In this document: piece by piece, positions 1 through 64,000 of the stretch
How the letters are laid out: the number at the start of each line of letters is the position of its first letter
Numbering within the stretch: the first letter of the stretch is position 1
Assembly: GCA_963815095.1 (NCBI GenBank)
Contig: CAWFFH010000006.1
Span: 147,289 to 211,288 of the forward strand
Source: Candidatus Bathyarchaeota archaeon
GTDB lineage: Archaea; Thermoproteota; Bathyarchaeia; Bathyarchaeales; Bathycorpusculaceae
Direction of reading: 5' to 3'
Length of the DNA stretch: 64,000 nucleotides
Translations under genes and position numbers: made by a program
Notes under the pieces: model-generated
Seen by the model: the letters and a program-made list of their open reading frames with translations, nothing else
Told to the model about the DNA's origin: nothing
The model's database searches: none

Positions 1-594
1 CGGTCGAGAATAAATGTAATACAAAAGTAATGGAATGAGCACGAACGCAGCATATAACTTTGTTAAAAGAGCAGCGGCAAAAACCACTCCCGTGACTAAT
101 GCGAATTTTCCTGAGCCGTTGCGGATGGCCAAAATACCGACATAAAGGCAAATAATACTAAAGAAAAGGCATTGTGCATCAAGCAGGAAGCTTCGGGAAA
201 GTACAAGTTGCCATGGGTTTAAACCAAAAAGTGCGGCTGCAAAAAACCCAGCTGACTTGCCATACAATTCTTTGGCAATCAAGTAAATTGCAACGGTGGA
301 TGCGAGCCCAAAAAGAGTCATTAAGGCTGTGCCGGTGTTGGCTGACATCCCGAAAATTTTCAAGAATAATGCTTCAATGTAGAATCCAAGCGGTGGCTGG
401 TCTATTGCTGTGCCATAAGCTTTCACGTAAGGAATACCTGTTTTAACTACGTTTGATGCGGCTTCAAATTCTAATTGTGTGTCATAGCTCTGGTAGGGAC
501 CAATTGAGAAAGCGACTAATGCAACGCCCACTAGAATGATAAGAAGGGGGACGACTTCAATTACTAATTTTTTGATCCTAACTTTATTGAGCAA
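1..594 (-). CDS. Glycosyltransferase family 39 / PMT-like membrane glycosyltransferase, N-terminal part (runs off the window edge)
   Basis: Not in the ORF track. Manual translation from TTG at 594: MLNKVRIKKLVIEVVPLL...DQPPLGFYIEA...LYGKSAGFFAAALFGLNPWQLVLSRSFLLD...LLTKLYAAF. Multi-TM with the typical D-x-PP and 'P....SR...D' motifs. Confidence 0.75.
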   Translation of the reverse strand, partial: MLNKVRIKKLVIEVVPLLIILVGVALVAFSIGPYQSYDTQLEFEAASNVVKTGIPYVKAYGTAIDQPPLGFYIEALFLKIFGMSANTGTALMTLFGLASTVAIYLIAKELYGKSAGFFAAALFGLNPWQLVLSRSFLLDAQCLFFSIICLYVGILAIRNGSGKFALVTGVVFAAALLTKLYAAFVLIPLLLYYIYSRP

Positions 595-737
595 TTTACC
601 CCACTTTTCCAGCCATAAATACGCTAACTTTACTTGCTATCTCCTTGGAAGATAACATAAAATTTGCGCATTTCCCCAAGCGGCCACCAAGCAAGATTAA
701 AATAAGAACACTTCTCCCAACTATAGGGTGGTTAGCC

Positions 738-1778
738 ATGCCTTATAATGAACTCAGAAAAGATTACTTACTTAACCGATGGGTAGTAATTGCCACCGAA
801 CGCAGTCGCCGACCCATCGACTTCGCTAAACCCAAACCTGAAGCCGCCAAAACCGCAACATGCCCCATGTGTGTTGGCAACGAAAACATGACACCACCAG
901 CCTTAATGCTGTACCTCAAAGAAAACGGAACAGTAAAGAAAAGCCAAGATCCGTTAATAGGTGAGCGACCCAAAAACTGGATTGTTCGCGTAATCCCAAA
1001 CCTCTACCCAGCCTTCAGTCCACCTAAACAGCCTGAGGACGAAAAACAAATCACAAAAAACGATTATTTGTGGAATGCAATTGGTCATCACGAAGTTATT
1101 GTTGAATCTCCAAACCATGATGAAGACCTAGCCAACGCAGAGTTGCCCCAGTTGGAACTGGTCATAAACGCCTACGTTGAGCGGCTCAAAGAATTAAGCG
1201 CCAAACCGTATGTTAAGTACGTGTCGATTTTTCGCAATCATGGCTTGGAAGCTGGAGCATCTTTGTCTCATGCACACAGCCAAATCATTGCCTCTCCTAT
1301 AGTTCCGCCAATAATCCAAGAGGAACAGAAAGCCAGCAAAGAATTCTATGATGATTTTGGCAAATGTGTGTTCTGTGACATTATTGAGGGGGAATCAAAG
1401 GGTCCAAGGATGGTTTCTGAAGAGGGAGATTTTGTTGTTTTGGCCCCTTATGCAAGCATCAACCCGATGGAGTTCTGGATATTTCCCAAAAAGCATTCCC
1501 CAAACATCCTAAACTTAACTACCTCTGAGATTAGTGCGTTTGCGAAAACTCTCAAAGACAGCCTCAAAGCTCTAAAAGATCTCGTCAACGACCCCCCATA
1601 CAACTACGGCATCCACCTATCCCTAAGCCCCCAAAACCAAGACAGCTACCACTGGCACCTGGAAGTTTACCCTAAACTTGCAACTTGGGCAGGCTTTGAG
1701 AAAAGCACAGGATGCTACATCAATACAGTGACACCAGAAACCGCCGCCAACAGCTTAAGACTCACTATGAAACTTTAA
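738..1778 (+). CDS. galT: Galactose-1-phosphate uridylyltransferase (HIT-like GalT family)
   Basis: ELRKD...WVVIATERSRRP, CPMC, NLYPA and SLSHAHSQ (HxHxQ) motifs. Start moved to ATG 738, after the GGGTGG SD-like sequence. Confidence 0.88.
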   Translation: MPYNELRKDYLLNRWVVIATERSRRPIDFAKPKPEAAKTATCPMCVGNENMTPPALMLYLKENGTVKKSQDPLIGERPKNWIVRVIPNLYPAFSPPKQPEDEKQITKNDYLWNAIGHHEVIVESPNHDEDLANAELPQLELVINAYVERLKELSAKPYVKYVSIFRNHGLEAGASLSHAHSQIIASPIVPPIIQEEQKASKEFYDDFGKCVFCDIIEGESKGPRMVSEEGDFVVLAPYASINPMEFWIFPKKHSPNILNLTTSEISAFAKTLKDSLKALKDLVNDPPYNYGIHLSLSPQNQDSYHWHLEVYPKLATWAGFEKSTGCYINTVTPETAANSLRLTMKL

Positions 1779-3847
1779 ATTCCCAAAATTTCTTTTGAGT
1801 ATTTCGATTTAACCTGCAAGATATCTTCTACGTACGCTCTCAATGGTTCGGCTACGCTCCATGCTTGGGCTATACAACCACGGGGTTCATTCGGGGGGTC
1901 GCAATCGTAAATTTCGTTCATTGTTCCTAAGCCGCCCTGGTGGATTCCAGTAGTGAATAAGGGCAGAACTAAATTTTCTAATGTTTGCTGCCTTGCCTGT
2001 ATTGAGTAATCGTTGACTTTGAGGTATGCTGTCACGTAGGGACCTAAAAGCCAAGGCCAAATTGTGCCGTTATGATAAGCCATATCCCTGCTTCTACTGT
2101 CACCCATACATTTTCCAACAAACTTGGGGTCACTAACCGATAAAGTCTTCAATCCATAGGGCGTAACAAGCTCGCGGTTCACTACATCTATTACTTTTCG
2201 GCATTTTTCTCCCTCAAGAACAGGGTATTCGAGCGAGACAGCGAATATTTGGTTGGGACGAATAGATTCATCCGCTTTATCGTCAATAACGTCGAAGAGA
2301 CAGTTTTCTTTTGGGTTCCAGAATTTTTGGTTGAAGCTTTGGCGGGCTTGGTTTGCCATGGCACCATATTTTTCAGCCAAAGTTTGAACATCAAATTTGT
2401 TTGCGAAGAGTTCCATGGTTCGGAGGGTGTTGTACCATAATGATTGGATTTCTACGGCTTTTCCTGTTCTGGGAGTAATTACGTCGTTTCCTACTTTGGC
2501 ATCCATCCATGTGAGTCTTGGACCATGCATAAGTAAACCGTCATTGTCCACGTGGATGCCAAATAGGGTGCCTTTTTGGTGATTCTCAACTATATCCTGA
2601 AGTTTCTCCCACAACGCCTCTTTAACAAACTCAAAGTCGCCAGTGTATTTGACGTATTGAAGCACAGCATTAACATACCATAAAGTGGCATCAACCGTAT
2701 CATAAACTGGAATTCCTGACTTATCGGAAATAAAATTAGGAATCAACCCACTTTTGCAATACTGTATATAGGTTTGCAGAATGTCTTTGGCAGCATCGCA
2801 TTTTCCAGTTACCAGCATTAGCCCCGGAAGTGAAATGAAAGTGTCTCTACCCCAAGTCTCAAACCAGTGATATCCAGCGATTACTGCTTTTCCGCCAGCA
2901 CCATTTTCTACCATGAAAGAGTCGGCAGCGAGCAAAATCCAGTTTAGCCAATCACTCGTAGGAACGTCAGGTTGGTCGCGGTGAAAATTTGAGAGCAACT
3001 CTTCTTTTTGATTTAGCTCTTGGTTGAAAGAATTTTTTACTCCGCTAATTATTGTTCCAATCGAATTGGAAATCGCGTTGGCTTGTTGGGTTTCATGGCT
3101 TACGGCACATGTTATTGCAAATTCTTTCTCCATATTTGGGGGTATTTGGACTTCAAAGTATCCTGGTTGGAAACAATCATCTACGTTGGTTTCACCTCGC
3201 AGCGCCTCGTCGCGATAGTGAATGTGGTTTACCCAATTTACTGCTTCTTTGAATTCTCCGTCGGTTGAGCGGCAAATGATTGTGGCTTGTGGACGCTGAA
3301 AAACAACTTGGAACTGAGCACCCGCGCTATTTAAGGTAAAATTCAAAGGTATTTGTGATTGGTAGATTACGGTGTGGTAGTATCTGCATGTTAGAAGCGG
3401 ATAAAGTCGAGCCGTGGCGTCTGAATTGTTCTGGTTTGTTATCCTGTATTTTACTATGACAGCGTTCTTGTTTTTTTGCATAAAAATGGTTTTGTTAACC
3501 TGCACATTGCCCAAATCATAGTTGTAGTTGGGAAAGGGGTTTATTGAAAAATCCTTTATCAGTTTGTAACCTTCAGGATAAATAACGTCGTGGAACTCGT
3601 TAGCGCCTAAACGAAAAACGCCATCGCCCACCAACATATCTTCGTCGAGTTTTGAGAGGCAAACCGTTCGGTTTCCCGGCGGATCCAACGCAGCAACAAG
3701 CAACCCATGATACTTTCGTGTATTAATCCCGGGAACGCTTGAGGACGCGTAACTGCCCAAACCATTGGTTATCAGCCACTCCTTCTCAAGAAGATTGCTA
3801 AAACGAGAGAAGGCTTCTTTTTGAAAAGTTATGGCGGGCAAATTCAT
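1775..3847 (-). CDS. Glycogen debranching enzyme (amylo-alpha-1,6-glucosidase), archaeal type
   Basis: EWLITNGLGSYAS, TRKYHGLL, IAGYHWF-WGRDTFISLPGL, LTWMDA, YHNGTIWPWL and GCIAQAWSVAE motifs. Confidence 0.92.
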   Translation of the reverse strand: MNLPAITFQKEAFSRFSNLLEKEWLITNGLGSYASSSVPGINTRKYHGLLVAALDPPGNRTVCLSKLDEDMLVGDGVFRLGANEFHDVIYPEGYKLIKDFSINPFPNYNYDLGNVQVNKTIFMQKNKNAVIVKYRITNQNNSDATARLYPLLTCRYYHTVIYQSQIPLNFTLNSAGAQFQVVFQRPQATIICRSTDGEFKEAVNWVNHIHYRDEALRGETNVDDCFQPGYFEVQIPPNMEKEFAITCAVSHETQQANAISNSIGTIISGVKNSFNQELNQKEELLSNFHRDQPDVPTSDWLNWILLAADSFMVENGAGGKAVIAGYHWFETWGRDTFISLPGLMLVTGKCDAAKDILQTYIQYCKSGLIPNFISDKSGIPVYDTVDATLWYVNAVLQYVKYTGDFEFVKEALWEKLQDIVENHQKGTLFGIHVDNDGLLMHGPRLTWMDAKVGNDVITPRTGKAVEIQSLWYNTLRTMELFANKFDVQTLAEKYGAMANQARQSFNQKFWNPKENCLFDVIDDKADESIRPNQIFAVSLEYPVLEGEKCRKVIDVVNRELVTPYGLKTLSVSDPKFVGKCMGDSRSRDMAYHNGTIWPWLLGPYVTAYLKVNDYSIQARQQTLENLVLPLFTTGIHQGGLGTMNEIYDCDPPNEPRGCIAQAWSVAEPLRAYVEDILQVKSKYSKEILGI

Positions 3848-4728
3848 TACGGCATCAGCTTTGCTATGTTCTTATCGCGTGGAACACAGAAATAGTTTGC
3901 GACGGGCACACATTTGGTGCGGAACATTAGCAAATGGGGCTTGGTTAGTTTGTATTCGGTAAGCGTTTCAGCGTATCCCATACCTTTGGCGAAGACGAGT
4001 TCTGCGTCATCGTAGACTTTTAGAAATTCAGCGGAGGCTTCCTTTTTCTGTAACCCCACCGCGTCACAGCCTGTAGTTATTACTTCGTCTGCAAGCTTGT
4101 CGATGTTCGAAATCTCAACATCTTCCATGGTAGCATCGTTAATTACAGGTGCACCTTTAACGACATAGGTGACTTTTAACCCCATGTTTTTGAGTTGCTC
4201 AACCAACAGCGAATCAAAAACGATTTCTCCGGCGTTATCCGCCAAAAATAGAACACTATTCGCTTTCTTGGCTAACTCATAAGCCTTGTCAATATCATCA
4301 ATAGCCAAGTCTTTGGCAGCTTCTCTAATGGCGCCCGCCATATTTTTCAAAGTAAACTTGTGCCCAGGAATATCAAACTCCATAATGTTCCCCACAATGG
4401 CACATAAGCAGGCTTTTTTGAATCGTTCCTGTTGATTAATTCCTGATTCGACATATTTTTTTGCGTGAGGACGCATTTTGAGTGCTTTTTCGTTGGCGAG
4501 TTTTTTATTATATTTGTAAGGGTCGCTGTTGCTTGTTAATTGGCGTATTATGCGGTCTCTCTTTGTCCCAATATCTGCTGCTACCGATGTAGACTTGAAC
4601 TCTCGGTTGAGTAGTTTAACGATTTCAGCTAAGCATCTAAAACGCAATGCAGGGTTAGTTGTGGCTTGGTAAGTTTGTACTTGTGACCGTGAAAGCAGGC
4701 ACGATTCACATTCAGGTTCAACCTTCAA
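3847..4728 (-). CDS. DUF89/ARMT1-like damage-control metal-dependent phosphatase
   Basis: N-terminal ECESC, DPY, GN, LADNAGEIVFD, NDAT and KGMG motifs. Confidence 0.85.
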   Translation of the reverse strand: MKVEPECESCLLSRSQVQTYQATTNPALRFRCLAEIVKLLNREFKSTSVAADIGTKRDRIIRQLTSNSDPYKYNKKLANEKALKMRPHAKKYVESGINQQERFKKACLCAIVGNIMEFDIPGHKFTLKNMAGAIREAAKDLAIDDIDKAYELAKKANSVLFLADNAGEIVFDSLLVEQLKNMGLKVTYVVKGAPVINDATMEDVEISNIDKLADEVITTGCDAVGLQKKEASAEFLKVYDDAELVFAKGMGYAETLTEYKLTKPHLLMFRTKCVPVANYFCVPRDKNIAKLMP

Positions 4729-4742
4729 GGATTTTCACGTGC

Positions 4743-5459
<717 letters not shown>

Positions 5460-5500
5460 TTAATAATTGTTTGCCTTTCAAAAAAGAATTGGCAGGTGGA

Positions 5501-7195
5501 CTAAGAGGCTTTTTTGGCGACAGGTTTCACGTGTAGGGCAGCTTTTTTGGCTGCTTGTTCAGTTAACATACCAATTAACTGACCATTCTTTACCATGGCT
5601 GCTCGCTTGAAATCTTTTTCACCCATAATTTTCATGGCAGTAATCATTGACTCGTTACCTTCCAAAATGATGAGAGGCGTGTAATCGATGTCTTTTGCAA
5701 GAGTCTTCAGCGGGTCTTTCCGTGCATCAACAATTTCTCTTAGTAGTTCTCGGTCGTTAATTACGCCGATGGGTTTGTGGTTTTCAGTAATCAAAACTGA
5801 AGTAACATTATTCTGCAGCATCTTACCCACGGTCTTAGCCACACTCTCAGTTGTTGCAATTTCCACTGTTGGAAGCTTTGTACCTGCTTGACTGCTAATT
5901 TCAGTTATGTCAATGCCGCGTTTCCAGATATCATCTAGCATTTCGCTGACCCTTTCAATTTGGCTGGGGTCGCTGGAGTAGAAGGTGTCAGCTAAGTAGA
6001 AGGCAGATTCGGTGCCTAAATCGCTTAGAGGTGGCATCTTGAACATAAACAGGTGTTTATCGTCAACCAACATCATTGTTAGGTAGCTGATTGGGACGTG
6101 TTTGACTTCGTAGTCCTTTGCTAGTTTCTGTGCGGGTTCGAGGTTGTCTAAGTCGATGGATGCCATTATGCGGGTGTTTAAGCCTTTTTTAAAGTATTTT
6201 ATGATGGGGTCGCCTTCGGCTAGTCGGTTAATGCCCTGTGAAGAAGTAATTACAATGATGTCTTTTTTGGCTGAATCAAGAATCTTGGAAATTTTGTTCC
6301 ATGCTTCCTCGACGCCTTTTATGACGAGGGTTTCGCCAATGGGGATTCCGCTCTTAAGTTCCTCGATTCGTCTTGAAGCGTCAACTCCGCTCTGCCACAT
6401 CTGCACAAAAAACGCTTTCAAAACGGAAATGAACATTTTGTCGTTTATCCATAAACCTTCATCCTCCAAGTTTAGAACTGACGCTTCGTTTCCGAAGGGC
6501 GCGTAGAGGATGGCTTCTTCTTCGTCTTTGATAAGGAAGCGGGGGAAAAACTTTGAGCTCATGTTAACGTGGCGAAGTTTAATGTTAAGTTTATCTTCAG
6601 CAATTTCTCGATCGATTCTCTCTACAACTTTGAGGTTCTCTGAGGCAATCTCCGTTATAATTTGAGTCTGCACTTTACTATCTTCAGGTGGACTAAGGAC
6701 CGCATCGAAGATTCCTGCAACGTCTTCTTGAATTAATCCCAGAGCAGTCGTTAAAACGATAACTTCAGATTTTGATTCCTCAATCATGTTGATCATTTTT
6801 GAGTGAATCTTTTTCTTGCCTGTGATGATTGAGAATTTAGCAACAGGATATTCTGATTCGGGTGCGCTAATTGATCCCCATGCTGTTAAAAGGCTTTGTT
6901 TCTGGTCGTTGAGGGTAACAACCTCAGTTTTTTTGGTGTTAATGAAATTATCAACTAAGTTTTCAAAGGGAACAATTGTGAACCGGGTTGGACGCTCAAG
7001 GGTTGCTTCGATAAAACCTTTTTCTTGCAGTTTCTTGAAGGTGCGGTAAGCTTGGACCCGTTCCATCTTTAGGCGTTTAGCTACGAAGCTGGTTGATTGG
7101 ACGCCGCTTTTGGCAAGGAACATGTAAACTTGAATTTCTCTTTTTGATAAAAGTAACAGTTGCAAAAATTTAGTTACGTCTTTTTCACTCATCAA
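5501..7195 (-). CDS. TrmB-family transcriptional regulator with two tandem PLD-like effector domains and a C-terminal CBS pair
   Basis: N-terminal TrmB HTH (LSKREIQVY...AYRTFKKLQEKGFIE...P), two repeats ending F..MW/L..IW, and CBS motifs (PIGVINDRELL, LIGMLTE). Confidence 0.8.
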   Translation of the reverse strand: MMSEKDVTKFLQLLLLSKREIQVYMFLAKSGVQSTSFVAKRLKMERVQAYRTFKKLQEKGFIEATLERPTRFTIVPFENLVDNFINTKKTEVVTLNDQKQSLLTAWGSISAPESEYPVAKFSIITGKKKIHSKMINMIEESKSEVIVLTTALGLIQEDVAGIFDAVLSPPEDSKVQTQIITEIASENLKVVERIDREIAEDKLNIKLRHVNMSSKFFPRFLIKDEEEAILYAPFGNEASVLNLEDEGLWINDKMFISVLKAFFVQMWQSGVDASRRIEELKSGIPIGETLVIKGVEEAWNKISKILDSAKKDIIVITSSQGINRLAEGDPIIKYFKKGLNTRIMASIDLDNLEPAQKLAKDYEVKHVPISYLTMMLVDDKHLFMFKMPPLSDLGTESAFYLADTFYSSDPSQIERVSEMLDDIWKRGIDITEISSQAGTKLPTVEIATTESVAKTVGKMLQNNVTSVLITENHKPIGVINDRELLREIVDARKDPLKTLAKDIDYTPLIILEGNESMITAMKIMGEKDFKRAAMVKNGQLIGMLTEQAAKKAALHVKPVAKKAS

Positions 7196-7291
7196 GTTAC
7201 CGCCATATAAAACCCGTGTTTACTAGTACGGATGGTAGACCATATTTATAAATTGCATCTTTTTGGACACTACAAAACACAATGTTTAACA

Positions 7292-7954
7292 CTAAATTAG
7301 CTTCGTCTGTAAGGTTCCATGTTCACTTTTGGCTTTCTGCGCAGGCTTCCACGCTTTTCTGACAAAGCTTGGGTAATCTCCGTTCGTATCTAAAAGCCAT
7401 TTTAAGAAAACCATAGTTTTGTCATCAGTTAAGTATCCGCTACCAAAATCGCCATATTTCTTTCTTAATTTTTCAATCTCAGCATCCCGCTGTACTTTAG
7501 CAATTATTGAAGCTGCTGAAACTATAGGGTAAGTTCTGTCAGCTTTGTGTTCTGAAACAATTTTGGGTTTGAACCTCAGCAATTCAGCTATGTGGTTTCC
7601 GAACCGATGTTCCAACACATCTGCCGCATCAACGTAAGCTTCGTCAGGTCTTAAAACCTCAATGATTTTTGCCATAGTTTGGGCTTCAAGGCGGTTCAGT
7701 TTGTGGAGTGTTCTGCTGCTGCGAACTACTTTGTCAATTTGGGCAGGTGGAACCTTTATTATATGGTGTTTTTCGGTTAATTTAATTATTTCTGGGAATA
7801 GAGATTCCCTTTTTTTAGCGGTTAGAAGTTTGGAGTCTTTAACTCCCAAATCGATAAGTGACTGCAGATTCTCGGTTCTCACTGCAACGCCAGCAACAAC
7901 TAACGGACCGATAACGCATCCACGCCCAGCTTCGTCAACTCCAGCAACTAACAT
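7292..7954 (-). CDS. rnhB: Ribonuclease HII
   Basis: GVDEAGRG, DSK, VDAAD, HKAD, VSAASIIAK and GSGY motifs. Start at ATG 7954. Confidence 0.95.
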   Translation of the reverse strand: MLVAGVDEAGRGCVIGPLVVAGVAVRTENLQSLIDLGVKDSKLLTAKKRESLFPEIIKLTEKHHIIKVPPAQIDKVVRSSRTLHKLNRLEAQTMAKIIEVLRPDEAYVDAADVLEHRFGNHIAELLRFKPKIVSEHKADRTYPIVSAASIIAKVQRDAEIEKLRKKYGDFGSGYLTDDKTMVFLKWLLDTNGDYPSFVRKAWKPAQKAKSEHGTLQTKLI

Positions 7955-8066
7955 CAAAGGTTCTTTCCCTAAACTATGAATGGGTTTGGTTCCTAGGCTA
8001 TAACGCTTTTCCAAAAACAACAATTTCAAAGAAAACAAAAACTAGCGCAGATCAATTTAACCTCAA

Positions 8067-8765
8067 TCAAATTCGCTGTGCAACAATCATTGCGTGTGCT
8101 TTGTCGTATGGTTCTAGATCCACGATTTCTTTTACGTCAAAACCCCTGTTTCTTAGTATGGCTGCTTCTTGGCGATAGACTGCATTGGGGTCCATTGTAA
8201 CGTCGATGCTTTGGGATTTGCATGCAAGCATAACCCAGCCTTGTGGTTTGAGGAAAACGTCTGCGTTGTCTGCGAGGAGTTTGGCTTGTTCGGGTTGTGC
8301 GACATCGCAGTAGATCGTGTCGACTTTGCCTGAGATGAACATGGCGTACCGCTCGGGCAGGCGTGCATCTTCGAGCATAGGTGAAATGTTGTTTCGGTAA
8401 GCCGCGACATTGTTAACTAAATCTCGAAGAGAGCGCTGCGCAAATTCTACGCAGTAAACGTGTCCGGTGTCACCGACTATGTCTGAGACATGGCTAGGTG
8501 TGGTTCCAGAGGCTGCACCCAAATAAAGAATTTTGAACCCAGGTTCGACAGGTACGTTTTGGACGCCTTTTATGATGGCTCCTGCAAGTTTACTGCGGAA
8601 CGCATCCCAAACTCGGTACTCAACATATTTGAATTTGAAAAGCCGTTCGCCATAAACCCGAAGCCCAGGGGTCAAGTTTTTTGTGGCTAACCGCTGATGA
8701 CCGTCTTCCAGCATTACTTGGTAGATTTCTTCGAATTTAGGGTGTGGTTTAACTTTGAGGTGCAC
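8067..8765 (-). CDS. flpA: Fibrillarin-like rRNA/tRNA 2'-O-methyltransferase
   Basis: VYGE, YRVWDAFRSKLA, LYLGAASGTTPSH, DVAQPEQ and LEPYDKAH motifs. Likely start is GTG 8765, overlapping the nop5 stop. Confidence 0.93.
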   Translation of the reverse strand: MHLKVKPHPKFEEIYQVMLEDGHQRLATKNLTPGLRVYGERLFKFKYVEYRVWDAFRSKLAGAIIKGVQNVPVEPGFKILYLGAASGTTPSHVSDIVGDTGHVYCVEFAQRSLRDLVNNVAAYRNNISPMLEDARLPERYAMFISGKVDTIYCDVAQPEQAKLLADNADVFLKPQGWVMLACKSQSIDVTMDPNAVYRQEAAILRNRGFDVKEIVDLEPYDKAHAMIVAQRI

Positions 8766-10182
8766 GTCGTTCTGGTCCCCGGTTTTGACCGCCACCGCTA
8801 CCGCTTCCGCCGCGTCGGTCACCTCTATCGCCGCCACCGTAACTGAAGTTGCGTCCTCCGCCTCCACCGCCGCCTCCGCGATGTGGTGGTCTTGGACCTC
8901 TATCGCCGCCACCAAAGTTTTTGCCACCGCCCCTGAATCCGCCTCGGTCATCTCTTCGTGGAGGTCGTTGTTCTCTTCGTTCAAATCCCGCTGCTCCTTC
9001 GGGACGTGGTTTAACTTCTTTTGGCGCTGGGGGTTCTTTGTATTTTACGTGGATTTCTTCTATGCGTTTGTTAATGTCCTCTTTTAATTTGTCTCCGATA
9101 TAGTGTCCTGCTCCGAAAGCGTCAGCTCGAGCTGCAATGGCGAGTTTGCCTGCAATGACCCGGGCGATTTTTCCGCGTTGCCACCTTTTGGCGTCATGAA
9201 GCAGGGTGTGTTGGAAAATTAATCCATGTTTTGGTGGTCGTGCTCCTGTTTTTAGGCTGCGGAAGAGGGCTTTTTCTGCACCTATAACTTGTATAGTGCT
9301 TGCTGGTCTCATGGCTAAGTTTTGTAGACTTCCTGCCATGGCAATCAAACGTGCCCCCAAAAGGGATCCAGCAACAGCGCGTACGTTTGGCGCGAGTTCC
9401 TCCATAGTGTGGTCAACGTAATCTTCCATGTTCTTGCGCAACAAATAGAAATCCAAAACGTTCTTGGCTAAGTCTTGCACCATTTCCAGGTCGGCTTCTG
9501 CCACATCTGCGCCCATAGATGATTCAGCTGCTTTCGCCATAAGCTGGGTTCGTTCTTTTGGAATGTTCTCTTTTTCCAAATTGTCAATAGTAAAGTTTTC
9601 CCTATCACCCAAGTTCACAACAAGCCTGGAGTACGTTTCGTGTTTTTCGACCAGACGATCAAGCTCTGGGAAGTACACGCCATACCATTCGCGGAGTCTG
9701 CCCATAAAGAGGTTAACGGTTTGATCTAAACTATCGAGTGTTTGGATGCCTTGAGCAACTATTAAGTCACGTTTTCCAGTGGCACCTTTAATCCGTAACT
9801 TTGCAAGTTCCAAACTGACACTGCGGTTCCAAACGCTAAGTTCCTGTTCGTCCTTCGCAAAGCCTACCTCAATCGCTAATTCACCCATCCGCGAATGAAG
9901 CACGGCGGTTTCCGCGGGCTTTGCAACTTCAACTTTGACTTTCATTTTCTTTTGGGCTTCTTCTGCCAACTTGCCGGATTCAAAAACAAAAGTATCGTAA
10001 CCTACGCTTGCGAGAAGTGATATTAAGGATGAGACTTGATCGGATAATTTTCCAGACTCAGTTTTTAGCATGCTTTTTGCTGCTGCCACCGCATTTTTTG
10101 GAAACAGTGCTTTTTCTACTAAGCCGTTGTTTTCGTCGAAGGCTGCAACGCCGAAGGGAAATTGAATGATGACTATTTTCAT
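8749..10182 (-). CDS. nop5: Nop5 (Nop56/Nop58) C/D box sRNP protein with a C-terminal Gly/Arg-rich tail
   Basis: REWYG-FPEL, APN, LGARLI, PASTIQVIGAEKALF, PPKHG and RGKIAR motifs, followed by an RGG-rich tail. Confidence 0.93.
   Translation of the reverse strand: MKIVIIQFPFGVAAFDENNGLVEKALFPKNAVAAAKSMLKTESGKLSDQVSSLISLLASVGYDTFVFESGKLAEEAQKKMKVKVEVAKPAETAVLHSRMGELAIEVGFAKDEQELSVWNRSVSLELAKLRIKGATGKRDLIVAQGIQTLDSLDQTVNLFMGRLREWYGVYFPELDRLVEKHETYSRLVVNLGDRENFTIDNLEKENIPKERTQLMAKAAESSMGADVAEADLEMVQDLAKNVLDFYLLRKNMEDYVDHTMEELAPNVRAVAGSLLGARLIAMAGSLQNLAMRPASTIQVIGAEKALFRSLKTGARPPKHGLIFQHTLLHDAKRWQRGKIARVIAGKLAIAARADAFGAGHYIGDKLKEDINKRIEEIHVKYKEPPAPKEVKPRPEGAAGFERREQRPPRRDDRGGFRGGGKNFGGGDRGPRPPHRGGGGGGGGRNFSYGGGDRGDRRGGSGSGGGQNRGPERRAPQS
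8821..8913. repeat. 18-bp direct repeat ACCTCTATCGCCGCCACC (8821-8838 and 8896-8913), encoding GGGDRG twice in the Nop5 tail
   Basis: Exact match read from the sequence. Confidence 0.85.
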
Positions 10183-10461
10183 GTTATTTGGCCCCGATAA
10201 ACTATGCATTGTAACTGCATTGTCTTTATAAATAGTTTCGTTGCCCGCAATCCAAAAGAACCGTTTTTTTTAATTTATATGCCTTGAGATGCCAGAAAAC
10301 TATGGTTTGTTCTGGTTTTATTTTTGTTTTTTAGGAGGTTTGCTTATATTTTTCAAAAAAGTTAATACACAGCCTATAAATTAGTTGAAAACAAGGAAGG
10401 AAATCAAATCGAAGCTTCCAAAACAAATTCAAAAATTACTAAATTAAAGAGCGGTAAAATA

Positions 10462-11328
10462 GTGGCTGTTGGGCTTATCCAAACTTCAGTTTCCGAAAAT
10501 GTCGCCAAGAACATGGAGAAAATCGTGGAAAAGATTGAGGAAGCAGCCAAAAAGGGTGCGAAAATTGTTTGTCTCCAAGAACTATACCGAACAAGATATT
10601 TTCCGCAAGAAGAAAACAAAGATGTTTCGGCTTTAGCTGAAGTGATTCCCGGAGAATCCACAAACATATTTTCCAAGTTGGCAAAAAAATATGGAGTAGT
10701 TATTATTGCACCATTATTTGAGAAAGCTAAAAACGGCAAATTCTACAACACAGCCGTCGTAGTCGGTTCAAAGGGCGAAATCTTGGGTACTTATCGTAAA
10801 GCCCACATTCCCCAAGACCCTTATTTCTACGAAAAAGACTACTTCGCAGAAGGCGACACAGACTACAGTATTTTTGAAACAGAATTTGCCCGCATTGGCG
10901 TGCTCATATGTTATGACCAATGGTTCCCTGAACCAGCCCGAATCAACGCGCTTGAAGGTGCAGAAATAATATTTTACCCAACAGCAATCGGCTACGTTAA
11001 AGGGCACACATCTGAGGACGGCGACTGGCATGATGCCTGGCGAACTGTTCAACGTGCCCACGCCATCGCAAATGGGATCCACGTTGCAGCAGTTAACCGT
11101 GTGGGGGAGGAAGGCGAGTTGGAGTTTTGGGGGGGCTCGTTTATCTGCGATTCTTTTGGCAAAGTTCTCGCTGAAGCAAGCTCTACAAAAGAAGAAGTTG
11201 TGGTTACATCCGTTGATTTGGGCAAGAATAAGAAAATTCAGGAAGGGTGGGGTTTTCTGAGGAATCGACGCCCGGATACCTATCAAAGACTCACCAAGGA
11301 AAAAAGAAAGGGTGCGGAAGATGAGTAG
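10462..11328 (+). CDS. aguB: Carbon-nitrogen hydrolase, probable N-carbamoylputrescine amidase
   Basis: Nitrilase triad CLQEL / YRKAHIP / ICYDQWFPE, YPTAIG, RNRRPDTY; directly upstream of agmatine deiminase. Confidence 0.85.
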   Translation: MAVGLIQTSVSENVAKNMEKIVEKIEEAAKKGAKIVCLQELYRTRYFPQEENKDVSALAEVIPGESTNIFSKLAKKYGVVIIAPLFEKAKNGKFYNTAVVVGSKGEILGTYRKAHIPQDPYFYEKDYFAEGDTDYSIFETEFARIGVLICYDQWFPEPARINALEGAEIIFYPTAIGYVKGHTSEDGDWHDAWRTVQRAHAIANGIHVAAVNRVGEEGELEFWGGSFICDSFGKVLAEASSTKEEVVVTSVDLGKNKKIQEGWGFLRNRRPDTYQRLTKEKRKGAEDE

Positions 11329-12367
11329 TTCCGAGCGGAGTTGCCGTGAACAGGGTTTTTGTATGCCTGCAGAATGGGAAAAACATGATGCCATCTGGCT
11401 TGCGTGGCCCTATGACCCAACCACTTTTCCAGAAAAAGTAGAGCGCGTGGAAGCTACTTATGTCCAAATTGTTAAGGAGATTCACGAAGGCGAAGAAGTA
11501 AACCTATTCGTCATCGATGAGCCTACCAAACAAAAAGCAACAAGAATGTTTAAAGCTGCAAACATCAACATGGAGAAAATCCATTTTTACGTTTCCGACT
11601 ACGCCGATGTATGGTTTAGAGATTATGGACCAATATTTGTCAAGAACCAACATGAACTTGCGATGATTCATTGGGACTTTAACTCATGGGGAGAAAAATA
11701 TGAAACTCTGCTAAAAGACAGGCAAATTCCCGATGTAATCAACCAAAAAATGTCTATGCGATGCTTTAAACCTGGCATAGTTTTGGAAGGTGGGTCTATA
11801 GATGTTAACGGAAAAGGAACCCTGCTTACGACAGCGCAGTGCCTTCTAAACAAGAACCGAAACCCCGACCTTGACAGGCAACAGATTGAAAAATACCTTT
11901 CTAACTATCTTGGCGTAAATCATTTTATCTGGTTGAAATGTGGAATCCTCGGTGACGACACAGACGGGCACATTGATGACTTAGCAAGATTCGTGAACCC
12001 GACCACAATCGTTTGCGCCTATCAAGATGACGAAAACGATGTCGATTACGATGCCCTCAAAGAAAACTTTGATATTCTCTGTCAAGCAGTTGATCAGGAT
12101 GGCGAAAAACTCAAAATCGTAAAATTGCCCATGCCAAAAGTTGTCAGTGATGAAGATGAACGGCTTCCTGCGAGTTATACGAACTTTTACATTGGCAATC
12201 AAAAGGTGTTGGTGCCGATTTTTGACCATAAAAACGATGCCAAAGCCCTCGCAATTCTGCAAGAATTGTTTCCGACCAGAGAGGTGGTTGGGATCCGCTG
12301 CGTTGATTTAGTCTATGGGTTTGGCACGATACACTGCATATCTCAACAGCAGCCTTGCAGTGTCTAA
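11321..12367 (+). CDS. aguA: Agmatine deiminase
   Basis: MPAEW, WFRDYGP, LEGGSID-NG-G, DTDGHID, SYTNFY and GTIHCISQQ motifs. Confidence 0.92.
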   Translation: MSSSERSCREQGFCMPAEWEKHDAIWLAWPYDPTTFPEKVERVEATYVQIVKEIHEGEEVNLFVIDEPTKQKATRMFKAANINMEKIHFYVSDYADVWFRDYGPIFVKNQHELAMIHWDFNSWGEKYETLLKDRQIPDVINQKMSMRCFKPGIVLEGGSIDVNGKGTLLTTAQCLLNKNRNPDLDRQQIEKYLSNYLGVNHFIWLKCGILGDDTDGHIDDLARFVNPTTIVCAYQDDENDVDYDALKENFDILCQAVDQDGEKLKIVKLPMPKVVSDEDERLPASYTNFYIGNQKVLVPIFDHKNDAKALAILQELFPTREVVGIRCVDLVYGFGTIHCISQQQPCSV

Positions 12368-12473
12368 TCGTAAAACGTTACAATGCAGAGCCATTTTTTC
12401 TAGTTAAGTTTAAACCCTCGACTGGAATTATAGGTAAACCCCAAAGTTTGAGGAGTTCAGGAGAGATTAGGTA

Positions 12474-14690
12474 ATGGTTAATCAGCCTCCGCATCGTGCA
12501 CGCGGCGTTAAGGTGCTAAAAGCCGTTTCGTCACCGTTGCGGCTACAAATCCTTAACCTACTCTTCGACAAAAGCGCCCTCTCCTACACTGAACTTATGA
12601 ACCAACTTAAAATGAACCCCAGCCGAGACGCAGGCAGATTCGCTTACCACCTAAAATTCCTGCTAAAAGCAGATCTGGTTGAGGCAGATGTCGAGGCAAA
12701 AAAATATTATCTCACTGACCTTGGCAAGATGGTGCTCGATGTTGCTGACCGGGTGGAGAAGAAGGCGGTTAAGCCAAGAGGAATGATGGTTCGTACGTCT
12801 CATCTGACGGTAGAAGAGTTTGACGCTAACAAAATTGCCAATTCACTAATTAAAGAGGCCAAAGTGCCTGCTGAATTGGCGCAGAAGGCAGCGAAGGAAG
12901 CTGAAAAGCGCCTTGTTAAATCGAAAACAAAGTATCTGACTGCTTCATTAATCAGGGAAGTTGTCAACGGAATTTTAGTTGAGAAGGGCTATGAAGATTA
13001 CCGTAATAAACTCACCCGAGTTGGCATGCCAATCCATGAAGTAACCGCACTCATCGAAACCAAAGACGCCGCTCAAGATTGCGTAGCCACGATCAGTAAG
13101 GCAGGGCAAACCGTATTGGGCGAGTATACATTGCTAAACATTTTCCCACGGGACATCGCGGACGCTCACCTTTCAGGCGCCATTCACGTCGAAGGCTTAG
13201 GCACATGGGTACTCAAACCAAACGAGGTAATCCACGACCTAAGATACTTCTTTCAACATGGCGTCAAACTCGACAATCCACTCCAAGTCGCCATGGACGC
13301 GCCCACCGATCTCAAATCCGCCTTATCTATTGCCTTTAATGTGCTTTTGCACGCTAGCAGAGAAACCAATCGAACTCAAACCTTCAACTACTTCAACGTG
13401 TTCCTCGCACCTTATGTGAGAGGCAATGAAGTTGCGAAAATTAGAGAAAACCTGCGTTTATTCATTCAAAACCTCAACCAGCACGCTGAGGCTACGCTGG
13501 GACTTGAGCTTGCTATTCCAAAGCTAATGGCCGAAAAAGAAGCAATCGGACCGCATGGCAAACCAAACGGCAAATACGGCGACTTTACCCAAGAAAGCCA
13601 ACTAATAGCTTCTCTTACCGTCGACGTTTTCACTGAAGAAAGCGTCAGCAAGCCGCTGCTTAGTCCAAAGTTGGTTATAAAAATCAACATTGCTGCTTTG
13701 ACCGATGAAAACGCTAAGGCGATTCTGCTTAAAGCACATCAGTTAGCGGCAAAAAGTGGAATCCCATACTTTGCTAACATGACTAAAAAAGAAAACGAGA
13801 ATGCAGCTTTTTCGTCTTCAGGCGTAAAATTCTCAGCTGATTTAACTGGCGACTGGGAAACCGACACCTTGCGCACGGGCGCTTTGGGCTGCGTAACGAT
13901 TAATCTTCCCAGAATCGGGCTTGAATGCGATAAAGACAAAAACAAATTCTTTGATTTGATGCGGGAACGTTTTGAACTTGCAGCCCGAGCATTGGGGATA
14001 AAGAATAATGCGCTCAAGCAGTTTGGAAAAAATTCTCTGCCGTTTCTGCTCCAGAAAGCCGACCGCGACACCTACTTTCGATTGGAAAACTGCTCACGGC
14101 TAATTAATTTAGCTGGGTTCCGAGAAGCCATCGAAGCCTTCACTGAAAAAAGCGTTAACTCGGAAGAAAGCCGAAAATTCGCCGAAGAAACAATCATGAA
14201 CCTTTTGGCGTTTAAACAGAAGATCGGAAGAAAATACGGCAAACGTCTCTACCCTGTCATCCTCGGCAGCGCGGAAGCCTCGGAGCGGCTGGCGCAGTTG
14301 GATGTTGAGCGGTATGGGGTTGCTAAAGTGAAGTTTTCGGGAACCAGAGACAAACCGTATTATTCCACTGCTAGACGGTTCCAAGTTAAAGCCGCTGAAC
14401 TCCTCAGCATCCAAACTGAATTGCTTGAGACCGCGCAGAAGTGGAAGGGGTTGAATGCTGGCGGAAACCTAGCAATCATCGAACTTGAAGGCGCCGAATA
14501 CAAACCCGAAACCCTCATGAACCTGACAATGCGTCTAATGGAAAACCAATCCATCGAATTCTTCACCTATAACCGCTTAATCAGCTTCTGCGATAACTGC
14601 AAGAAAAACTGGTTCGGCACACTCCACAAATGCCCCAGCTGCGGCTCAATGAGCAACCTAACAACGTTTGACCGATTCACATCAACCTAA
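12474..14690 (+). CDS. ArsR-type wHTH + ATP-cone + class III ribonucleotide reductase (NrdD)-like fusion, catalytic residues apparently absent
   Basis: HTH (SSPLRLQIL...AYHLKFLLKADLV), ATP-cone (VRTS...FDANKI...LIREVV), NrdD motifs (IADAHLSGAIH, LRTG..GCVTINLPRI, ASERLAQLD, CxxC...CPSCGS). The protein ends DRFTST with no R-x-x-G-Y glycyl loop. Confidence 0.85.
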   Translation: MVNQPPHRARGVKVLKAVSSPLRLQILNLLFDKSALSYTELMNQLKMNPSRDAGRFAYHLKFLLKADLVEADVEAKKYYLTDLGKMVLDVADRVEKKAVKPRGMMVRTSHLTVEEFDANKIANSLIKEAKVPAELAQKAAKEAEKRLVKSKTKYLTASLIREVVNGILVEKGYEDYRNKLTRVGMPIHEVTALIETKDAAQDCVATISKAGQTVLGEYTLLNIFPRDIADAHLSGAIHVEGLGTWVLKPNEVIHDLRYFFQHGVKLDNPLQVAMDAPTDLKSALSIAFNVLLHASRETNRTQTFNYFNVFLAPYVRGNEVAKIRENLRLFIQNLNQHAEATLGLELAIPKLMAEKEAIGPHGKPNGKYGDFTQESQLIASLTVDVFTEESVSKPLLSPKLVIKINIAALTDENAKAILLKAHQLAAKSGIPYFANMTKKENENAAFSSSGVKFSADLTGDWETDTLRTGALGCVTINLPRIGLECDKDKNKFFDLMRERFELAARALGIKNNALKQFGKNSLPFLLQKADRDTYFRLENCSRLINLAGFREAIEAFTEKSVNSEESRKFAEETIMNLLAFKQKIGRKYGKRLYPVILGSAEASERLAQLDVERYGVAKVKFSGTRDKPYYSTARRFQVKAAELLSIQTELLETAQKWKGLNAGGNLAIIELEGAEYKPETLMNLTMRLMENQSIEFFTYNRLISFCDNCKKNWFGTLHKCPSCGSMSNLTTFDRFTST

Positions 14691-15740
<1,050 letters not shown>

Positions 15741-15804
15741 TTAACCAGACCTGAGCAATAGTATTTTAAATTCAGGTAAACAAAACTTGAAGGTGTTTTT
15801 GAAA

Positions 15805-16014
15805 ATGGAAAGCGGAATGCAAACTTTAATGGAACAAATTTCTAAACGAGAAACAAACCACAAAGAAACTTTTAACTCACGCGCATACATGCCACGAATA
15901 AGCGAAATTAGGGCTCCTTGTCAATGGCTAAAGAATTGCTACGACGGAAAATGCCCTGCGTTTGTGCGGCAGAATGGGAATTTTTACTGCGCCAAAATTA
16001 AAGCGATAATTTAA
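15805..16014 (+). CDS. Small Cys-rich hypothetical protein
   Basis: Four Cys in the C-terminal half (C-x5-C-x4-C-x11-C), GAAGGTG SD-like sequence upstream, T-tract downstream. Confidence 0.5.
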   Translation: MESGMQTLMEQISKRETNHKETFNSRAYMPRISEIRAPCQWLKNCYDGKCPAFVRQNGNFYCAKIKAII

Positions 16015-16041
16015 TTTTTTTTCCTTTTTAAATTTATTAGT

Positions 16042-16953
16042 TTAATCTTTGAGAGCAGCTATTGCTCCTTTTATAACCGCCACTGATTTCGCAAAGCGTT
16101 CCCTGGTTTTCTCGGATAATTCTAGTTCAATTATTTTTTCAACTCCCTGCTTCCCCAGAACTACAGGTACACCGATGGACAGGTCCGAGGCTCCATATTC
16201 GGCGTCAAGACAAGTGGAAACGCTCATGACGCGGTTTCTTCCAGTTAAAATCGCGTCTGCCATTATTGCAATCACGGTGCCTGGAGCATAAATGGTGCTG
16301 CCTTTTAGTTGAATTACGTCGGCGCCTGAAGTTATCGTTGAATTCACAATTTTGTCAATCTGCTCATTTGTAAGTAGACTTTTTATTGGTATGCCTGAAA
16401 CTGAAGCATATTCATCAAGCGGCACCATCGAGTCGCCATGCTCACCAATCACTAACGCCCTCGTGTCTTCCCGTGAAACATCAAGTTCATTGGCAATGTA
16501 TGTTCTAAAGCGCATGGAGTCTAAGATGTTGCCCATTCCAAAAAGACAGCAGCGGGGAAAACCTGTTTCCTTCGATGCAATGTAAGTCATGATGTCTACA
16601 GGGTTGGTTACCATCATAAGTTTGCACTTAGGCGCGTACTTGACAATTTCTTTAACTATAGATTTTATGATTTGAGCGTTGGTGTTCATGAGGTCAAAAC
16701 GTGTCATGTCGGGGCGTCTACCCAAACCAGCCGTCACAATCACCAGTTCTGAACCCTGCATTTCCCTAAAATCACTGGTTCCGCGAATTTTGCCATCAAA
16801 CTCAATCGCGGGGGCCGCCTGCATCATATCTAACGCTTCGCCCTGTGCCGCCTTCTCATTAGTATCAATCAAAACTACATCACTTATTTTATATCGCAAA
16901 ATATCAAAAGCAGCTTCACTGCCCACTTTACCAGCGCCAATAACAGTTATCAT
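16042..16953 (-). CDS. mdh: Malate dehydrogenase (LDH-like)
   Basis: GAGKVG, AGLGRRPDMTR (Arg specificity residue), TNPVD, LDSMR and GEHGD motifs. Confidence 0.88.
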   Translation of the reverse strand: MITVIGAGKVGSEAAFDILRYKISDVVLIDTNEKAAQGEALDMMQAAPAIEFDGKIRGTSDFREMQGSELVIVTAGLGRRPDMTRFDLMNTNAQIIKSIVKEIVKYAPKCKLMMVTNPVDIMTYIASKETGFPRCCLFGMGNILDSMRFRTYIANELDVSREDTRALVIGEHGDSMVPLDEYASVSGIPIKSLLTNEQIDKIVNSTITSGADVIQLKGSTIYAPGTVIAIMADAILTGRNRVMSVSTCLDAEYGASDLSIGVPVVLGKQGVEKIIELELSEKTRERFAKSVAVIKGAIAALKD

Positions 16954-17041
16954 AGAAAAACCTACAATTAACTAAAGCCTCATGCGCTTAAAAAATATTC
17001 GCACTAAACTAAGTGAACATACTTATTTTGAAAAATCAGAA

Positions 17042-17491
17042 TTACCTAATAATTACAACTGAACAAGTCGCCAAATGAACTACTTTTTCACTTACAGCAC
17101 CCAAAAAAATCTCCCTCATCCTGCCCTTCCCTCTATGCCCAACCACAACAACATCAAAACCGGCATCCTTCACCTCTGCAACAATCTCCAATGCAGGATC
17201 CCCCTCTCTCAACTTCGAAGAAACTACCACATTAGGCTTAACCATTTTCGCATGTTCCACGGCTTTATTAAGAATTTCTTGATGGAAATTTTGCAAATCC
17301 TTAGCAAAAATCGCCATGCTATCTCCTGAAACCGTTGTTGGCTCCAAAGGAACCGCACCCATCGATGGCGACTCACTAACATTCAAAATCGTTACGGCAG
17401 CACCATATTTTTCTGCAAAGTCAAGGGCAAAATCTATAGCTCTATCCGAATTTTCCGATCCATCAACTGCAACCAAAACATTGCGAATCAA
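17042..17491 (-). CDS. Universal stress protein
   Basis: LVAVDGSENS, GDP, VVGHRG...LGAVSEKV motifs. Confidence 0.92.
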   Translation of the reverse strand: MIRNVLVAVDGSENSDRAIDFALDFAEKYGAAVTILNVSESPSMGAVPLEPTTVSGDSMAIFAKDLQNFHQEILNKAVEHAKMVKPNVVVSSKLREGDPALEIVAEVKDAGFDVVVVGHRGKGRMREIFLGAVSEKVVHLATCSVVIIR

Positions 17492-17659
17492 ACAGATTGA
17501 ACTCCGTAGGCAAATATGTTTTTAGAGACATTAAACTTTTCCTCAAAGAAACATTTAGAAACTATTTACCGTTTTTGGCACATTTCGCGACTAATTTTCC
17601 TTTAACAATATAAGGATAAAGCGTTATTTCATAACTGAGGAAGCGTTGGGGGTACATCA

Positions 17660-19279
17660 ATCAACAAGCATTTCAAAATCTTAGCATTAATACTCATCGC
17701 ATTAACTCTTATTCTTCCGTCCCTCAATCTTAATTTGCCTCCTGCAAAAGCAGCCGATGTTCAATCGTCTTGGACAACCATGACACCGATGCCTACTGCA
17801 AGAGGAGGATTTGGGGTAGCAGTTGTCAACGGAAAAATCTATGCAATCGGTGGCTTAACTGATGAAAATAATCCTTTAAGTACTGTTGAAGAGTTTAATC
17901 CTCAATCCGACGGGTGGACAAGCATGATGCCTATGCCAACGGCTAGAAGCGGTTTTGCCATTGCAGTTTACCAAAACAAGATTTATGTCGTAGGTGGAAC
18001 TGTTGGCAATGGTTTTGTTGGAAACAACGAGGTATATGACCCAGTAAGCAACACTTGGGAAACAAAAGCTTCAATGCCTACTCCAAGAGCGGATTTATCT
18101 GCAAGCGTAGTTAATGATGAAATTTACCTCATCGGCGGAGAAAAATATTCAAGCACAACTCCATTCTACAATGTAACCAACATAAACGAAGTTTACGACC
18201 CAGTTAATGATACTTGGATTACAAAAACGTCCATTCCGACATCCGTTCAAGGGTATGCGTCAGCAGTTCTGGATAACGAAATCTATTTCATGGGAGGTTC
18301 CCCGGAATCCACATCTCCGGTAATTGCTCATGTTACCAGTGCAAATCAGGTATATGACCCCGAGACTGATAGCTGGAGTTTAGCTTCTAATTTACCAAAA
18401 GCTAATAGCTACGGAGCGGCGGCTGCAACAGAAGGGTACCTGGCTCCGCCAAGAATTTATTGTGTAGGCGGTTTTTCAGCTGGGAAATTTAGCGGACAAG
18501 TTCAAGCGTATAACGCGGAGAACAATTCATGGAACATTGTAGACCCGATGCCTACTGCCCGAGCCTACTTGAGTGTGGCCGATGTGAATGATGTTTTGTA
18601 TGCAATCGGTGGGTTTGATGGAACAAACTGGCTTAATGTAAATGAACAGTACAAGCCCGTTGGGTATGGAACTGTAGCGCCACAAGTACAAATTACCTCT
18701 CCTGAAAACAAAACCTACAATGCGGTCTCATTGGCGTTTTCTGTTAATAGAGGAACGCAATGGATGGGTTATAGCTTAGATAATAAGGCAAACGTAACGA
18801 TTACTTCTGGATTCAACATTTTAGGTCTATCACAGGGAGTTCATAAAATAACGATCTTTGCTAATGACAGCCTTGGAAATATGGGTTCTTCGAACACTGT
18901 TTTCTTTTCGGTAGATACGACTCCACCAAACATTAAGGTAATAGTTCCCAAAAACCAATCTTATGGTGCAACTGACATTCAGTTAACATTTACCATAAAT
19001 GAACCTGTATCTTTTTTGGCTTACAGTTTAGATGGTCAAGAAAAAGTAAAAATTAACGGAAACCTTACTTTGCCAGCGCTGTCCAATGGCCCTCACAGAG
19101 TAACGCTTTACGCAACTGACGAAGTTGGCAATTCAGCTGAGAAAACGGTTTTCTTTAATATTGCACCTTTCCCAACCGTTACTGTTGCTGCAGTAGCGGC
19201 TACAATAACGATTGTTTTAGCTGCCGGATACCTGTTCTATAAGCGCAAAAAATCCAGCAGCATTAAAGAATCGCCATAA
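17660..19279 (+). CDS. Secreted Kelch-repeat beta-propeller protein with two Ig-like domains and a C-terminal membrane anchor
   Basis: About six Kelch repeats (IYAIGG...W...MPTAR), two 'YSLD...H..T..A.D..GN' Ig-like repeats, then TM+KRKK. The signal peptide lies upstream of the listed TTG 17735, so the start is uncertain. Confidence 0.85.
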   Translation: MNKHFKILALILIALTLILPSLNLNLPPAKAADVQSSWTTMTPMPTARGGFGVAVVNGKIYAIGGLTDENNPLSTVEEFNPQSDGWTSMMPMPTARSGFAIAVYQNKIYVVGGTVGNGFVGNNEVYDPVSNTWETKASMPTPRADLSASVVNDEIYLIGGEKYSSTTPFYNVTNINEVYDPVNDTWITKTSIPTSVQGYASAVLDNEIYFMGGSPESTSPVIAHVTSANQVYDPETDSWSLASNLPKANSYGAAAATEGYLAPPRIYCVGGFSAGKFSGQVQAYNAENNSWNIVDPMPTARAYLSVADVNDVLYAIGGFDGTNWLNVNEQYKPVGYGTVAPQVQITSPENKTYNAVSLAFSVNRGTQWMGYSLDNKANVTITSGFNILGLSQGVHKITIFANDSLGNMGSSNTVFFSVDTTPPNIKVIVPKNQSYGATDIQLTFTINEPVSFLAYSLDGQEKVKINGNLTLPALSNGPHRVTLYATDEVGNSAEKTVFFNIAPFPTVTVAAVAATITIVLAAGYLFYKRKKSSSIKESP

Positions 19280-19368
19280 AGAATTTGGATGAACATATTT
19301 CTCTATCTTTTTATTCTTCAAAGGGGAAAATTTTAAGTAAACATTAACCAACGCATTCTTGAGGTTTC

Positions 19369-19626
19369 ATGCTAATGGGCTACGAAATTGATTACGCTGG
19401 GGGCGAACGGATTGGTTGTTCCTCTGAAATAGTTATTGCGGACAGAATTTTCTATGTGAAACTGTTTTCGTCTGGGCCTTCAAGGTTTTTTTCGGGGGAT
19501 CAGCAGGGCGTTATCCAGAAGGAAATTTCGAAAGCTGAGTTTGAATTATGGATTAACATCTTGGCAGATAACGAAACCGATGTAAACATGATTCAGAAAA
19601 AGCTAAGTCTAGGCAAAAAGTATTAG
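19369..19626 (+). CDS. Hypothetical protein (85 aa)
   Basis: GAGGT SD-like sequence, TTTAAG TATA-like box upstream, globular composition. Confidence 0.6.
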   Translation: MLMGYEIDYAGGERIGCSSEIVIADRIFYVKLFSSGPSRFFSGDQQGVIQKEISKAEFELWINILADNETDVNMIQKKLSLGKKY

Positions 19627-19630
19627 CCGC

Positions 19631-20374
19631 TTAAATGTCTCGCCATCTTGTCTTTTTTATTGCTATAAACAATATGATGGCGCAGACAACCAGTAAGACT
19701 ACCCAATCTAGGATTATCATGTTGGTTGAGATTTTTAGGTAGCCAGTTGCTGAATGCATTATTTCGGCTGCGTACGTTGTTGGAGAAAGGTAGGCTAAAT
19801 AATTGTAAGGTGTAGGCACGTAGGATATTGGATAATAAACCGGGGGCAAAGTGGCAAACAGTAATGAAAGCAGCCGTGAGAAAGCGTAACTCTGCACTAC
19901 ATCACTCGAAAAAGTTGATAACATAAATCCTATAGCTACTGAAATCGCGAACATTAAGAGTAAGACGATGGATAAGATGGCGATTTGCAGAAGCGATGGG
20001 TGCAGGTAGAAGCCGGCAAGCGCAATCAAAATGATTAGTGCTGGTAGCGAGTAAACGATTTCGGCTAGAGCCATGCCACCCATGTACATGCGGGAACTGG
20101 TTGGGGAACTCACAATCATGTCCTGTAGCTTAAAGTCGTTTTTTAAGTGGGAGAGGTCGGATTGGAGGGCTATGCCGCTTGAGAAGAAAACCATGATTAA
20201 TCCGCCTTCTATGGCGGCTCCAAAAAGTGTGCCATTGCTAACAAAAGTAATGACAAATAGCATTGACAGGGGAGCAATCACGCTGCTAATCAGCACTATG
20301 GGGTAATTCTTCATTTCGTATATGGCGTTTACGAGAACTCCAGCGAGAATTTGGCTGAGTTTACTGCGTTTCAG
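19631..20374 (-). CDS. ABC-2 type exporter permease
   Basis: Six TM segments and PPVYYPI...YLSPTTY motif. Frame is open to CTG 20374; first ATG is 20314. Confidence 0.82.
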   Translation of the reverse strand: MKRSKLSQILAGVLVNAIYEMKNYPIVLISSVIAPLSMLFVITFVSNGTLFGAAIEGGLIMVFFSSGIALQSDLSHLKNDFKLQDMIVSSPTSSRMYMGGMALAEIVYSLPALIILIALAGFYLHPSLLQIAILSIVLLLMFAISVAIGFMLSTFSSDVVQSYAFSRLLSLLFATLPPVYYPISYVPTPYNYLAYLSPTTYAAEIMHSATGYLKISTNMIILDWVVLLVVCAIILFIAIKKTRWRDI

Positions 20375-21277
20375 TTATTCATCCCTCGCTTTTTGTCCAA
20401 CAATACTGAAGAAGATATCATCCAAAGTAACTGGAGTAATTGAGAACTTTACCTCTTGCTCAGCAAACACCTTTGCCAAACGGAAAGCTTCAGCTTCGTT
20501 AGTCATTATCTGCGTGTATCCACTATTGCTAACCGTTACTTCGCCGTCAATTATAGCTGGCACCTGTACTTTTGGTGGTATTTGTATGCTATACTGAAAT
20601 CGTGAGCTTTGTCTTAGATCTGAGAGAGAACCAATGCATACTAGTTTTCCTTCATTGAGGATTCCAATTTGGTCAGCAAGCTGTTCTGCTTCTTCAAGAT
20701 AATGTGTAGTGAGAAAGATGAAGCGGTTTTTTCCAAGTTCCCTAAGAATATCCCAAAGTTCCCTTCGTGAAATGGGGTCTAAGCCAGTTGTGGGTTCATC
20801 AAGAAATATTATTTCTGCTTCCGAAGCGGTAACTGTTGCGATAAGGACTTTTCTTTTTGTGCCGCCGGAAAGATTACTGTTCAATGTGTTGGCATATGAT
20901 TCTAAACTGAGTTTTTTTAGCGATTCTACAGCTAGCTGGTTTGCTTGTTTGTAGGGGTAGCCTCGCCAAAGAAGATAGGACATTACGGTTTGTTTTGGTG
21001 TCATCCACCTTATTGCTCGGGCTTCTTGAGGAACAATTGCGATTTTTTCTCTCAGTTTGTCAGCGTGGGAAATTATGTCGATACCGTTTATGTTTGCTGT
21101 TCCAGAGGTGGGTTCAAGCTCCGTTGCGAGTATACGGATAAGTGTGGTTTTTCCTGCGCCGTTTCGTCCAATTAACGCGAATATGCCTTTAGTTTCCACT
21201 GAGAAACTTACGTTATCTAATGCTTTTCTTTGGTCTTTGTAAACCTTTGTTAGATTGTTGCATTCAAGCTTACCCAT
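20375..21277 (-). CDS. ABC exporter ATP-binding protein
   Basis: GRNGAGKTT, LSGG, FLDEPTTGLD and TTH motifs. Confidence 0.93.
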   Translation of the reverse strand: MGKLECNNLTKVYKDQRKALDNVSFSVETKGIFALIGRNGAGKTTLIRILATELEPTSGTANINGIDIISHADKLREKIAIVPQEARAIRWMTPKQTVMSYLLWRGYPYKQANQLAVESLKKLSLESYANTLNSNLSGGTKRKVLIATVTASEAEIIFLDEPTTGLDPISRRELWDILRELGKNRFIFLTTHYLEEAEQLADQIGILNEGKLVCIGSLSDLRQSSRFQYSIQIPPKVQVPAIIDGEVTVSNSGYTQIMTNEAEAFRLAKVFAEQEVKFSITPVTLDDIFFSIVGQKARDE

Positions 21278-21412
21278 TAAGATGCCTTCTGGGTCGATGG
21301 GCAATGTTTTTAGTTGATTTAATTTTCTTCACTAAAAACGTTCCGACCTCTACCGTAGAATGCTAAGGTTTATACCAAGAAATATACGCTAAAGTGTTAG
21401 TTGGGAATAATT

Positions 21413-22438
21413 GTGACTGTCCATTTGTTGCCTTGGGATACTAGCCGTAACTTATTGGAGGAAACAAATCGCCTCTATGATGAAGCAGGAACCTTCGATT
21501 GTATACAGAAAGGGGATCTTGTAGCAGTTAAATTGCATGTGGGTGAATTAGGTAATCCGTATTATGTGCAGCCTTGTTTTGTTCACGATATAGTTCGCAG
21601 GGTAAAGGAGGTCGGCGGTAAACCTTTCTTAACTGACTCCAACACAGCTTATCATGCTCAACGAACCAATGCATACGATCATATGAGGACAGCTTTGATG
21701 AATGGATTTAATATGGCGCCGTTCATCGTTGCTGATGGGTTGAAGAGCGAAAACTTCCGCCTCGTAAAAACTAAAGGTGTTCTAAAGGAGATTGAAGTTT
21801 CAGGTGCCATAGCTGAGGCTGATGCTATGATTGTTGTATCGCATTGCAAGGGACATGAACTTAGCGGATTTGGAGGCGCTATAAAAAACTTGGGCATGGG
21901 TTGCACGCCGAGCGCTGGAAAGATTCGTCAGCACAAAACCGTTGGCTTAAAAATTGACACATCCAAATGTAGTGGTTGTGGCAAATGTAAGGAAACATGT
22001 CCGATGAACCTGCCGGAGATAATTGAGGGAAAAGCTCATAATACTTCGCCTTTGTGCATGTGTTGTCCAATGTGCATTGGAGCTTGCCCTATTGAAGCTA
22101 TAAGTTTTGTTGATAAGGGAAATCTGAGCAAGGCCTTAGCGTCAGCTGCTTTTGGCGTTCTGTCTACTTTTCAACCCAAAAAAGTCTCTTACGTAAGTTT
22201 TGCTAAAGACATAGCGGAAGGCTGCGATTGCTTACCTAACCCAGGGCAAATAATTTTCAAAGATGTCGGTATCTTTGCTTCTAACTCGCCAGTTTCCATT
22301 GACGCCGCGTTTCTATCAATGATTGATTATAAAGTATTGAATGATTTATCCGAGGTAGATTGCATGTTACAAGTAAAAGAAGCAAAGCGCATCGGTATTG
22401 AAGGCGAGGTTAAGCCAAAAATAAATAAAATCATTTAG
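21413..22438 (+). CDS. DUF362-domain Fe-S protein with a ferredoxin-like 2x[4Fe-4S] insert
   Basis: VKLHVGE, LTDSNT, SHCKGH, GGAIKNLGMG, CSGCGKCKETCP, CMCCPMCIGACP and CDC motifs. Confidence 0.85.
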   Translation: MTVHLLPWDTSRNLLEETNRLYDEAGTFDCIQKGDLVAVKLHVGELGNPYYVQPCFVHDIVRRVKEVGGKPFLTDSNTAYHAQRTNAYDHMRTALMNGFNMAPFIVADGLKSENFRLVKTKGVLKEIEVSGAIAEADAMIVVSHCKGHELSGFGGAIKNLGMGCTPSAGKIRQHKTVGLKIDTSKCSGCGKCKETCPMNLPEIIEGKAHNTSPLCMCCPMCIGACPIEAISFVDKGNLSKALASAAFGVLSTFQPKKVSYVSFAKDIAEGCDCLPNPGQIIFKDVGIFASNSPVSIDAAFLSMIDYKVLNDLSEVDCMLQVKEAKRIGIEGEVKPKINKII

Positions 22439-23213
22439 TCTTTTGAGTTTTTCTTTTTCTTCTCCGAATTAACATGTACCCCCCAAAAAGCAGGGCCAAT
22501 GAAGCTACGACAGCCAGGAGAATGTAATGTGAAATACCCGCAACCTCTGCCCACTTACTTCCCAAATAGAAACCTACATAAATTAATAGACTGTTCCACA
22601 AGATGCATCCTGCAGTCGTAAGAACCAAAAACTTTGCCAAAGGCATTTTGGTGGCTCCTGCAGGGAACGATATTAGTGTTCTAATTCCCGGGATCAAGCG
22701 TGCAAGAAAAATTGTGAGCGAGCCGTATTTGTTGAACCAATTTCCAGCAAAGGTCAATTGATCCATAGACAACAATGCTCTTCCCAACACTTTACGCTTC
22801 GTTAGCACCTCAATACCTTTCAAGCCTATGTAATAATCAATCAATGAACCCATTATGGCGGCCACGGTTGCAACCGCTACTGTTACTATAAAGTTTAGTT
22901 GACCTTTGAAAACCAAAAATCCCGAGAAAGGAAGAATTACTTCGCTGGGAACAGGTAATGAACTGGATTCCAAAAGCATTAAACCAAAAATTCCAAGATA
23001 GCCCCATGAAGAAACAGTGTCCTTCACGTTACCAGTAAAAGACATAATTGCGCGAACCAGTGGTCCGCTTGTTAGAGGGGCACCTTCGATGAATACGTCT
23101 TCTAAAAACTCAAACGAAACATAAACTGCAATAATGATGATTATTGTTGCAGCGATTATTTGCGGCGCTTTCCGTCTAAGGAACATGAACCTTGAATTTT
23201 GTGAAATAGTCAT
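22431..23213 (-). CDS. DedA family membrane protein
   Basis: LESSSLPVPSE, KYG...RLIPGIRTLISFPAG motifs. Confidence 0.9.
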   Translation of the reverse strand: MTISQNSRFMFLRRKAPQIIAATIIIIIAVYVSFEFLEDVFIEGAPLTSGPLVRAIMSFTGNVKDTVSSWGYLGIFGLMLLESSSLPVPSEVILPFSGFLVFKGQLNFIVTVAVATVAAIMGSLIDYYIGLKGIEVLTKRKVLGRALLSMDQLTFAGNWFNKYGSLTIFLARLIPGIRTLISFPAGATKMPLAKFLVLTTAGCILWNSLLIYVGFYLGSKWAEVAGISHYILLAVVASLALLFGGYMLIRRRKRKTQKTK

Positions 23214-23328
23214 CGGTTGAACTTTAATGCTGAACTTGGATTTATCTTAGCCTATGATAGTTTGATTTTCTAATATTTTTATAGGACCTCTTTCTTCCAG
23301 TTTGCGCATCAAATAGGGGGCTTGTTTG

Positions 23329-23470
23329 ATGGAAATAATTGAAGGCATCCACCGAATTGATGAAGCCAGCAACAAACCTTGAACACGCTAACGTTTACTT
23401 AGTAATCAACGAAAAAGAAATAATGGTTATTGATACCGGAACAGCAGGAAACGCAAAAATGGATTGTTAC
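23329..23470 (+). pseudogene. 5' fragment of an MBL-fold metallo-hydrolase, frameshifted and truncated
   Basis: ATG 23329 gives MEIIEGIHRIDEASN, then after a frameshift HANVYLVINEKEIMVIDTG. No HxHxDH motif follows. Confidence 0.65.
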
Positions 23471-23637
23471 CTTGACCGACGGGGAAGTCACCTTAAATAT
23501 ATCCAAGTTATGAACGAGCCTGAAGCCTCATCAACTTGGTAGGTTGGTTCAAAAGTTACAGACGATTTACTACTGGAACCAAACGATCACTCATTAATAG
23601 CATAGAAGGCCGATTTTTCCCAGTTTTTCGGCAAAGC

Positions 23638-24327
23638 TTAAGCGACCTTTTTTGATGTTCTTTCGACACCTGAAGCGGCCGTAGCCGACCCTCCTGATTC
23701 CGAAACACCAGCCGCGGCGCCGACGCCCTGAATAGTATTAGGTTGTCCTGTCAGAAATTTATAGGCATCAATAAGAGACGCCCGTGCATTCTGATGATTT
23801 AAGCAAACGCTGCGAGCACCAACATTGCTGCCGACCTCCGAAACGTTCAGTACTCTTAAAATTAAACTTACAGTTGCTCTCGTCGGATTCAAAGTTATAT
23901 CAAAAGAATTCTCCTCAACATCAAAACTTACAAAACGCACTGCCACAGCCCTTTTAGCCCCCCACTTAAAAACGACAATAGGCATGCATGTCTGGCTACC
24001 TACTACTTGCGGCTGCATCATAAGTTCCAACATAGCCAATGCCGGATGGACACCTAGATCTGCTGAAGCTTGAATCTGAGACGGTAGATTAAGATCCATA
24101 CTGTCAAGTTCAAAGGTTAAATTGAAAAACTCGGATGGGACGCTTTGTATGTTGGAGGATAAGTTTGCGGTGGTTTCTGATGGAAGGGGTTGGTTGAAGG
24201 TGTGGAGGAGTTTTTCCGGATTGTATTGGAAAGTAAAAAAGACGTTCTTTGAAGAAATAGTTGCGTCTTTTGCATCTGGGGCAAGCAGGATTAGGGTTCC
24301 TCTGTTGATACTGGGTTGGCTTGGCAA
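23638..24327 (-). CDS. Contractile injection system tube-initiator-like protein (CIS tube / Afp7-like family)
   Basis: FQYNPEKL, G(V)HPALAMLE, P..FKWG.KR...V....VEE..FD..LNP.RA.V.L.LRVL signature of eCIS loci; AGGTAGG SD-like sequence. Confidence 0.72.
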   Translation of the reverse strand: MPSQPSINRGTLILLAPDAKDATISSKNVFFTFQYNPEKLLHTFNQPLPSETTANLSSNIQSVPSEFFNLTFELDSMDLNLPSQIQASADLGVHPALAMLELMMQPQVVGSQTCMPIVVFKWGAKRAVAVRFVSFDVEENSFDITLNPTRATVSLILRVLNVSEVGSNVGARSVCLNHQNARASLIDAYKFLTGQPNTIQGVGAAAGVSESGGSATAASGVERTSKKVA

Positions 24328-24347
24328 CGTTTACCTACCTTGGCATT

Positions 24348-24845
24348 CTATGTTTCTTTGGGTTCAACCACGGCTGTGTCTCTTTCCCAGCCTTCATTCT
24401 CAATTGTTATGCTTTGTATGGCAACCGCGTTTATTCCCGCATCTAGTTCAGGCAAGGCAACGTACTCAGAAACCCAGCATCGGAAAACCTTGTAAGCTAC
24501 ACATGGAACTCCTGCCTCGTTGAGTAACTCAATTATTATATCTTTTCGGAAATTCTTAAGAGACATCGACCCGCTGTTTTTATTAAACACCATGTTTGCC
24601 CAATCCTCAAATTCTTGGTCATGGGTTACGCCACGTTCTAGAATGATCGAGTCATAATGGGTTTTTCCTGGAGACTTTCGTTCAACATTTGTATCACCTC
24701 CATCGCGGTGAAGAATGACGTCCGTGGTGCGTTTGAGCGGACTCATCTTTGAGACGCCCGCAACAACTTTATTGTCCCATTTGACTCTGAACTTGAATTT
24801 TTTGTAAGGGTCAACTCGATGTGTGTTAACACTGAATTGTGGCAC
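24348..24845 (-). CDS. Phage tail tube protein (T4 gp19 / eCIS Afp1-5 type)
   Basis: R.DPYK.FKFRVKWD, KSPG.T.Y..I.LERGVTHD.EFE.WAN, FRKDIIIEL.NEAG, RCWVSEY.ALPELDA and ENEGWERD motifs. Confidence 0.88.
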   Translation of the reverse strand: MPQFSVNTHRVDPYKKFKFRVKWDNKVVAGVSKMSPLKRTTDVILHRDGGDTNVERKSPGKTHYDSIILERGVTHDQEFEDWANMVFNKNSGSMSLKNFRKDIIIELLNEAGVPCVAYKVFRCWVSEYVALPELDAGINAVAIQSITIENEGWERDTAVVEPKET

Positions 24846-24877
24846 TATTAATCAACCAACTCTCACTTTGTCGATTT

Positions 24878-24897
24878 AACTTATTTATGTTTGCGGT
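24878..24897 (-). promoter_or_regulatory. Putative BRE/TATA upstream of the tube gene
   Basis: Minus strand reads CCGCAAAC-ATAAATAA-G, about 35-50 nt upstream of GTG 24845. Confidence 0.4.
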
Positions 24898-25219
24898 TGA
24901 TTAAGAATTGAGATTCAACTCATTTGCAATCAAAAATGCTTTGACCTGTTTCTTGAAGTTTTGATTGACTCCGATAACTTATCATATTTGCTCCATCACT
25001 CATTAGTTGAGACATAAATTTTTAGGGTCAAGTAAGACATGATTTTCTGGAACTTACTTTTAAAATTAGTTTTTAGTTCCTTTTTTGTTTGGCTTCTTTT
25101 TGTGGTTTTTTTGGGTTTGGTTCCTGAAATGTTGTTGGACTTAATTTTCGCTAAACAAAGTTTATTAATAAACGAGACTCATGATTTTTAACAAGTGAGT
25201 TATCAGGGCAACAATAAAC

Positions 25220-25450
25220 ATGCCAAACATCCCCAAAAAGTTACGATTCCTCATCCACGGCATAGGCTTAAGCAGCTTAGGCAGCGCCCTATTCCTACAA
25301 AGCACCGTATTCACAAGCATCCTAAAAAACGGATATTTCAGAGGAATAGAAACAAACTCACTCATACTCTACTCCGAGATAGCGCTGACAGGTATTGCGA
25401 TAACTTATTTTGGATACATCCTAGTTCGGTTCCTTTTTCCTAAAAATTAA
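25220..25450 (+). CDS. Small two-TM membrane protein
   Basis: Two hydrophobic helices and an ATG start. Confidence 0.6.
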   Translation: MPNIPKKLRFLIHGIGLSSLGSALFLQSTVFTSILKNGYFRGIETNSLILYSEIALTGIAITYFGYILVRFLFPKN

Positions 25451-25652
25451 TCAATTACGTTAGCTCGATTAATTTTTGCAGTTCAAGTTTTCTTGAAGGT
25501 TTTTCGACTACAAAGGTATAGATATCTTTTCTGTCGTTTAGTTCTCTCCAAAGTTACACATAATAAAATGCAAATTTGTTGGGTTTTGAGAAAAAGAACT
25601 GATTATTTAAAAATGAAAAAAGGAAGTTTAGTTTTTCGGGGCAGGTATAGCG

Positions 25653-27128
25653 TTAGGGTTTGGTTGTTTGTTTTGTTTCTTTTTTTCTTCGTCTTCGCCT
25701 TGCCAGCAGCAGGAACGCTATGAGCAGGAGGATTAGGATGATTAGTGCTGATTCAGCTACGGTGTAGAGGCTTACGGTTTGATCCCAGTTTGCTGTCTCG
25801 GTGATGGGGTTATTCATGGTAACATATGGTGTGTTATCAGTGCCGCTGTACGAGCCTAAACCGTTTCCAGCCCAGTTTGAGAAGGCATACTGTGTGCCAT
25901 AGCTATCTGTGCTCTGTGAATCTACGTTAAAGTTTGCAGTTGCACCGGCATTGTACCAGCCTTGTCCCATGGGATTCCCGTAGGGCGAGTTAATAGCCAA
26001 ATAATACTGTGTACCGTATACTATAGTTTGGATTGTAACTGTTGGAACCTGAATTGTAGCTGAGTTACTTCCCTTGACTATGTATCTGGTTGTAGCATTT
26101 TGGCTTACTACGCTCCTTGTTGTCCATGAGTAATCTCCAGCTTGAATGCCGCTGAAAGTTACGGTTGATGTTGTTGTAGTTTTGGTTTGTCCGTTGAAGG
26201 TTATGCTCCATGATTTTCCTAAGGGTAAGCCTTGTTCTTTGAAAGTTATTGTGTTGGTGGTTGTAGTTTCAGTAAGAGGTTTTGGTCTTGAACTTTGGGT
26301 TGAGATGGGGGTTGGTGATGGGGTTATTGTCTCGGTTGGAATTGGAGTGGGTGTTGGAGAATCGGTTAATGTTGGTTCCTGGCTTGGTGTAGGTGTTGGT
26401 GTCGGAGAATCGCTTGATATTGGACTTGGGCTGGGGGTTGGCGTTGGTGTAATTGTTGGTGCCGAAGTATCAATTGGTGTTGGTGAAGTTGTTGGTGTAG
26501 GTTCTTGTGTTGGGGGCACGGTGGGTTGGGGTGTTGGAGAAGTTACAGGAGTTGGCGTGGGGGTGGTGGTTGGTGTCGGTGTTGCAGTTGGAATTGGCGT
26601 TGGAGTTGGGGCTGAAGTTATGATTTGTTTAAAGAGAACAGTGTATATTTGGTAGTCTCTCCATGAGTTTTGATAGGCACTTATGATCCATTGATATTGG
26701 CCTGCAGCGCTAGGGTTTTGCAAGGTGAAGGTGACTGAAACAACTTGGTTGGTGCTCAGCCCTTCTCCATGTCCATGTAGATTTATCGTGCCGTTGCCAG
26801 TCAGGGTGGGTTGGGAGATTACTGTAGGTTTCCAGGTTTGTCCTGTTGGGGAGTTTGTAATTTTTAGTGATGAAGAAACCAAATTATTGTATCCCTTAGG
26901 AATTGTTAAATTTACAGAGATTATATTTGATGTGCCGGTGTTCGTTATCGTTATTGCATATTGAGCTGTTTGAGCTGTAATAGCATTGTCAGTTGTTACA
27001 TTTGCTGTGCATATGAAACTAGATGTTGAACATGCTGAACTAAGCTGAACTGGGATTGCAATTGTCGGAACTAAGGCTATTATGAGGATGATTAATAGTG
27101 ATGTTGATTTTTTATTGGTTAATTTCAT
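25653..27128 (-). CDS. Secreted, membrane-anchored surface protein: Ig-like domain, Pro/Thr linker, thermopsin-C/B-repeat-like domains
   Basis: Signal peptide, ~110-aa PT linker, [22 protein letters not shown]...G.GWYNAG...F.NW, TM+RRRRRKK. Confidence 0.8.
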
Positions 27129-27360
27129 ATCAGGTTTCTTCCTATTTGAATATGTTATTATAAATCAACTTTCCATGCGATTGCTTATAACCATGCTTGG
27201 GATTTTGGCTATATATCGAATTTTAGAGTATTGTTGTTTTACAGTTCAGGATTTATATCTTAAATATTAATACTTATATAGCACGATACCAACTATGAAT
27301 TCCAGTAAACACTACGCTCAACTAACAATTCAACAGGCACTTAAGGAGCATTAAAACGAA

Positions 27361-27906
27361 ATGGTGAAACAAATCACTGTTGGAAAAATACAAGCATCTT
27401 ACCTTACTGAAGAAGACATTGTTGAAACAGAAGAGTATTTTCAACAATCAGTAGTTATAAGCAGTAAACAAACCGAAAGTTTCAAAGAAACAACATCTCC
27501 ACAGTTCAAAAACACCGTTTCCATAGAACCTACATCCACCCGGGCCAATATTTCTGATGAGAAATTCAATCAATATCTGTTGCAAGCCATTGATGAAACT
27601 TTAGCTTCCCTGGGCGAAGTTGTTAAGAACGCGGTGTTTGAACATTTAGAAAACGATTTCCAAATAGCTAAAGGCGATATCCCCCAAAAGATTTGTGATT
27701 TTGCTAAGATTATTCACAAGGTCTTTGGATTAGGTGCGGATCGATTGGAACTTAAGATTGTGAAAAATTTGAGTTCCAAGCTTCAAGTCGATGTTCAATT
27801 AACTGAGTATGAATGGCCGCTCTCTAAGTGGATTGTTAGCGATGCGTCGTTTACAGATAATATTGAAGATTTACGCAGCAGCTACGCCAAAAAGAAGAAT
27901 CTGTAA
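27361..27906 (+). CDS. DUF3227/NitrOD5-like helical protein
   Basis: LLQAIDETLASLGE.VK..V..HLE..F.I....IP.....F...I.KVFGLGA..LE..IVKNL; paralogue of 30641-31114. Confidence 0.65.
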   Translation: MVKQITVGKIQASYLTEEDIVETEEYFQQSVVISSKQTESFKETTSPQFKNTVSIEPTSTRANISDEKFNQYLLQAIDETLASLGEVVKNAVFEHLENDFQIAKGDIPQKICDFAKIIHKVFGLGADRLELKIVKNLSSKLQVDVQLTEYEWPLSKWIVSDASFTDNIEDLRSSYAKKKNL

Positions 27907-28029
27907 TTTTACATTTATTTTTTTATTGAAAGTTATTGGCTAATTTTTTGTTTGTAACTTGAGTATGTATTCAGGATTCATAATGCTTATGTGCTTTTTT
28001 GGAGCTACCTTTTAGCATTACGAGAGTTG

Positions 28030-29982
28030 ATGAATATTACCCAAAAGGCGAGTTCGATCAGTGGCATAATCTTATCCGATATTACAAGAGATGAAGAAAA
28101 CTTTCAAGTCATAGCTAACTCACTCAAGGACGCTGTAATCATAGTAGATGAAAAAGGTAAAATTTCATGCTGGAATTCTGCCTCTGAAAAAATGTTTGGA
28201 TACAATAGCAATGAAGCCATAGGCAAAAACGTGCATCAACTAATAGTTCCCAAAAGCATGTGCCTGGAAGCTAAAGACCGAATTAAAACTAGCATGGAAA
28301 TCTTTGAAGATACAGGAATGGGTTACTATGCTGTGGGAAATGTCGAGTTGGCTGGGTGCAGAAAAGATGGATCCGAAATTACAGTTGAGCTTACGATTTC
28401 TCCACTGAAAATCTCAGGCAAATGGAACGCCGTTGGAATAATCAAAGACATTACACGTAGAAAACAGGCTGAGGATAAATTAAGAGAAGCCGAACAACGG
28501 TACCATGCGCTGTTTAATCAATCCCCTGCAGGGGTCCTAGTTGTTGACCCTAAGACCACTGGTTTTGTTGAATTTAACGATCTTGCGCATAACCAACTTG
28601 GGTACACAAGAGAAGAATTTGAAAAGCTTTCACTAACCGATATAGAAGTCAACAAGCCAGGCAAAATTAAGAAAAATGTCGCTGAATTATTGAAGGCTGG
28701 AGATGGAGAATTTGAGACAGAACATAAAACCAAAACATCAGAGACAAAAAATGTTCTGGTAACTACAAAGACCCTCAAACTAAAGGGCACAAAATATCTC
28801 CAGTGCATATTCCGTGACATTACCGAAATTAGACGCGTCCAAAAGAGTCTGGGTGAGAGTGAAGCTAAGTATCGACAATTAGTTGAACTCGCTCAAGAAG
28901 GCGTTTGGGTTCTATCAAAAGACTATGAAACAGTTTTTGTTAATCGTAGAATGACAGAAATGTTGGGTTACAGTAACAGTGAAATGACTGGAAAAACCCT
29001 GTTTGATTTTATAGATAGCCGAGTAGTTCCTTTGGCGAAGGATTTCTTAGGAAAATATAAGTGTGGAGTTAGCGGAAATTTGGAGTATGAACTCACCAAA
29101 AAAGATGGCTCCCACATATACGCAAGTATTGCGGCATCTCAGATTACTGATGATAAAGGAGATTATTTGGGAACCCTTGCCCTCGTAGCCGATATTACGT
29201 TACGTAAAGATATGGAAAACAAGTTAGAAAAGTATTCTAAGAATCTTGAAGAAATAATTGCCCAAAAGACCAAGGAATTAGAGAAAGCACAGGTTCAACT
29301 GTTAAAGTCTGAGCGATTAGCCGCGATAGGAGAGTTATCCGGCATGATTGGTCATGACTTACGCAACCCATTAACCGGGATAAAGAACGCAGCCTACTTC
29401 TTAAAAAGAAAGAATTCTAATTCGTCCCCACAAGAAAAAGAAATGATCGAAATAATAGATCGCTGCGTTGAGTATTCAAATAAAATAATAAATGACTTGC
29501 TCGATTTCTCAAGAGAAATCCGGTTAGACCTCAAAGAAACTTCATTACAAAAAATGATACCTGAAAGCTTAATGATGGCAAACATTCCAAGTAAGATTAA
29601 TGTCATAAACGATCAAATCAATACGACCAGATTTATGGCTGATGTCAATAAATTAACTCGCATCTTTGTTAATTTAATCAAAAATGCAGTAGACGCCATG
29701 CCAAATGGTGGCACCTTGAGCATCAGTAGCGTAATAGAAGACGGCAGAGTAAAAATTCATTTCTCTGATACAGGTATGGGAATTTCAGAAGATGTTTTAC
29801 CCAAGTTGTTTGCCCCATTGTTTACTACGAAAGCTCAGGGTATGGGATTTGGGCTAGCAATTTGCAAACGCATCGTTGAAGCACATGGAGGAACGATAAC
29901 CGTTAAAACAGCCCTGGAAAAAGGAACAACCTTTACAGTAACTATTCCAATTGAAGCTAAACTTCAAAGCGGAGGTGACTAG
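28030..29982 (+). CDS. Three-PAS sensor histidine kinase (NtrB-like HisKA/HATPase)
   Basis: PAS repeats, H-box GHDLRNPL, NLIKNA, DTGMGI, FTTK, GMGFGL. Confidence 0.93.
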   Translation: MNITQKASSISGIILSDITRDEENFQVIANSLKDAVIIVDEKGKISCWNSASEKMFGYNSNEAIGKNVHQLIVPKSMCLEAKDRIKTSMEIFEDTGMGYYAVGNVELAGCRKDGSEITVELTISPLKISGKWNAVGIIKDITRRKQAEDKLREAEQRYHALFNQSPAGVLVVDPKTTGFVEFNDLAHNQLGYTREEFEKLSLTDIEVNKPGKIKKNVAELLKAGDGEFETEHKTKTSETKNVLVTTKTLKLKGTKYLQCIFRDITEIRRVQKSLGESEAKYRQLVELAQEGVWVLSKDYETVFVNRRMTEMLGYSNSEMTGKTLFDFIDSRVVPLAKDFLGKYKCGVSGNLEYELTKKDGSHIYASIAASQITDDKGDYLGTLALVADITLRKDMENKLEKYSKNLEEIIAQKTKELEKAQVQLLKSERLAAIGELSGMIGHDLRNPLTGIKNAAYFLKRKNSNSSPQEKEMIEIIDRCVEYSNKIINDLLDFSREIRLDLKETSLQKMIPESLMMANIPSKINVINDQINTTRFMADVNKLTRIFVNLIKNAVDAMPNGGTLSISSVIEDGRVKIHFSDTGMGISEDVLPKLFAPLFTTKAQGMGFGLAICKRIVEAHGGTITVKTALEKGTTFTVTIPIEAKLQSGGD

Positions 29983-29983
29983 T

Positions 29984-30436
29984 TTGGACCAAAAATACAA
30001 AATATTAATCGTTGACGATGATGAAACCATCAGATCTACTATGAAAGCAATCCTTGAAGATGAAGGATACAGCGTTGATAGCGCAGCTAACGGAAAAGAA
30101 GCAATCAAAAAGACCCAAGAACAATCCTACAACTTAGCATTACTTGACATAAGATTACCCGACATGGAAGGCGTTGAATTACTAAAACTAATGAAGGAAC
30201 CTATGCCTAGAATGCGCAAAATCATGGTGACCGGATTCCCATCTCTACAGAATGCCGTTGAAGCAGTTAACAAAAATGCAGATGCATATTTGATTAAGCC
30301 TGTTGACGTAGATAAATTACTTGCTACAGTGAAAGAGCAGCTTGCAAAACAAGAAGAAGATAAAAAATTCAGTGAACAAAAAGTCGCTGATTTCATTGAA
30401 AGTCGCGTCAAAGACATAACAGTGGACCAGGTTTAA
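29984..30436 (+). CDS. Stand-alone response regulator receiver
   Basis: ILIVDDD, LLDIRLP, TG and KP motifs. TTG start after GGAGGTG. Confidence 0.92.
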   Translation: MDQKYKILIVDDDETIRSTMKAILEDEGYSVDSAANGKEAIKKTQEQSYNLALLDIRLPDMEGVELLKLMKEPMPRMRKIMVTGFPSLQNAVEAVNKNADAYLIKPVDVDKLLATVKEQLAKQEEDKKFSEQKVADFIESRVKDITVDQV

Positions 30437-30640
30437 TAGAATCTATAGTTTTTTTCTATATTTACTTTTTTAATGAATTTAAATAATTTATATTAAATAA
30501 TTTGTTGCTTTAACCAAAAATATTCTTAAATATTGATTGATGATAAATATTTTGAATATTTTAAGTTTATATATCCAGTTAGCTGCATGTCTTAGTAAAG
30601 AATCGTTAAGGAATAATAGAACTCACATGAAGGAAAACGA

Positions 30641-31114
30641 ATGAGTTTTACGATAACACAAGAAGAGTCCCTAATTCCATTAGCAAATAGCGCTGAGTCA
30701 TATCTTTCTCAAAATCTTACTGAAAAAACCTATCAAAAAGGTGATAAACCAACGAATCAAACGCCCTCAGATAAATTTAACCATTTGTTGATTGAGTCTA
30801 TTGATGAAGCGATTATTTTATTAGGCGAACCCGTAAAGAACGAGTTTTATCTTCGCTTGGAAGTTAACTTCAACATGGAAAAAAACGACATCCCGCTAAG
30901 GCTGGAAGAATTCTCTTACATTTTGCAAAAGGTTTTTGGCTTTGGCGCAAGTCGACTCGAACTCAACTGCTTAAAAAATCTTGATTCAAAAATTCCAACC
31001 TGTACCAAATGTATTGATGCTAATTGGTCAGTTTCTACGTGGATCGAACAAGAGAAGTCCTTCATTGGGATGATAAATACCAAACGAAAAGACTTTCTAC
31101 TAAACATCAAGTAG
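30641..31114 (+). CDS. DUF3227/NitrOD5-like helical protein (paralogue)
   Basis: SDKFNHLLIESIDEAI..LGEPVK...LE..F......IP.....F...L.KVFG.GA.RLE...LKNL. Confidence 0.65.
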   Translation: MSFTITQEESLIPLANSAESYLSQNLTEKTYQKGDKPTNQTPSDKFNHLLIESIDEAIILLGEPVKNEFYLRLEVNFNMEKNDIPLRLEEFSYILQKVFGFGASRLELNCLKNLDSKIPTCTKCIDANWSVSTWIEQEKSFIGMINTKRKDFLLNIK

Positions 31115-31156
31115 CAACTTTTGCAGCATTTCCCAATTTAATTTAATTCTGGCCGA

Positions 31157-31465
31157 TTATTCCTTTTTGAGGCTTAGTTCTTCTTGGTTTTTTTGCTGGC
31201 GCCTCTGTTCGCAGCTGTCAAATATTTTTCCCCACTTTGTAGTGTTTAACCAATTGATTAAGGAAAACTGCAATATACCTCCAGCGGCGCTGGCGACTAA
31301 CCAGGTTAAAGCTCCAAAAGTGCTGAAAGCAACCGCGAAAATGGCGGTTCCGACGAGGAAAACAATGAAACCGATAATGTTGAATTTAATGAAGGCGAAA
31401 AGCCACTTCTTTGCTCTTTCACCAAAACTCTTCTTAGTTTGCTTACCCATGCTCACCATACTCAA
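31157..31465 (-). CDS. Small GtrA-like membrane protein
   Basis: FIKFNIIG followed by two TM helices. Confidence 0.5.
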   Translation of the reverse strand: MSMVSMGKQTKKSFGERAKKWLFAFIKFNIIGFIVFLVGTAIFAVAFSTFGALTWLVASAAGGILQFSLINWLNTTKWGKIFDSCEQRRQQKNQEELSLKKE

Positions 31466-31616
31466 AAACTTTATTCATATTATTTATTGCCCTATACTTA
31501 TTTAAGTTCTCAACAGGCTCGTTTTTTCTCATTTCAAGTCATCAACAGCGATTTAAAAAATTTCAACAATTATTGCAATTTTTATATCAGACATAATTAG
31601 GTAAGCTTCGCAAAAA

Positions 31617-31709
31617 TTACAGATGTCCACCCAGAACGCCAGCTACGGTGGAAACTATAAACAGAATGATAATGCCGATGACTATGATTTTTTTAGTTGA
31701 AGCCTTCAT
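31617..31709 (-). CDS. Putative 30-aa single-TM microprotein MKASTKKIIVIGIIILFIVSTVAGVLGGHL
   Basis: Manual translation; GGAGGGG SD-like sequence upstream; basic N-terminus followed by a TM helix. Confidence 0.5.
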   Translation of the reverse strand: MKASTKKIIVIGIIILFIVSTVAGVLGGHL

Positions 31710-32373
31710 TTGACACTGTGCCCCTCCCGTTTTAAATGTTTCAAGGTTAGCTTTTAACATTTGTTATTTTCAAACCCTAAATCTCTGCATATGTGAAATT
31801 CACAAAGTGGGGTGAATCAAATTATTGACCAAACCGTGTTAATTTTCTAAACTTGGTGTGTGAAGAAGATAAAAAACGCGAAGCTCACAAATAACCGATG
31901 AGACCTTTTGGTCTCGCGTATTAAGTAGCCAATAACTATTATAGAACGTACGGGAAGCGTTAAAATTCAGTCTTTTTCCCCTCTCTAAATCTTCAACAAC
32001 TACACCTACAACAACAGCGAACTCTAACTCTCTCGTATCACTCTCTCCACGCATTCTTTCGTTACCTTGCTCAGACAGACACAAACAGAAAAAAAGGAGA
32101 TATTGCTTCATCTTCAGCCATTTATTATGTCGTATCAAAAACTAAGTCCGCTTTGGTTAGGCTGAAAAATGGATAATAAACATGGAAATGAACCTTGAAG
32201 GAGCAGGTTTACGCTCTTTTAAACGGTTGGCATCCACATTCATCGCTTATGTCTTCTAGATTTTTGAACAAAGACTGGTTTTGTCGACATATTTCGGGTT
32301 TTGCAACATTTGTTATATACAAACTTGTAGAACGAAATATCATGGGCAATTTAAGCAGGGGTATGAGGGAAAA

Positions 32374-32964
32374 ATGAAAAGTTTTAGACGAAGTTTTAAA
32401 GCTATTTCGCCAATATTCGCAGTTCTAATTCTTGTTTCAATTGTAGTTATTGCTAGCACAGTCGTTTACATGTTTACTAGTGGAACTTTTGCAACTGTAA
32501 CTGATAATGGATCTGGGGCATCAGAAAGAGTTTCGGTTTTAGCTGCTCAAATAACTATTGATGGAACTGGCACTGGCGTAGTGAATGTGTATGCTGAGAG
32601 TAAAAACAGCATTAATGTCATTGTCTCTAGTATCATAATTAAAGATGCAAATGGAAATGTGGTTACTACATTTACGCCTTCCACAACCTCGCCATATTCT
32701 AACTGCCTTCCCTCATCTGGAGCGTTGGTGCAAATCGGTTCAGAGCGTCTCACTTTAACTGGCGTAGCTGAAGGAAAAATTTACACTTTATCTGTAATAA
32801 GCACGAGAGGCGGCAGTTTCACTTCATCCACAGTCGTTGCGAACGCACCTACGCCTACTCCGAGTCCAACTTCAACTCCAACTCCCACACTAACACCAAC
32901 ACCAACAACAACTCCCAGACCAACACAACATCCCACTCCTACACCAACACCAAAACATCATTAG
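32374..32964 (+). CDS. Archaeal type IV pilin-like protein with a Pro/Thr tail
   Basis: Class III signal FKA|ISPIFAVLIL; C-terminal Y.L.V....GGSF motif shared with the other pilins here. Confidence 0.85.
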   Translation: MKSFRRSFKAISPIFAVLILVSIVVIASTVVYMFTSGTFATVTDNGSGASERVSVLAAQITIDGTGTGVVNVYAESKNSINVIVSSIIIKDANGNVVTTFTPSTTSPYSNCLPSSGALVQIGSERLTLTGVAEGKIYTLSVISTRGGSFTSSTVVANAPTPTPSPTSTPTPTLTPTPTTTPRPTQHPTPTPTPKHH

Positions 32965-33154
32965 CCTTCTCCTGCACACAACAAGTTTCTGTAATGCTAA
33001 AATAACCACAATCTCTCTTGTCTCTGCCCAGAATTAGAAGACAGAGGAATAGAGAAAAAGCTAAAATTAGTTTAAATTGTGAGATCTACAGAATTTCGCT
33101 TAATACTGTCAACTAATTAGTTCTTCATTTAGCAAAATGTTCCAAAGTGAAAGT

Positions 33155-33505
33155 TTACTTAGTCCAAGAGCGCCTCATGAGGAATGCACCAACCCCGACA
33201 CAAGCGATAGCATAAAGCGTAAGAACCAAAAGCGCAAAAGGAAGTCCCGTAGGGTTAGGATAAAACAACGCTTGACGCAAAGCATCGATCGAGTACCGTG
33301 TTGGGATGAACGCGCTTAAAGTCTTAAGCCAACGGGGAACCAATTCAATTACAGTAAACCCCCCACCCAAAAGGAACAGGTAAATCGCGGTCATTGAGGA
33401 GATAAATGCAACGTATCTTGAACCTTTTACGCAGGTACCAATTATTGCACCGATACCAGACGCACAAAATGCTGTTCCTAAGAATATTCCGAATAGAGTA
33501 GGCTT
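33155..33505 (-). pseudogene. 3' remnant of an ABC-2 permease
   Basis: FLLGGGF...VPRWLKTLSAFIPTRYSIDALR motif. No in-frame start for the upstream part, and the N-terminal half is missing. Confidence 0.6.
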
Positions 33506-33643
33506 TCATTTTTCCTTAACTTTACTGTGCGCGTAGTTATATTAGTTGTTTGAAGACTTACTCGAAAGTTGCGTTCGCTAAATTACGATGCTTAAGTATG
33601 GAATGCAAGGATTGATTGGTTGGATAGCTGATGGTTTAGGGGT

Positions 33644-34840
33644 TTATTTTTTTCCCATAAATTTGTTTATGAATGATTTCTTTTGCTGTTTATTTTCTTC
33701 CGGTTGCTTGCTGCTTATTGAATTGTCTTGTGGTTTGATTTCTAAGCTTTTTTCTATTTCAGATTTTATTTGTGCCATTGCTTCTTTTTCGTCCGCTGAA
33801 CCCTCAATTAAGAGAATGTTGTGGCCTTGAGCGATTTTTCTGGCCGTTTCGTTAAGTTGCGGAATAGCTACAAAGATAGGAACATCGACTTTGACTTCCG
33901 AGGTTTTGTATATGTATAGAATTAGAGGAGATGTAGAAACTTCAGATTCGCTTACAGCATGATCTAATGCAATGACTTTTTCTTGTCCATCAACTATTTT
34001 TTTGGCGATAAGACTAAAATGGTGTTGCATTCCACTTTTTTGGCCCATCACTAAGCCTGGAATTTCAACTGAGAACCCTAAGTTTACAAGGAGTTCTTGG
34101 ATGTTTTCTAAGCTGGCGACGTTTTGTCTAATTTCTTTCTTTCTCGCCAAGTTTAATGAAAACTTAGGTATATCGACAGGTTTAGCTTCTTTTATAGTGA
34201 AGTTCTTTGAGCAACTTCGACAGACAAGGTCTGATTCCGGGTTTTCGAATTTTTCCCCGCATTCTTGGCATATGTACCAACGACCCATATTACGATATTG
34301 GCCTTCGATTAAGGGTTCGCCGCACTTAGGACAATGGTTTTCTATGTACTTGTCTCTTTGATTTATGTATCCGCAGGGTATGTGTTCGGTTAAGCTCGTT
34401 TTTTCTACGTTGTGACTTTTGCATTTGGGGCAACGATTGTGTAATGTAATTATTGTTGATTCACAATTTGGACACACTGAAACTGAGTCAAAGAAACCTT
34501 TTTTCAGGATGTCCAATCGCGCGAGGTTTTCTAATAGATCTTTACTAATTACTTTCGCTTTAGGAGCATTCAAAACCTGACTCGTAGCCTGGTATACGAA
34601 TCCTTGCCCTAGAACGTACTTAGGAATTATCTCTTCACTATCGGAGTACTCAAGAATTTCTCTGAGTAGGTCGCGCGCTTTAGGTTCAATGTAGGCTTCC
34701 CTTCTTTCGAGCTCTATTTTGTCTTCCGTGTCCAATGCCTTTATTGTTTCTTTGTTCTTGTTTGGCAAAATCTTACTTATCAGTGGCTTTTGATTTTCGG
34801 TTATTTGTACGGTATCGGTACTTTGTGGGTTTTTTTTCAT
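33644..34840 (-). CDS. TackOD1-like multi-zinc-ribbon protein with a C-terminal restriction-endonuclease-like domain
   Basis: CPNC, CPKC..H..CGY, CPKC, CQEC and CRSC motifs, followed by G.KSG..H.F.L. Confidence 0.65.
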   Translation of the reverse strand: MKKNPQSTDTVQITENQKPLISKILPNKNKETIKALDTEDKIELERREAYIEPKARDLLREILEYSDSEEIIPKYVLGQGFVYQATSQVLNAPKAKVISKDLLENLARLDILKKGFFDSVSVCPNCESTIITLHNRCPKCKSHNVEKTSLTEHIPCGYINQRDKYIENHCPKCGEPLIEGQYRNMGRWYICQECGEKFENPESDLVCRSCSKNFTIKEAKPVDIPKFSLNLARKKEIRQNVASLENIQELLVNLGFSVEIPGLVMGQKSGMQHHFSLIAKKIVDGQEKVIALDHAVSESEVSTSPLILYIYKTSEVKVDVPIFVAIPQLNETARKIAQGHNILLIEGSADEKEAMAQIKSEIEKSLEIKPQDNSISSKQPEENKQQKKSFINKFMGKK

Positions 34841-34890
34841 TTAAGCGACCTGTCCTTTTCTGATTGATGTTCTTTTTTTGTGTTATTTTT

Positions 34891-35715
34891 TTAATGGAGG
34901 AATAGATAGAATGCTACACCTGAAACGACGGCTAAAACAGTCACATGTTTTAATCCGTTGGCGAAGCTTTCCTCGTTGATTTTTCCTGCAATGAGTCCTC
35001 CGAATACGGATTCTATCAAAGATGCGTGCAGGAATAGACGTCTTGATTCATTTTGTGAAAGTATTGGTTTAATGAAAGAAACTCCTGTTGAGGTTTGACT
35101 TAGTGGAGCGAACATCATGTTTGAAATAACTATAATTATGAACAGGAACATGAATACTGAGAAGTAGAAAATTGCAACGTATGGAAGTGTTTGCTGTCTT
35201 CTCTTTTGCGTCCATTCATTGATGTTTTCAAGGTACTTTGCTGTTGAGTCAAAGATGTTTGATAAGTCGCCACCGTGTTTTCCTGCTTCATTTATTAAAA
35301 TGGTCGCTTTTTTGATTAGTGGGAGATCGATTCTGGCGCCAAATTCGTCTAACGCATCGTTAAAGTTCATGCCCCAGCTCATATGCGCAACTAAGATTTT
35401 GAGTTCTTCTGTAAGCGGACCGTACATTCTGTGGGATGCATGTTCCATGGCGACTTGCAAGGGAATACCTGTCCGTGAAGCGGTGGCCAAGTCTCTTAGA
35501 AACTCGGGGGTTGCTTTTTCAATTTTCATTTTCCATCTATTGTGAATTATGCTCACGATACTTGGTGGGCCAACACCTATTGCCAATGCTATGATGATCA
35601 TGTAGTCTAATGTTGGGGATGTAAGGTAGAAGGCTGCTGCGAAAATGAAGAAGATAATGGCTGCTATGCCTGAGATGATAGCAATTAGCTTTATTGTTTT
35701 TTTAGGTATTCTCAT
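34891..35715 (-). CDS. Type II secretion F / TadC-like pilus platform protein
   Basis: PEFLRDLA...G, YGPLTEEL, GGDLS, GLIAGKI...GLKH motifs. Confidence 0.88.
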   Translation of the reverse strand: MRIPKKTIKLIAIISGIAAIIFFIFAAAFYLTSPTLDYMIIIALAIGVGPPSIVSIIHNRWKMKIEKATPEFLRDLATASRTGIPLQVAMEHASHRMYGPLTEELKILVAHMSWGMNFNDALDEFGARIDLPLIKKATILINEAGKHGGDLSNIFDSTAKYLENINEWTQKRRQQTLPYVAIFYFSVFMFLFIIIVISNMMFAPLSQTSTGVSFIKPILSQNESRRLFLHASLIESVFGGLIAGKINEESFANGLKHVTVLAVVSGVAFYLFLH

Positions 35716-35722
35716 GTAGTTA

Positions 35723-36604
35723 TCACTTTTCGAATGTTGACATTATGACCATCATTATGGCGCCCATAATTGGAATTCCAACGTAGGTTAGTAGATACAG
35801 AATGAGTGACATAGACATGCCAGCAATTGTTCCGCTTCCGATCATGCCTAATGTAACAAAGAGGACTACGAATAAAAGCGGAGCTGCAACGAGCATCATG
35901 ATGTAGATTTCAGCTGATGCTGCAAGAGATTCGAGCATAAGATCTAGTTTGCCGATTCGGTCTTTGGTGACCTTTTCTGTTGTAATTTTGAGATATTCTG
36001 TTGGGTTTCCGCCTGTTCTTACGGTTGCTACGTAGCCTTGGAGGATTTCTCCAAGTTGTTCATTAGGGGTCAGTTTGGCATTATCAAGAATTGAACTCAT
36101 TAAATCACTGCCAAAAACTTCTATGTCTCGAATTATGTTAGTAAATTCCATCCGAACTTCTTTTAAGGTATCAATTTTGGCCATTGAATCGAAGATGACG
36201 CTTGGTGGAACATTAGAGCTTGAGAGAAGGGTTAGAAAGTTGGCGATATATGGTAAATTCTTATCTATCGGACCATTTCTATTGCTGGCTTTCAATCCTG
36301 GGTAAATGTACATTACCATCAGTGTTATAAACGCGGCGGAAACAGCAATTACCAGGGTGAACAAGAAATTTGTCACCGAAAGCATTGGAACTCCACTTAA
36401 AAGTGGAAAGATAATAAATGCAATGGGGATTGCAGCTGCAAAAGCGATGATTGAAGTTAAGACCATGAAGGCGATGTAGGCTTTGAAGGCGATTAGTACG
36501 CCGCCTTTTTTTAACTGGACATGAATCTCTTGGAAATGTGGGTATAGTCTCTGTAACCTTTTGTTTAGCAGATCGTATGCTGTTGCCCAAGGTTGAAATT
36601 TCAT
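35723..36604 (-). CDS. Type II secretion F / TadB-like pilus platform protein
   Basis: IDKNLPY, G.DL...I......TP, TGG and AEIY motifs; multiple TM helices. Confidence 0.88.
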   Translation of the reverse strand: MKFQPWATAYDLLNKRLQRLYPHFQEIHVQLKKGGVLIAFKAYIAFMVLTSIIAFAAAIPIAFIIFPLLSGVPMLSVTNFLFTLVIAVSAAFITLMVMYIYPGLKASNRNGPIDKNLPYIANFLTLLSSSNVPPSVIFDSMAKIDTLKEVRMEFTNIIRDIEVFGSDLMSSILDNAKLTPNEQLGEILQGYVATVRTGGNPTEYLKITTEKVTKDRIGKLDLMLESLAASAEIYIMMLVAAPLLFVVLFVTLGMIGSGTIAGMSMSLILYLLTYVGIPIMGAIMMVIMSTFEK

Positions 36605-36606
36605 TT

Positions 36607-38238
36607 TTAGCTCACTTTTGCTTTTCGGTAGATTTGTTGTGGGTCAGAGAAGTAGTCTAAGACTAATTTTGAGACCTGCTCATATGAACGCAAATGGTTC
36701 CTAACCATATACTCAAGGATTGTTTGCCGCATTTCTAGTTCTTGATCTATTTCTTCCGATGTATATCCCCATTGAGTAGCGATTCGGTCTAGCAGGGGGC
36801 TTCTTGAAACTTTTTCGTAGGTGTCTTTTTCAGTGTTCCAGGTGAATATGTCTTGAATTTTGAAGTCGTTTTTCTCTTTGTCCCATCCAACCATTTCTGA
36901 TACGCTTATGGTTCGCCTTAGCGAGACGTTGTTTACGACTAGTCGTCGGACGATTGAGATAGCGTTCAAGTTTTCTACTTGTGTTTGGGGTATGTTCATG
37001 GGTTTTGTTGTTAATCTGTGGAGGACACCTTGTACGTGTTCTGCGTGTATGGTTGTTAAGCCTAAGTGTCCTGTTGCCATGGCTTGGAAAAGCGCGTAGG
37101 CTTCTTCGCCTCTAATTTCGCCTACTATGATGAAGTCGGGACGTTGTCTTAGGGCTGCTCTGAGCAAGTCGAACATGCTGATGCTGCCTATTCCAGCTTC
37201 GCCGACTGCTCCTGCGCCTGTGCCTAAGCCTTGCCTTGTTACCATCATTTCCCAGTTTTGGTGGGGTAATCGGATTTCTTGTGTGTCTTCTATGCTTACT
37301 ATTTTTAGGGTTGGCCGAATGAATAGGCTGATGGCGTTAAGCATTGAAGTTTTTCCTCCACCGATGTCGCCGCCTATCATAACTGAGTGGCGGTTTTCTA
37401 TTAAGAACCAGTAGTAAGCTGCGATTTCTGGTGACAACGCCTTGTATATTATTAGATCGGTGATTGTGAGGGGAGTCTTTTTGAATTTTCGGATGGTGAA
37501 GGTGCTTCCTTTTGGTGTAACTTCGGTTCCATAGGTTACTTGGGCTCGGCTGCCGTCATTTAATGTTCCGTCAAGGATTGGTTGTGCGATGGAGATGTGT
37601 CTGCCGCAGAGGTAAGCGAGTTTGAAAACAAAGTTTTCTAGTTCTTGATGAGTTTCAAATTTTACGTTTGAGGGTATGGATTCATATTTGCGGTGCCAAA
37701 CAAATACCGGCGAGTTAGTTCCATCGCAGGAGACGTCTTCAATGTTTTCGTCTCTCATTATGCCATCTATTTTTCCAAACCCTAAGAAATCTCTGCCAAT
37801 ATAATACTGATATTTGCCAAGTGTGTTGGCATCCACGTTTATTCGATATTTTATTGCCGTTTCTAAAATTTTATATTTTAAGAAATCGTCTGCTTCCTGT
37901 CCATTTTTGAATCCTTTCGTATTAACGGAAAGTTCATCCCAAAGAATACTTTTTAATTCAGCTAGGATTTGTTCATCCAATTTAGTTAATGTAGGCTCTA
38001 AAAGTGAATATTTTACTTCGTTTCTTTCGTCTTCAACGATTGCAGCGTATGAAAAAGGAAGCAAAAGAGGATAATGTTCTTTGAATGTTTCAGGAACCTC
38101 TGAACCCATAGCCGCGTCCGTGTGGGATACAATAGCAGGACCAGGCGTATCAATATCTATGACTGAGGCATTTTCCTTTTGTAGTTGTGATTGCTCAGTT
38201 TTCTTTTCATGTTTCCAAATCTTCAAGTCAGCGACCAC
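36607..38238 (-). CDS. Type II/IV secretion ATPase (FlaI/TadA-like pilus assembly ATPase)
   Basis: IEDVSCDG, FTIRKF, GDIGGGKTS, IEDTQE, LRQRPDFIIVGEIRGEE and TGH motifs. Confidence 0.94.
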   Translation of the reverse strand: MVADLKIWKHEKKTEQSQLQKENASVIDIDTPGPAIVSHTDAAMGSEVPETFKEHYPLLLPFSYAAIVEDERNEVKYSLLEPTLTKLDEQILAELKSILWDELSVNTKGFKNGQEADDFLKYKILETAIKYRINVDANTLGKYQYYIGRDFLGFGKIDGIMRDENIEDVSCDGTNSPVFVWHRKYESIPSNVKFETHQELENFVFKLAYLCGRHISIAQPILDGTLNDGSRAQVTYGTEVTPKGSTFTIRKFKKTPLTITDLIIYKALSPEIAAYYWFLIENRHSVMIGGDIGGGKTSMLNAISLFIRPTLKIVSIEDTQEIRLPHQNWEMMVTRQGLGTGAGAVGEAGIGSISMFDLLRAALRQRPDFIIVGEIRGEEAYALFQAMATGHLGLTTIHAEHVQGVLHRLTTKPMNIPQTQVENLNAISIVRRLVVNNVSLRRTISVSEMVGWDKEKNDFKIQDIFTWNTEKDTYEKVSRSPLLDRIATQWGYTSEEIDQELEMRQTILEYMVRNHLRSYEQVSKLVLDYFSDPQQIYRKAKVS

Positions 38239-38304
38239 GTGACTTTATTCCCTAAGAGTCCATATAAACCATGTAAATGGCGAGTAGGCAGGTCTACATT
38301 GAGT

Positions 38305-39342
38305 TTATGCCAGATTTTTCAGATAAAACCTTTTAATGGTCAAAAAGGAGGGTTTATGGTAAGCATAGTGCTTTCTTACCGCAACTACCATCAGCATTGT
38401 AATTGCTATGAAAGTCGAAATTGCTAAAATAAATGGGATTTCTGGAACGACAGGAGTAGTTGTAGGGTCAGTTGAAGTTGGTTTCGAAGTTGGCTTATTG
38501 GTTGGATTTGATGATTCTTTAGGGGTTGGAGTGGGAGATATTGATGGGTGTGTGGTAGGAGTTGGAGAAGGTGACAGCGTTGGGGTTGGAGTGGGAGAAT
38601 CCGTTGGCGTTGGTGATGGTGAAGGCGTAGGTGCAGGAGTAGGAGTGGGTGTTGCAGTGGGTACTGGAGTTGAAGTTGGTGCAGGTCCAGAGGACCCAAA
38701 CGGCTGGGTGCTGACAATTACATCGTCATAGTTAGTGCTGGCTTTCCAAGTCCGAATTGTATCAAATATCAAGGTATTTAGGTAATATCCGTCAACCTGA
38801 GGCATGTCTTGTTTTGCAATAACTGACCCATTTAGCCATAATGTCGCCGAAGATAGGGAACCCTGATTTGGGTCTAGATATAAAGATAAAGTTATGTTGT
38901 ACCAGATATTCGGAGACAAAATAGCATTTGTTTCATTATAACCATAATCCCAATCGAATATGATTCCGTATTGATCTTGATAAATGCCTATGTACGCTGT
39001 TTCTCCTAGCAAAGATAGAATGTAAGAGTAGCCCGTTTTATTTGTTTCATAAAATATTTGAATATATAATTGACCCGTAACATTATCAAAAGTTGCGTGG
39101 CTGAAATTCGTACTTTGTGGTGATACTTGAAGTGAATTGTTTGGACTTACGTAATGAGTATTGTTAAGGAGATCACTTGAGCCTATGATAAACTGTGAGT
39201 TTGGTTGATTAGTGTCAAAGTCGTCACTAAATAAAGGAGCTAATTGGGCTTTAACTAATTGAGGTTTAACAATTGTTAGGAACATGCTCGAAAGTAATAT
39301 CACTATTATAAACATCAATAGTTTTTTTCTTTGTGATTTCAA
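38305..39342 (-). CDS. Secreted LamG/ConA-like domain protein with a PT linker and a VPE (PEF-CTERM-like) anchor
   Basis: Signal peptide, FSDDFD...WY.I.L...LWLNG...YDDV, PT linker, VVPEIP+TM+RK. Confidence 0.7.
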   Translation of the reverse strand: MKSQRKKLLMFIIVILLSSMFLTIVKPQLVKAQLAPLFSDDFDTNQPNSQFIIGSSDLLNNTHYVSPNNSLQVSPQSTNFSHATFDNVTGQLYIQIFYETNKTGYSYILSLLGETAYIGIYQDQYGIIFDWDYGYNETNAILSPNIWYNITLSLYLDPNQGSLSSATLWLNGSVIAKQDMPQVDGYYLNTLIFDTIRTWKASTNYDDVIVSTQPFGSSGPAPTSTPVPTATPTPTPAPTPSPSPTPTDSPTPTPTLSPSPTPTTHPSISPTPTPKESSNPTNKPTSKPTSTDPTTTPVVPEIPFILAISTFIAITMLMVVAVRKHYAYHKPSFLTIKRFYLKNLA

Positions 39343-39421
39343 TTTTTCTTCACCGTTTGTCTTAATTCTAATTTATTTGCATTGTCAGAAATTTCTATAA
39401 AGAAAATACTTGGGTGGGTAC

Positions 39422-42400
39422 TCATGTGCTAAAGTTCACCATTATCCAAACTTCTGAGCATCTAGTTTGTCCAGATGCACGATGTAGCGTTAACCCGCTT
39501 TGAAGGTTATTTATATCGCTCATAGTCCAAGCTCCGCCTCCTGGTCTTGTAAAAGTATCTGAATGGGTAGTCCACGTGTTTAACGCTGGAGTAAAGTTGT
39601 TGCTTGTTAGCGTGTTGGTTCCAAGGGTAAGTGAGGATGTTACATAATTGCTGGAAACAGCTGTGAAATCCACTCTTATGTATTGAGTAACGCTGCTAAT
39701 TGTACCAGTAACTGAGCCAATGGACTGAAGGGAGTAAGAATCGGTAAAGGTTCCGCTTTTTCCGGCATATACATATGTGCTATCGCTGCTGTCTGATACA
39801 TCGACCCAATGATTGCTGTTGTTTGGGGCTTCGCTAGGTATGTTTTCGGTTATGGATGCCTCAGGGTCTATAGTCATTTGACCATTCCAGTGCCACATGA
39901 CGGATGATGGTTGGGTTAGGGTGAAGCTGACCGTTGGTCCTGAGCCGCTTGATGGTGCATTTCCAGTTCCTGTAAATCCATTTGAATTGTAGATAATACT
40001 TGGTGGACCCGCAATAATTACCGTAGTAGAGACTGAAGAAGAGATAATTGTTCCTGAATCATAGTAACCTGAAGTTTGACCGCCAGAAGTGCCGGCAGCT
40101 GAAGTCACAGTCAACTCATATTGAGTCTTGTAAGTACCTATAATGGTGGCTCCGGTAGTTCCACTAACTGGAGAGGCTGGAGAAGTCCCTATCAAAGCAA
40201 ATTGCGTTTCAGAAACTGAACCTGCAACTGTAGAATAATAAATGTAAGATGTGCCGCTATCAAACCAATTCGTAAACGGAAGCTGACTATATAGCACATC
40301 AGAACCTCCAACACTTATCACCTTAGTATTAGGAGCAACAGAGCCCAAACCGGAAGCGGCAAAAGATACCTGGTACTGAGTTTTCCAGTTCCATATGCAC
40401 GTTGTGTAAGCATTTATCGCAAATGATCCTGTGCTACTTGAGCCAGCACTCCCGCCTGAACTTAAACTGCCCGAACCCGTCCAGCCTGTAGTTACGTATT
40501 GGATTCCAGTTACCCCAGAAAAAGGAGTTGTTACAGTTGATGATATGGTAGTTCCTGCATTGTACCATCCTGAGCCAGTTGCACTGTCATACGTGGATGA
40601 AACTGTGAAGTAGAATTGCTGTTGGAAGTTGGCCGTATAAGTTGTAATAGTGGCTGGCGACACAGTGTGTGATTGTGCTCCAGCGTCGCTCCAGCTTAAA
40701 TACTGATACTGTCTTTGCCCAGCAACTACAGTTACAGTCGAGCTTGCTGCAATTGTATGAGTTGAACCACTATCCCACCAAGAGGTTGTATATGGCGTTG
40801 ATTGGGCAACTCCATCTACTGTAATGAATCCACTTCCTGTAGCTGGAGAGCTAGTTATTGTGTGTTGATATTGAGTCTTATAAGCACCAGAATAGGCCCC
40901 TGCAGTCAATATAGGTGAAGTGCCCGTACTTCCTGTACTTACAAACTGCTTACCAGCACCTCCAGCAACAGTTGGCACCCAATTGAAAATCGTTCCACTA
41001 TCAAACCAAACGTTAGCAGGCAAAGCATTGTAAGCATAGTTTGTAGAACTAACCGTTAACACTGCATTGGTCCCAGCAGAACTATCAACACCAGACTGAC
41101 TAAAACTCACCTGATACTGATGATGCATATTCACAATCTGGGTTTGCGCTGACGTAGCCAAAATGCTGGCTGGAACCGGAACCCACTGTTCACCGACTCC
41201 TTCAGCAGAAGTGCTAAAAGCGATGGAACCTAAAGCATCAAACCAGTAACCCGTCGCAGCATTAGTTAATGAAGGCGCATAAGCAACCCCAAATGAGGCA
41301 CCAGTGGCAGCGGGAGCTGCGGGCGAACCACCAGCGAAAACAGAGTAGCTCAACGTTTGCGGATACTGATGATAATAAGACGTGGAATAAGTGTTTCCGC
41401 CAGAAGTTAAAACAGCGGTTGAGTATGCTCCGTTTATTGCCCATCTTTGCGTTGAACTGCTCAAAGCTGTGTTAACAGGGAAAGTAACAACAGTATTGTA
41501 ATCACTCCACGAAGATGATCTCCAACTGTTGCCTGAGTTAAGCGCTGTGATAGTACTCGAGCTTGCACCCAGATAAGTTCCAGTCATAGTAAGAGAATCT
41601 CCACTTCCAGCATTACCACCATTAAATGTGACACTGAAAGTATTCTGCACTTGCTCGAAGCCAGTGACCGTAACAGGGGTAACTGAGGCTGTATAAGAGA
41701 TTGAACTTGCAGAGAAATCGCTAGCCACGATGAAGCCATTGCGAGTATTTCCACTATTAGAGAAAGACAGAGTAAATGAGGACCCTGAAAACATAGTTAC
41801 AGAATGTGAGGTTCCATCAGCTGCGAAAGTGTTTGGAGCAGGATTACCGCCATTCACTGTCACAGTGGCGCTTGGAGCTGAATCGCTCAGAGTAACTGTG
41901 ATGCTCTGGGTCACAGTGTTTACCGTGAATGTGTTGAGGCCAGAGTTAGCAGCAGCATCGGTGATGACAACCGTTTGAACACTTCCTATTGCCCAAGTTG
42001 ATACCCAGGTTGGTACTGTGAAGGTCGCGCCAGTAAACGCGCCTGAAGAATTTGTACTTGTGGTGCCCACAAGTGTTACCGTTGATCCTGCAAACTTTAA
42101 TGCAAGAATGGAATTTGCAGCAAATCCTGAACCTGACACATTAACAGTTGAACCAACATCACCGTTTGTTGAATTTAGAGAGATTGAGGGGGTTACGGCG
42201 AATGTGGTAGTGGCTGAATTTGAATTAGCGTCGGTTGCGACAACGTTTTTCGTTCCGGCTGTTTGACCTGAAGGAACTGTGAAGTTAGAGGTGAAAAAGC
42301 CAAAGCCATCAGTATTAACATTTACAGGAGCCGTTGTAACAGTTGCACCTGCAAAGGTGACGGTAACTGATTGAGAAGCGGCAAAACCTGTACCGGTCAC

Positions 42401-44170
42401 AGTCGCAAGTGAGCCGATTGGACCTGTAATTGGGTTTAATGTGATTGAAGGTTTAACATTGAAATTGGCAAAGGCAGAATTAACTCCATCGCTAGCCATA
42501 ACTTGGTTAATGCCTGCTGAAGCATTGAAGTTAAAATTAAAAGTTGCTGAGAACGAGCCAGTTGGATCCGCGACTATCGGATAAGGACTTGTTGTCATTG
42601 GGTTTCCGGCAAAGTTGATGCTTATTGTCGAATTATAAATAAAGTTTGAACCCGTTACTGTTATAGTAGTTCCGACTGGGCCATTTGTAGGACTTATAGC
42701 TATTGTGGGAGTGGTAACTATGAAGGTGGTATTTGCGTAATTGAAATTTTTGTCGACGATAGTGACTGTTTTGTTTCCTGGTGTTTCCCCAAGAGGAACC
42801 GTGAATATGGAGTTGGCAGTGATGACTCCATTTGAATCAGTGGATGCACTAAAGGGAACTTGCGTCCCATCAAAAATAGCTAAAAGTGGAGAGTTGGCTG
42901 CAAAACCTTGCCCTGATACCGTAACTGGCTGACCAATTGGACCACTGATAGGTGAAAGACTAACAGGAGTTGTAGGAGGTATTACAACCAATTTGACAGC
43001 ATCTAAAATTATAGCCCAATTTTTAGTAGAGGTAAAACTGCAATTTACTGACAAGTTGTTTTTTGGAGCTGCGGTTATAGCCCATTCACTCCACACTGAC
43101 CTGGGCAGAGCATCAGGTTCTCCAGTTGCTCCGTAAGAACTCTGTACGGGCATAATTTCCTGGAAACCCAATCCAGGCGTTATTACTGGATTAAGAGAGT
43201 CAATACTTAGGGCTCCTATTACAAGTTCATTTGAGTAATGAATATTGATTGTATCTTGTACTAGAGTGGATTTGCCTATCGCAGTTTGTGCTGAACCATC
43301 AAATGGAGAGGTAGTATTAACATCACTAACTGCAAAAGCTAAAGCCGAACAATAATAATCGCTTAATTCATCAGCAGTTGAATGAATGCTGATAGTTAAC
43401 GGACCAACTGAAGGCATAATAGCATAGTAAGTTTCCAAAATGCTATCCCCATCCATTGAACCATAATCAGTAGGCAATGTGTGGCCCCTAATAGTCCAAG
43501 TTAAGCTAGGAGTTGAAGTGGGTGTATACAAGTTATTCTCATCATCGTAAGAAACTACAACATAAATTAGTTGATTAGGCTTTGTTGTTGTAAGAGATAA
43601 CTTCAGGGGTGTTGAGTCAGTGGAGTAAGTAGAGTTGATATCAGTAACTCCAGGGAAACTATTGCTTGTAACTATGCCATTAAATTGGTTAATTCCTGGA
43701 AAAGCCGATATAATATTCCCTCTTGTAGTTACAAACCAAAAGCTAAACTGATCATAATTTGACGCGTTTAATATGGGAACTGACTTGAAATATTCAATAC
43801 TGCTTCCAGGTTGAATAACAAGTGATGGACTCAATAATACGTTACCAACCGTATCATTGGTTATATCTCTAATCCATAAACGTACCAATTCAGTGGGAAG
43901 CGTACCATTGTTGGTAATATCACATAGCATGTAAACCTTGTTGTTTAACACAGCAGTCTCCGGGTTCGTAATTGATACGGTTTGGAGTTCTGTGTAGCGA
44001 TCCAAATCCAACTGTTTTGCCTGAATTGTCGTCTGTTCGAGGCCAGTATTTTGATTGAGAACAATCATAAAACTAGCAAAAACAATCATGACTATAAGTA
44101 AGAAAAATACCATACCAAATACAGTACCGATTCCTTTATTGTTTCTTCGCAGATTATGGTGTAAATTCAT
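39422..44170 (-). CDS. Giant pilin-like adhesin (~1580 aa) with IPT/TIG and B-repeat-like domains
   Basis: Class III signal NNKG|IGTVFGMVFFLLI, four 'P..GP.G..VTV.G.GF' repeats, and QY...W.D.G repeats; no C-terminal TM. Confidence 0.82.
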   Translation of the reverse strand: MNLHHNLRRNNKGIGTVFGMVFFLLIVMIVFASFMIVLNQNTGLEQTTIQAKQLDLDRYTELQTVSITNPETAVLNNKVYMLCDITNNGTLPTELVRLWIRDITNDTVGNVLLSPSLVIQPGSSIEYFKSVPILNASNYDQFSFWFVTTRGNIISAFPGINQFNGIVTSNSFPGVTDINSTYSTDSTPLKLSLTTTKPNQLIYVVVSYDDENNLYTPTSTPSLTWTIRGHTLPTDYGSMDGDSILETYYAIMPSVGPLTISIHSTADELSDYYCSALAFAVSDVNTTSPFDGSAQTAIGKSTLVQDTINIHYSNELVIGALSIDSLNPVITPGLGFQEIMPVQSSYGATGEPDALPRSVWSEWAITAAPKNNLSVNCSFTSTKNWAIILDAVKLVVIPPTTPVSLSPISGPIGQPVTVSGQGFAANSPLLAIFDGTQVPFSASTDSNGVITANSIFTVPLGETPGNKTVTIVDKNFNYANTTFIVTTPTIAISPTNGPVGTTITVTGSNFIYNSTISINFAGNPMTTSPYPIVADPTGSFSATFNFNFNASAGINQVMASDGVNSAFANFNVKPSITLNPITGPIGSLATVTGTGFAASQSVTVTFAGATVTTAPVNVNTDGFGFFTSNFTVPSGQTAGTKNVVATDANSNSATTTFAVTPSISLNSTNGDVGSTVNVSGSGFAANSILALKFAGSTVTLVGTTSTNSSGAFTGATFTVPTWVSTWAIGSVQTVVITDAAANSGLNTFTVNTVTQSITVTLSDSAPSATVTVNGGNPAPNTFAADGTSHSVTMFSGSSFTLSFSNSGNTRNGFIVASDFSASSISYTASVTPVTVTGFEQVQNTFSVTFNGGNAGSGDSLTMTGTYLGASSSTITALNSGNSWRSSSWSDYNTVVTFPVNTALSSSTQRWAINGAYSTAVLTSGGNTYSTSYYHQYPQTLSYSVFAGGSPAAPAATGASFGVAYAPSLTNAATGYWFDALGSIAFSTSAEGVGEQWVPVPASILATSAQTQIVNMHHQYQVSFSQSGVDSSAGTNAVLTVSSTNYAYNALPANVWFDSGTIFNWVPTVAGGAGKQFVSTGSTGTSPILTAGAYSGAYKTQYQHTITSSPATGSGFITVDGVAQSTPYTTSWWDSGSTHTIAASSTVTVVAGQRQYQYLSWSDAGAQSHTVSPATITTYTANFQQQFYFTVSSTYDSATGSGWYNAGTTISSTVTTPFSGVTGIQYVTTGWTGSGSLSSGGSAGSSSTGSFAINAYTTCIWNWKTQYQVSFAASGLGSVAPNTKVISVGGSDVLYSQLPFTNWFDSGTSYIYYSTVAGSVSETQFALIGTSPASPVSGTTGATIIGTYKTQYELTVTSAAGTSGGQTSGYYDSGTIISSSVSTTVIIAGPPSIIYNSNGFTGTGNAPSSGSGPTVSFTLTQPSSVMWHWNGQMTIDPEASITENIPSEAPNNSNHWVDVSDSSDSTYVYAGKSGTFTDSYSLQSIGSVTGTISSVTQYIRVDFTAVSSNYVTSSLTLGTNTLTSNNFTPALNTWTTHSDTFTRPGGGAWTMSDINNLQSGLTLHRASGQTRCSEVWIMVNFST

Positions 44171-44711
44171 AGTCAAAAGCACTTCCACTTTGAGTTACTA
44201 AATGAAGAGTATAAATTGAACCTTGATTTAGGGGTGGCCCACTTAAAATAACGTAAAAGTATGCTTCTTTACCAATATTAAGGGCATTTCCCGTTATAGG
44301 CGTCGGAGCAGGAGTAACAGAACTAATAGGGTATAATTGTGAAATTTGTAATGGTGAAAGTTGAGGGTTAGCAGAATAAACACCTACTATATTATTATTT
44401 GAGTCGTAGATGAAAACAGAGTTTATTTTCAAGCTATTAGAACCCCCAGAATTTATAATGTAAACTGTTAGGTTTGCTGGAGATTGCGAATAGACGACGT
44501 TTTCGAACCCGATCCGTTCAGCAATCGATTGCTGACTATTAGATATAGTGCTAGAATAATTGTTTGTAGTAGTCGTCGTTACGTTGCTTGCGTAATAGTA
44601 AGCGACGGAACCAAAAATTAGGATAATTGCCGCTAACAAAACGGTGGCAAATATTGGACTAAGCGCACGCTTATCACGTGAAAAGATACAAAGTTTTCTC
44701 AAGCACAACAC
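44154..44711 (-). CDS. Archaeal type IV pilin-like protein (minor pilin)
   Basis: DKRA|LSPIFATVLL, ERI, Y.LHLVT.SG..F motifs. Confidence 0.85.
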   Translation of the reverse strand: MLCLRKLCIFSRDKRALSPIFATVLLAAIILIFGSVAYYYASNVTTTTTNNYSSTISNSQQSIAERIGFENVVYSQSPANLTVYIINSGGSNSLKINSVFIYDSNNNIVGVYSANPQLSPLQISQLYPISSVTPAPTPITGNALNIGKEAYFYVILSGPPLNQGSIYTLHLVTQSGSAFDYEFTP

Positions 44712-45171
44712 CCAACATCAAATCTAACAGGTATCCTCTCTTTTTCCGGCCATTTTAGCTGAAACTTCATTTTTTAGGATTTCCAGCATTTCATTAACAG
44801 AGTTTGCTAATAAACCCTGTTTTTCCAATAAGGTTATAGATAGTTAAACATTATTTCCGATTTTGTAACAGTCATGGGTATTCTAAGGTTTTTCAAGGAT
44901 GGTGACCAAATCAGATTTTCTTACAATATTTTGTTAAACGTAGCCCTTTGTCACAGTTAGTAGAAGTAAGTACAGAAATGCTACTTTAAATTGAATGATT
45001 TAAATTAAAAAAGATCAAGTAACTGAAAAAATTTTATCTTGCTAATTCTGTTTTATCCCTCAACTCAATATTAAACATTCATCATGCCTCATGACAAACA
45101 CTTACAATGCGATGAATAAGCCTTTAAATAAAGAAAGTTAAAAAAGGAAGACTTTTAGCGGAAAAAACCGC

Positions 45172-45655
45172 TTAAGGTACTGTAAAGCTTGGTGAAACAA
45201 AACTACCACCTGCAGCTGTCGTTACTGTAACAGTGTAAGCACCTGGAGCCAAGATTCCAACAGTTCCTGTTATAGTGGTTAGAGTCCCTGTGGATAAAGT
45301 TGAGGGGTTTGGACTTGGAGTAGGAATAGGAGCAGTCATAAGGATACCTGTTGCAGAAGCTATTATGTTTCCAGAGCTATCTTTAATTATCAAGCCGTTT
45401 ACTGTTGCCGCTGGGCCGCTTGTTTGCTGAACATAAACAGATACTGTTACCTGAGTGAAGTTCGCTATAGCTTGCAGCTTGAACTGAAACTTTTTCTTGT
45501 CCTGCTGTTCCTCCATTAGTCATAGTTGACAATGTTCCGGTAGTAAACATGTAAACAACAACACCAGCGATGACTGCAATTGCGATGAGAATTAAAGTTG
45601 CGAAAATTGGTGAAATAGCTTTACGGTTCTTCATTAAACGTTTAATATTATTCAT
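45172..45655 (-). CDS. Probable major type IV pilin split by a single frameshift near 45445-45472
   Basis: Frame 1 gives RKA|ISPIFATLILIAI...EKVSVQAA; frame 2 gives VSVYVQ...IIKDSSG...YTVTVTTAAGGSF. Both halves align by eye with the 32374 pilin. Confidence 0.75.
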
Positions 45656-45926
45656 TTTTTTCTTTGCACCTCCTCATGAAATCTCTTTCGCCTTTGTTAT
45701 CATTCTCTTCAAAGAGTTTGCTTATAAACTAAGTATTTCAATAAGTAATATTACAAAACACGAAAGATAATCGACAATAAATTAACAAATTCAGAAACAA
45801 GCAACCCATGCTTGTAGAAGTAATCAAACGAAGATACATACAAGTTTATATTAAATATAGTAATTTATAAGCAACAAAACAATTACATCTAGCAAGAAAA
45901 CATCGATTTTTAAGGAGTCAGATCTA

Positions 45927-46315
45927 ATGCTTAAAAGGAGAAATCAAGTCATTTTTTCCGAATTAAACGAGACCTTTTCGGGACTTTTATCGCTCTTAAA
46001 CGGGTTATCGTTTAAGTTAATGTTCACGTTTTTAACGATTTTTAGTCTTCTTGATGCAGCAACAACTACTGTCGGTTTAAAGTCAGGTTGTGTTGAGCTT
46101 AACAGGGTTGGTACTAATGGCAGGTATTGAGCCTGGACGCTTTTCAGATTGGCTTTACTGGGATATTTAGTCGCAGTTTTTCTTCTGAGTTATCAATTCT
46201 TTAAAAAACATTCATCCACCAAAACACTAAAAACGCTCAAGATAACCCTTTTCTTATGAATATCTATATTGACGCTGATGTTTTCTAAGGATTTTTTTCA
46301 ATTCTATCAAATGAT
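45927..46315 (+). pseudogene. DUF5658-like membrane protein with frameshifts
   Basis: LLDAATTTVGL..G..ELN motif; hydrophobic coding continues in other frames (WTLFRLALLGYL...). Confidence 0.55.
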
Positions 46316-47288
46316 GTTAAATGAGCTAAAAACTTGCATTGCAAATTACGTTCAGCAAGGTTAAAGAAAAAAATTTTACTGATTGTTTCTTAGAATGGCT
46401 CAATTTTTATTTCCATAATATATCATCAAGTCTCGGCTTATCTTTCTTTAACGAAACTGAAATTAAGTTTAGAACTACCACGCGACTGTCCTAACTCATT
46501 TTAGCCAAAAACTCTCCCAACTACTACTCCAAAGACCGATAGTATTATGGTTACTTTCAAGACTTAATCAGTCTCAAGCTTAAACTGCCAGCGAACCAGC
46601 CTAGGAATTTGTAATCGATTTACTCTCTGCAATCTAGTTTTGAAACTAACTTTTTCAGTTAAAGCAATCTTTCCTGGCCCGCACTCAAACTTTCGGTGAC
46701 TTACTATGACTAATACAGACGCAACCTAAAACCAATTCAAGGTTTGACTCAAAAAACCAACCCAAAAAAAGCTCATCAGAAAAATTGTGGCACAAAGGTG
46801 TTGTTGTTCTACTAATAACCAAAACAATCACTCATAGGTTAGTAGATTAATATCAACCTGTTGTGATTATCGACTACGGACCCGAATTCAAAAATTAAGG
46901 CACTTTGCAATTTCAATATCTCCGACAATTCCTCATTCCATTCAATTGAATCTCAATTGAAAAAATTTTCTTTGGCTCATTTATTTACCATAAAGATAAG
47001 TGATAGTTGGTTTTTAATGTGAAATTGAGAATTCGGGGTTCCCCTTTTTGTTTAAAACCGGACTTACGAATCAGGGGATTCCTAAAAATAGTACTGTGAA
47101 AATGGGCAATATTATTAAATTTAATAAAAAACCATAATTTTTTAGCAATTTCTTTAAAAAATAATCATTTAAATTTTTAATTTATGAATTTGTAGTTCTT
47201 AAGTCTTATTAAGCAACTGAGCATAATTGGCATTCGCTATCACTAAGCAATTACAAAAAGGGTCAAAGGAAGAAGGAGCAAAAAAGGT

Positions 47289-48086
47289 TTGAAGTGTCCG
47301 AAATGTTATGGTGCAGTCGTTTATCCCGAAGGCTTAAATGGAGAAAAAATCTGTATCCAATGCGGATTAGTTTTAGATGAAACTCCAGTCCTCAAAAGCT
47401 TTACAAAATGGACACCTGAATGGCATTCAAACTGGAATGAACAAGATTCTGAAACTCTCAAAGAATGGCTAACTACACTTAGAGCTGTTTCTTGTCAGTT
47501 AAACCTTCCAAATTTTCCTTACAGAGAAGAGGCAGCTCGCACAATACGGACACAAAATCAGTTGCTTTTCAAATCTCAAAAACTCTCCAAGAACAAAAGG
47601 GCTACGGTTGCAGCGCTTATGCATTTGATACTTAAAGAATACGACAAGATGAGACCCATAAAAAGCATATCCAAAGACCTCAGCTTGGACAGCGCTTTAG
47701 TTATGAAACAAGCGTGGATGCTTAACAAAACTCTGAAAATAGAAAAAGAACATCTGAAAATTCAACGAAAAACAGCATTAGACTATCTGCGGGAAAATGC
47801 AGCTAAAATATCAGTCAATAAAGACCTGCTTGTTAATGCGGAAAACACATTGATAGAGATTGGAGGTTTTGGTGGAAACCCAATTGGACTGGCAGCTGGC
47901 TCTTTTTACTATGTTTGCAAAAAGAAAACCAATATTTCTAAAGAAAAAATTGGAGAAGTTTTCGGCATTTCTGCGAGAACAGTGTATTCCAATGAAGTAA
48001 AAATTAGAAGGCTTTTAGCTAGTAGAAAAAGGACGAAATCGGCTCCAGTAATAGTTTTTCAAGTAAACAGACCTCTAACAGTTTAA
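47289..48086 (+). CDS. Divergent, shortened transcription initiation factor B (TFB)-like protein
   Basis: Zn ribbon CPKC...GEKICIQCGLVLDE, PEW motif, cyclin-fold remnants (AALM, G.NP.GLAAG..Y) and C-terminal HTH (IGEVFGISARTV). Confidence 0.75.
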   Translation: MKCPKCYGAVVYPEGLNGEKICIQCGLVLDETPVLKSFTKWTPEWHSNWNEQDSETLKEWLTTLRAVSCQLNLPNFPYREEAARTIRTQNQLLFKSQKLSKNKRATVAALMHLILKEYDKMRPIKSISKDLSLDSALVMKQAWMLNKTLKIEKEHLKIQRKTALDYLRENAAKISVNKDLLVNAENTLIEIGGFGGNPIGLAAGSFYYVCKKKTNISKEKIGEVFGISARTVYSNEVKIRRLLASRKRTKSAPVIVFQVNRPLTV

Positions 48087-48218
48087 TTGGAATTTATATG
48101 CCTAAATTGCCTATTTTATTGAATTTGGCAATCATTTTCACCCAATTAAGGGCTTTTCAGGGTTGACTTAGTATATAAGTTAACTTTGGGAATTAATCCA
48201 TGGATGTCGGATATTGCC

Positions 48219-48623
48219 ATGATTACAGAATTAGAAGCCCTAAGCAAGCGTATTGATAGAATTGAAAAACAGAAGACTGATGAAGTTATGACATTAATAG
48301 AGATCCTATCAAATGTTACATTTTTTGGAGAAATGAAACAAGCCTGTTGCGAACATGCAAAAGACGGTCAATGTAGCTATTTCATTCTAACAAATGAAGC
48401 AACAAACAAGATTCCTATTGTCAATATCTGCCAAGTTAAAAAATGCAGAGAAACAACACCCCATTATCACTTAGAATTATCCAACATCACATGCTCCCTC
48501 TGCGAATTAAAACACAATAATTCAACCCTATCCAGACCTGAAAGAAAAACCAAACCAAAAAAAACTACTAAAAAAAATAAAGATCATAAAAATAACAAAA
48601 AAGAAAAACAAGTGAGGCAATAA
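48219..48623 (+). CDS. Cys/His-rich hypothetical protein with a basic tail
   Basis: CCEH..GQC, C...C, HYH and CSLC motifs; Lys-rich C-terminus. Confidence 0.6.
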   Translation: MITELEALSKRIDRIEKQKTDEVMTLIEILSNVTFFGEMKQACCEHAKDGQCSYFILTNEATNKIPIVNICQVKKCRETTPHYHLELSNITCSLCELKHNNSTLSRPERKTKPKKTTKKNKDHKNNKKEKQVRQ

Positions 48624-48625
48624 AA

Positions 48626-50782
48626 ATGAACAAAAAAGCAATTACCCTTGTAATAACAGTGTTAATTTTAACTTCCGCATTCTTTGTATTTGATAAAAAC
48701 AACACATCCTCCGCATCAACAACTAATCCATCCAAACTCTACATTTACACTGGACCAACTAGCGTACTCGCGGACAACAACACTTACGTATGTATTTTTG
48801 TGCAGTTACAAGATTCCTCGGGGCTACCAGCCAGAGCCTTACAAGACACAACCATAAGCCTTGCCTCCTCACTCCCAAGTGTAGGAACTGTTAATTCATT
48901 CATTACTATTCCCAAAGGAGCCACATATGCAGCAGCAAACTTTTACACCACATTCAGTCCAGGAACAACAACGATTTCGGCTTCAGCAACAGGTTTTGCA
49001 ACAGTCCAAGCAACAATGACAACCGTGGGTCCAATACCTTCAGCCATAGCAGTTTACGGTTTCCCATCCACTCTACCCTCAGACGGGAATACGTACCAAG
49101 CCATAATGCTACAACTGCAGGACGTAAGCGGTAATCCTGCAAGAGCACCTCAAGGAGGCGTGCAAGTTACCCTATCATGTACAGACAATACTGTCGGCAC
49201 AGTCTCACCAATCGCAAAAATTCTTGAAGGCCAAACTTACGCTACAGCCAATTTCACAACAACCATAAAAGCACAAACGGAGGGAAAAACAGAATCAGCA
49301 ACAATTACAGCCTTAGCTCAGGGATACACTCCCAGCCAACTCACAATCATTACAACGCCAATCGCAACCAACCCAACGCAACTAAAAATATTTGTAGGAC
49401 CCTCCAAAGTTCCAGCTGACCAAAACGCATACCCACAAATCGCAATTGAATTACAAAACGCCACGGGTTTTGTCGCTGTAAATCAAACTGATATATTAGT
49501 AACTATTGCATCAAACGACCAAAGCGTATGCAAGATAAACTCAATAACGATTCCACAAACGCAAACTTATGCTTTAGCAACCCTCGATTCTACGTACAAA
49601 GCAGGTTCTGCAACTATAACAGCAGTAGCAACAGACCTTCTATGGGATCACCAAACAATAAACACATTTGGATTTATTCCTTCCAAGTTAGCCGTGTATT
49701 GCGTTCCAGTAAATCTACCAGCAGATAACAAAACATATCAAGCGATCCAAGTACAACTACAAGACGCACAAGGTCGACCTGCAAAAGATCCCCAAGCTGA
49801 TGTCAATGTAAATCTCTTCTCCTCACAACCAACAGTCGGAGTTGTAGGCTCAACATTAACTATTCCGTTTGGACAAACACAAGCCACAGGAACCTTAACG
49901 GTAACAAACGCGCCAGGCACAACAACGATAGCGGCTCAAGCCTCTGGCTACATAACAGGACAAACATCGATATCAACCACTTTAATCGATTACTCACCCC
50001 TACAAATAACACTGACAGTGGATCCAACAAGCGTAAACAATGGGTACTCAACTTCAGTAACAGCTTATGTCACTGCTAACGGAGCCCCAGTGATTGGAGC
50101 AACACTCAGTTTTACATCGAATAACGGTGGAACATTCGGATCAATATCAGAACAAGGAAACGGCTACTATAACATTAGCTTCACTGCACCAAGTTTCTCA
50201 GTAACAACAAGTTGCACCATTACAGCAAGCGGCTCAAAAATTGGCTACTTGAGCGCACAAGGAACCACACAAGTAACAGTCGTAACAGCCCCTGCCCCAA
50301 CAGAAACACCAACACCTACTCCAACTGAAACACCAACCCCAACACCAACTTCAACCACTCCAACATTAGCATTACTAATAACAGATAGTCAAGGAGAACC
50401 ATTAAACGACACAATCGTAACCTCAACTTCCCAACCAAATGGAATGCCAACATTAACTCAAATCTCAAACGCAACAGGCTACGTTACATTCCAAAACGCA
50501 ACAGCAGGAACCTACACCTTCAAAATAATTAAAGACGGATACCCACAAACCAACGAAACACTAGATTATAATGGTCAACCTTTAACACTCCAAATACCCC
50601 TGACGGAAAACACCGATGTAACTCCTAGTTCCAACAACCCATTAGCCATAGTAGCGGTAATTATAATTGCAGTCGTTATAGCAGCAGTTGCTGGCGTGAT
50701 GTTGGTGAAGCGTAGAAAGTCACCGAATGTAAAGAACCTACAAGAACTCAAGAAACAAATGGAAAGCAAAAAGAAATTTTAA
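48626..50782 (+). CDS. Secreted tandem Ig-like (invasin/Big-1-like) surface protein with a PT linker and TM anchor
   Basis: Signal peptide, four 'P..L.AD...Y..I.VQLQD..G.PA' repeats, TM+KRRK. Confidence 0.82.
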   Translation: MNKKAITLVITVLILTSAFFVFDKNNTSSASTTNPSKLYIYTGPTSVLADNNTYVCIFVQLQDSSGLPARALQDTTISLASSLPSVGTVNSFITIPKGATYAAANFYTTFSPGTTTISASATGFATVQATMTTVGPIPSAIAVYGFPSTLPSDGNTYQAIMLQLQDVSGNPARAPQGGVQVTLSCTDNTVGTVSPIAKILEGQTYATANFTTTIKAQTEGKTESATITALAQGYTPSQLTIITTPIATNPTQLKIFVGPSKVPADQNAYPQIAIELQNATGFVAVNQTDILVTIASNDQSVCKINSITIPQTQTYALATLDSTYKAGSATITAVATDLLWDHQTINTFGFIPSKLAVYCVPVNLPADNKTYQAIQVQLQDAQGRPAKDPQADVNVNLFSSQPTVGVVGSTLTIPFGQTQATGTLTVTNAPGTTTIAAQASGYITGQTSISTTLIDYSPLQITLTVDPTSVNNGYSTSVTAYVTANGAPVIGATLSFTSNNGGTFGSISEQGNGYYNISFTAPSFSVTTSCTITASGSKIGYLSAQGTTQVTVVTAPAPTETPTPTPTETPTPTPTSTTPTLALLITDSQGEPLNDTIVTSTSQPNGMPTLTQISNATGYVTFQNATAGTYTFKIIKDGYPQTNETLDYNGQPLTLQIPLTENTDVTPSSNNPLAIVAVIIIAVVIAAVAGVMLVKRRKSPNVKNLQELKKQMESKKKF

Positions 50783-50847
50783 TTTCTTTTTTTCCTCCAA
50801 ATTTTTTAATAAAGAATTTTTTTTAAGAATCAGAATAAAAGAAAAAA

Positions 50848-51021
50848 TTATTTTATGGTTAACTTTTCAGGCTCAGATATAATCTCGATGTCTTTTACAT
50901 CTTCATCCAAATTACGTTTGGAATTGGATTCGTTTTTGTTGACAATTTCTTTATAGGAAATAAAATAATTTAACAAACGTACTGCATCTTCATTTTCAAA
51001 TACAATCGTTGATTCTTTCAT
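50848..51021 (-). CDS. Small acidic hypothetical protein (57 aa)
   Basis: Manual translation MKESTIVFENEDAVRLLNYF...; AGGCGA SD-like sequence. Confidence 0.45.
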   Translation of the reverse strand: MKESTIVFENEDAVRLLNYFISYKEIVNKNESNSKRNLDEDVKDIEIISEPEKLTIK

Positions 51022-51362
51022 TTCAATCGCCTTTCATTTTAACGAATCCAAATTATCTTTATTCGATTATAACACTTTATAATATCCTCATGTATCGCTA
51101 ACAATTCTAAGATGCAAAAAATACTTATAAAATAGTTAAAAGGACTAAAAAAAAACAGAAGGCCTCAATTAAGCAAAAATAAGTAAAAATCAAACGCCGT
51201 TTTTTTAATAAATTAAAGAAATTTATCATTACCTGACAACTAATATAAAAAGTGGCCCTTATTTTTCCTCAAAAAAAACCGCAAGAAAAAACTATTGAAA
51301 CATTGATTCTAAATTCATAAAGGACTTATATACTTAAAATAATATTCGGTTGAGAAATAAAT

Positions 51363-51581
51363 ATGAAGGAACTAAGCGGTAAAAAAAGAAAAGAACTCAA
51401 AACTAAAATGTCTGAAGCCTTAAGCGATAAAATCACATCTCTTTCCGGCGAACTTCAAGACATTCTAATTGACGACTTAGTTACTGCTTTTGAAAGCAGA
51501 CTATCAGTGCTAAACATGGAACAGTCGAACTTGCACTTTTATGTGGAAGATCGCGTCAAAGTTTTTAATACGACGCTCTAA
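51363..51581 (+). CDS. Small helical hypothetical protein
   Basis: ATG start, TATA-like CTTATATA upstream, ELQDILIDDLVTAFESRL. Confidence 0.6.
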   Translation: MKELSGKKRKELKTKMSEALSDKITSLSGELQDILIDDLVTAFESRLSVLNMEQSNLHFYVEDRVKVFNTTL

Positions 51582-51696
51582 AGGAAAAACAACGGAACTT
51601 ATTCCTAAAAATCATTATTCCATGTAGATTAATCTGCTAAAAATATAGCGGAAGCAGAAAAAAGCTCCTCAGCTAACAATACTTCTTTCTTTGATT

Positions 51697-52065
51697 CTAA
51701 GGTACAAAGAGCTCAATTTCTTTATTGATTTCTGGAGTTTGTATGTTGCCTTTTCCGAAACTTCTACAAATTGCCTTAAGCGAGTTTGCAGTATAGTCAA
51801 GTAGAGCTTTTCCGTCAGTTGTCAATTCATATATTTTTCGGGGACGTTCACCGGTCATGTTCCAGGTACATTTTAGGTATTGCTTTTTTTCCAGTGTGGT
51901 TAATATGGGGTATATTGTGCTTGGTCCGAAGTTGATGCCGTAATTTTTTCGTATGGTGACCATGATTTCGTAGCCGTGCATTGGTCGTGTTTCAAGTAGT
52001 TCTAGAGTTATTATGTCTAGGAGGTTTTTTGTGAGGTTTTTTTGGATGTCTTGGTGTGCGTTCAT
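51697..52065 (-). CDS. PadR-family transcriptional regulator
   Basis: PMHGYEI, GPSTIYPIL..LE, RPRKIYELT.DG motifs. Confidence 0.92.
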   Translation of the reverse strand: MNAHQDIQKNLTKNLLDIITLELLETRPMHGYEIMVTIRKNYGINFGPSTIYPILTTLEKKQYLKCTWNMTGERPRKIYELTTDGKALLDYTANSLKAICRSFGKGNIQTPEINKEIELFVP

Positions 52066-52443
52066 TTGTTTTCGGCTCTGTGTTTTTGTTGTACAAGTCT
52101 ACAATAGGTACTTAATAGGACATATTGGATTTGCAAATCATACTATACAAGATACCCGATATAAACCTTCAGACATACCCAAAGCATAACAAAACACACA
52201 TTCCAACCAAAAAAACACCATTACAACCATCATAAAGCCAGAAAAATCAACAAAACCCTACCCAAAATCAAACAAAAACCTACTGTCCAACAAACAGACA
52301 AACAAAATAATCAGCCCCTCCAGAGCCTTAAACTTCATTTAGGCTCAAGCAACGACTCTAAAAACCCCTTTAACTAATCCGTCGACATATTTCCGGTATC
52401 GAAATACGCCTTAAAAAGCAAAATACGATAAACCTGCTAGGAA

Positions 52444-53013
52444 ATGAAAAAGATGGTAGAGAACCCAGGTTCGAAAGATAGATCCTTAGAAGCGTTAGAT
52501 TTTCTAATGAACGTCCTAAGAGAACACGAACAGACCTTGGACGAGTCAATTCAGGAGTTGGCAACCGTTGCCGAACAGATGGGAAATATAGATGCATTAA
52601 AAATAAAAGTCGACAGTGCAGAACAAAAAATAGACAACCTACAAAAAGAAATTACAAATCTAATCGGGATTTTATCAAACGACCCCAAAGAAGCATCATC
52701 AGCAGCCACAACTGCTATGCAACAAGCACCCCATATTCAGGCAACATCAGCGACTTCTCAAAACGTACCTTTTTTGACTTTGCAATGCAACCGGTGGGAG
52801 GAATTTCAAAACTTATCAATGCAGGCGCAAACGTTGACTTTTAACTATAAACAGGAAGAGAAGGTTTTCCAAGCTGACGCACTTAAAGAAAACCAGCTTA
52901 TAAAATATACAGGCGTTCTTCCAAATTTTTCAACAATTCTAAAAACATGGTTATCCATTCAACTAAAGACGAACGAAAGGAATATCATAGAAGGCAACTT
53001 ACAAGCCAAATAG
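52444..53013 (+). CDS. Coiled-coil hypothetical protein
   Basis: EALDFLMNVLREHE..LD heptads followed by a globular C-terminal domain. Confidence 0.7.
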   Translation: MKKMVENPGSKDRSLEALDFLMNVLREHEQTLDESIQELATVAEQMGNIDALKIKVDSAEQKIDNLQKEITNLIGILSNDPKEASSAATTAMQQAPHIQATSATSQNVPFLTLQCNRWEEFQNLSMQAQTLTFNYKQEEKVFQADALKENQLIKYTGVLPNFSTILKTWLSIQLKTNERNIIEGNLQAK

Positions 53014-53399
53014 CATTTAATTATTAAACCTGAGGATGCAAGAAAACTTGGGTAAAAGAAAAATTTTCATCATTAATCCTTATTCAAAGAGCACAAAACA
53101 AATGCACCTCTAATTATCCATTGAGCAATTCATAATTCTATTTACATTCTTGTTTAGCTTTTACATATTTTATGACGACTCTTGAGGCTTGAAAGTCTGG
53201 CCTTCTTTAGCCATAGTCCATCTTTATACATCCACCATTTTGATCAGAAACAAACCAAAACCGATCCTCTCCTCAGTTCTAAGCCTACTTTGAAGATTCT
53301 GAGTTCATAAACCTTAATAAAACAAAAGCAAACTGATGACACGTGAATTCACTTAGCAAAAACTATGCTCGATTGACTTCGATGAGGTAATTAGCAATC

Positions 53400-56120
53400 T
53401 TGAACAAGCAGGATGAAAAAACAAAAAATACATATGCATCAGATTCAACGCCTTCCAACAAAAAAACCATTACTCGAGTTTTACATGTTGACGACGATCT
53501 TTGCTTTCTAGAAGTTTCAAAACAAATCCTCTCAATCGAAAACAATTATGAAATCGACAATGCCACCTCAGTTGCCGACGCTTTCAAAAAAATGGAACAA
53601 CAAACCTATGATGTAATAGTTTCTGACTACGAAATGCCGCAGAAAAACGGTTTAGATTTTCTTAAAGAACTCAGAGAACAAACCAACCAAGCCCCATTTA
53701 TCCTATTTACTGGAAAAGGCCGAGAAGATGTTGCGGTTAAAGCTTTGAATTTAGGCGCCGATAGCTACATCAATAAAAACGGATCACCAGAAACGGTCTA
53801 TTTTGAATTGGCAGACGCCATAAACAAAATTGTAGAAAGAACGGAAACAAAAAAACAACGCGAAAAAGCAGAACAAGAACTAATTGAAAAAGAATCAAAG
53901 TACCAGAATATTTTCAACAACTCTGAAGTAGGAATGTTCAGAACTAAATTAGATGGAACAGAAATTCTTGATTTTAATGAAAAATACCTAAATATTTTCG
54001 GTTTAACCCGTGAAGAGATGAAAGGTAAGCGATCAGCGATTTTTTGGGCTGACCCGCTTCAACGACAAGAATTGATTCGTCTGCTTCAAGCGAACGGTCA
54101 CGTGAAAGATTTTGAATGCAAAATGTTAAACAAACAAAACGAACTACGAACGTGTCTAACTTCAGTTAAACTTTACCCTGAACAGGGAATAATAGAAGGA
54201 TCAATAACAGATATCACAGAACGCAAAAAAATCGAAACAGAACTAAAATCTAGCCTTGCAAAGGAACATTTCTTTGCCGACTTAATAAGAAATGCCTCAA
54301 TTGCAATTGCTGTGGCTTCACCTGATGGTAGATTATTGATGGCTAATAATGCCTTTCAGGAGCTTACAGGTTACGATGAAGAAGAATTAAAAAAAATAAC
54401 TTGGAATGAAACTCTAACCCCGCCCGAGTGGCGCGAACATGAAATAAAGACTCTGGAAGAAATTATCCGATCAAAAAAAGCCGGTGTCTACAGGAAGGAG
54501 TACATTCGCAAAGACGGCTCTAGAGTGCCAATCGAAATTGTTACTCACCCATTCTTTGAAAACAAAGGAAAAGTCACTTATTTTTTTGGATTTGTAACAA
54601 ACATAACTGAACGCAAAAAAGCAGAGGAAGCATTGAGGGAGAGCCAAGTATTAACACAAAAAATGCTCTTTTGCTCTCCAAATCTCATTTACATTTACGA
54701 CTTACAGAAAAACTGCAATGTATACGCCAACAAAGAAGTGCTATCTTTCTTAGGGTACACTCCTGAACAGGTTAAATCTATGGGGTCTGAGTTGTTTGCC
54801 AACATTCTGCATCCCGATGACGCCCCAATTGTCGCTAAACATCATGCACTTTTCAAGAATGCACCCGACAACGCAACCTTTGAGGTTGAGTATAGAATGA
54901 AGCATGCAAGTGGAGATTGGCGATGGCTCCGTAGCCGTGACACCTTGTTTGCACGAACAGCAGAGGGCTTTGGTAAACAAATTCTTGGTATGAGTGAAGA
55001 CATTACGGAAAGAAAGAAGGTTAAAGAAACCTTGCGAAAGGGCATGGAGAGGTACAGGGAGCTTGCAGATTCTTTGCCTGAAATTATTTTTGAGACAGAC
55101 ATTAATGGCGTCTTAACTTATGCCAACCGAAGTGCCTTTGAAATGATGGGTTACACAAGTGAAGATTTAGCAAAAGGTTTTTCGGCCTTTGATTTGGTTG
55201 AACAAGAAGACAAAGAAAAAGCCAAAGACCACTTTAGCAAAACATTGGCTAACAATTCCTCTGTTGACAATGAATATACTTGTGTTAGAAAGAATGGCAG
55301 CACTTTCCCAACCTTAATTGTAAGTAAATCAATCATAGGAGAGAATGGACCTGTGGGTCTTAGAGGTGTAGCCATGGATATTACTCAACGCAAAGAAGCT
55401 GAAGAAGAGCAGAAGAAGGGACAGGCAAAAATCGAAGTAATGAATGAAAAGCTTCGCGTCGTAGGTGGTTTAACTAGACATGACTTAAGCAACAAGCTTA
55501 TGACGATAAAGGCTAACACCTATTTGCTTTCGAAACGAGTGGGCGACAATCCTGAATTAACTAAATATTTGGAAGGCATCGATTCAGCGCTCCATGGAGC
55601 AGATCAGATTATCGAGTTTGGACGTGCATATGAGAAAATTGGTTCAGAAGAGCTCACCAATATGCATGTTGAAGCCTGCTTTAATGAAGCTGCTGCCCTG
55701 TTTCCGGAACTACTCGGAATAAATGTAATCAATGAATCCCAAGGTCTAACTGTTCTGGCTGATTCACTACTTAGGCAATTACTGTATAACCTCATCGACA
55801 ACTCACTTAAGCACGGAGAAAAAGTTACCCAAATACGATTATACTACAACAAAAATGGTGATGGGGTAAAACTTTACTATGAAGACAACGGAGTCGGCAT
55901 TTCAAAAGAGAATAAGCCGAAAATTTTCGCCGAAAATTTCACGACAGGGAATGGATCCGGCCTTGGATTACGGTTGATAAAAAAAATAATGGAAGTCTAC
56001 GGTTGGTTAATAACTGAAGATGGCAAACCGGGTATTGGAGCAAGGTTTGTTATAACTATTCCAAGATTTAATCAAACTGGAAAAGTGAACTACCAAATTA
56101 ATTCAGTTTTGGGGGAATAA
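53400..56120 (+). CDS. Hybrid REC-4xPAS histidine kinase
   Basis: VLHVDDD/SDYEMP/FTGKG receiver, PAS repeats, H-box TRHDLSN, NLIDNSLKHG, DNGVGI, GSGLGL. Confidence 0.92.
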   Translation: MNKQDEKTKNTYASDSTPSNKKTITRVLHVDDDLCFLEVSKQILSIENNYEIDNATSVADAFKKMEQQTYDVIVSDYEMPQKNGLDFLKELREQTNQAPFILFTGKGREDVAVKALNLGADSYINKNGSPETVYFELADAINKIVERTETKKQREKAEQELIEKESKYQNIFNNSEVGMFRTKLDGTEILDFNEKYLNIFGLTREEMKGKRSAIFWADPLQRQELIRLLQANGHVKDFECKMLNKQNELRTCLTSVKLYPEQGIIEGSITDITERKKIETELKSSLAKEHFFADLIRNASIAIAVASPDGRLLMANNAFQELTGYDEEELKKITWNETLTPPEWREHEIKTLEEIIRSKKAGVYRKEYIRKDGSRVPIEIVTHPFFENKGKVTYFFGFVTNITERKKAEEALRESQVLTQKMLFCSPNLIYIYDLQKNCNVYANKEVLSFLGYTPEQVKSMGSELFANILHPDDAPIVAKHHALFKNAPDNATFEVEYRMKHASGDWRWLRSRDTLFARTAEGFGKQILGMSEDITERKKVKETLRKGMERYRELADSLPEIIFETDINGVLTYANRSAFEMMGYTSEDLAKGFSAFDLVEQEDKEKAKDHFSKTLANNSSVDNEYTCVRKNGSTFPTLIVSKSIIGENGPVGLRGVAMDITQRKEAEEEQKKGQAKIEVMNEKLRVVGGLTRHDLSNKLMTIKANTYLLSKRVGDNPELTKYLEGIDSALHGADQIIEFGRAYEKIGSEELTNMHVEACFNEAAALFPELLGINVINESQGLTVLADSLLRQLLYNLIDNSLKHGEKVTQIRLYYNKNGDGVKLYYEDNGVGISKENKPKIFAENFTTGNGSGLGLRLIKKIMEVYGWLITEDGKPGIGARFVITIPRFNQTGKVNYQINSVLGE

Positions 56121-56123
56121 TAA

Positions 56124-59099
56124 TTGATCAGTATCTCGAAAATAAATGACGAGCAGGAAAAACAAGAAGCTAAACCTGATAAAATTCGTGCAATTATTGA
56201 TGGCATTGGCGATCTATTGTTTGTTATGGATAAAAACAGAATAATCACTGAAGTTAACAAAACCACTTGCGATTACTTCAATAAAAAACCTGAAGAAATG
56301 TTAGGTAAGTATTGTTACGAGATTGTTCATGGTACTAATTGTCCATTGTCTAATTGTCCAGCAACAAAGACTTATGAAACAAAACAATCAGTAACCAAAG
56401 AGATCAACGATCCCAACTTAGGCATACCACTATTAATAACGACCTCACCAATTCTTGACGAACAGGGCAAAATTACTCAGATTATCCATGTAGCTAAAGA
56501 CATAAGTGCAATCAAACAGGCAGAAATGGAGCTGCACATTGCAGCAAACCTTTTCGATGCTGTTTCAGACTCAATAATAGTGCATGATTCGGATGGAAAA
56601 ATTCTGTACTTCAACGAGACTTCCTACAAGACAAGAGGATATACAAAAGACGAATTCCAAAGACTCAGCATCCAAAACTTGGAGGAACCAGGCGACCCAA
56701 CGTTTTTTGGAACCCAAATGAAGCAGATGCACGACCATGGCGAGGCAACCTTTGAAACAGTGAACTTACTCAAAGACAAGACAGTCTTGCCAGTCGAGAT
56801 CCATGCACGAGTAATTGAGTCAGAAGGCAAAAAATTAGTCATAAGCGTGGCTCGAGACATTTCGGAACGCAAGAAAGCTGAAAAAGCAGCCAACGCAAGT
56901 TTGAAACGATATCAATCCTTCATTGAAGTAACCGGCGAGTTGGGCTGGACCACAAATGCCGCTGGCGAGGTATTGGAAGATATACCTTCGTTTAGAAATT
57001 TTACAGGTCAGACTTACGACGAAGTGAAAGGATCCGGCTGGACAAAACATATTCATCCCGGCGATTTGGAACAAGTCACCCTGACATGGCAGAAAGCTGT
57101 AAAAAACAGAACCAAGTATGAAGTTGAATATCGTTTGCGCAGGTTTGACGGCGCTTATCGTAATTTATTGGCCCGCGGAGTTCCAATATTTGATGAGAAC
57201 GGAGAAATACATGAATGGGTTGGAACCTGCATCGACATCACTGATCGAATCGAAGCTGAAGAAAATTTAGCAAATTTGAAAAAATTCGATGGAAGAATAA
57301 TAGATTCACTTGACGATGCCCTATTAGTAATCGACCCCAGCGACTATAAAATAATTAGTACCAATAAATCTGCATTGGAACAATTGAAGCTTAGCAGGGA
57401 CGAACTTATTGGAAAAACTTGCTATGAAATAACCCACCACTCAAAGGCACCCTGCAATTCTCAAGAACACCTTTGCCCAATTCAAAGAGTACTTGAAACC
57501 AAAGAAATCACAACGGTTGAGCACAAGCATTTTGATGAAAACTATAATGAACGAATTGTAGAAGTATCAGCAAGACTCGTCAAAAATCCTCAAGGAAAAC
57601 CAGTCATAATTCACGTTGCCAGAGATATTACTGAAAGGAAACAAATGGAAACGAAGATTCGGGAAGCCGAAAAAAGATATCGCGCATTATTTGATCAGGC
57701 GCCTGTGGGTATTCTTCTTATCGATGCTGAAACGGCAATACCAGTTGAATTCAATGAGGTCGCCCATAAACAATTAGGGTATTCCAGAGATGAGTTTGCA
57801 AAACTCCGCATTTTTGATTACATAGCCGCTGAGACTCAAGATCAAACAAGAGACAGGATAAAAAAGATATTGCGAGAAGGCAGAACTGAATTCGAAACCA
57901 AACACCGAACTAAAAGCGGCGAGATCAGAGATATCGTAGCAACTTCTCAAATGATTGAACTTTCTGGAAAAAAATTCGTCCACAGCATCTATCTAGACGT
58001 GACGGAAGCCAAGAAAATGGAGTATACCTTGATGGAAAGCGAGGCGAAGTACCGCCAATTGGTTGAACTTGCGCAAGAAGGAGTTTGGGCATTAGACAGT
58101 AATTACTGTACGGTTTTTGTTAATCCTCGTATGGCTAAGATGTTGGGATACATTGAAAGCGAATTGATTGGAAAGAATTTATCAGCTTTTTTGGCAGCAC
58201 CCAACTCTGAACTTGCCGAACACAATTTGGAAGGATGCAAACTAGGCAACAAAGGGCAATGCGAGTTTGAGTTTATTCAAAAGAACGGCAATCACATTTA
58301 TGCAAATATTGCAGCTTCATCCATTCAAGATGACACTGGCGAAATTATTGGAACTCTTGCACTGGTTGCAGACACTACTGAACGCAAGAAGATAGAGGTT
58401 AACTTGAAAGAAAGCCTTGACAAACTCGAGATTATGAACGAGAAATTGAGTGTGGTTGGCAGCTTAACTAGGCATGATGTTCGTAACAAGCTTTCATCAG
58501 TGACTGGGTATGCATATCTGCTTAAGAAGAAGCATAGTGATCAGGCAGATATCTTGGATGGACTTAGCAAGATGGAGCAAGCTGTTAGAGAGTCGATGAA
58601 GATCTTTGACTTTGCAAAAATGTATGAACAACTTGGCGTTGAAGACCTAACTTACATCGATGTAGAATCCAAACTAAAAGAAGCATGCACACTCTTTTCC
58701 GGCCAGCTTCCTAATATAATCAACGAATGCCAAGGGCTAACTGTTTTGGCTGATTCATTCTTGCGACAACTATTCTACAACTTTATCGACAACACCAAAA
58801 AATATGGCAAAAAAACCACAACAATCAGAGTGCATTATGAAAAACCTAACCCAGAAAACCTTAAGCTATTTTATGAGGATGACGGTGTGGGAATATCTTT
58901 AGAGAACAAAGCATATCTTTTCAAAGAAGGCTTCAGCACAGGCGGGAGCACAGGCTTTGGATTATTTTTAACTAAGAAGATGATAGATGTTTATGGCTGG
59001 CAAATCCAAGAGAGTGGGTTACCTGGTGAAGGAGTGAAATTTGTCATCAGCATTCCTAAATTAAACAAGAATGGAAGAGAAAATTTCCAAATAACCTAA
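56124..59099 (+). CDS. Six-PAS sensor histidine kinase
   Basis: PAS repeats, H-box TRHDVRN, DDGVGI, GFGL. Confidence 0.92.
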   Translation: MISISKINDEQEKQEAKPDKIRAIIDGIGDLLFVMDKNRIITEVNKTTCDYFNKKPEEMLGKYCYEIVHGTNCPLSNCPATKTYETKQSVTKEINDPNLGIPLLITTSPILDEQGKITQIIHVAKDISAIKQAEMELHIAANLFDAVSDSIIVHDSDGKILYFNETSYKTRGYTKDEFQRLSIQNLEEPGDPTFFGTQMKQMHDHGEATFETVNLLKDKTVLPVEIHARVIESEGKKLVISVARDISERKKAEKAANASLKRYQSFIEVTGELGWTTNAAGEVLEDIPSFRNFTGQTYDEVKGSGWTKHIHPGDLEQVTLTWQKAVKNRTKYEVEYRLRRFDGAYRNLLARGVPIFDENGEIHEWVGTCIDITDRIEAEENLANLKKFDGRIIDSLDDALLVIDPSDYKIISTNKSALEQLKLSRDELIGKTCYEITHHSKAPCNSQEHLCPIQRVLETKEITTVEHKHFDENYNERIVEVSARLVKNPQGKPVIIHVARDITERKQMETKIREAEKRYRALFDQAPVGILLIDAETAIPVEFNEVAHKQLGYSRDEFAKLRIFDYIAAETQDQTRDRIKKILREGRTEFETKHRTKSGEIRDIVATSQMIELSGKKFVHSIYLDVTEAKKMEYTLMESEAKYRQLVELAQEGVWALDSNYCTVFVNPRMAKMLGYIESELIGKNLSAFLAAPNSELAEHNLEGCKLGNKGQCEFEFIQKNGNHIYANIAASSIQDDTGEIIGTLALVADTTERKKIEVNLKESLDKLEIMNEKLSVVGSLTRHDVRNKLSSVTGYAYLLKKKHSDQADILDGLSKMEQAVRESMKIFDFAKMYEQLGVEDLTYIDVESKLKEACTLFSGQLPNIINECQGLTVLADSFLRQLFYNFIDNTKKYGKKTTTIRVHYEKPNPENLKLFYEDDGVGISLENKAYLFKEGFSTGGSTGFGLFLTKKMIDVYGWQIQESGLPGEGVKFVISIPKLNKNGRENFQIT

Positions 59100-59297
59100 A
59101 TATTTTATAAAAAAAATTTGTAAAACGTCTTTTTTGTAATGCAATCATGATCTTTATGAAATTATCATGATATGGTTAATAATGATATGTTTGTGTTTAT
59201 TGTGAAAATTTAGCAAGCGTTTTATTGATTCGTATTTTTTCATATTTGGCAAAGCTTAATTGCAATTTTAATTCAACATTAAATGTGGGTGGGGGCA

Positions 59298-59435
59298 ATG
59301 TACAAAAAAGTAACTGACTTTGAGGATTTAGAAAAATATCGCGAACAGGTAAAACAGCAACCTAAAACAGCTTTCCAGAAGATTGAACTGGACATTATTG
59401 ACCGTGCCATTGCAAATTTGAGGGGCAACGTGTAA
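59298..59435 (+). CDS. Small hypothetical protein (45 aa)
   Basis: Manual translation MYKKVTDFEDLEKYREQVKQQPKTAFQKIELDIIDRAIANLRGNV; GGGTGGGG SD-like sequence. Confidence 0.55.
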   Translation: MYKKVTDFEDLEKYREQVKQQPKTAFQKIELDIIDRAIANLRGNV

Positions 59436-59557
59436 GTTTTATTTTTACAATCTCTCTATTTTAGATAATTTGTTTGTTTTTTCCGCGGATATAGAAAAGA
59501 GGCATAATTTTTCTAGAATAACTATTAAATAGTTCGCTGGGGAGCGTTTGGTATGGA

Positions 59558-60016
59558 GTGCGGCAATTGCCTGCTACTGAGAATTCGAAAAAGGATTTTA
59601 GTTCTGAAGATCGCAAGGCAAGAGCGGAAGCACAAAAGCAATTGATTGAGGACCTTAAGGCTCAGTGGAAGCTTCTGTGGAGTGAGAGATTTGACGATAG
59701 GGTAAGGGCTGAGGGTGTTTCAGTAAACGATTATGCAATTCTGGATGTTGAGAAAGGAACGATTATCCATGCAACCAAAGATTTCAAGATCCTAAACCTC
59801 AAACAAATACTCGAAAAGCACAAAATTGAAAACCCTGAACGATATGTCCAGCCGGACGTGCATGTGGGGGGTTGGAATAAATTCATAAAAACAGAAATAT
59901 CCGGCAAAACCAAGAAAGGCAGCCGGGCTGCAGCTTATGAAGAGGAAAAGAAAAACAAAAAAAGCGCAAGCCAACAACCCAAGAAGGGCGGCCGAGGTTG
60001 GCTCCATTCAACCTGA
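59558..60016 (+). CDS. Hypothetical protein
   Basis: 152-aa ORF with charged, globular composition and a GGAG SD-like sequence. Confidence 0.7.
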   Translation: MRQLPATENSKKDFSSEDRKARAEAQKQLIEDLKAQWKLLWSERFDDRVRAEGVSVNDYAILDVEKGTIIHATKDFKILNLKQILEKHKIENPERYVQPDVHVGGWNKFIKTEISGKTKKGSRAAAYEEEKKNKKSASQQPKKGGRGWLHST

Positions 60017-60640
60017 CACGTTTTTTCAAAATTTCGTTTAACACTAGAAAGTTGGTGCAATTTTTAGGGCAGAGAAAAAACTATCTGCAGGTAGTAAACG
60101 TCACTTTAAAACAGGTCTCGCATCCAGTACAAGTGAAAGCAGCTATGCTGAAGAAAAAGTTCTTTATTTCCCTATCCGGTTTTAGTTTTCTTTCCCACAA
60201 TTGGGACATTTAACTTTAGCCATTAGTTCACTTTCATAATTTGTCTTGATGAAAAAATATCAAGATTTGTGGTTACACTGTGCAGCAACAAGTGTTTTCA
60301 ACGGAAGTGTAGGTTTGTCTTTTGGAGCTTATTTTTTTCGATCTGAGATGATAAGTTAGGTTAACTTGCTGAAGAACGCAACAATGTATTTTGGTATTGT
60401 GCTTGTTTAATTGTGGTGTTGCATTTTCTGCATTTGTAAAGTTTTATGCTAAACATAGAGTTTTCTAGTTTTTTTGTGGGTTGGGCAATAACTTTGCCGC
60501 ATTTATTACAGTTGACCATTTGACCATCCGAACGCGGCTTATGAGGTGATTTGGGTATATGAAAATTTGTGGTTACAAACTAGGACCTACAAATGTAAAC
60601 AATTTTTTTTCAACTGAATTATAATCAAAAAAAGGAAAAA

Positions 60641-60934
60641 TTAATTTTTTACGTTATGTTTTTCTTCTTTTACGTCTGCAGTGATTTCTTCAATAGGTTT
60701 AGGTGGAGGAGTAGTCGCCATTGTAAACCCAATCCAAGCGCCGATACCCAGAATAGCGATAAAAGCAACCGCAACTGGAACCGCAATTACCCAGAAGTGA
60801 ACGTTTGTAGCTGAACCCAAGTTAATCAATCCGGAAATATAGGGATCATAGAAGAAAAGCAACCCAATATAACCCAAAGCAACAACCAAACAAACCGCCA
60901 CGATAACTCCGCCAATTGCTTGATCTTTACTCAT
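60641..60934 (-). CDS. Conserved archaeal two-TM small protein
   Basis: MSKDQAIG...WIGFTMATTPPPKPIEEI motif; GGTGGTG SD-like sequence. Confidence 0.8.
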   Translation of the reverse strand: MSKDQAIGGVIVAVCLVVALGYIGLLFFYDPYISGLINLGSATNVHFWVIAVPVAVAFIAILGIGAWIGFTMATTPPPKPIEEITADVKEEKHNVKN

Positions 60935-61071
60935 TCTTTTTCACCACCCAAAGCTTTTGTTTGATTATGAGTGTTGATTTTGGAAATATATTAATCATAT
61001 GCCTATTTTGGATAGGCTAGGCTGATTTATTAGTTGGTTTTTTATCAGAGATTAGAAAAGAGGTTTTTTGG

Positions 61072-61719
61072 ACGTTTGCGATTGGTCACTTTGCCTTAGG
61101 CTACCTATTTGGGAAGGGTTCCTCAAAGCTTGCCCGAGTTAAAGTGAATCTGCCGCTTCTGTTAGCTTCTTCAGTTTTACCAGACGTCGATCTTCTCTTC
61201 CGTTTCCTCATGCACGGAGGACCCACCCACTCACTTCTAACCATAACAGTTTTGATGATCCCTTTTTTTGTTGTTTACAAAAAACAAGCCATCCCCTATT
61301 ACGCCGCCTTGCTAACCCACGTTTTAATAGGCGATTTCTTAACCGGAGGAATCGAGCTTTTCTGGCCTTTATCTCATAACTTGTTTGGGGCACTAAACTT
61401 TGAGGTAACCAGCATGCCGATAGCATTAACGGAGCTTGTACTGTTCCTGGTAACAGTGCCAATTATGTATAAGCTGGGTGATTTGCAAACTCTTCTAAAA
61501 CCCCACAACCGGAATTGGGCTTTGATAATCCCACTGGGATCGATTATTGGACCTTTGCTTTCGCTTGGTCGAGGACAAGAAAATGCGTTGCCGACCCTTC
61601 TTGTGATTCCAAGCCTTTTTTATATGGGGCTGTTTGCTTATTCTTTGCTTATTTGGCTAAGAGCGGCATATAGGCGGGATATAGGTACGGCTGTAGTACG
61701 TGTAAACCGCGAAGATTGA
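61072..61719 (+). CDS. Membrane metal-dependent hydrolase (YdjM-like)
   Basis: GH.ALG (upstream of GTG 61144), LPDVD, HGGPTHS, H...D and FWP motifs; start uncertain. Confidence 0.78.
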   Translation, partial: TFAIGHFALGYLFGKGSSKLARVKVNLPLLLASSVLPDVDLLFRFLMHGGPTHSLLTITVLMIPFFVVYKKQAIPYYAALLTHVLIGDFLTGGIELFWPLSHNLFGALNFEVTSMPIALTELVLFLVTVPIMYKLGDLQTLLKPHNRNWALIIPLGSIIGPLLSLGRGQENALPTLLVIPSLFYMGLFAYSLLIWLRAAYRRDIGTAVVRVNRED

Positions 61720-61881
61720 AACATAGGTATCAAAATTTCATGCAAATAATCATGTTTTTGAATGATTTATGTAAATATTCAAGTATAGCTGCATATCTGC
61801 AATGACAGGTCACCATGATGAAAACATAACTCAATCGCCACCACTATAGGTTAAGTGAATTTGACAGGGGCATAGAAGGTC

Positions 61882-62218
61882 ATGGTTAAGCGGGAAGTTT
61901 TGTTTTGCACAACCCTCATCCTTATAGGCACTTTAAACTGTCTAACCACGTTAGTCGGGATAGTGTTTTTCAGCGCAACTGAAACCAGCCAGTTATGGCT
62001 GGGTAAACGCAATAAACATGCTCATCTTCAGTGCCGTAAAACTCTCAGCCATAACACTAACCGGACTTCTATTCTACAAGGCGGAGACCAAAGCAAAAAT
62101 TACTAATCAACTTTCACCTTTTACAAAAAAATTTTTGCTCTCTGGATACGGCATTTGCTTCATCACTTTCTCGGTTGTTGTGTTAAATAATTTTTCGGCA
62201 ATCTTTAAAGTAGCTTGA
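61882..62218 (+). pseudogene. DUF5658-like membrane protein with a frameshift
   Basis: GTLNCLTTLVGI...ATE in one frame, continuing as LIFSAVKL... in another. Confidence 0.55.
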
Positions 62219-62278
62219 GGCAGAGAAACCAAGAAAATTAGTTTAATTTAAAAGAAAAATGGGTGGAGGGATTTTTGT

Positions 62279-62753
62279 TTAATTTGTACCTGTGACGGTT
62301 ATTTGAACGCTAAAGTTTGTAATGTCAGTTATGCTTGAGGAAATTGCTAATGTTAAGTTTGCGGCTACTGATTGTTGTGGAGTGATTCTTGTGCCTTCTT
62401 GGTTCCAGGTTAATGTAATTGGACCGTTTGCGTTTGTTGGAGTCCAACTGGTTGTTCCATGTTCAAAGCAAGTGAGAGGCCGTTGCTGGTGTTTTTGACG
62501 TAGATTGTTTGGGTGATGTTTGTACCGGGAGTTAAGGTTCCCCAATCAATGGTGGTTAATGGAGTAGTGCAATTAGCGTTTGAGTATACGCCTAAGTTTT
62601 AGCGGATGTGCTTATTTTGCCGTTGGATGATAGTCTTTGTGAGTTGGTTGTGGCGGCAAAAGTTGTTACCGTTAATACGGTTGCAATTCGAACTAGTGCG
62701 ATTATTGATGCTGTTACGGAGAGTTTTATTTTTGGCGTATTTGTTCCCTGCAA
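62279..62753 (-). pseudogene. Secreted beta-sandwich protein, paralogue of 63429-63878, with at least two frameshifts
   Basis: Stitched frames give signal peptide, NG.I, LGVYSNANCTTPLTTIDWGTLTPG...IYVKNT, W.P....ITLTWNQ, FSVQITVTGT. Confidence 0.65.
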
Positions 62754-63035
62754 AAGCAACGTGTGTATTAAGTCTTAATAAGCATTATTGATCAAGTGTA
62801 CACACCTACAACTGAACAACAAATAAACAAAAAAACAACACAACATAAAAACAACCCACAACGACAAGCAAACTTCGCCACATCAGAAAAACAAGCGACT
62901 TCTAAGCTAAAGGCTATTTGCCCTTTTTATTTACAAAAGCTCGTGAACGATTCTTATGGATTTTCGATATGAATCCTAAATCAATAAAGCTTATACACTA
63001 AAAACTCCTAAACAAAATCTGGAGAAGGCATCAAC

Positions 63036-63260
63036 ATGACAAAATCAACCACCCGAACAAAACGCAGCAAACTCACAATCATTCTACTATCCCCACTTCT
63101 AATCTTCGTTTTCATTGCTGGCTGGAGCCTCTATTGCATCGGAAAGCCATGGCAGCAAGTGAAACAAACACAACAACCAATAAACGAAATGCCCACAAAA
63201 CGAGACGCTGTAGAGTTGGCAGTGATTTCTCAACAAGAAGAACAAATTCGGGCAAATTGA
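63036..63260 (+). CDS. Small single-TM protein
   Basis: GGAGAAGG SD-like sequence, basic N-terminus, TM helix, GWSLYCIG. Confidence 0.6.
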   Translation: MTKSTTRTKRSKLTIILLSPLLIFVFIAGWSLYCIGKPWQQVKQTQQPINEMPTKRDAVELAVISQQEEQIRAN

Positions 63261-63428
63261 ACCAGTCAACTTTATTCTTAAACGTTGTATATTTTTTTAA
63301 TTGAATTTTTTGAAAAGCCTGTTTTTTTATACCGTATTTGTGTCGTGCAGTTGGTTTTGGTTTATGTGTCCCATAAATGTTTATTAATACTTAAGACTGG
63401 ATATATAAAAAATAGAGGGAAACAAAAT

Positions 63429-63878
63429 ATGAAACTTCAAAAAATCCCCACAGCAGCAATAATCGCACTCGTAGTAGCAGCAATAGCCCTAACCGCAACA
63501 ACAGCAGCAGTCCTCAGCAGCAGCCAAAACGTACCCTTAAACGGATCCATAACCGCAATAAACTTGGGCGTCTACTCCGACAGCGCCTGCGCCCAAACCG
63601 TCACATCCCTAAACGTAGGAACCATCAACCAAGGCGGCACCGGTACGCAAACAGTCTATATCAAAAACACGGGCAACGCCCCTGAAACGCTAACCATGAC
63701 AACAAACAACTGGAACCCAACAAGCGCCAGCACATACCTAACACTAACATGGAACCAACAAAACACAGTCCTTCCCCGCAGGACAATCGATCCAAGCCAC
63801 CTTAACCTTAACAGCAGCCTCAAACACAGGCAGCCTCTCAAACTTAGCTGCAACGTAACACTCACCGGAACACAATAA
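63429..63878 (+). CDS. Secreted beta-sandwich protein (possible fibre subunit) with a compensated internal frameshift
   Basis: ATG 63429 after GAGGGA; signal peptide; LGVYSDSAC...G.I..G....VYIKNTGN...WNP....YLTLTWNQ. Confidence 0.75.
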   Translation: MKLQKIPTAAIIALVVAAIALTATTAAVLSSSQNVPLNGSITAINLGVYSDSACAQTVTSLNVGTINQGGTGTQTVYIKNTGNAPETLTMTTNNWNPTSASTYLTLTWNQQNTVLPRRTIDPSHLNLNSSLKHRQPLKLSCNVTLTGTQ

Positions 63879-64000
63879 ACAACTCCAAATAGCGTGGAGG
63901 TAGGCAATTTTCTTGTGCCTCCACATCAAATTTGTTTTAGTCTCAAGCCCTTTGGTTATTAAAAATTGTTCATTTTTCGGTTAGAAGTTCTGGGTCGCGT

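Follow-up and report, generated by a model that had tools for sequence, protein, structure and literature searches.

The GAR/RGG domain of the type found on eukaryotic fibrillarin (Nop1/FBL) is also present on Gar1 and nucleolin. The KKE/D domains of eukaryotes are far longer than the Nop5 tail described here, and archaeal Nop5 is dimeric in the solved sRNPs. Solved structures of archaeal Nop5 (aNOP56) include 3id5, 3pla, 2nnw and 3nmu. In passages of three papers, the GAR domain and the lysine-rich snoRNP tails are regarded as eukaryotic inventions that are tied to the nucleolus (PMC7194090, PMC7962484, PMC11528048). Two of these treat archaeal fibrillarin as devoid of the GAR domain (PMC7194090, PMC7962484), and the third states that archaeal snoRNPs have neither lysine-rich nor GAR IDRs and describes the KKE/D domains as recruiting snoRNPs electrostatically to nascent rRNA (PMC11528048). 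In S. acidocaldarius and T. kodakarensis, nop5 and fibrillarin form a bicistronic operon (PMC5539422); the mentions of a "frameshift" in that paper concern an engineered l7ae control and not nop5-fibrillarin. We found archaeal Nop5 with GAR-like tails described nowhere in the literature covered, which lies outside the subscription journals.

We analysed a window of 64,000 nucleotides from the genome of a soil Bathyarchaeia archaeon, which contains a nop5-fibrillarin operon with both genes on the minus strand (Table 1). Nop5 matched the Pfam domains Nop5_56-rel_N_Arc (PF21572, the archaeal N-terminal, fibrillarin-binding domain; residues 11-137, E 1e-13, above the cut-off) and Nop (PF01798; residues 158-384, profile positions 2-227 of 228, E 3e-71), as well as the whole-protein equivalog NF011121 in NCBIfam (463.4 bits, as compared to a cut-off of 452). 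Fibrillarin matched PF01269 over residues 5-230 of 232 (profile positions 1-224 of 227, E 6e-95), and its score to NF003276 in NCBIfam was 259.8 against a cut-off of 113. With an N-terminal fibrillarin-binding domain, long helices, a Nop domain and fibrillarin directly downstream, the locus is like that of archaeal Nop5 (aNOP56), and the order of nop5 directly upstream of fibrillarin on one strand was recovered in 80 of 80 named loci. The ATG at position 10182 (residue 10) is the likelier start of Nop5, as compared to the first ATG, because residue 10 is where the alignments to homologues and profiles start. The best sequence matches in the PDB were 5jpq_S and 3id5_A, of which the latter is the S. 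solfataricus Nop5, and these covered residues 10-406 of the query at most.

Table 1. Features of the nop5-fibrillarin locus, with positions counted from the first nucleotide of the window.
Feature	Positions	Strand	Remarks
nop5 (aNOP56) CDS	8749-10209	-	486 aa counted from the first ATG
Nop5 low-complexity basic C-terminal tail	8752-9024	-	Residues 396-486 (91 aa), after the Nop domain
G/R-dense part of the tail, predicted to be disordered	8752-8946	-	Residues 422-486
18-bp repeat, copy 1	8896-8913	-	Encodes GGGDRG; nucleotides shared with relative L007
18-bp repeat, copy 2	8821-8838	-	Encodes GGGDRG; site differs in relatives
Open, non-coding stretch in the fibrillarin frame (+1)	8766-9044	-	93 codons, Ala/Glu/Val-rich peptide
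Shine-Dalgarno-like GGGGA	8776-8780	-	Within the nop5 CDS, 10 nt ahead of the GTG start of fibrillarin
Overlap of the nop5 3' end and the fibrillarin start	8749-8765	-	17 nt; stop TAA 8751-8749, GTG 8765-8763
Fibrillarin CDS	8067-8765	-	232 aa, GTG start

The first-pass annotation had described a Nop5 tail rich in RGG, FGGG and GDRG, and this tail is real, GAR-like and predicted to be disordered. Its composition is dominated by Gly (0.33), Arg (0.20) and Pro (0.11), with minor contributions from Lys (0.03), Glu (0.05) and Asp (0.05), a net charge of +11 and five RGG/GGR motifs, while Leu, Ile, Met and Val are all absent from the last 85 residues of the protein. The G/R-dense part, which contains RGGFRGGG, FGGGDRG and YGGGDRGDRRGG, had pLDDT values below 50 and no secondary structure in the AlphaFold2 model, in which the core blocks between residues 11 and 400 mostly had values above 90, including the N-terminal domain. 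The composition of the tail exceeds chance expectation, with only 2 of the 6154 six-frame ORFs of at least 80 aa in the whole genome passing a strict R/G filter. The G+C content was 60.1% in the tail, as compared to 45.7% in the nop5 core, 40.6% in the window and 41-42% in the genome, and mutational drift is thus no explanation for the tail.

We compared the tail to the solved archaeal Nop5 chains and to the disordered regions of the eukaryotic proteins. The 91 Gly/Arg-rich residues have no counterpart in the solved chains, none of which matches beyond query residue 406. Like the GAR region of eukaryotic fibrillarin, the tail is Gly/Arg-rich, strongly positive and predicted to be disordered, it contains Phe-Gly and RGG elements, and it belongs to a box C/D particle. 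Its Arg content and net charge match those of eukaryotic GAR regions (0.16-0.19, and +11 to +17 per 90 aa), but the number of RGG/GGR motifs is 3-5 times lower than in the eukaryotic fibrillarins P0291, P0294, P0299 and P0301, which have 17-25 per 90 aa, and the tail contains more Pro and more Asp+Glu (0.10) than eukaryotic GAR regions. Also, the GAR-like region is located at the C-terminus of Nop5, whereas it is at the N-terminus of the methyltransferase in eukaryotic fibrillarin. The tail also resembles the KKE/D domains of Nop56 and Nop58, in that it is C-terminal to the Nop domain, disordered by prediction and net positive, with a presumed electrostatic function in the proximity of RNA, but it is an Arg/Gly polycation and not a Lys/Glu/Asp polyampholyte.

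We consider it likely that fibrillarin is made as a separate protein from this operon, and that Nop5 carries a selected tail, predicted to bind RNA, which is a version of the basic tail and resembles the GAR domain through convergence. The tail is probably the basic tail of Nop5 in a variant composition, from which an electrostatic RNA-binding role is predicted. It would represent the local form of the basic tail of archaeal Nop5, the eukaryotic counterpart of which may be the KKE/D domains of Nop56 and Nop58, and its length changes through in-frame slippage of GGN/CGN repeats. Since Nop5 is a dimer, each box C/D particle would have two such tails, and these could act as arms that bind RNA electrostatically and non-specifically and keep the particle close to its rRNA or tRNA substrates.

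The distribution of the tail was surveyed across the archaea. Tails were classified as GAR-like if they were at least 30 aa long with at least 20% Gly, at least 12% Arg and at least two RGG/GGR motifs, which is an arbitrary threshold. The tails of P0024 and P0025 are borderline and fall just below it. Among 150 archaeal Nop5 cluster representatives, 53 had K-rich, 46 R-rich and 7 GAR-like tails, 34 were tailless, 9 were truncated and 1 was of another type; the GAR-tailed representatives include P0128, P0151, P0170, P0191, P0232, P0238 and P0263. GAR-like tails were also identified in 4 of 80 named genomes, and in none of the 35 Asgard tails inspected, most of which were K-rich and which came from loci drawn from the 78 of 81 Asgard genomes with a match. 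The loci L012 and L023, from assemblies with in-frame stops, were left out of the tail scoring. The nearest representative at the 50% cluster level, with 72% identity, has no GAR-like tail, and the GAR-like state required at least four independent changes on the tree. As judged from these surveys, the GAR-like tail is a young, lineage-limited and sporadic variant of the usual basic tail of Nop5, and a sporadic tail is one of the outcomes that the first-pass annotation had listed as refuting its reading. The view that archaeal Nop5 tails are usually Lys/Glu-rich was half right, in that most tails in the archaeal sets examined are basic, but these are short and Lys/Arg-rich, or there is no tail. 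Within one genus, tail lengths vary between about 22 and more than 140 residues, with some tails made up of tandem repeats; such wide variation in length, composition and repeats suggests that broad sequence change is tolerated and that selection could be weak.

The surveyed sequences do not agree with the absence of such IDRs from archaeal snoRNPs as a general rule. They show that basic, disordered Nop5 tails are common in archaea and that the GAR-like version has evolved several times.

In an alignment of the tail to the four closest genomes, 45, 34 and 130 substitutions were located at the first, second and third positions of the Nop5 codons, and the gaps listed were multiples of three. The amino-acid identity among close relatives was 86-95% in the tail and 89-94% in the core. 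An independent DNA contig from a soil metagenome was identical over positions 8854-9089, and a second metagenome contig differed by substitutions and one in-frame 3-nt insertion. On these alignments, the Nop5 frame is the one in which the tail is translated and under purifying selection.

The 18-bp duplication within the tail that had been noted at first pass was confirmed, and its two copies are 100% identical (ACCTCTATCGCCGCCACC, as read on the plus strand). Given the hexapeptide and the codon usage of the tail, the probability that both copies of GGGDRG have identical codons was 0.0016, and the second repeat site in the four closest relatives encodes GGGR(D/E)(R/G)G with different codons. 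Because the codon identity is improbable and the relatives differ at the second site, the duplication is, on this comparison, recent and specific to this lineage, and due to slippage or conversion.

Such a recent duplication would also be expected if the tail were a neutral low-complexity sequence that has grown by replication slippage and is tolerated at the end of the protein, and so would the variable length and composition within one genus and the 34 tailless representatives. We nevertheless regard this explanation as unlikely: it does not account for the strong bias towards third-position substitutions, the in-frame gaps, the tail identity that equals that of the core among close relatives, or a composition that opposes the low G+C content of the genome. 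Moreover, a motif series of GGFRGGG, RNFSYGGGRDRGDRRGG and QNRGP(D/E)RRAPQS was ordered alike in the 21 best-scoring clusters, P0003-P0023, and a net positive charge is common to nearly all tail types.

We also examined the junction of the two genes, where the 17-nt overlap of the nop5 stop and the fibrillarin start reported earlier was verified. Relative to nop5, fibrillarin is in the +1 frame, and an overlap of the same length was found in 17 of 30 order-level loci and in 38 of 80 named loci, with junction offsets among relatives that include overlaps of 17, 11 and 4 nt as well as small gaps. A start codon was present at the aligned fibrillarin position in 28 of the 30 loci (23 GTG, 4 TTG, 1 ATG). 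The loci of the genus have GGGGA or GGAGA at the position that matches the Shine-Dalgarno-like motif, and a motif of this type (GGAG, GGGG, GAGG or GGTG, located 5-16 nt before the start codon) was identified in 34 of the 38 named loci with the 17-nt overlap. Since fibrillarin has its own GTG start and a Shine-Dalgarno-like motif in the 3' end of nop5, it is synthesized as a protein of its own, with a probable coupling of its translation to the termination of nop5. The arrangement is like that of translationally coupled prokaryotic operons, with the downstream start and a Shine-Dalgarno-like motif within the last codons of the upstream gene, and it is conserved in many relatives.

The fibrillarin frame is open across the tail, as had been observed at first pass, and the first start-like codon in this open stretch is the TTG at position 8984. 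In all of 5000 synonymous recodings of the tail, the +1 frame stayed open over 82 codons or more, and in 62.6% of them over 93 or more, the length observed. Only the Nop5 codons NTA and NTG, which specify Leu, Ile, Met or Val, can give a stop in the +1 frame, and because the tail lacks these residues the open frame is a by-product of its composition. Of the 209 substitutions, 130 are located at the would-be second codon position of the +1 frame, and conservation of the +1-frame peptide was not found among close relatives. The open +1 frame over the tail is thus without a coding signal and fully driven by composition, which is an outcome that the first-pass annotation had itself named beforehand as refuting its reading. 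The composition explanation removes a tempting false lead, and the artefact is already the source of fibrillarin ORFs in public protein sets that are over-extended and fused.

An alternative to the convergent basic tail is that the locus represents a stepping stone to the eukaryotic architecture, in which an indel or a +1 shift puts the GAR domain onto the N-terminus of fibrillarin, and that the tail marks condensate-forming sRNPs. The two frames differ by a single base, the tail is comparable to eukaryotic GAR regions in Arg content and net charge, and fused Nop5-fibrillarin ORFs with both Pfam domains were found in five metagenome clusters (P0047, P0274, P0275, P0283 and P0284). The earlier suggestion that one indel joins the frames therefore stands, but the product is a Nop5-tail-fibrillarin that retains the whole of Nop5, and not a free GAR-fibrillarin. 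In P0047 (693 aa; Nop5 79% and fibrillarin 92% identical), the frame shifts within the tail and then continues into fibrillarin, and a shift inside the tail replaces its remainder with an Ala/Val/Glu-rich out-of-frame sequence. Each fused cluster consists of 1-3 member sequences, and P0037, the near-twin of P0047 with 5 members, is unfused. Tail frameshifts were also identified in the assemblies L016 and L040, which makes sequencing errors in G-runs a live explanation for the fused ORFs. An in-frame N-terminal GAR domain on archaeal fibrillarin was not found in the upstream frames of the 30 order-level, 80 named and 35 Asgard loci, the last of which have neither a GAR-like tail nor an in-frame RG-rich extension of fibrillarin, and no GAR-fibrillarin was found among the longer fibrillarin proteins searched, from which proteins of 233-406 aa were left out. 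With GAR-like tails that are shallow and scattered (7 of 150, 4 of 80 and 0 of 35 Asgard) and an RGG density well below that of the eukaryotic fibrillarins, we found no support for the proposed route to the eukaryotic GAR-fibrillarin and consider it very improbable.

Programmed +1 frameshifting near the end of nop5 that deliberately makes a minor Nop5-fibrillarin fusion is hardly credible: the overlap is conserved with a fixed +1 relation and fused ORFs occur among metagenome proteins, but the +1 frame upstream of the GTG has no coding signal and an unconserved peptide, the geometry of the junction is variable, fibrillarin has its own Shine-Dalgarno-like motif and start codon, and double coding together with the ribosome-binding site accounts for the conserved overlap.

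For the convergent, RNA-binding tail that we favor, a further role may be considered with much reservation. GAR-like tails may have arisen repeatedly on archaeal guide-RNA particles, and in this lineage the two tails of each particle could drive an RNA-dependent self-association that clusters the rRNA-modifying machinery on nascent rRNA. If true, such clustering would amount to a prokaryotic parallel, reached by convergence, to the dense fibrillar component, and published claims of eukaryote-specific IDRs would need revision. The archaeal tails are natural test cases for the function of tails on guide-RNA methyltransferases in cells without a nucleus. In a profile search of this genome, which is 98% complete, the PRMT5 family (PF05185) was not found, and the matches to PF06325 corresponded only to the generic SAM-binding core, with this family also matched in all 14 control genomes. 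Matches to the locus were identified in 16 public sequencing runs, each with at most 30% of the sampled words, and among the contigs of four of these runs that were aligned to the locus, the two from RNA libraries matched positions 8545-8669 only, inside fibrillarin.

The nop5 and fibrillarin genes adjoin each other on contig C6 of the source genome (2.69 Mb, 98% complete, 41.7% G+C), which the names of close homologues assign to Bathyarchaeia. The Nop5 ORF matches the archaeal N-terminal domain (PF21572), the Nop domain (PF01798) and the aNOP56 equivalog of NCBIfam (NF011121). The Nop domain is followed by a tail of 91 residues (396-486), of which 33% are Gly, 20% Arg and 11% Pro; it contains five RGG/GGR motifs and its net charge is +11. 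In an AlphaFold2 model based on a 43-sequence alignment, pLDDT was mostly above 90 for residues 11-400 and below 50, without secondary structure, for residues 422-486. The GAR-like tail, the 18-bp duplication, the 17-nt overlap and the open fibrillarin frame described in the first-pass annotation were all confirmed on the minus strand.

Features of the nop5-fibrillarin region and other R/G-tailed proteins of the genome
Feature	Position	Strand	Details
Nop5 ORF	8749-10209	minus	PF01798, residues 158-384; PF21572, residues 11-137; NF011121, 463 bits (cut-off 452)
Fibrillarin	8067-8765	minus	PF01269, residues 5-230 of 232; NF003276, 260 (cut-off 113); adjoins nop5
nop5 stop / fibrillarin GTG	8751-8749 / 8765-8763	minus	17-nt overlap; fibrillarin in +1 frame
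Exact 18-bp repeat	8821-8838 and 8896-8913		two copies, each encoding GGGDRG
SSB-like OB-fold protein	contig C1:46914-47516	+	PF21473, E 3e-17; ~60-residue Gly/Arg/Tyr tail with RGG and YGGG repeats; outside window
Ribosomal protein uS4	contig C3:370407-371009	minus	S4 domain PF01479; short RGRRGGRGGGRF tail; looser filter only; outside window

We aligned the tail DNA with that of the four closest genomes, in which Nop5 is 88-94% identical. Substitutions at the first, second and third codon positions of Nop5 numbered 45, 34 and 130, and all alignment gaps listed for the tail were multiples of three; in the fibrillarin frame, the same 130 changes would land on second codon positions. Amino-acid identity was about equal in the tail (86-95%) and the core (89-94%) in these comparisons, which share one reference and are hence non-independent, and indels were commoner in the tail. 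One soil-metagenome DNA contig was identical over 8854-9089, and another differed over 8750-9106 by 12 substitutions plus an insertion of 3 nt that keeps the frame. Together with the low pLDDT, the third-position bias, the gaps in threes, the tail identity and the contig matches indicate that the tail is part of Nop5, translated, selected and disordered. Two antisense ORFs on the plus strand (8755-9087, 110 aa; 8849-9103, 84 aa), the latter reading as a poly-Pro peptide, were rejected as genes, since GGN repeats produce both.

The use of identical codons for the repeated GGGDRG is improbable when codons are drawn from the tail's own usage (P = 0.0016), and the four closest relatives have other codons and additional residues at the second site, so the duplication arose recently in this lineage, by slippage or conversion. 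A soil-metagenome contig from a close strain has CGT inserted in frame behind position 8830, which yields the GGGR-DRG form of the relatives.

Upstream of the GTG, the fibrillarin frame has no stop for 93 codons, up to 9044; the TTG at 8984 is just the first start-like codon within it. Stops in the +1 frame can arise only from NTA or NTG codons, which encode Leu, Ile, Met or Val, and the frame is open because none of these residues occurs among the last 85 of Nop5. We rewrote Nop5 5000 times with synonymous codons sampled from genome usage; none of the 5000 recodings closed the +1 frame within 82 codons 5' of the GTG, and 62.6% left it open over the observed 93 codons or more. Stop-to-stop runs of at least 93 codons make up 1.7% of 270,631 genome-wide. 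The open run is unusually long, but composition explains it fully. Fibrillarin has its own start: in 28 of 30 order-level loci the aligned start codon is GTG (23), TTG (4) or ATG (1), with GGGGA or GGAGA about 10 nt 5' of it. Of these 30 loci, 17 share the 17-nt overlap, as do 38 of 80 loci from named species, 34 of the 38 with a Shine-Dalgarno-like motif. The junction is an ordinary coupled stop/start, which accounts for the constancy of the final tail residues (…NRGP[D/E]RRAPQS).

It had been proposed that a single indel could place the GAR N-terminal to the methyltransferase. One indel does fuse the two frames: among 47 matches to fibrillarin longer than 406 aa, five contain both Nop and fibrillarin domains. 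The product is, however, a Nop5-fibrillarin, not a GAR-fibrillarin. In cluster P0047, the tail continues as far as …RGDRRG and gives way to a 17-residue stretch in the +1 frame and then to fibrillarin; P0274 is joined directly within the overlap, and P0275, P0283 and P0284 shift frame inside their own tails. These clusters have 1-3 members each, and the five-member cluster P0037, with a tail nearly identical to P0047's, is unfused. In two close-relative assemblies (loci L016, from genome G009, and L040), the nop5 tail is shifted to the third frame (…GGGRSRSKTTTSRRWRW…); the nop5 of one of the two is broken elsewhere too, and the G009 gene aligns to the query as three separate segments. The two are either G-run assembly errors or pseudogenes. 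Given these shifted tails, the small fused clusters and the unfused P0037, errors in G-runs explain the fusions as well as real alleles do. Nine further fibrillarins (P0276-P0279, P0281, P0285-P0288; 413-531 aa) have long low-complexity N-termini, most of them rich in Ala, Glu, Val and Thr, that resemble out-of-frame reading of the upstream Nop5 tail and are probably start-site mis-calls.

Tails were called GAR-like at a length of at least 30 aa with at least 20% Gly, 12% Arg and two RGG/GGR, an arbitrary rule under which some near-misses are plainly related tails.

Nop5 tail classes in four samples
Sample	GAR-like	R-rich	K-rich	No tail	Other	Truncated
Best-scoring 120 90%-identity clusters (~67-93% identical)	45	73	1	0	1 (fusion)	0
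Best 150 50%-identity cluster representatives (32-89% identical; core as query)	7	46	53	34	1	9
80 named species genomes	4	47	26	2	1	0
30 Asgard loci	0	6	21	1	2	0

The top 21 of the best 120 clusters were all GAR-like, with the same motif order, and other families within the order of the source genome have short K/R tails. Most of the named genomes belong to Bathyarchaeia, alongside some Thermoprotei, Methanomethylicota and Hadarchaeales and a single genome each of Heimdallarchaeota and Promethearchaeota. The Asgard search covered 81 genomes of the phylum of that Heimdall genome, 78 of them with a Nop domain; five loci added to the 30 tabulated, chosen for having the longest open frames, had no G-rich tail with repeated RGG. 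None of the loci inspected had an in-frame RG-rich fibrillarin extension. In a FastTree phylogeny of 94 Nop5 cores (the query and 93 of the 150 representatives, the other 57 missing the N- or C-terminal core), the five GAR-labelled rows require at least four changes, and the representative closest to the query, P0123 at 72% identity, has a tail that is R-rich but only 3% Gly. From these changes, the sparse survey counts and the P0123 tail, the GAR-like state is judged young, scattered and convergent, and a route to the eukaryotic architecture is unsupported.

We also compared the tail to the 90 residues beside the methyltransferase domain in four eukaryotic fibrillarins (P0291, P0294, P0299, P0301). 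Those have more Gly (0.41-0.63 versus 0.33) and more RGG/GGR motifs (17-25 versus 5), with similar Arg (0.16-0.19 versus 0.20) and net charge (+11 to +17 versus +11), whereas Pro and acidic residues are more frequent in the tail. It is a diluted GAR-like sequence on another protein of the same particle. The GAR/RGG domain is described as distinguishing eukaryotic from archaeal fibrillarin in excerpts of PMC7194090 and PMC7962484, and our literature search yielded no account of a GAR-like tail on an archaeal Nop5.

The tail agrees in position, charge and disorder with basic tails elsewhere among archaeal Nop5 proteins and with the KKE/D domains of Nop56/Nop58, which in yeast carry snoRNPs to nascent rRNA via electrostatics (excerpted text of PMC11528048). 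By analogy, we infer that it may act as a non-specific RNA-binding arm; in composition it is a novel form of a familiar type of appendage. The same excerpts state that archaeal snoRNPs are without lysine-rich and GAR IDRs, which does not fit the Asgard loci (L113-L142), where 21 of 30 Nop5 proteins end in a short, basic, Lys-rich tail (10-32 aa), although these tails are much shorter than the eukaryotic lysine-rich domains.

Besides Nop5, one further ORF of the whole genome, the SSB-like protein, passed a strict R/G filter. Since few ORFs pass the R/G filters, only a handful of nucleic-acid-binding proteins in this organism have RGG tails. Some Nop5 tails elsewhere (P0170, P0177, P0183, P0238, L025, P0283-P0287) reach 195 to ~380 residues and consist of tandem peptide repeats, with units such as DRNERSGG, RGSRDESRGSRDGY, GGGKFREGGGSS and GGRRE.

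What the first reader, a model, noticed from the sequence alone, without database searches (positions are those of the whole stretch)
12474..14690. Catalytically dead class III ribonucleotide reductase fused to a DNA-binding HTH: candidate nucleotide-sensing pseudoenzyme regulator
Seen in sequence: an intact 738-aa ORF made of an ArsR-type wHTH, an ATP-cone, a full NrdD-like barrel and a Zn ribbon. Established: NrdD needs a C-terminal R-x-x-G-Y glycyl-radical loop and active-site cysteines, and is activated by NrdG. Here the C-terminus reads DRFTST (no Gly). The position where archaeal NrdDs usually have PNC reads PNE (13218-13226). The finger-loop region before LRTG..VTINLPR reads FSSSGVK with no Cys (~13810-13830). 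There is no nrdG in the window. The allosteric ATP-cone and the fold look retained. Inference: the dead enzyme has been repurposed as a (d)NTP-pool sensor controlling transcription, functionally analogous to NrdR but built from the reductase itself. It abuts pyrB convergently (14690/14691).
Basis: partly seen in the sequence, partly recalled or inferred. Interest (0 to 1): 0.88.

Follow-up and report, generated by a model that had tools for sequence, protein, structure and literature searches.

The report
Dead ribonucleotide reductase turned gene regulator
This archaeal gene encodes a DNA-binding domain and a nucleotide-sensing domain fused to an anaerobic ribonucleotide reductase that has lost its catalytic residues; in many related archaea it sits directly upstream of the working reductase gene, so it probably switches DNA-precursor synthesis on and off.

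Summary
Window 12474-14690 (+) is an intact 738-aa ORF: ArsR-type wHTH, ATP-cone, NrdD barrel and Cys4 Zn ribbon.

The predicted fold matches class III RNRs. Five catalytic or substrate features are missing:
- the glycyl-radical motif
- the finger-loop Cys
- the beta-A Cys (E251)
- the HxHD triphosphate motif (HVEG)
- the NxN flap

The same genome has a complete nrdR-nrdD-nrdG operon 76 kb away.

The protein belongs to a large conserved family.
- It occurs in 137 of 201 sampled genomes of its class. Source names for relatives say Bathyarchaeia.
- A sister group is widespread in Nitrososphaeria.
- The HTH and ATP-cone are its most constrained parts.

The gene lies directly upstream, on the same strand, of the organism's working RNR gene.
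- That gene is nrdD in at least 28 genomes of the class and class II-type in at least 6.
- It is nrdJ in 69 of 77 Nitrososphaeria loci.

My reading is a non-catalytic, NrdR-like nucleotide-sensing transcription factor for RNR genes. DNA binding, nucleotide binding and the targets are all inferred. Eight full-text searches found no description of it. Interest is high.

The parts
12474..14690 (+). Whole gene: wHTH - ATP-cone - catalytically dead NrdD barrel - Zn ribbon, 738 aa (P0001)
   Evidence: The NCBIfam NrdD equivalog scores 251 bits, below its cut-off of 326.
12513..12767 (+). ArsR/SmtB-type winged helix-turn-helix, aa 14-98
   Evidence: Pfam HTH_5 and DUF7347. A profile of the family hits HlyU and ArsR structures. 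Foldseek matches 4ooi (HlyU), TMt 0.71. AF2 helices are 6-17, 21-33, 38-44 and 49-65, the wing is 69-80 and a further helix is 82-98. This is the lowest-dN segment (0.02-0.09).
12783..13019 (+). ATP-cone, aa 104-182, with family-invariant V106, R107, F116, I121, L125, E128, R161, L168 and R182
   Evidence: PF03477 scores 31.5 bits, above its 25.8 cut-off. dN is 0.07-0.12.
13095..14573 (+). NrdD-type alpha/beta barrel without catalytic residues, aa 208-700. HVEG at 238-241 replaces HxHD, E251 replaces the beta-A Cys, and FSSSGVK at 446-452 replaces the M(G/C)CR finger loop. NLPR (477-480) is retained.
14580..14651 (+). Cys4 Zn ribbon (C706, C709, C720, C723), invariant in the family
14652..14690 (+). 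Truncated remnant of the glycyl-radical tail (..LTTFDRFTST, then stop), with no Gly
   Evidence: More distant family members keep a longer vestigial tail with the Gly replaced.
12401..12415 (+). Conserved promoter-like element TAGTTAAGTTTAAAC, about 60-70 nt upstream of the ATG. It is probably a BRE/TATA box.
   Evidence: The GTTTAAAC/TTTAAAC core is kept in most of the 20 same-family upstream regions aligned. This is inference only. The 8-mer itself occurs at chance frequency in the genome.
14691..15653 (-). pyrB (aspartate carbamoyltransferase), a convergent neighbour with zero gap. It is a conserved syntenic partner, not shown to be a target.

Best explanation
The gene encodes a non-catalytic descendant of a class III ribonucleotide reductase that works as a one-component, nucleotide-sensing transcription factor for deoxyribonucleotide supply.

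Proposed mechanism:
- The N-terminal ArsR-type winged helix binds promoter DNA.
- The ATP-cone binds ATP/dATP, as it does in RNRs and in NrdR.
- The dead barrel with its Zn ribbon serves as the oligomerisation and allosteric scaffold. It couples nucleotide state to the geometry of the DNA-binding domains.
- The ancestral and still commonest target is the RNR gene immediately downstream (nrdD or nrdJ), and probably the gene's own promoter.

In this genome the adjacent nrdD has been lost. A separate nrdR-nrdD-nrdG operon supplies the enzyme, so the present targets are unknown. The nrd operon, the gene itself and possibly pyr genes are candidates.

Shown: the architecture, the fold, the loss of catalytic motifs, conservation, gene linkage and co-occurrence with real RNRs.

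Inferred: DNA binding, nucleotide binding, oligomerisation, the sign of regulation and the target genes.
For: (a) Architecture. The protein is HTH + ATP-cone + NRDD.

(b) Fold. The AF2 model has pLDDT 88.6 and pTM 0.80. Its best PDB matches are class III RNRs, E 1e-26 to 3e-18, TMt 0.59-0.75.

(c) Lost signatures. The signatures are defined in passages of PMC9669993 (M(G/C)CR finger loop, beta-A Cys), PMC4493059 (HYHD motif, Cys125, G621) and PMC11226230 (NxN flap, HxHD).

(d) Working RNRs elsewhere.
- The own genome has a canonical NrdD (647 bits), NrdG and NrdR.
- Of 137 class genomes with the dead gene, 57 have no canonical NrdD match. Of those 57, 53 have a class I/II-type RNR.
- In 5 of 5 Nitrososphaeria genomes the dead ORF is the only NrdD-family match.

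(e) Linkage.
- The dead gene is directly upstream, on the same strand, of canonical nrdD in at least 28 genomes. It is upstream of a PF02867 RNR in at least 6 (hand tabulation of the listed rows).
- 8 of 20 fetched distant loci show the tandem. All 8 downstream genes have RxxGY and the beta-A Cys.
- In Nitrososphaeria, 69 of 77 loci have nrdJ at +1 (TIGR02504 555.7 bits, cut-off 400).

(f) Constraint.
- Family-invariant columns cluster in the HTH and ATP-cone/linker.
- dN is 0.02-0.09 for the HTH and 0.07-0.12 for the ATP-cone. It is 0.16-0.27 for the barrel.
- Synonymous sites are saturated, and omega is 0.05-0.08 where it could be computed.

(g) Candidate operators in relatives.
- TTGAC/GTCAA occurs in 55 of 76 upstream regions of the dead gene.
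- It occurs in 64 of 66 intergenic regions between the dead gene and nrdJ. These vary in length, so they are not length-matched to the control.
- It occurs in 164 of 624 control upstream regions of the same loci.
- In the dead gene's own promoter the boxes flank the TATA-like box.

(h) Context. NrdR is described as rare in archaea (passages of PMC9110341 and PMC12176259), so an archaeal counterpart is expected.
Against: - No experiment or expression data exist.
- In this window the gene is not next to any RNR gene. The genome also has a bona fide NrdR beside nrdD-nrdG, so a second RNR regulator looks redundant here.
- The ATP-cone is divergent: 31.5 bits against 88.6 and 75.3 for the genome's two canonical cones. 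The canonical K-R pair reads V-R in the MAFFT register. The alternative register that places invariant R107 at the Lys position rests on the AF2 strands and is my inference.
- The candidate operator motifs are short and come from related, non-independent genomes. They were not found in the window's own promoter.
- Monophyly of the HTH-bearing forms is only moderately supported. SH-aLRT is 87.7 with IQ-TREE on 42 rows. A FastTree on 72 rows using barrel columns only needed 3 changes.
- A few distant HTH-bearing members have a stray Cys in the finger-loop region (for example P0135, SGCR) or a Gly near the old radical site (P0174, RRLGY). The loss is therefore not uniform across the family.
Confidence: 0.62

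Rival explanations
1. It is a DNA-binding regulator built from a dead RNR, but its regulon is not RNR. The target could be pyrimidine synthesis (pyrB/pyrI), or it could be a broader nucleotide or replication regulon. On this view the adjacency to RNR genes is inherited synteny from the duplication that created it.
For: A convergent pyrB neighbour is found in 20 of 20 same-family loci and within 4 kb in 11 of 20 distant loci. A pyrB-like gene is at +2 or +3 in 21 of 77 Nitrososphaeria loci. In this genome RNR already has NrdR. A gene born by tandem duplication of nrdD would start out adjacent to it.
Against: Tandem-duplication synteny does not explain the adjacency to nrdJ. That is a different RNR class. 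It is found in 69 of 77 Nitrososphaeria loci and in at least 6 genomes of the window's class. pyrB is always convergent, so no promoter is shared. TTGAC boxes are found in the nrdJ promoter region.
Confidence: 0.15
2. It is a non-catalytic regulatory partner of an RNR or another enzyme, acting after translation through hetero-oligomerisation or nucleotide buffering. The HTH would serve protein contacts or general chromatin tethering rather than specific operator binding.
For: The NrdD barrel is a dimerising fold, and the family keeps it under purifying selection. ATP-cones drive oligomerisation of RNRs (passages of PMC11226230).
Against: The protein occurs with NrdJ only, without any NrdD to pair with. 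The HTH is the most conserved domain and scores above the Pfam cut-off for ArsR-type DNA-binding domains.
Confidence: 0.1
3. It is still an enzyme. Either it reduces ribonucleotides by an unknown radical route, or it catalyses a different reaction in the old barrel.
For: Some barrel motifs persist, including NLPR, RLAxLD, GxxE and the Zn ribbon. T. maritima NrdD shows that the finger loop can look atypical in a crystal and the enzyme still be active (PMC4493059, abstract and passages).
Against: All five radical or substrate signatures are lost at once. Apart from four incomplete MAGs, every genome tabulated for it has another RNR. The protein ends before the Gly loop. The NCBIfam NrdD score is below its cut-off.
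Confidence: 0.04
4. It is a decaying pseudogene or an annotation artefact.
For: None beyond the loss of catalytic residues.
Against: The frame is intact in the 10 loci translated, the window's own gene and 9 orthologues. 137 of 201 class genomes carry it. There are hundreds of 50%-identity clusters. dN is far below the saturated dS.
Confidence: 0.01

Closest known systems
NrdR (bacterial RNR repressor: Zn-ribbon + ATP-cone)
   Same: [quoted passage not shown] The gene sits beside RNR genes of any class. The presumed logic is to read ATP/dATP and set RNR transcription.
   Different: The DNA-binding domain is an ArsR-type wHTH, not an N-terminal Zn ribbon. A roughly 530-aa dead NrdD barrel with its Zn ribbon follows the cone. 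There is no TIGR00244 match. The distribution is archaeal (the window's class and Nitrososphaeria), whereas NrdR is called rare in archaea. This genome carries both proteins.
Class III ribonucleotide reductase NrdD
   Same: It shares the fold, the ATP-cone-then-barrel-then-Zn-ribbon order, and motifs such as NLPR and RLAxLD. It is a homologue (PF13597, E 2e-66).
   Different: It lacks the Gly radical motif, the thiyl Cys, the beta-A Cys, HxHD and the NxN flap. It has an extra N-terminal wHTH. It is not paired with nrdG. It scores below the NCBIfam equivalog cut-off.
Transcription factors built from enzyme folds: B. subtilis PurR (PRT-like), MocR/GabR (aminotransferase-like), ROK repressors (kinase-like), NrtR (Nudix-like). 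All recalled, none tested here.
   Same: An HTH is fused to a catalytically impaired enzyme domain that serves as the ligand sensor or oligomerisation module for the pathway the enzyme came from.
   Different: None of these derives from an RNR. Here a separate small-molecule module (the ATP-cone) is also present, and the enzyme remnant is unusually large.
ArsR/SmtB family (e.g. HlyU, PDB 4ooi/3jth)
   Same: The N-terminal 14-98 matches in sequence and fold.
   Different: ArsR proteins are stand-alone dimers of about 100 aa, usually metal or redox sensors. No metal site was examined here.

Membership tests
Class III RNR (NrdD), functional enzyme | 10-stranded alpha/beta barrel of the RNR/PFL type | tested here: met
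   AF2 pLDDT 88.6. Foldseek top hits are 9dca, 8p2s, 4coj and 1hk8, E 1e-26 to 2e-19.
Class III RNR (NrdD), functional enzyme | C-terminal glycyl-radical motif RxxGY | tested here: not met
   The protein ends ..FDRFTST. The canonical paralogue has SRVVGYLRP.
Class III RNR (NrdD), functional enzyme | Finger-loop thiyl Cys (MGCR/MCCR; PMC9669993 passages) | tested here: not met
   FSSSGVKF aligns to SMCCRLR.
Class III RNR (NrdD), functional enzyme | Conserved beta-A Cys (T. maritima Cys125) | tested here: not met
   E251 in KPNEV.
Class III RNR (NrdD), functional enzyme | HxHD triphosphate-binding motif and NxN flap (PMC4493059 and PMC11226230 passages) | tested here: not met
   HVEG at 238-241. 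There is no Asn in residues 179-221.
Class III RNR (NrdD), functional enzyme | Curated NCBIfam equivalog score (TIGR02487, cut-off 326.35) | tested here: not met
   251 bits. The own canonical NrdD scores 560 bits.
Class III RNR (NrdD), functional enzyme | Cys4 Zn ribbon in the C-terminal domain | tested here: met
   C706, C709, C720 and C723 are invariant.
NrdR | N-terminal Zn-ribbon DNA-binding domain | tested here: not met
   The N-terminus is an ArsR-type wHTH. TIGR00244 is absent, whereas the genome's real NrdR scores 157 bits.
NrdR | ATP-cone | tested here: met
   PF03477 scores 31.5 bits, cut-off 25.8.
NrdR | Genomic association with RNR operons | tested here: met
   Met in relatives. 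Not met in this window.
NrdR | ATP/dATP-dependent binding to boxes overlapping RNR promoters | not testable with these tools
   Only candidate TTGAC boxes in Nitrososphaeria promoters are available.
ATP-cone (PF03477) | Nucleotide-binding basic residues (N-terminal K/R, C-terminal Y..R..R) | tested here: inconclusive
   R107 is invariant, R177 is at least 90% conserved, K179 is present and R182 is invariant. The canonical Lys aligns with V106 in the MAFFT register. The register that puts R107 there rests on the AF2 strands 105-107 and 113-115.
ArsR/SmtB wHTH | HTH_5 profile above the gathering score, and a winged-helix fold | tested here: met
   28.8 bits, cut-off 22. HlyU and ArsR structure hits.

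The most novel reading that the evidence does not exclude
An ancient master regulator of dNTP supply, spanning at least two archaeal classes, that is a fossilised RNR. It would keep not only the ATP-cone but also the dimer-interface specificity site. The whole allosteric apparatus of an RNR, which reads overall ATP/dATP and the balance of the four dNTPs, would then be reused to set transcription of whichever RNR class the cell carries, and possibly of pyrimidine synthesis. This would be the missing archaeal counterpart of NrdR, and an enzyme's allosteric logic converted wholesale into a transcription factor.
Probability: 0.2. Interest if true: 0.92.

Novelty: new variant of a known kind. Interest (0 to 1): 0.8.

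Why it matters
How most archaea control transcription of ribonucleotide reductase is not known. The bacterial repressor NrdR is described as rare in archaea (PMC9110341 and PMC12176259 passages). This family offers a concrete, testable candidate across two abundant and largely uncultured archaeal groups, including relatives of the ammonia oxidisers.

It would also be a striking pseudoenzyme. A complete class III RNR, an oxygen-sensitive radical enzyme, is kept for hundreds of residues without its chemistry. Some carriers now use only the B12-dependent class II enzyme (5 of 5 Nitrososphaeria genomes examined).

There is a practical consequence for annotation. Sources label these genes 'anaerobic ribonucleoside-triphosphate reductase'. 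That label can falsely suggest anaerobic dNTP synthesis in metabolic reconstructions of these archaea.

Tried and rejected
- Expression: the look-up of sequencing runs listed no RNA holder.

- Oligomerisation: complex prediction on two copies of residues 1-207 gave no verdict (score 0.10, mark 0.42). It counts neither for nor against.

- Own-genome operator: the palindromic GTTTAAAC is shared by the promoter regions of the dead gene and of nrdR. It occurs 69 times in 2.69 Mb, about what I estimate from base composition, so I dropped it.

- Specificity site: I tried to map T. maritima Gln161 and Gln218 onto the family from the profile alignment. Gln161 falls on N289 of P0001. I could not establish conservation and make no claim.

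- Phylogeny. An IQ-TREE quick run with the mixture model on 72 rows did not finish.
  - FastTree with all columns puts the 31 canonical and other rows on one side (support 80). That tree includes the HTH columns.
  - FastTree with barrel columns only needs 3 changes.
  - IQ-TREE LG+G4 on 42 rows, barrel only, recovers one split (SH-aLRT 87.7).
  - I report a single origin as plausible, not shown.

- Literature: eight full-text searches found no paper describing an HTH-NrdD fusion or a dead NrdD regulator. I read passages only (find mode) in PMC4390871, PMC9669993, 10.1101/2022.04.23.489257, PMC11226230, PMC4493059, PMC9110341 and PMC12176259. Supplements were closed and may hold RNR subclass tables that list such sequences.

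- The enzyme-derived transcription factors named under Closest known systems are recalled, not tested.
Full report
**1. What is there**

Window 12474-14690 (+) is an uninterrupted 738-aa ORF. Pfam finds four domains:
- an ArsR-type wHTH (HTH_5 at 20-70, 28.8 bits against a cut-off of 22; DUF7347 at 14-89)
- an ATP-cone (104-176, 31.5 bits against 25.8)
- the NrdD family domain (208-734, E 2e-66), matching only model positions 14-538 of 562

The NCBIfam NrdD equivalog scores 251 bits, below its 326-bit cut-off.

An AlphaFold2 model built on a 62-sequence family alignment is confident (pLDDT 88.6, pTM 0.80). Its best matches in the PDB are all class III RNRs from S. thermophilus, P. copri, T. 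maritima and phage T4 (E 1e-26 to 3e-18, TMt 0.59-0.75). The N-terminus resembles the ArsR-type regulator HlyU (sequence profile hits).

**2. It is catalytically dead**

The same genome encodes a canonical NrdD, P0122, which matches PF13597 over the full model at 647 bits. Aligning the two proteins (24% identity, E 5e-34) gives these differences:
- The beta-A Cys is E251.
- The finger-loop SMCCRLR is FSSSGVKF.
- The HIHD triphosphate motif is HVEG.
- The linker that should carry the NxN flap is 18 residues shorter and has no Asn between residues 179 and 221.
- The protein stops (..FDRFTST) before the SRVVGYLRP glycyl-radical loop.

The meaning of these motifs comes from passages I read:
- PMC9669993: MGCR/MCCR finger loop; the beta-A Cys is conserved in 92.6% of class III sequences.
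- PMC4493059: HYHD 111-115, Cys125, G621.
- PMC11226230: NxN flap 114-116, HxHD 157-160.

Profile alignments to the T. maritima and T4 structures put the same residues in the same places. The Cys4 Zn ribbon is kept. No frameshift can restore a Gly tail, because the stop codon abuts the stop codon of convergent pyrB. The 10 frames translated, the window's own gene and 9 same-family orthologues, all end at the same place.

**3. The genome has the real enzyme elsewhere**

About 76 kb upstream on the same contig lies nrdR-nrdD-nrdG:
- NrdR: TIGR00244, 157 bits against a cut-off of 125
- NrdG: TIGR02495, 183 bits against 131

No class I/II RNR was found in the genome, which is 98.45% complete.

**4. 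It is a large, conserved family**

A word-indexed search gave 3966 hits. The 120 best are 77-93% identical. 117 of them carry the HTH, ATP-cone and NRDD Pfam families. The other three are shorter at the N-terminus. The names sources give them are 'anaerobic ribonucleoside-triphosphate reductase' or 'ArsR family transcriptional regulator', from Bathyarchaeia.

An exhaustive search of 50%-identity representatives gave 1802 hits, 330 of them below 1e-30.

I aligned 96 sequences: P0001, P0122 and the 94 of the 150 listed representatives that are 600-830 aa long.
- Eight rows have the full catalytic set (beta-A Cys, M(G/C)CR and RxxGY).
- No row that begins with the HTH has the beta-A Cys or a conserved finger-loop Cys.
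- Many distant HTH members keep a longer vestigial tail of the form Y[SG]R...Y.PL..W..K, with the Gly replaced.
- There are exceptions. A stray Cys occurs in the finger-loop region in eight rows (for example P0135, SGCR). A Gly occurs near the old radical site in a few (P0143, P0140, and P0174 with RRLGY).

A second subgroup of about 700 aa comes from Nitrososphaerales/Thaumarchaeota according to source names. A pattern scan of one genome per species found at least 574 stretches. The best 80 are titled Nitrososphaerales, Nitrososphaeria, Nitrosopumilales, Ca. Gagatemarchaeum, Ca. Nitrosomirales and Ca. Methylarchaceae.

Trees of the barrel alone are compatible with a single origin of the HTH-bearing forms (SH-aLRT 87.7 on 42 rows). 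A larger FastTree needed three changes, so a single origin is not shown.

**5. Constraint**

Across 62 members down to 24% identity, the invariant and nearly invariant columns concentrate in three places:
- the HTH: L30, H59, Y78, G84
- the ATP-cone and its linker: V106, R107, F116, I121, L125, E128, R161, L168, R182, G184, P186
- a few barrel motifs and the four Zn Cys

Against six same-genus or same-family orthologues, dN differs by domain:

| Domain | dN |
|---|---|
| HTH | 0.02-0.09 |
| ATP-cone | 0.07-0.12 |
| Barrel | 0.16-0.27 |

Synonymous sites are saturated. Overall omega is 0.05-0.08 where it could be computed.

**6. Distribution and co-occurrence**

I sampled 201 genomes of the window's class.
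- 137 have a strong, essentially full-length match to P0001 that includes the HTH (E at most 6e-78).
- 50 have only weak matches, which are canonical NrdD.
- 14 have no match.

Of the 137 carriers, 57 have no NrdD-family match better than 1e-98, so only the dead copy scores. Of those 57, 53 have a PF02867 (class I/II-type) RNR. The four with neither are 72-85% complete MAGs.

In five Nitrososphaeria genomes with long contigs, the only NrdD-family matches are pieces of the dead ORF itself (31-73 bits).

The protein therefore does not depend on a partner NrdD or NrdG, and its carriers have another enzyme for dNTP synthesis.

**7. Gene linkage: the key result**

In the window's class, the dead gene lies directly upstream on the same strand of:
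- a canonical nrdD in at least 28 genomes
- a PF02867 RNR in at least 6 genomes, all of one family

These counts are a hand tabulation of the listed rows.

I fetched 20 distant loci. Eight have the tandem, and all eight downstream proteins carry RxxGY and the beta-A Cys. Three of them also have a small glutaredoxin-like ORF in between.

In Nitrososphaeria, 69 of 77 loci have a protein of about 776 aa at +1 on the same strand. It is NrdJ (TIGR02504, 555.7 bits against 400).

pyrB follows convergently in many loci of both classes:
- 20 of 20 close loci
- within 4 kb in 11 of 20 distant loci
- 21 of 77 Nitrososphaeria loci

The old gene order is therefore dead gene -> RNR gene -> <- pyrB. In the window's family the RNR gene in the middle is gone, which leaves the dead gene abutting pyrB.

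Linkage to RNR genes of two different classes cannot be a relic of tandem duplication alone. It points to a functional tie with ribonucleotide reduction.

**8. Candidate operators (inference, relatives only)**

In Nitrososphaeria, the core TTGAC/GTCAA is found as follows:

| Region | With TTGAC/GTCAA |
|---|---|
| 80-nt upstream regions of the dead gene | 55 of 76 |
| Whole intergenic regions between the dead gene and nrdJ (40-620 nt, not length-matched) | 64 of 66 |
| Control upstream regions from the same loci | 164 of 624 |

In the dead gene's own promoter, TTGAC peaks at -25 and -55 from the start codon. That is either side of a TATA-like box at -35. In the nrdJ promoter, a GGT(C/T)AAC box lies about 25 nt upstream of the TATA-like box. 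Such an arrangement would suit a repressor that occludes TBP/TFB.

These loci are related to one another and the motif is short. I found nothing equivalent that I trust in the window's own promoter.

**9. Mechanism**

The most likely reading is a one-component transcription factor:
- The wHTH binds DNA.
- The ATP-cone senses ATP/dATP.
- The dead barrel is the oligomerisation and allosteric scaffold.

The substrate site (HxHD, NxN, the Cys residues) is degraded, so sensing through the old active site is unlikely. Whether the dimer-interface specificity site survives could not be settled.

The ATP-cone is divergent but keeps invariant R107 and the C-terminal Y176-R177-x-K179-x-x-R182. Placing R107 at the canonical Lys position is my inference from the AF2 hairpin.

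**10. Comparison and novelty**

It works like NrdR but is not a member of that family: it has no N-terminal Zn ribbon and no TIGR00244 match. It is a homologue of NrdD but fails every catalytic membership test.

Enzyme-derived sensor domains fused to an HTH are a known kind (recalled examples: PurR, MocR, ROK, NrtR). I therefore class it as a new variant of a known kind. It is an undescribed family within what I could search: eight full-text searches, with no access to supplements.

**11. Verdict**

In this genome the target genes are unknown, because the adjacent RNR gene has been lost and a true NrdR is present.

Noticed in passing
L001 668-3963 (G000:C6, about 82.7-86.1 kb; outside the window): A complete nrdR-nrdD-nrdG operon in an archaeon. 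NrdR (159 aa) scores above the TIGR00244 cut-off, although NrdR is described as rare in archaea. The canonical NrdD here is only about 27-30% identical to the nrdD genes that sit next to the dead gene in other genomes of the class. That would fit replacement by a foreign operon.
   Followed up: partly
L014 1492-2334 (G000:C3, about 996.8-997.7 kb): [quoted passage not shown] It is the fourth ATP-cone protein in the genome.
   Followed up: no
Proteins P0198, P0199, P0245, P0252, P0253, P0255, P0259, P0265, P0267: A further set of NrdD-like proteins starts with an ATP-cone (no HTH) and also lacks the Gly tail. Most lack the finger-loop Cys, and some keep the beta-A Cys. They cluster with canonical NrdDs in the trees. 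The source taxa are unknown.
   Followed up: no
Proteins P0173, P0175, P0191, P0216, P0237, P0238 and others: Canonical NrdD representatives of 1100-1700 aa match in 2-5 separate stretches, as expected for intein-bearing RNRs. The ones whose tails I saw end in RITGY-type motifs.
   Followed up: no
L035, L036, L037: intergenic region between the dead gene and nrdD: A small ORF with a glutaredoxin/NrdH-like CxxC motif lies between the dead gene and nrdD, just downstream of an AT-rich promoter-like region that contains a GTAyA(A/G)AATTTT(A/G)TAC-like element.
   Followed up: partly
L066-L130 (Nitrososphaeria), upstream of the dead gene and of nrdJ: TTTTGAC boxes about 31 nt apart flank the TATA-like box of the dead gene's promoter. 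In a sister subset an inverted repeat TCGAGTC..GACCTCGA flanks it instead. A GGT(C/T)AAC box precedes the nrdJ TATA-like box.
   Followed up: partly
window 8749-10209 (-): A Nop56/58-like ORF, by my reading of the translation only, has a long Gly/Arg-rich C-terminal tail. It produces spurious overlapping ORFs on the other strand.
   Followed up: no
window 10462-12367 (+): An overlapping pair lies directly upstream of the finding: N-carbamoylputrescine amidase-like and agmatine deiminase-like genes (polyamine synthesis). Both score below the NCBIfam equivalog cut-offs. The pair is conserved upstream in only some same-genus loci.
   Followed up: partly
L044, about 100 nt upstream of the dead gene: A run of N (masked or withheld bases) interrupts the upstream region, so that promoter could not be read.
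   Followed up: no
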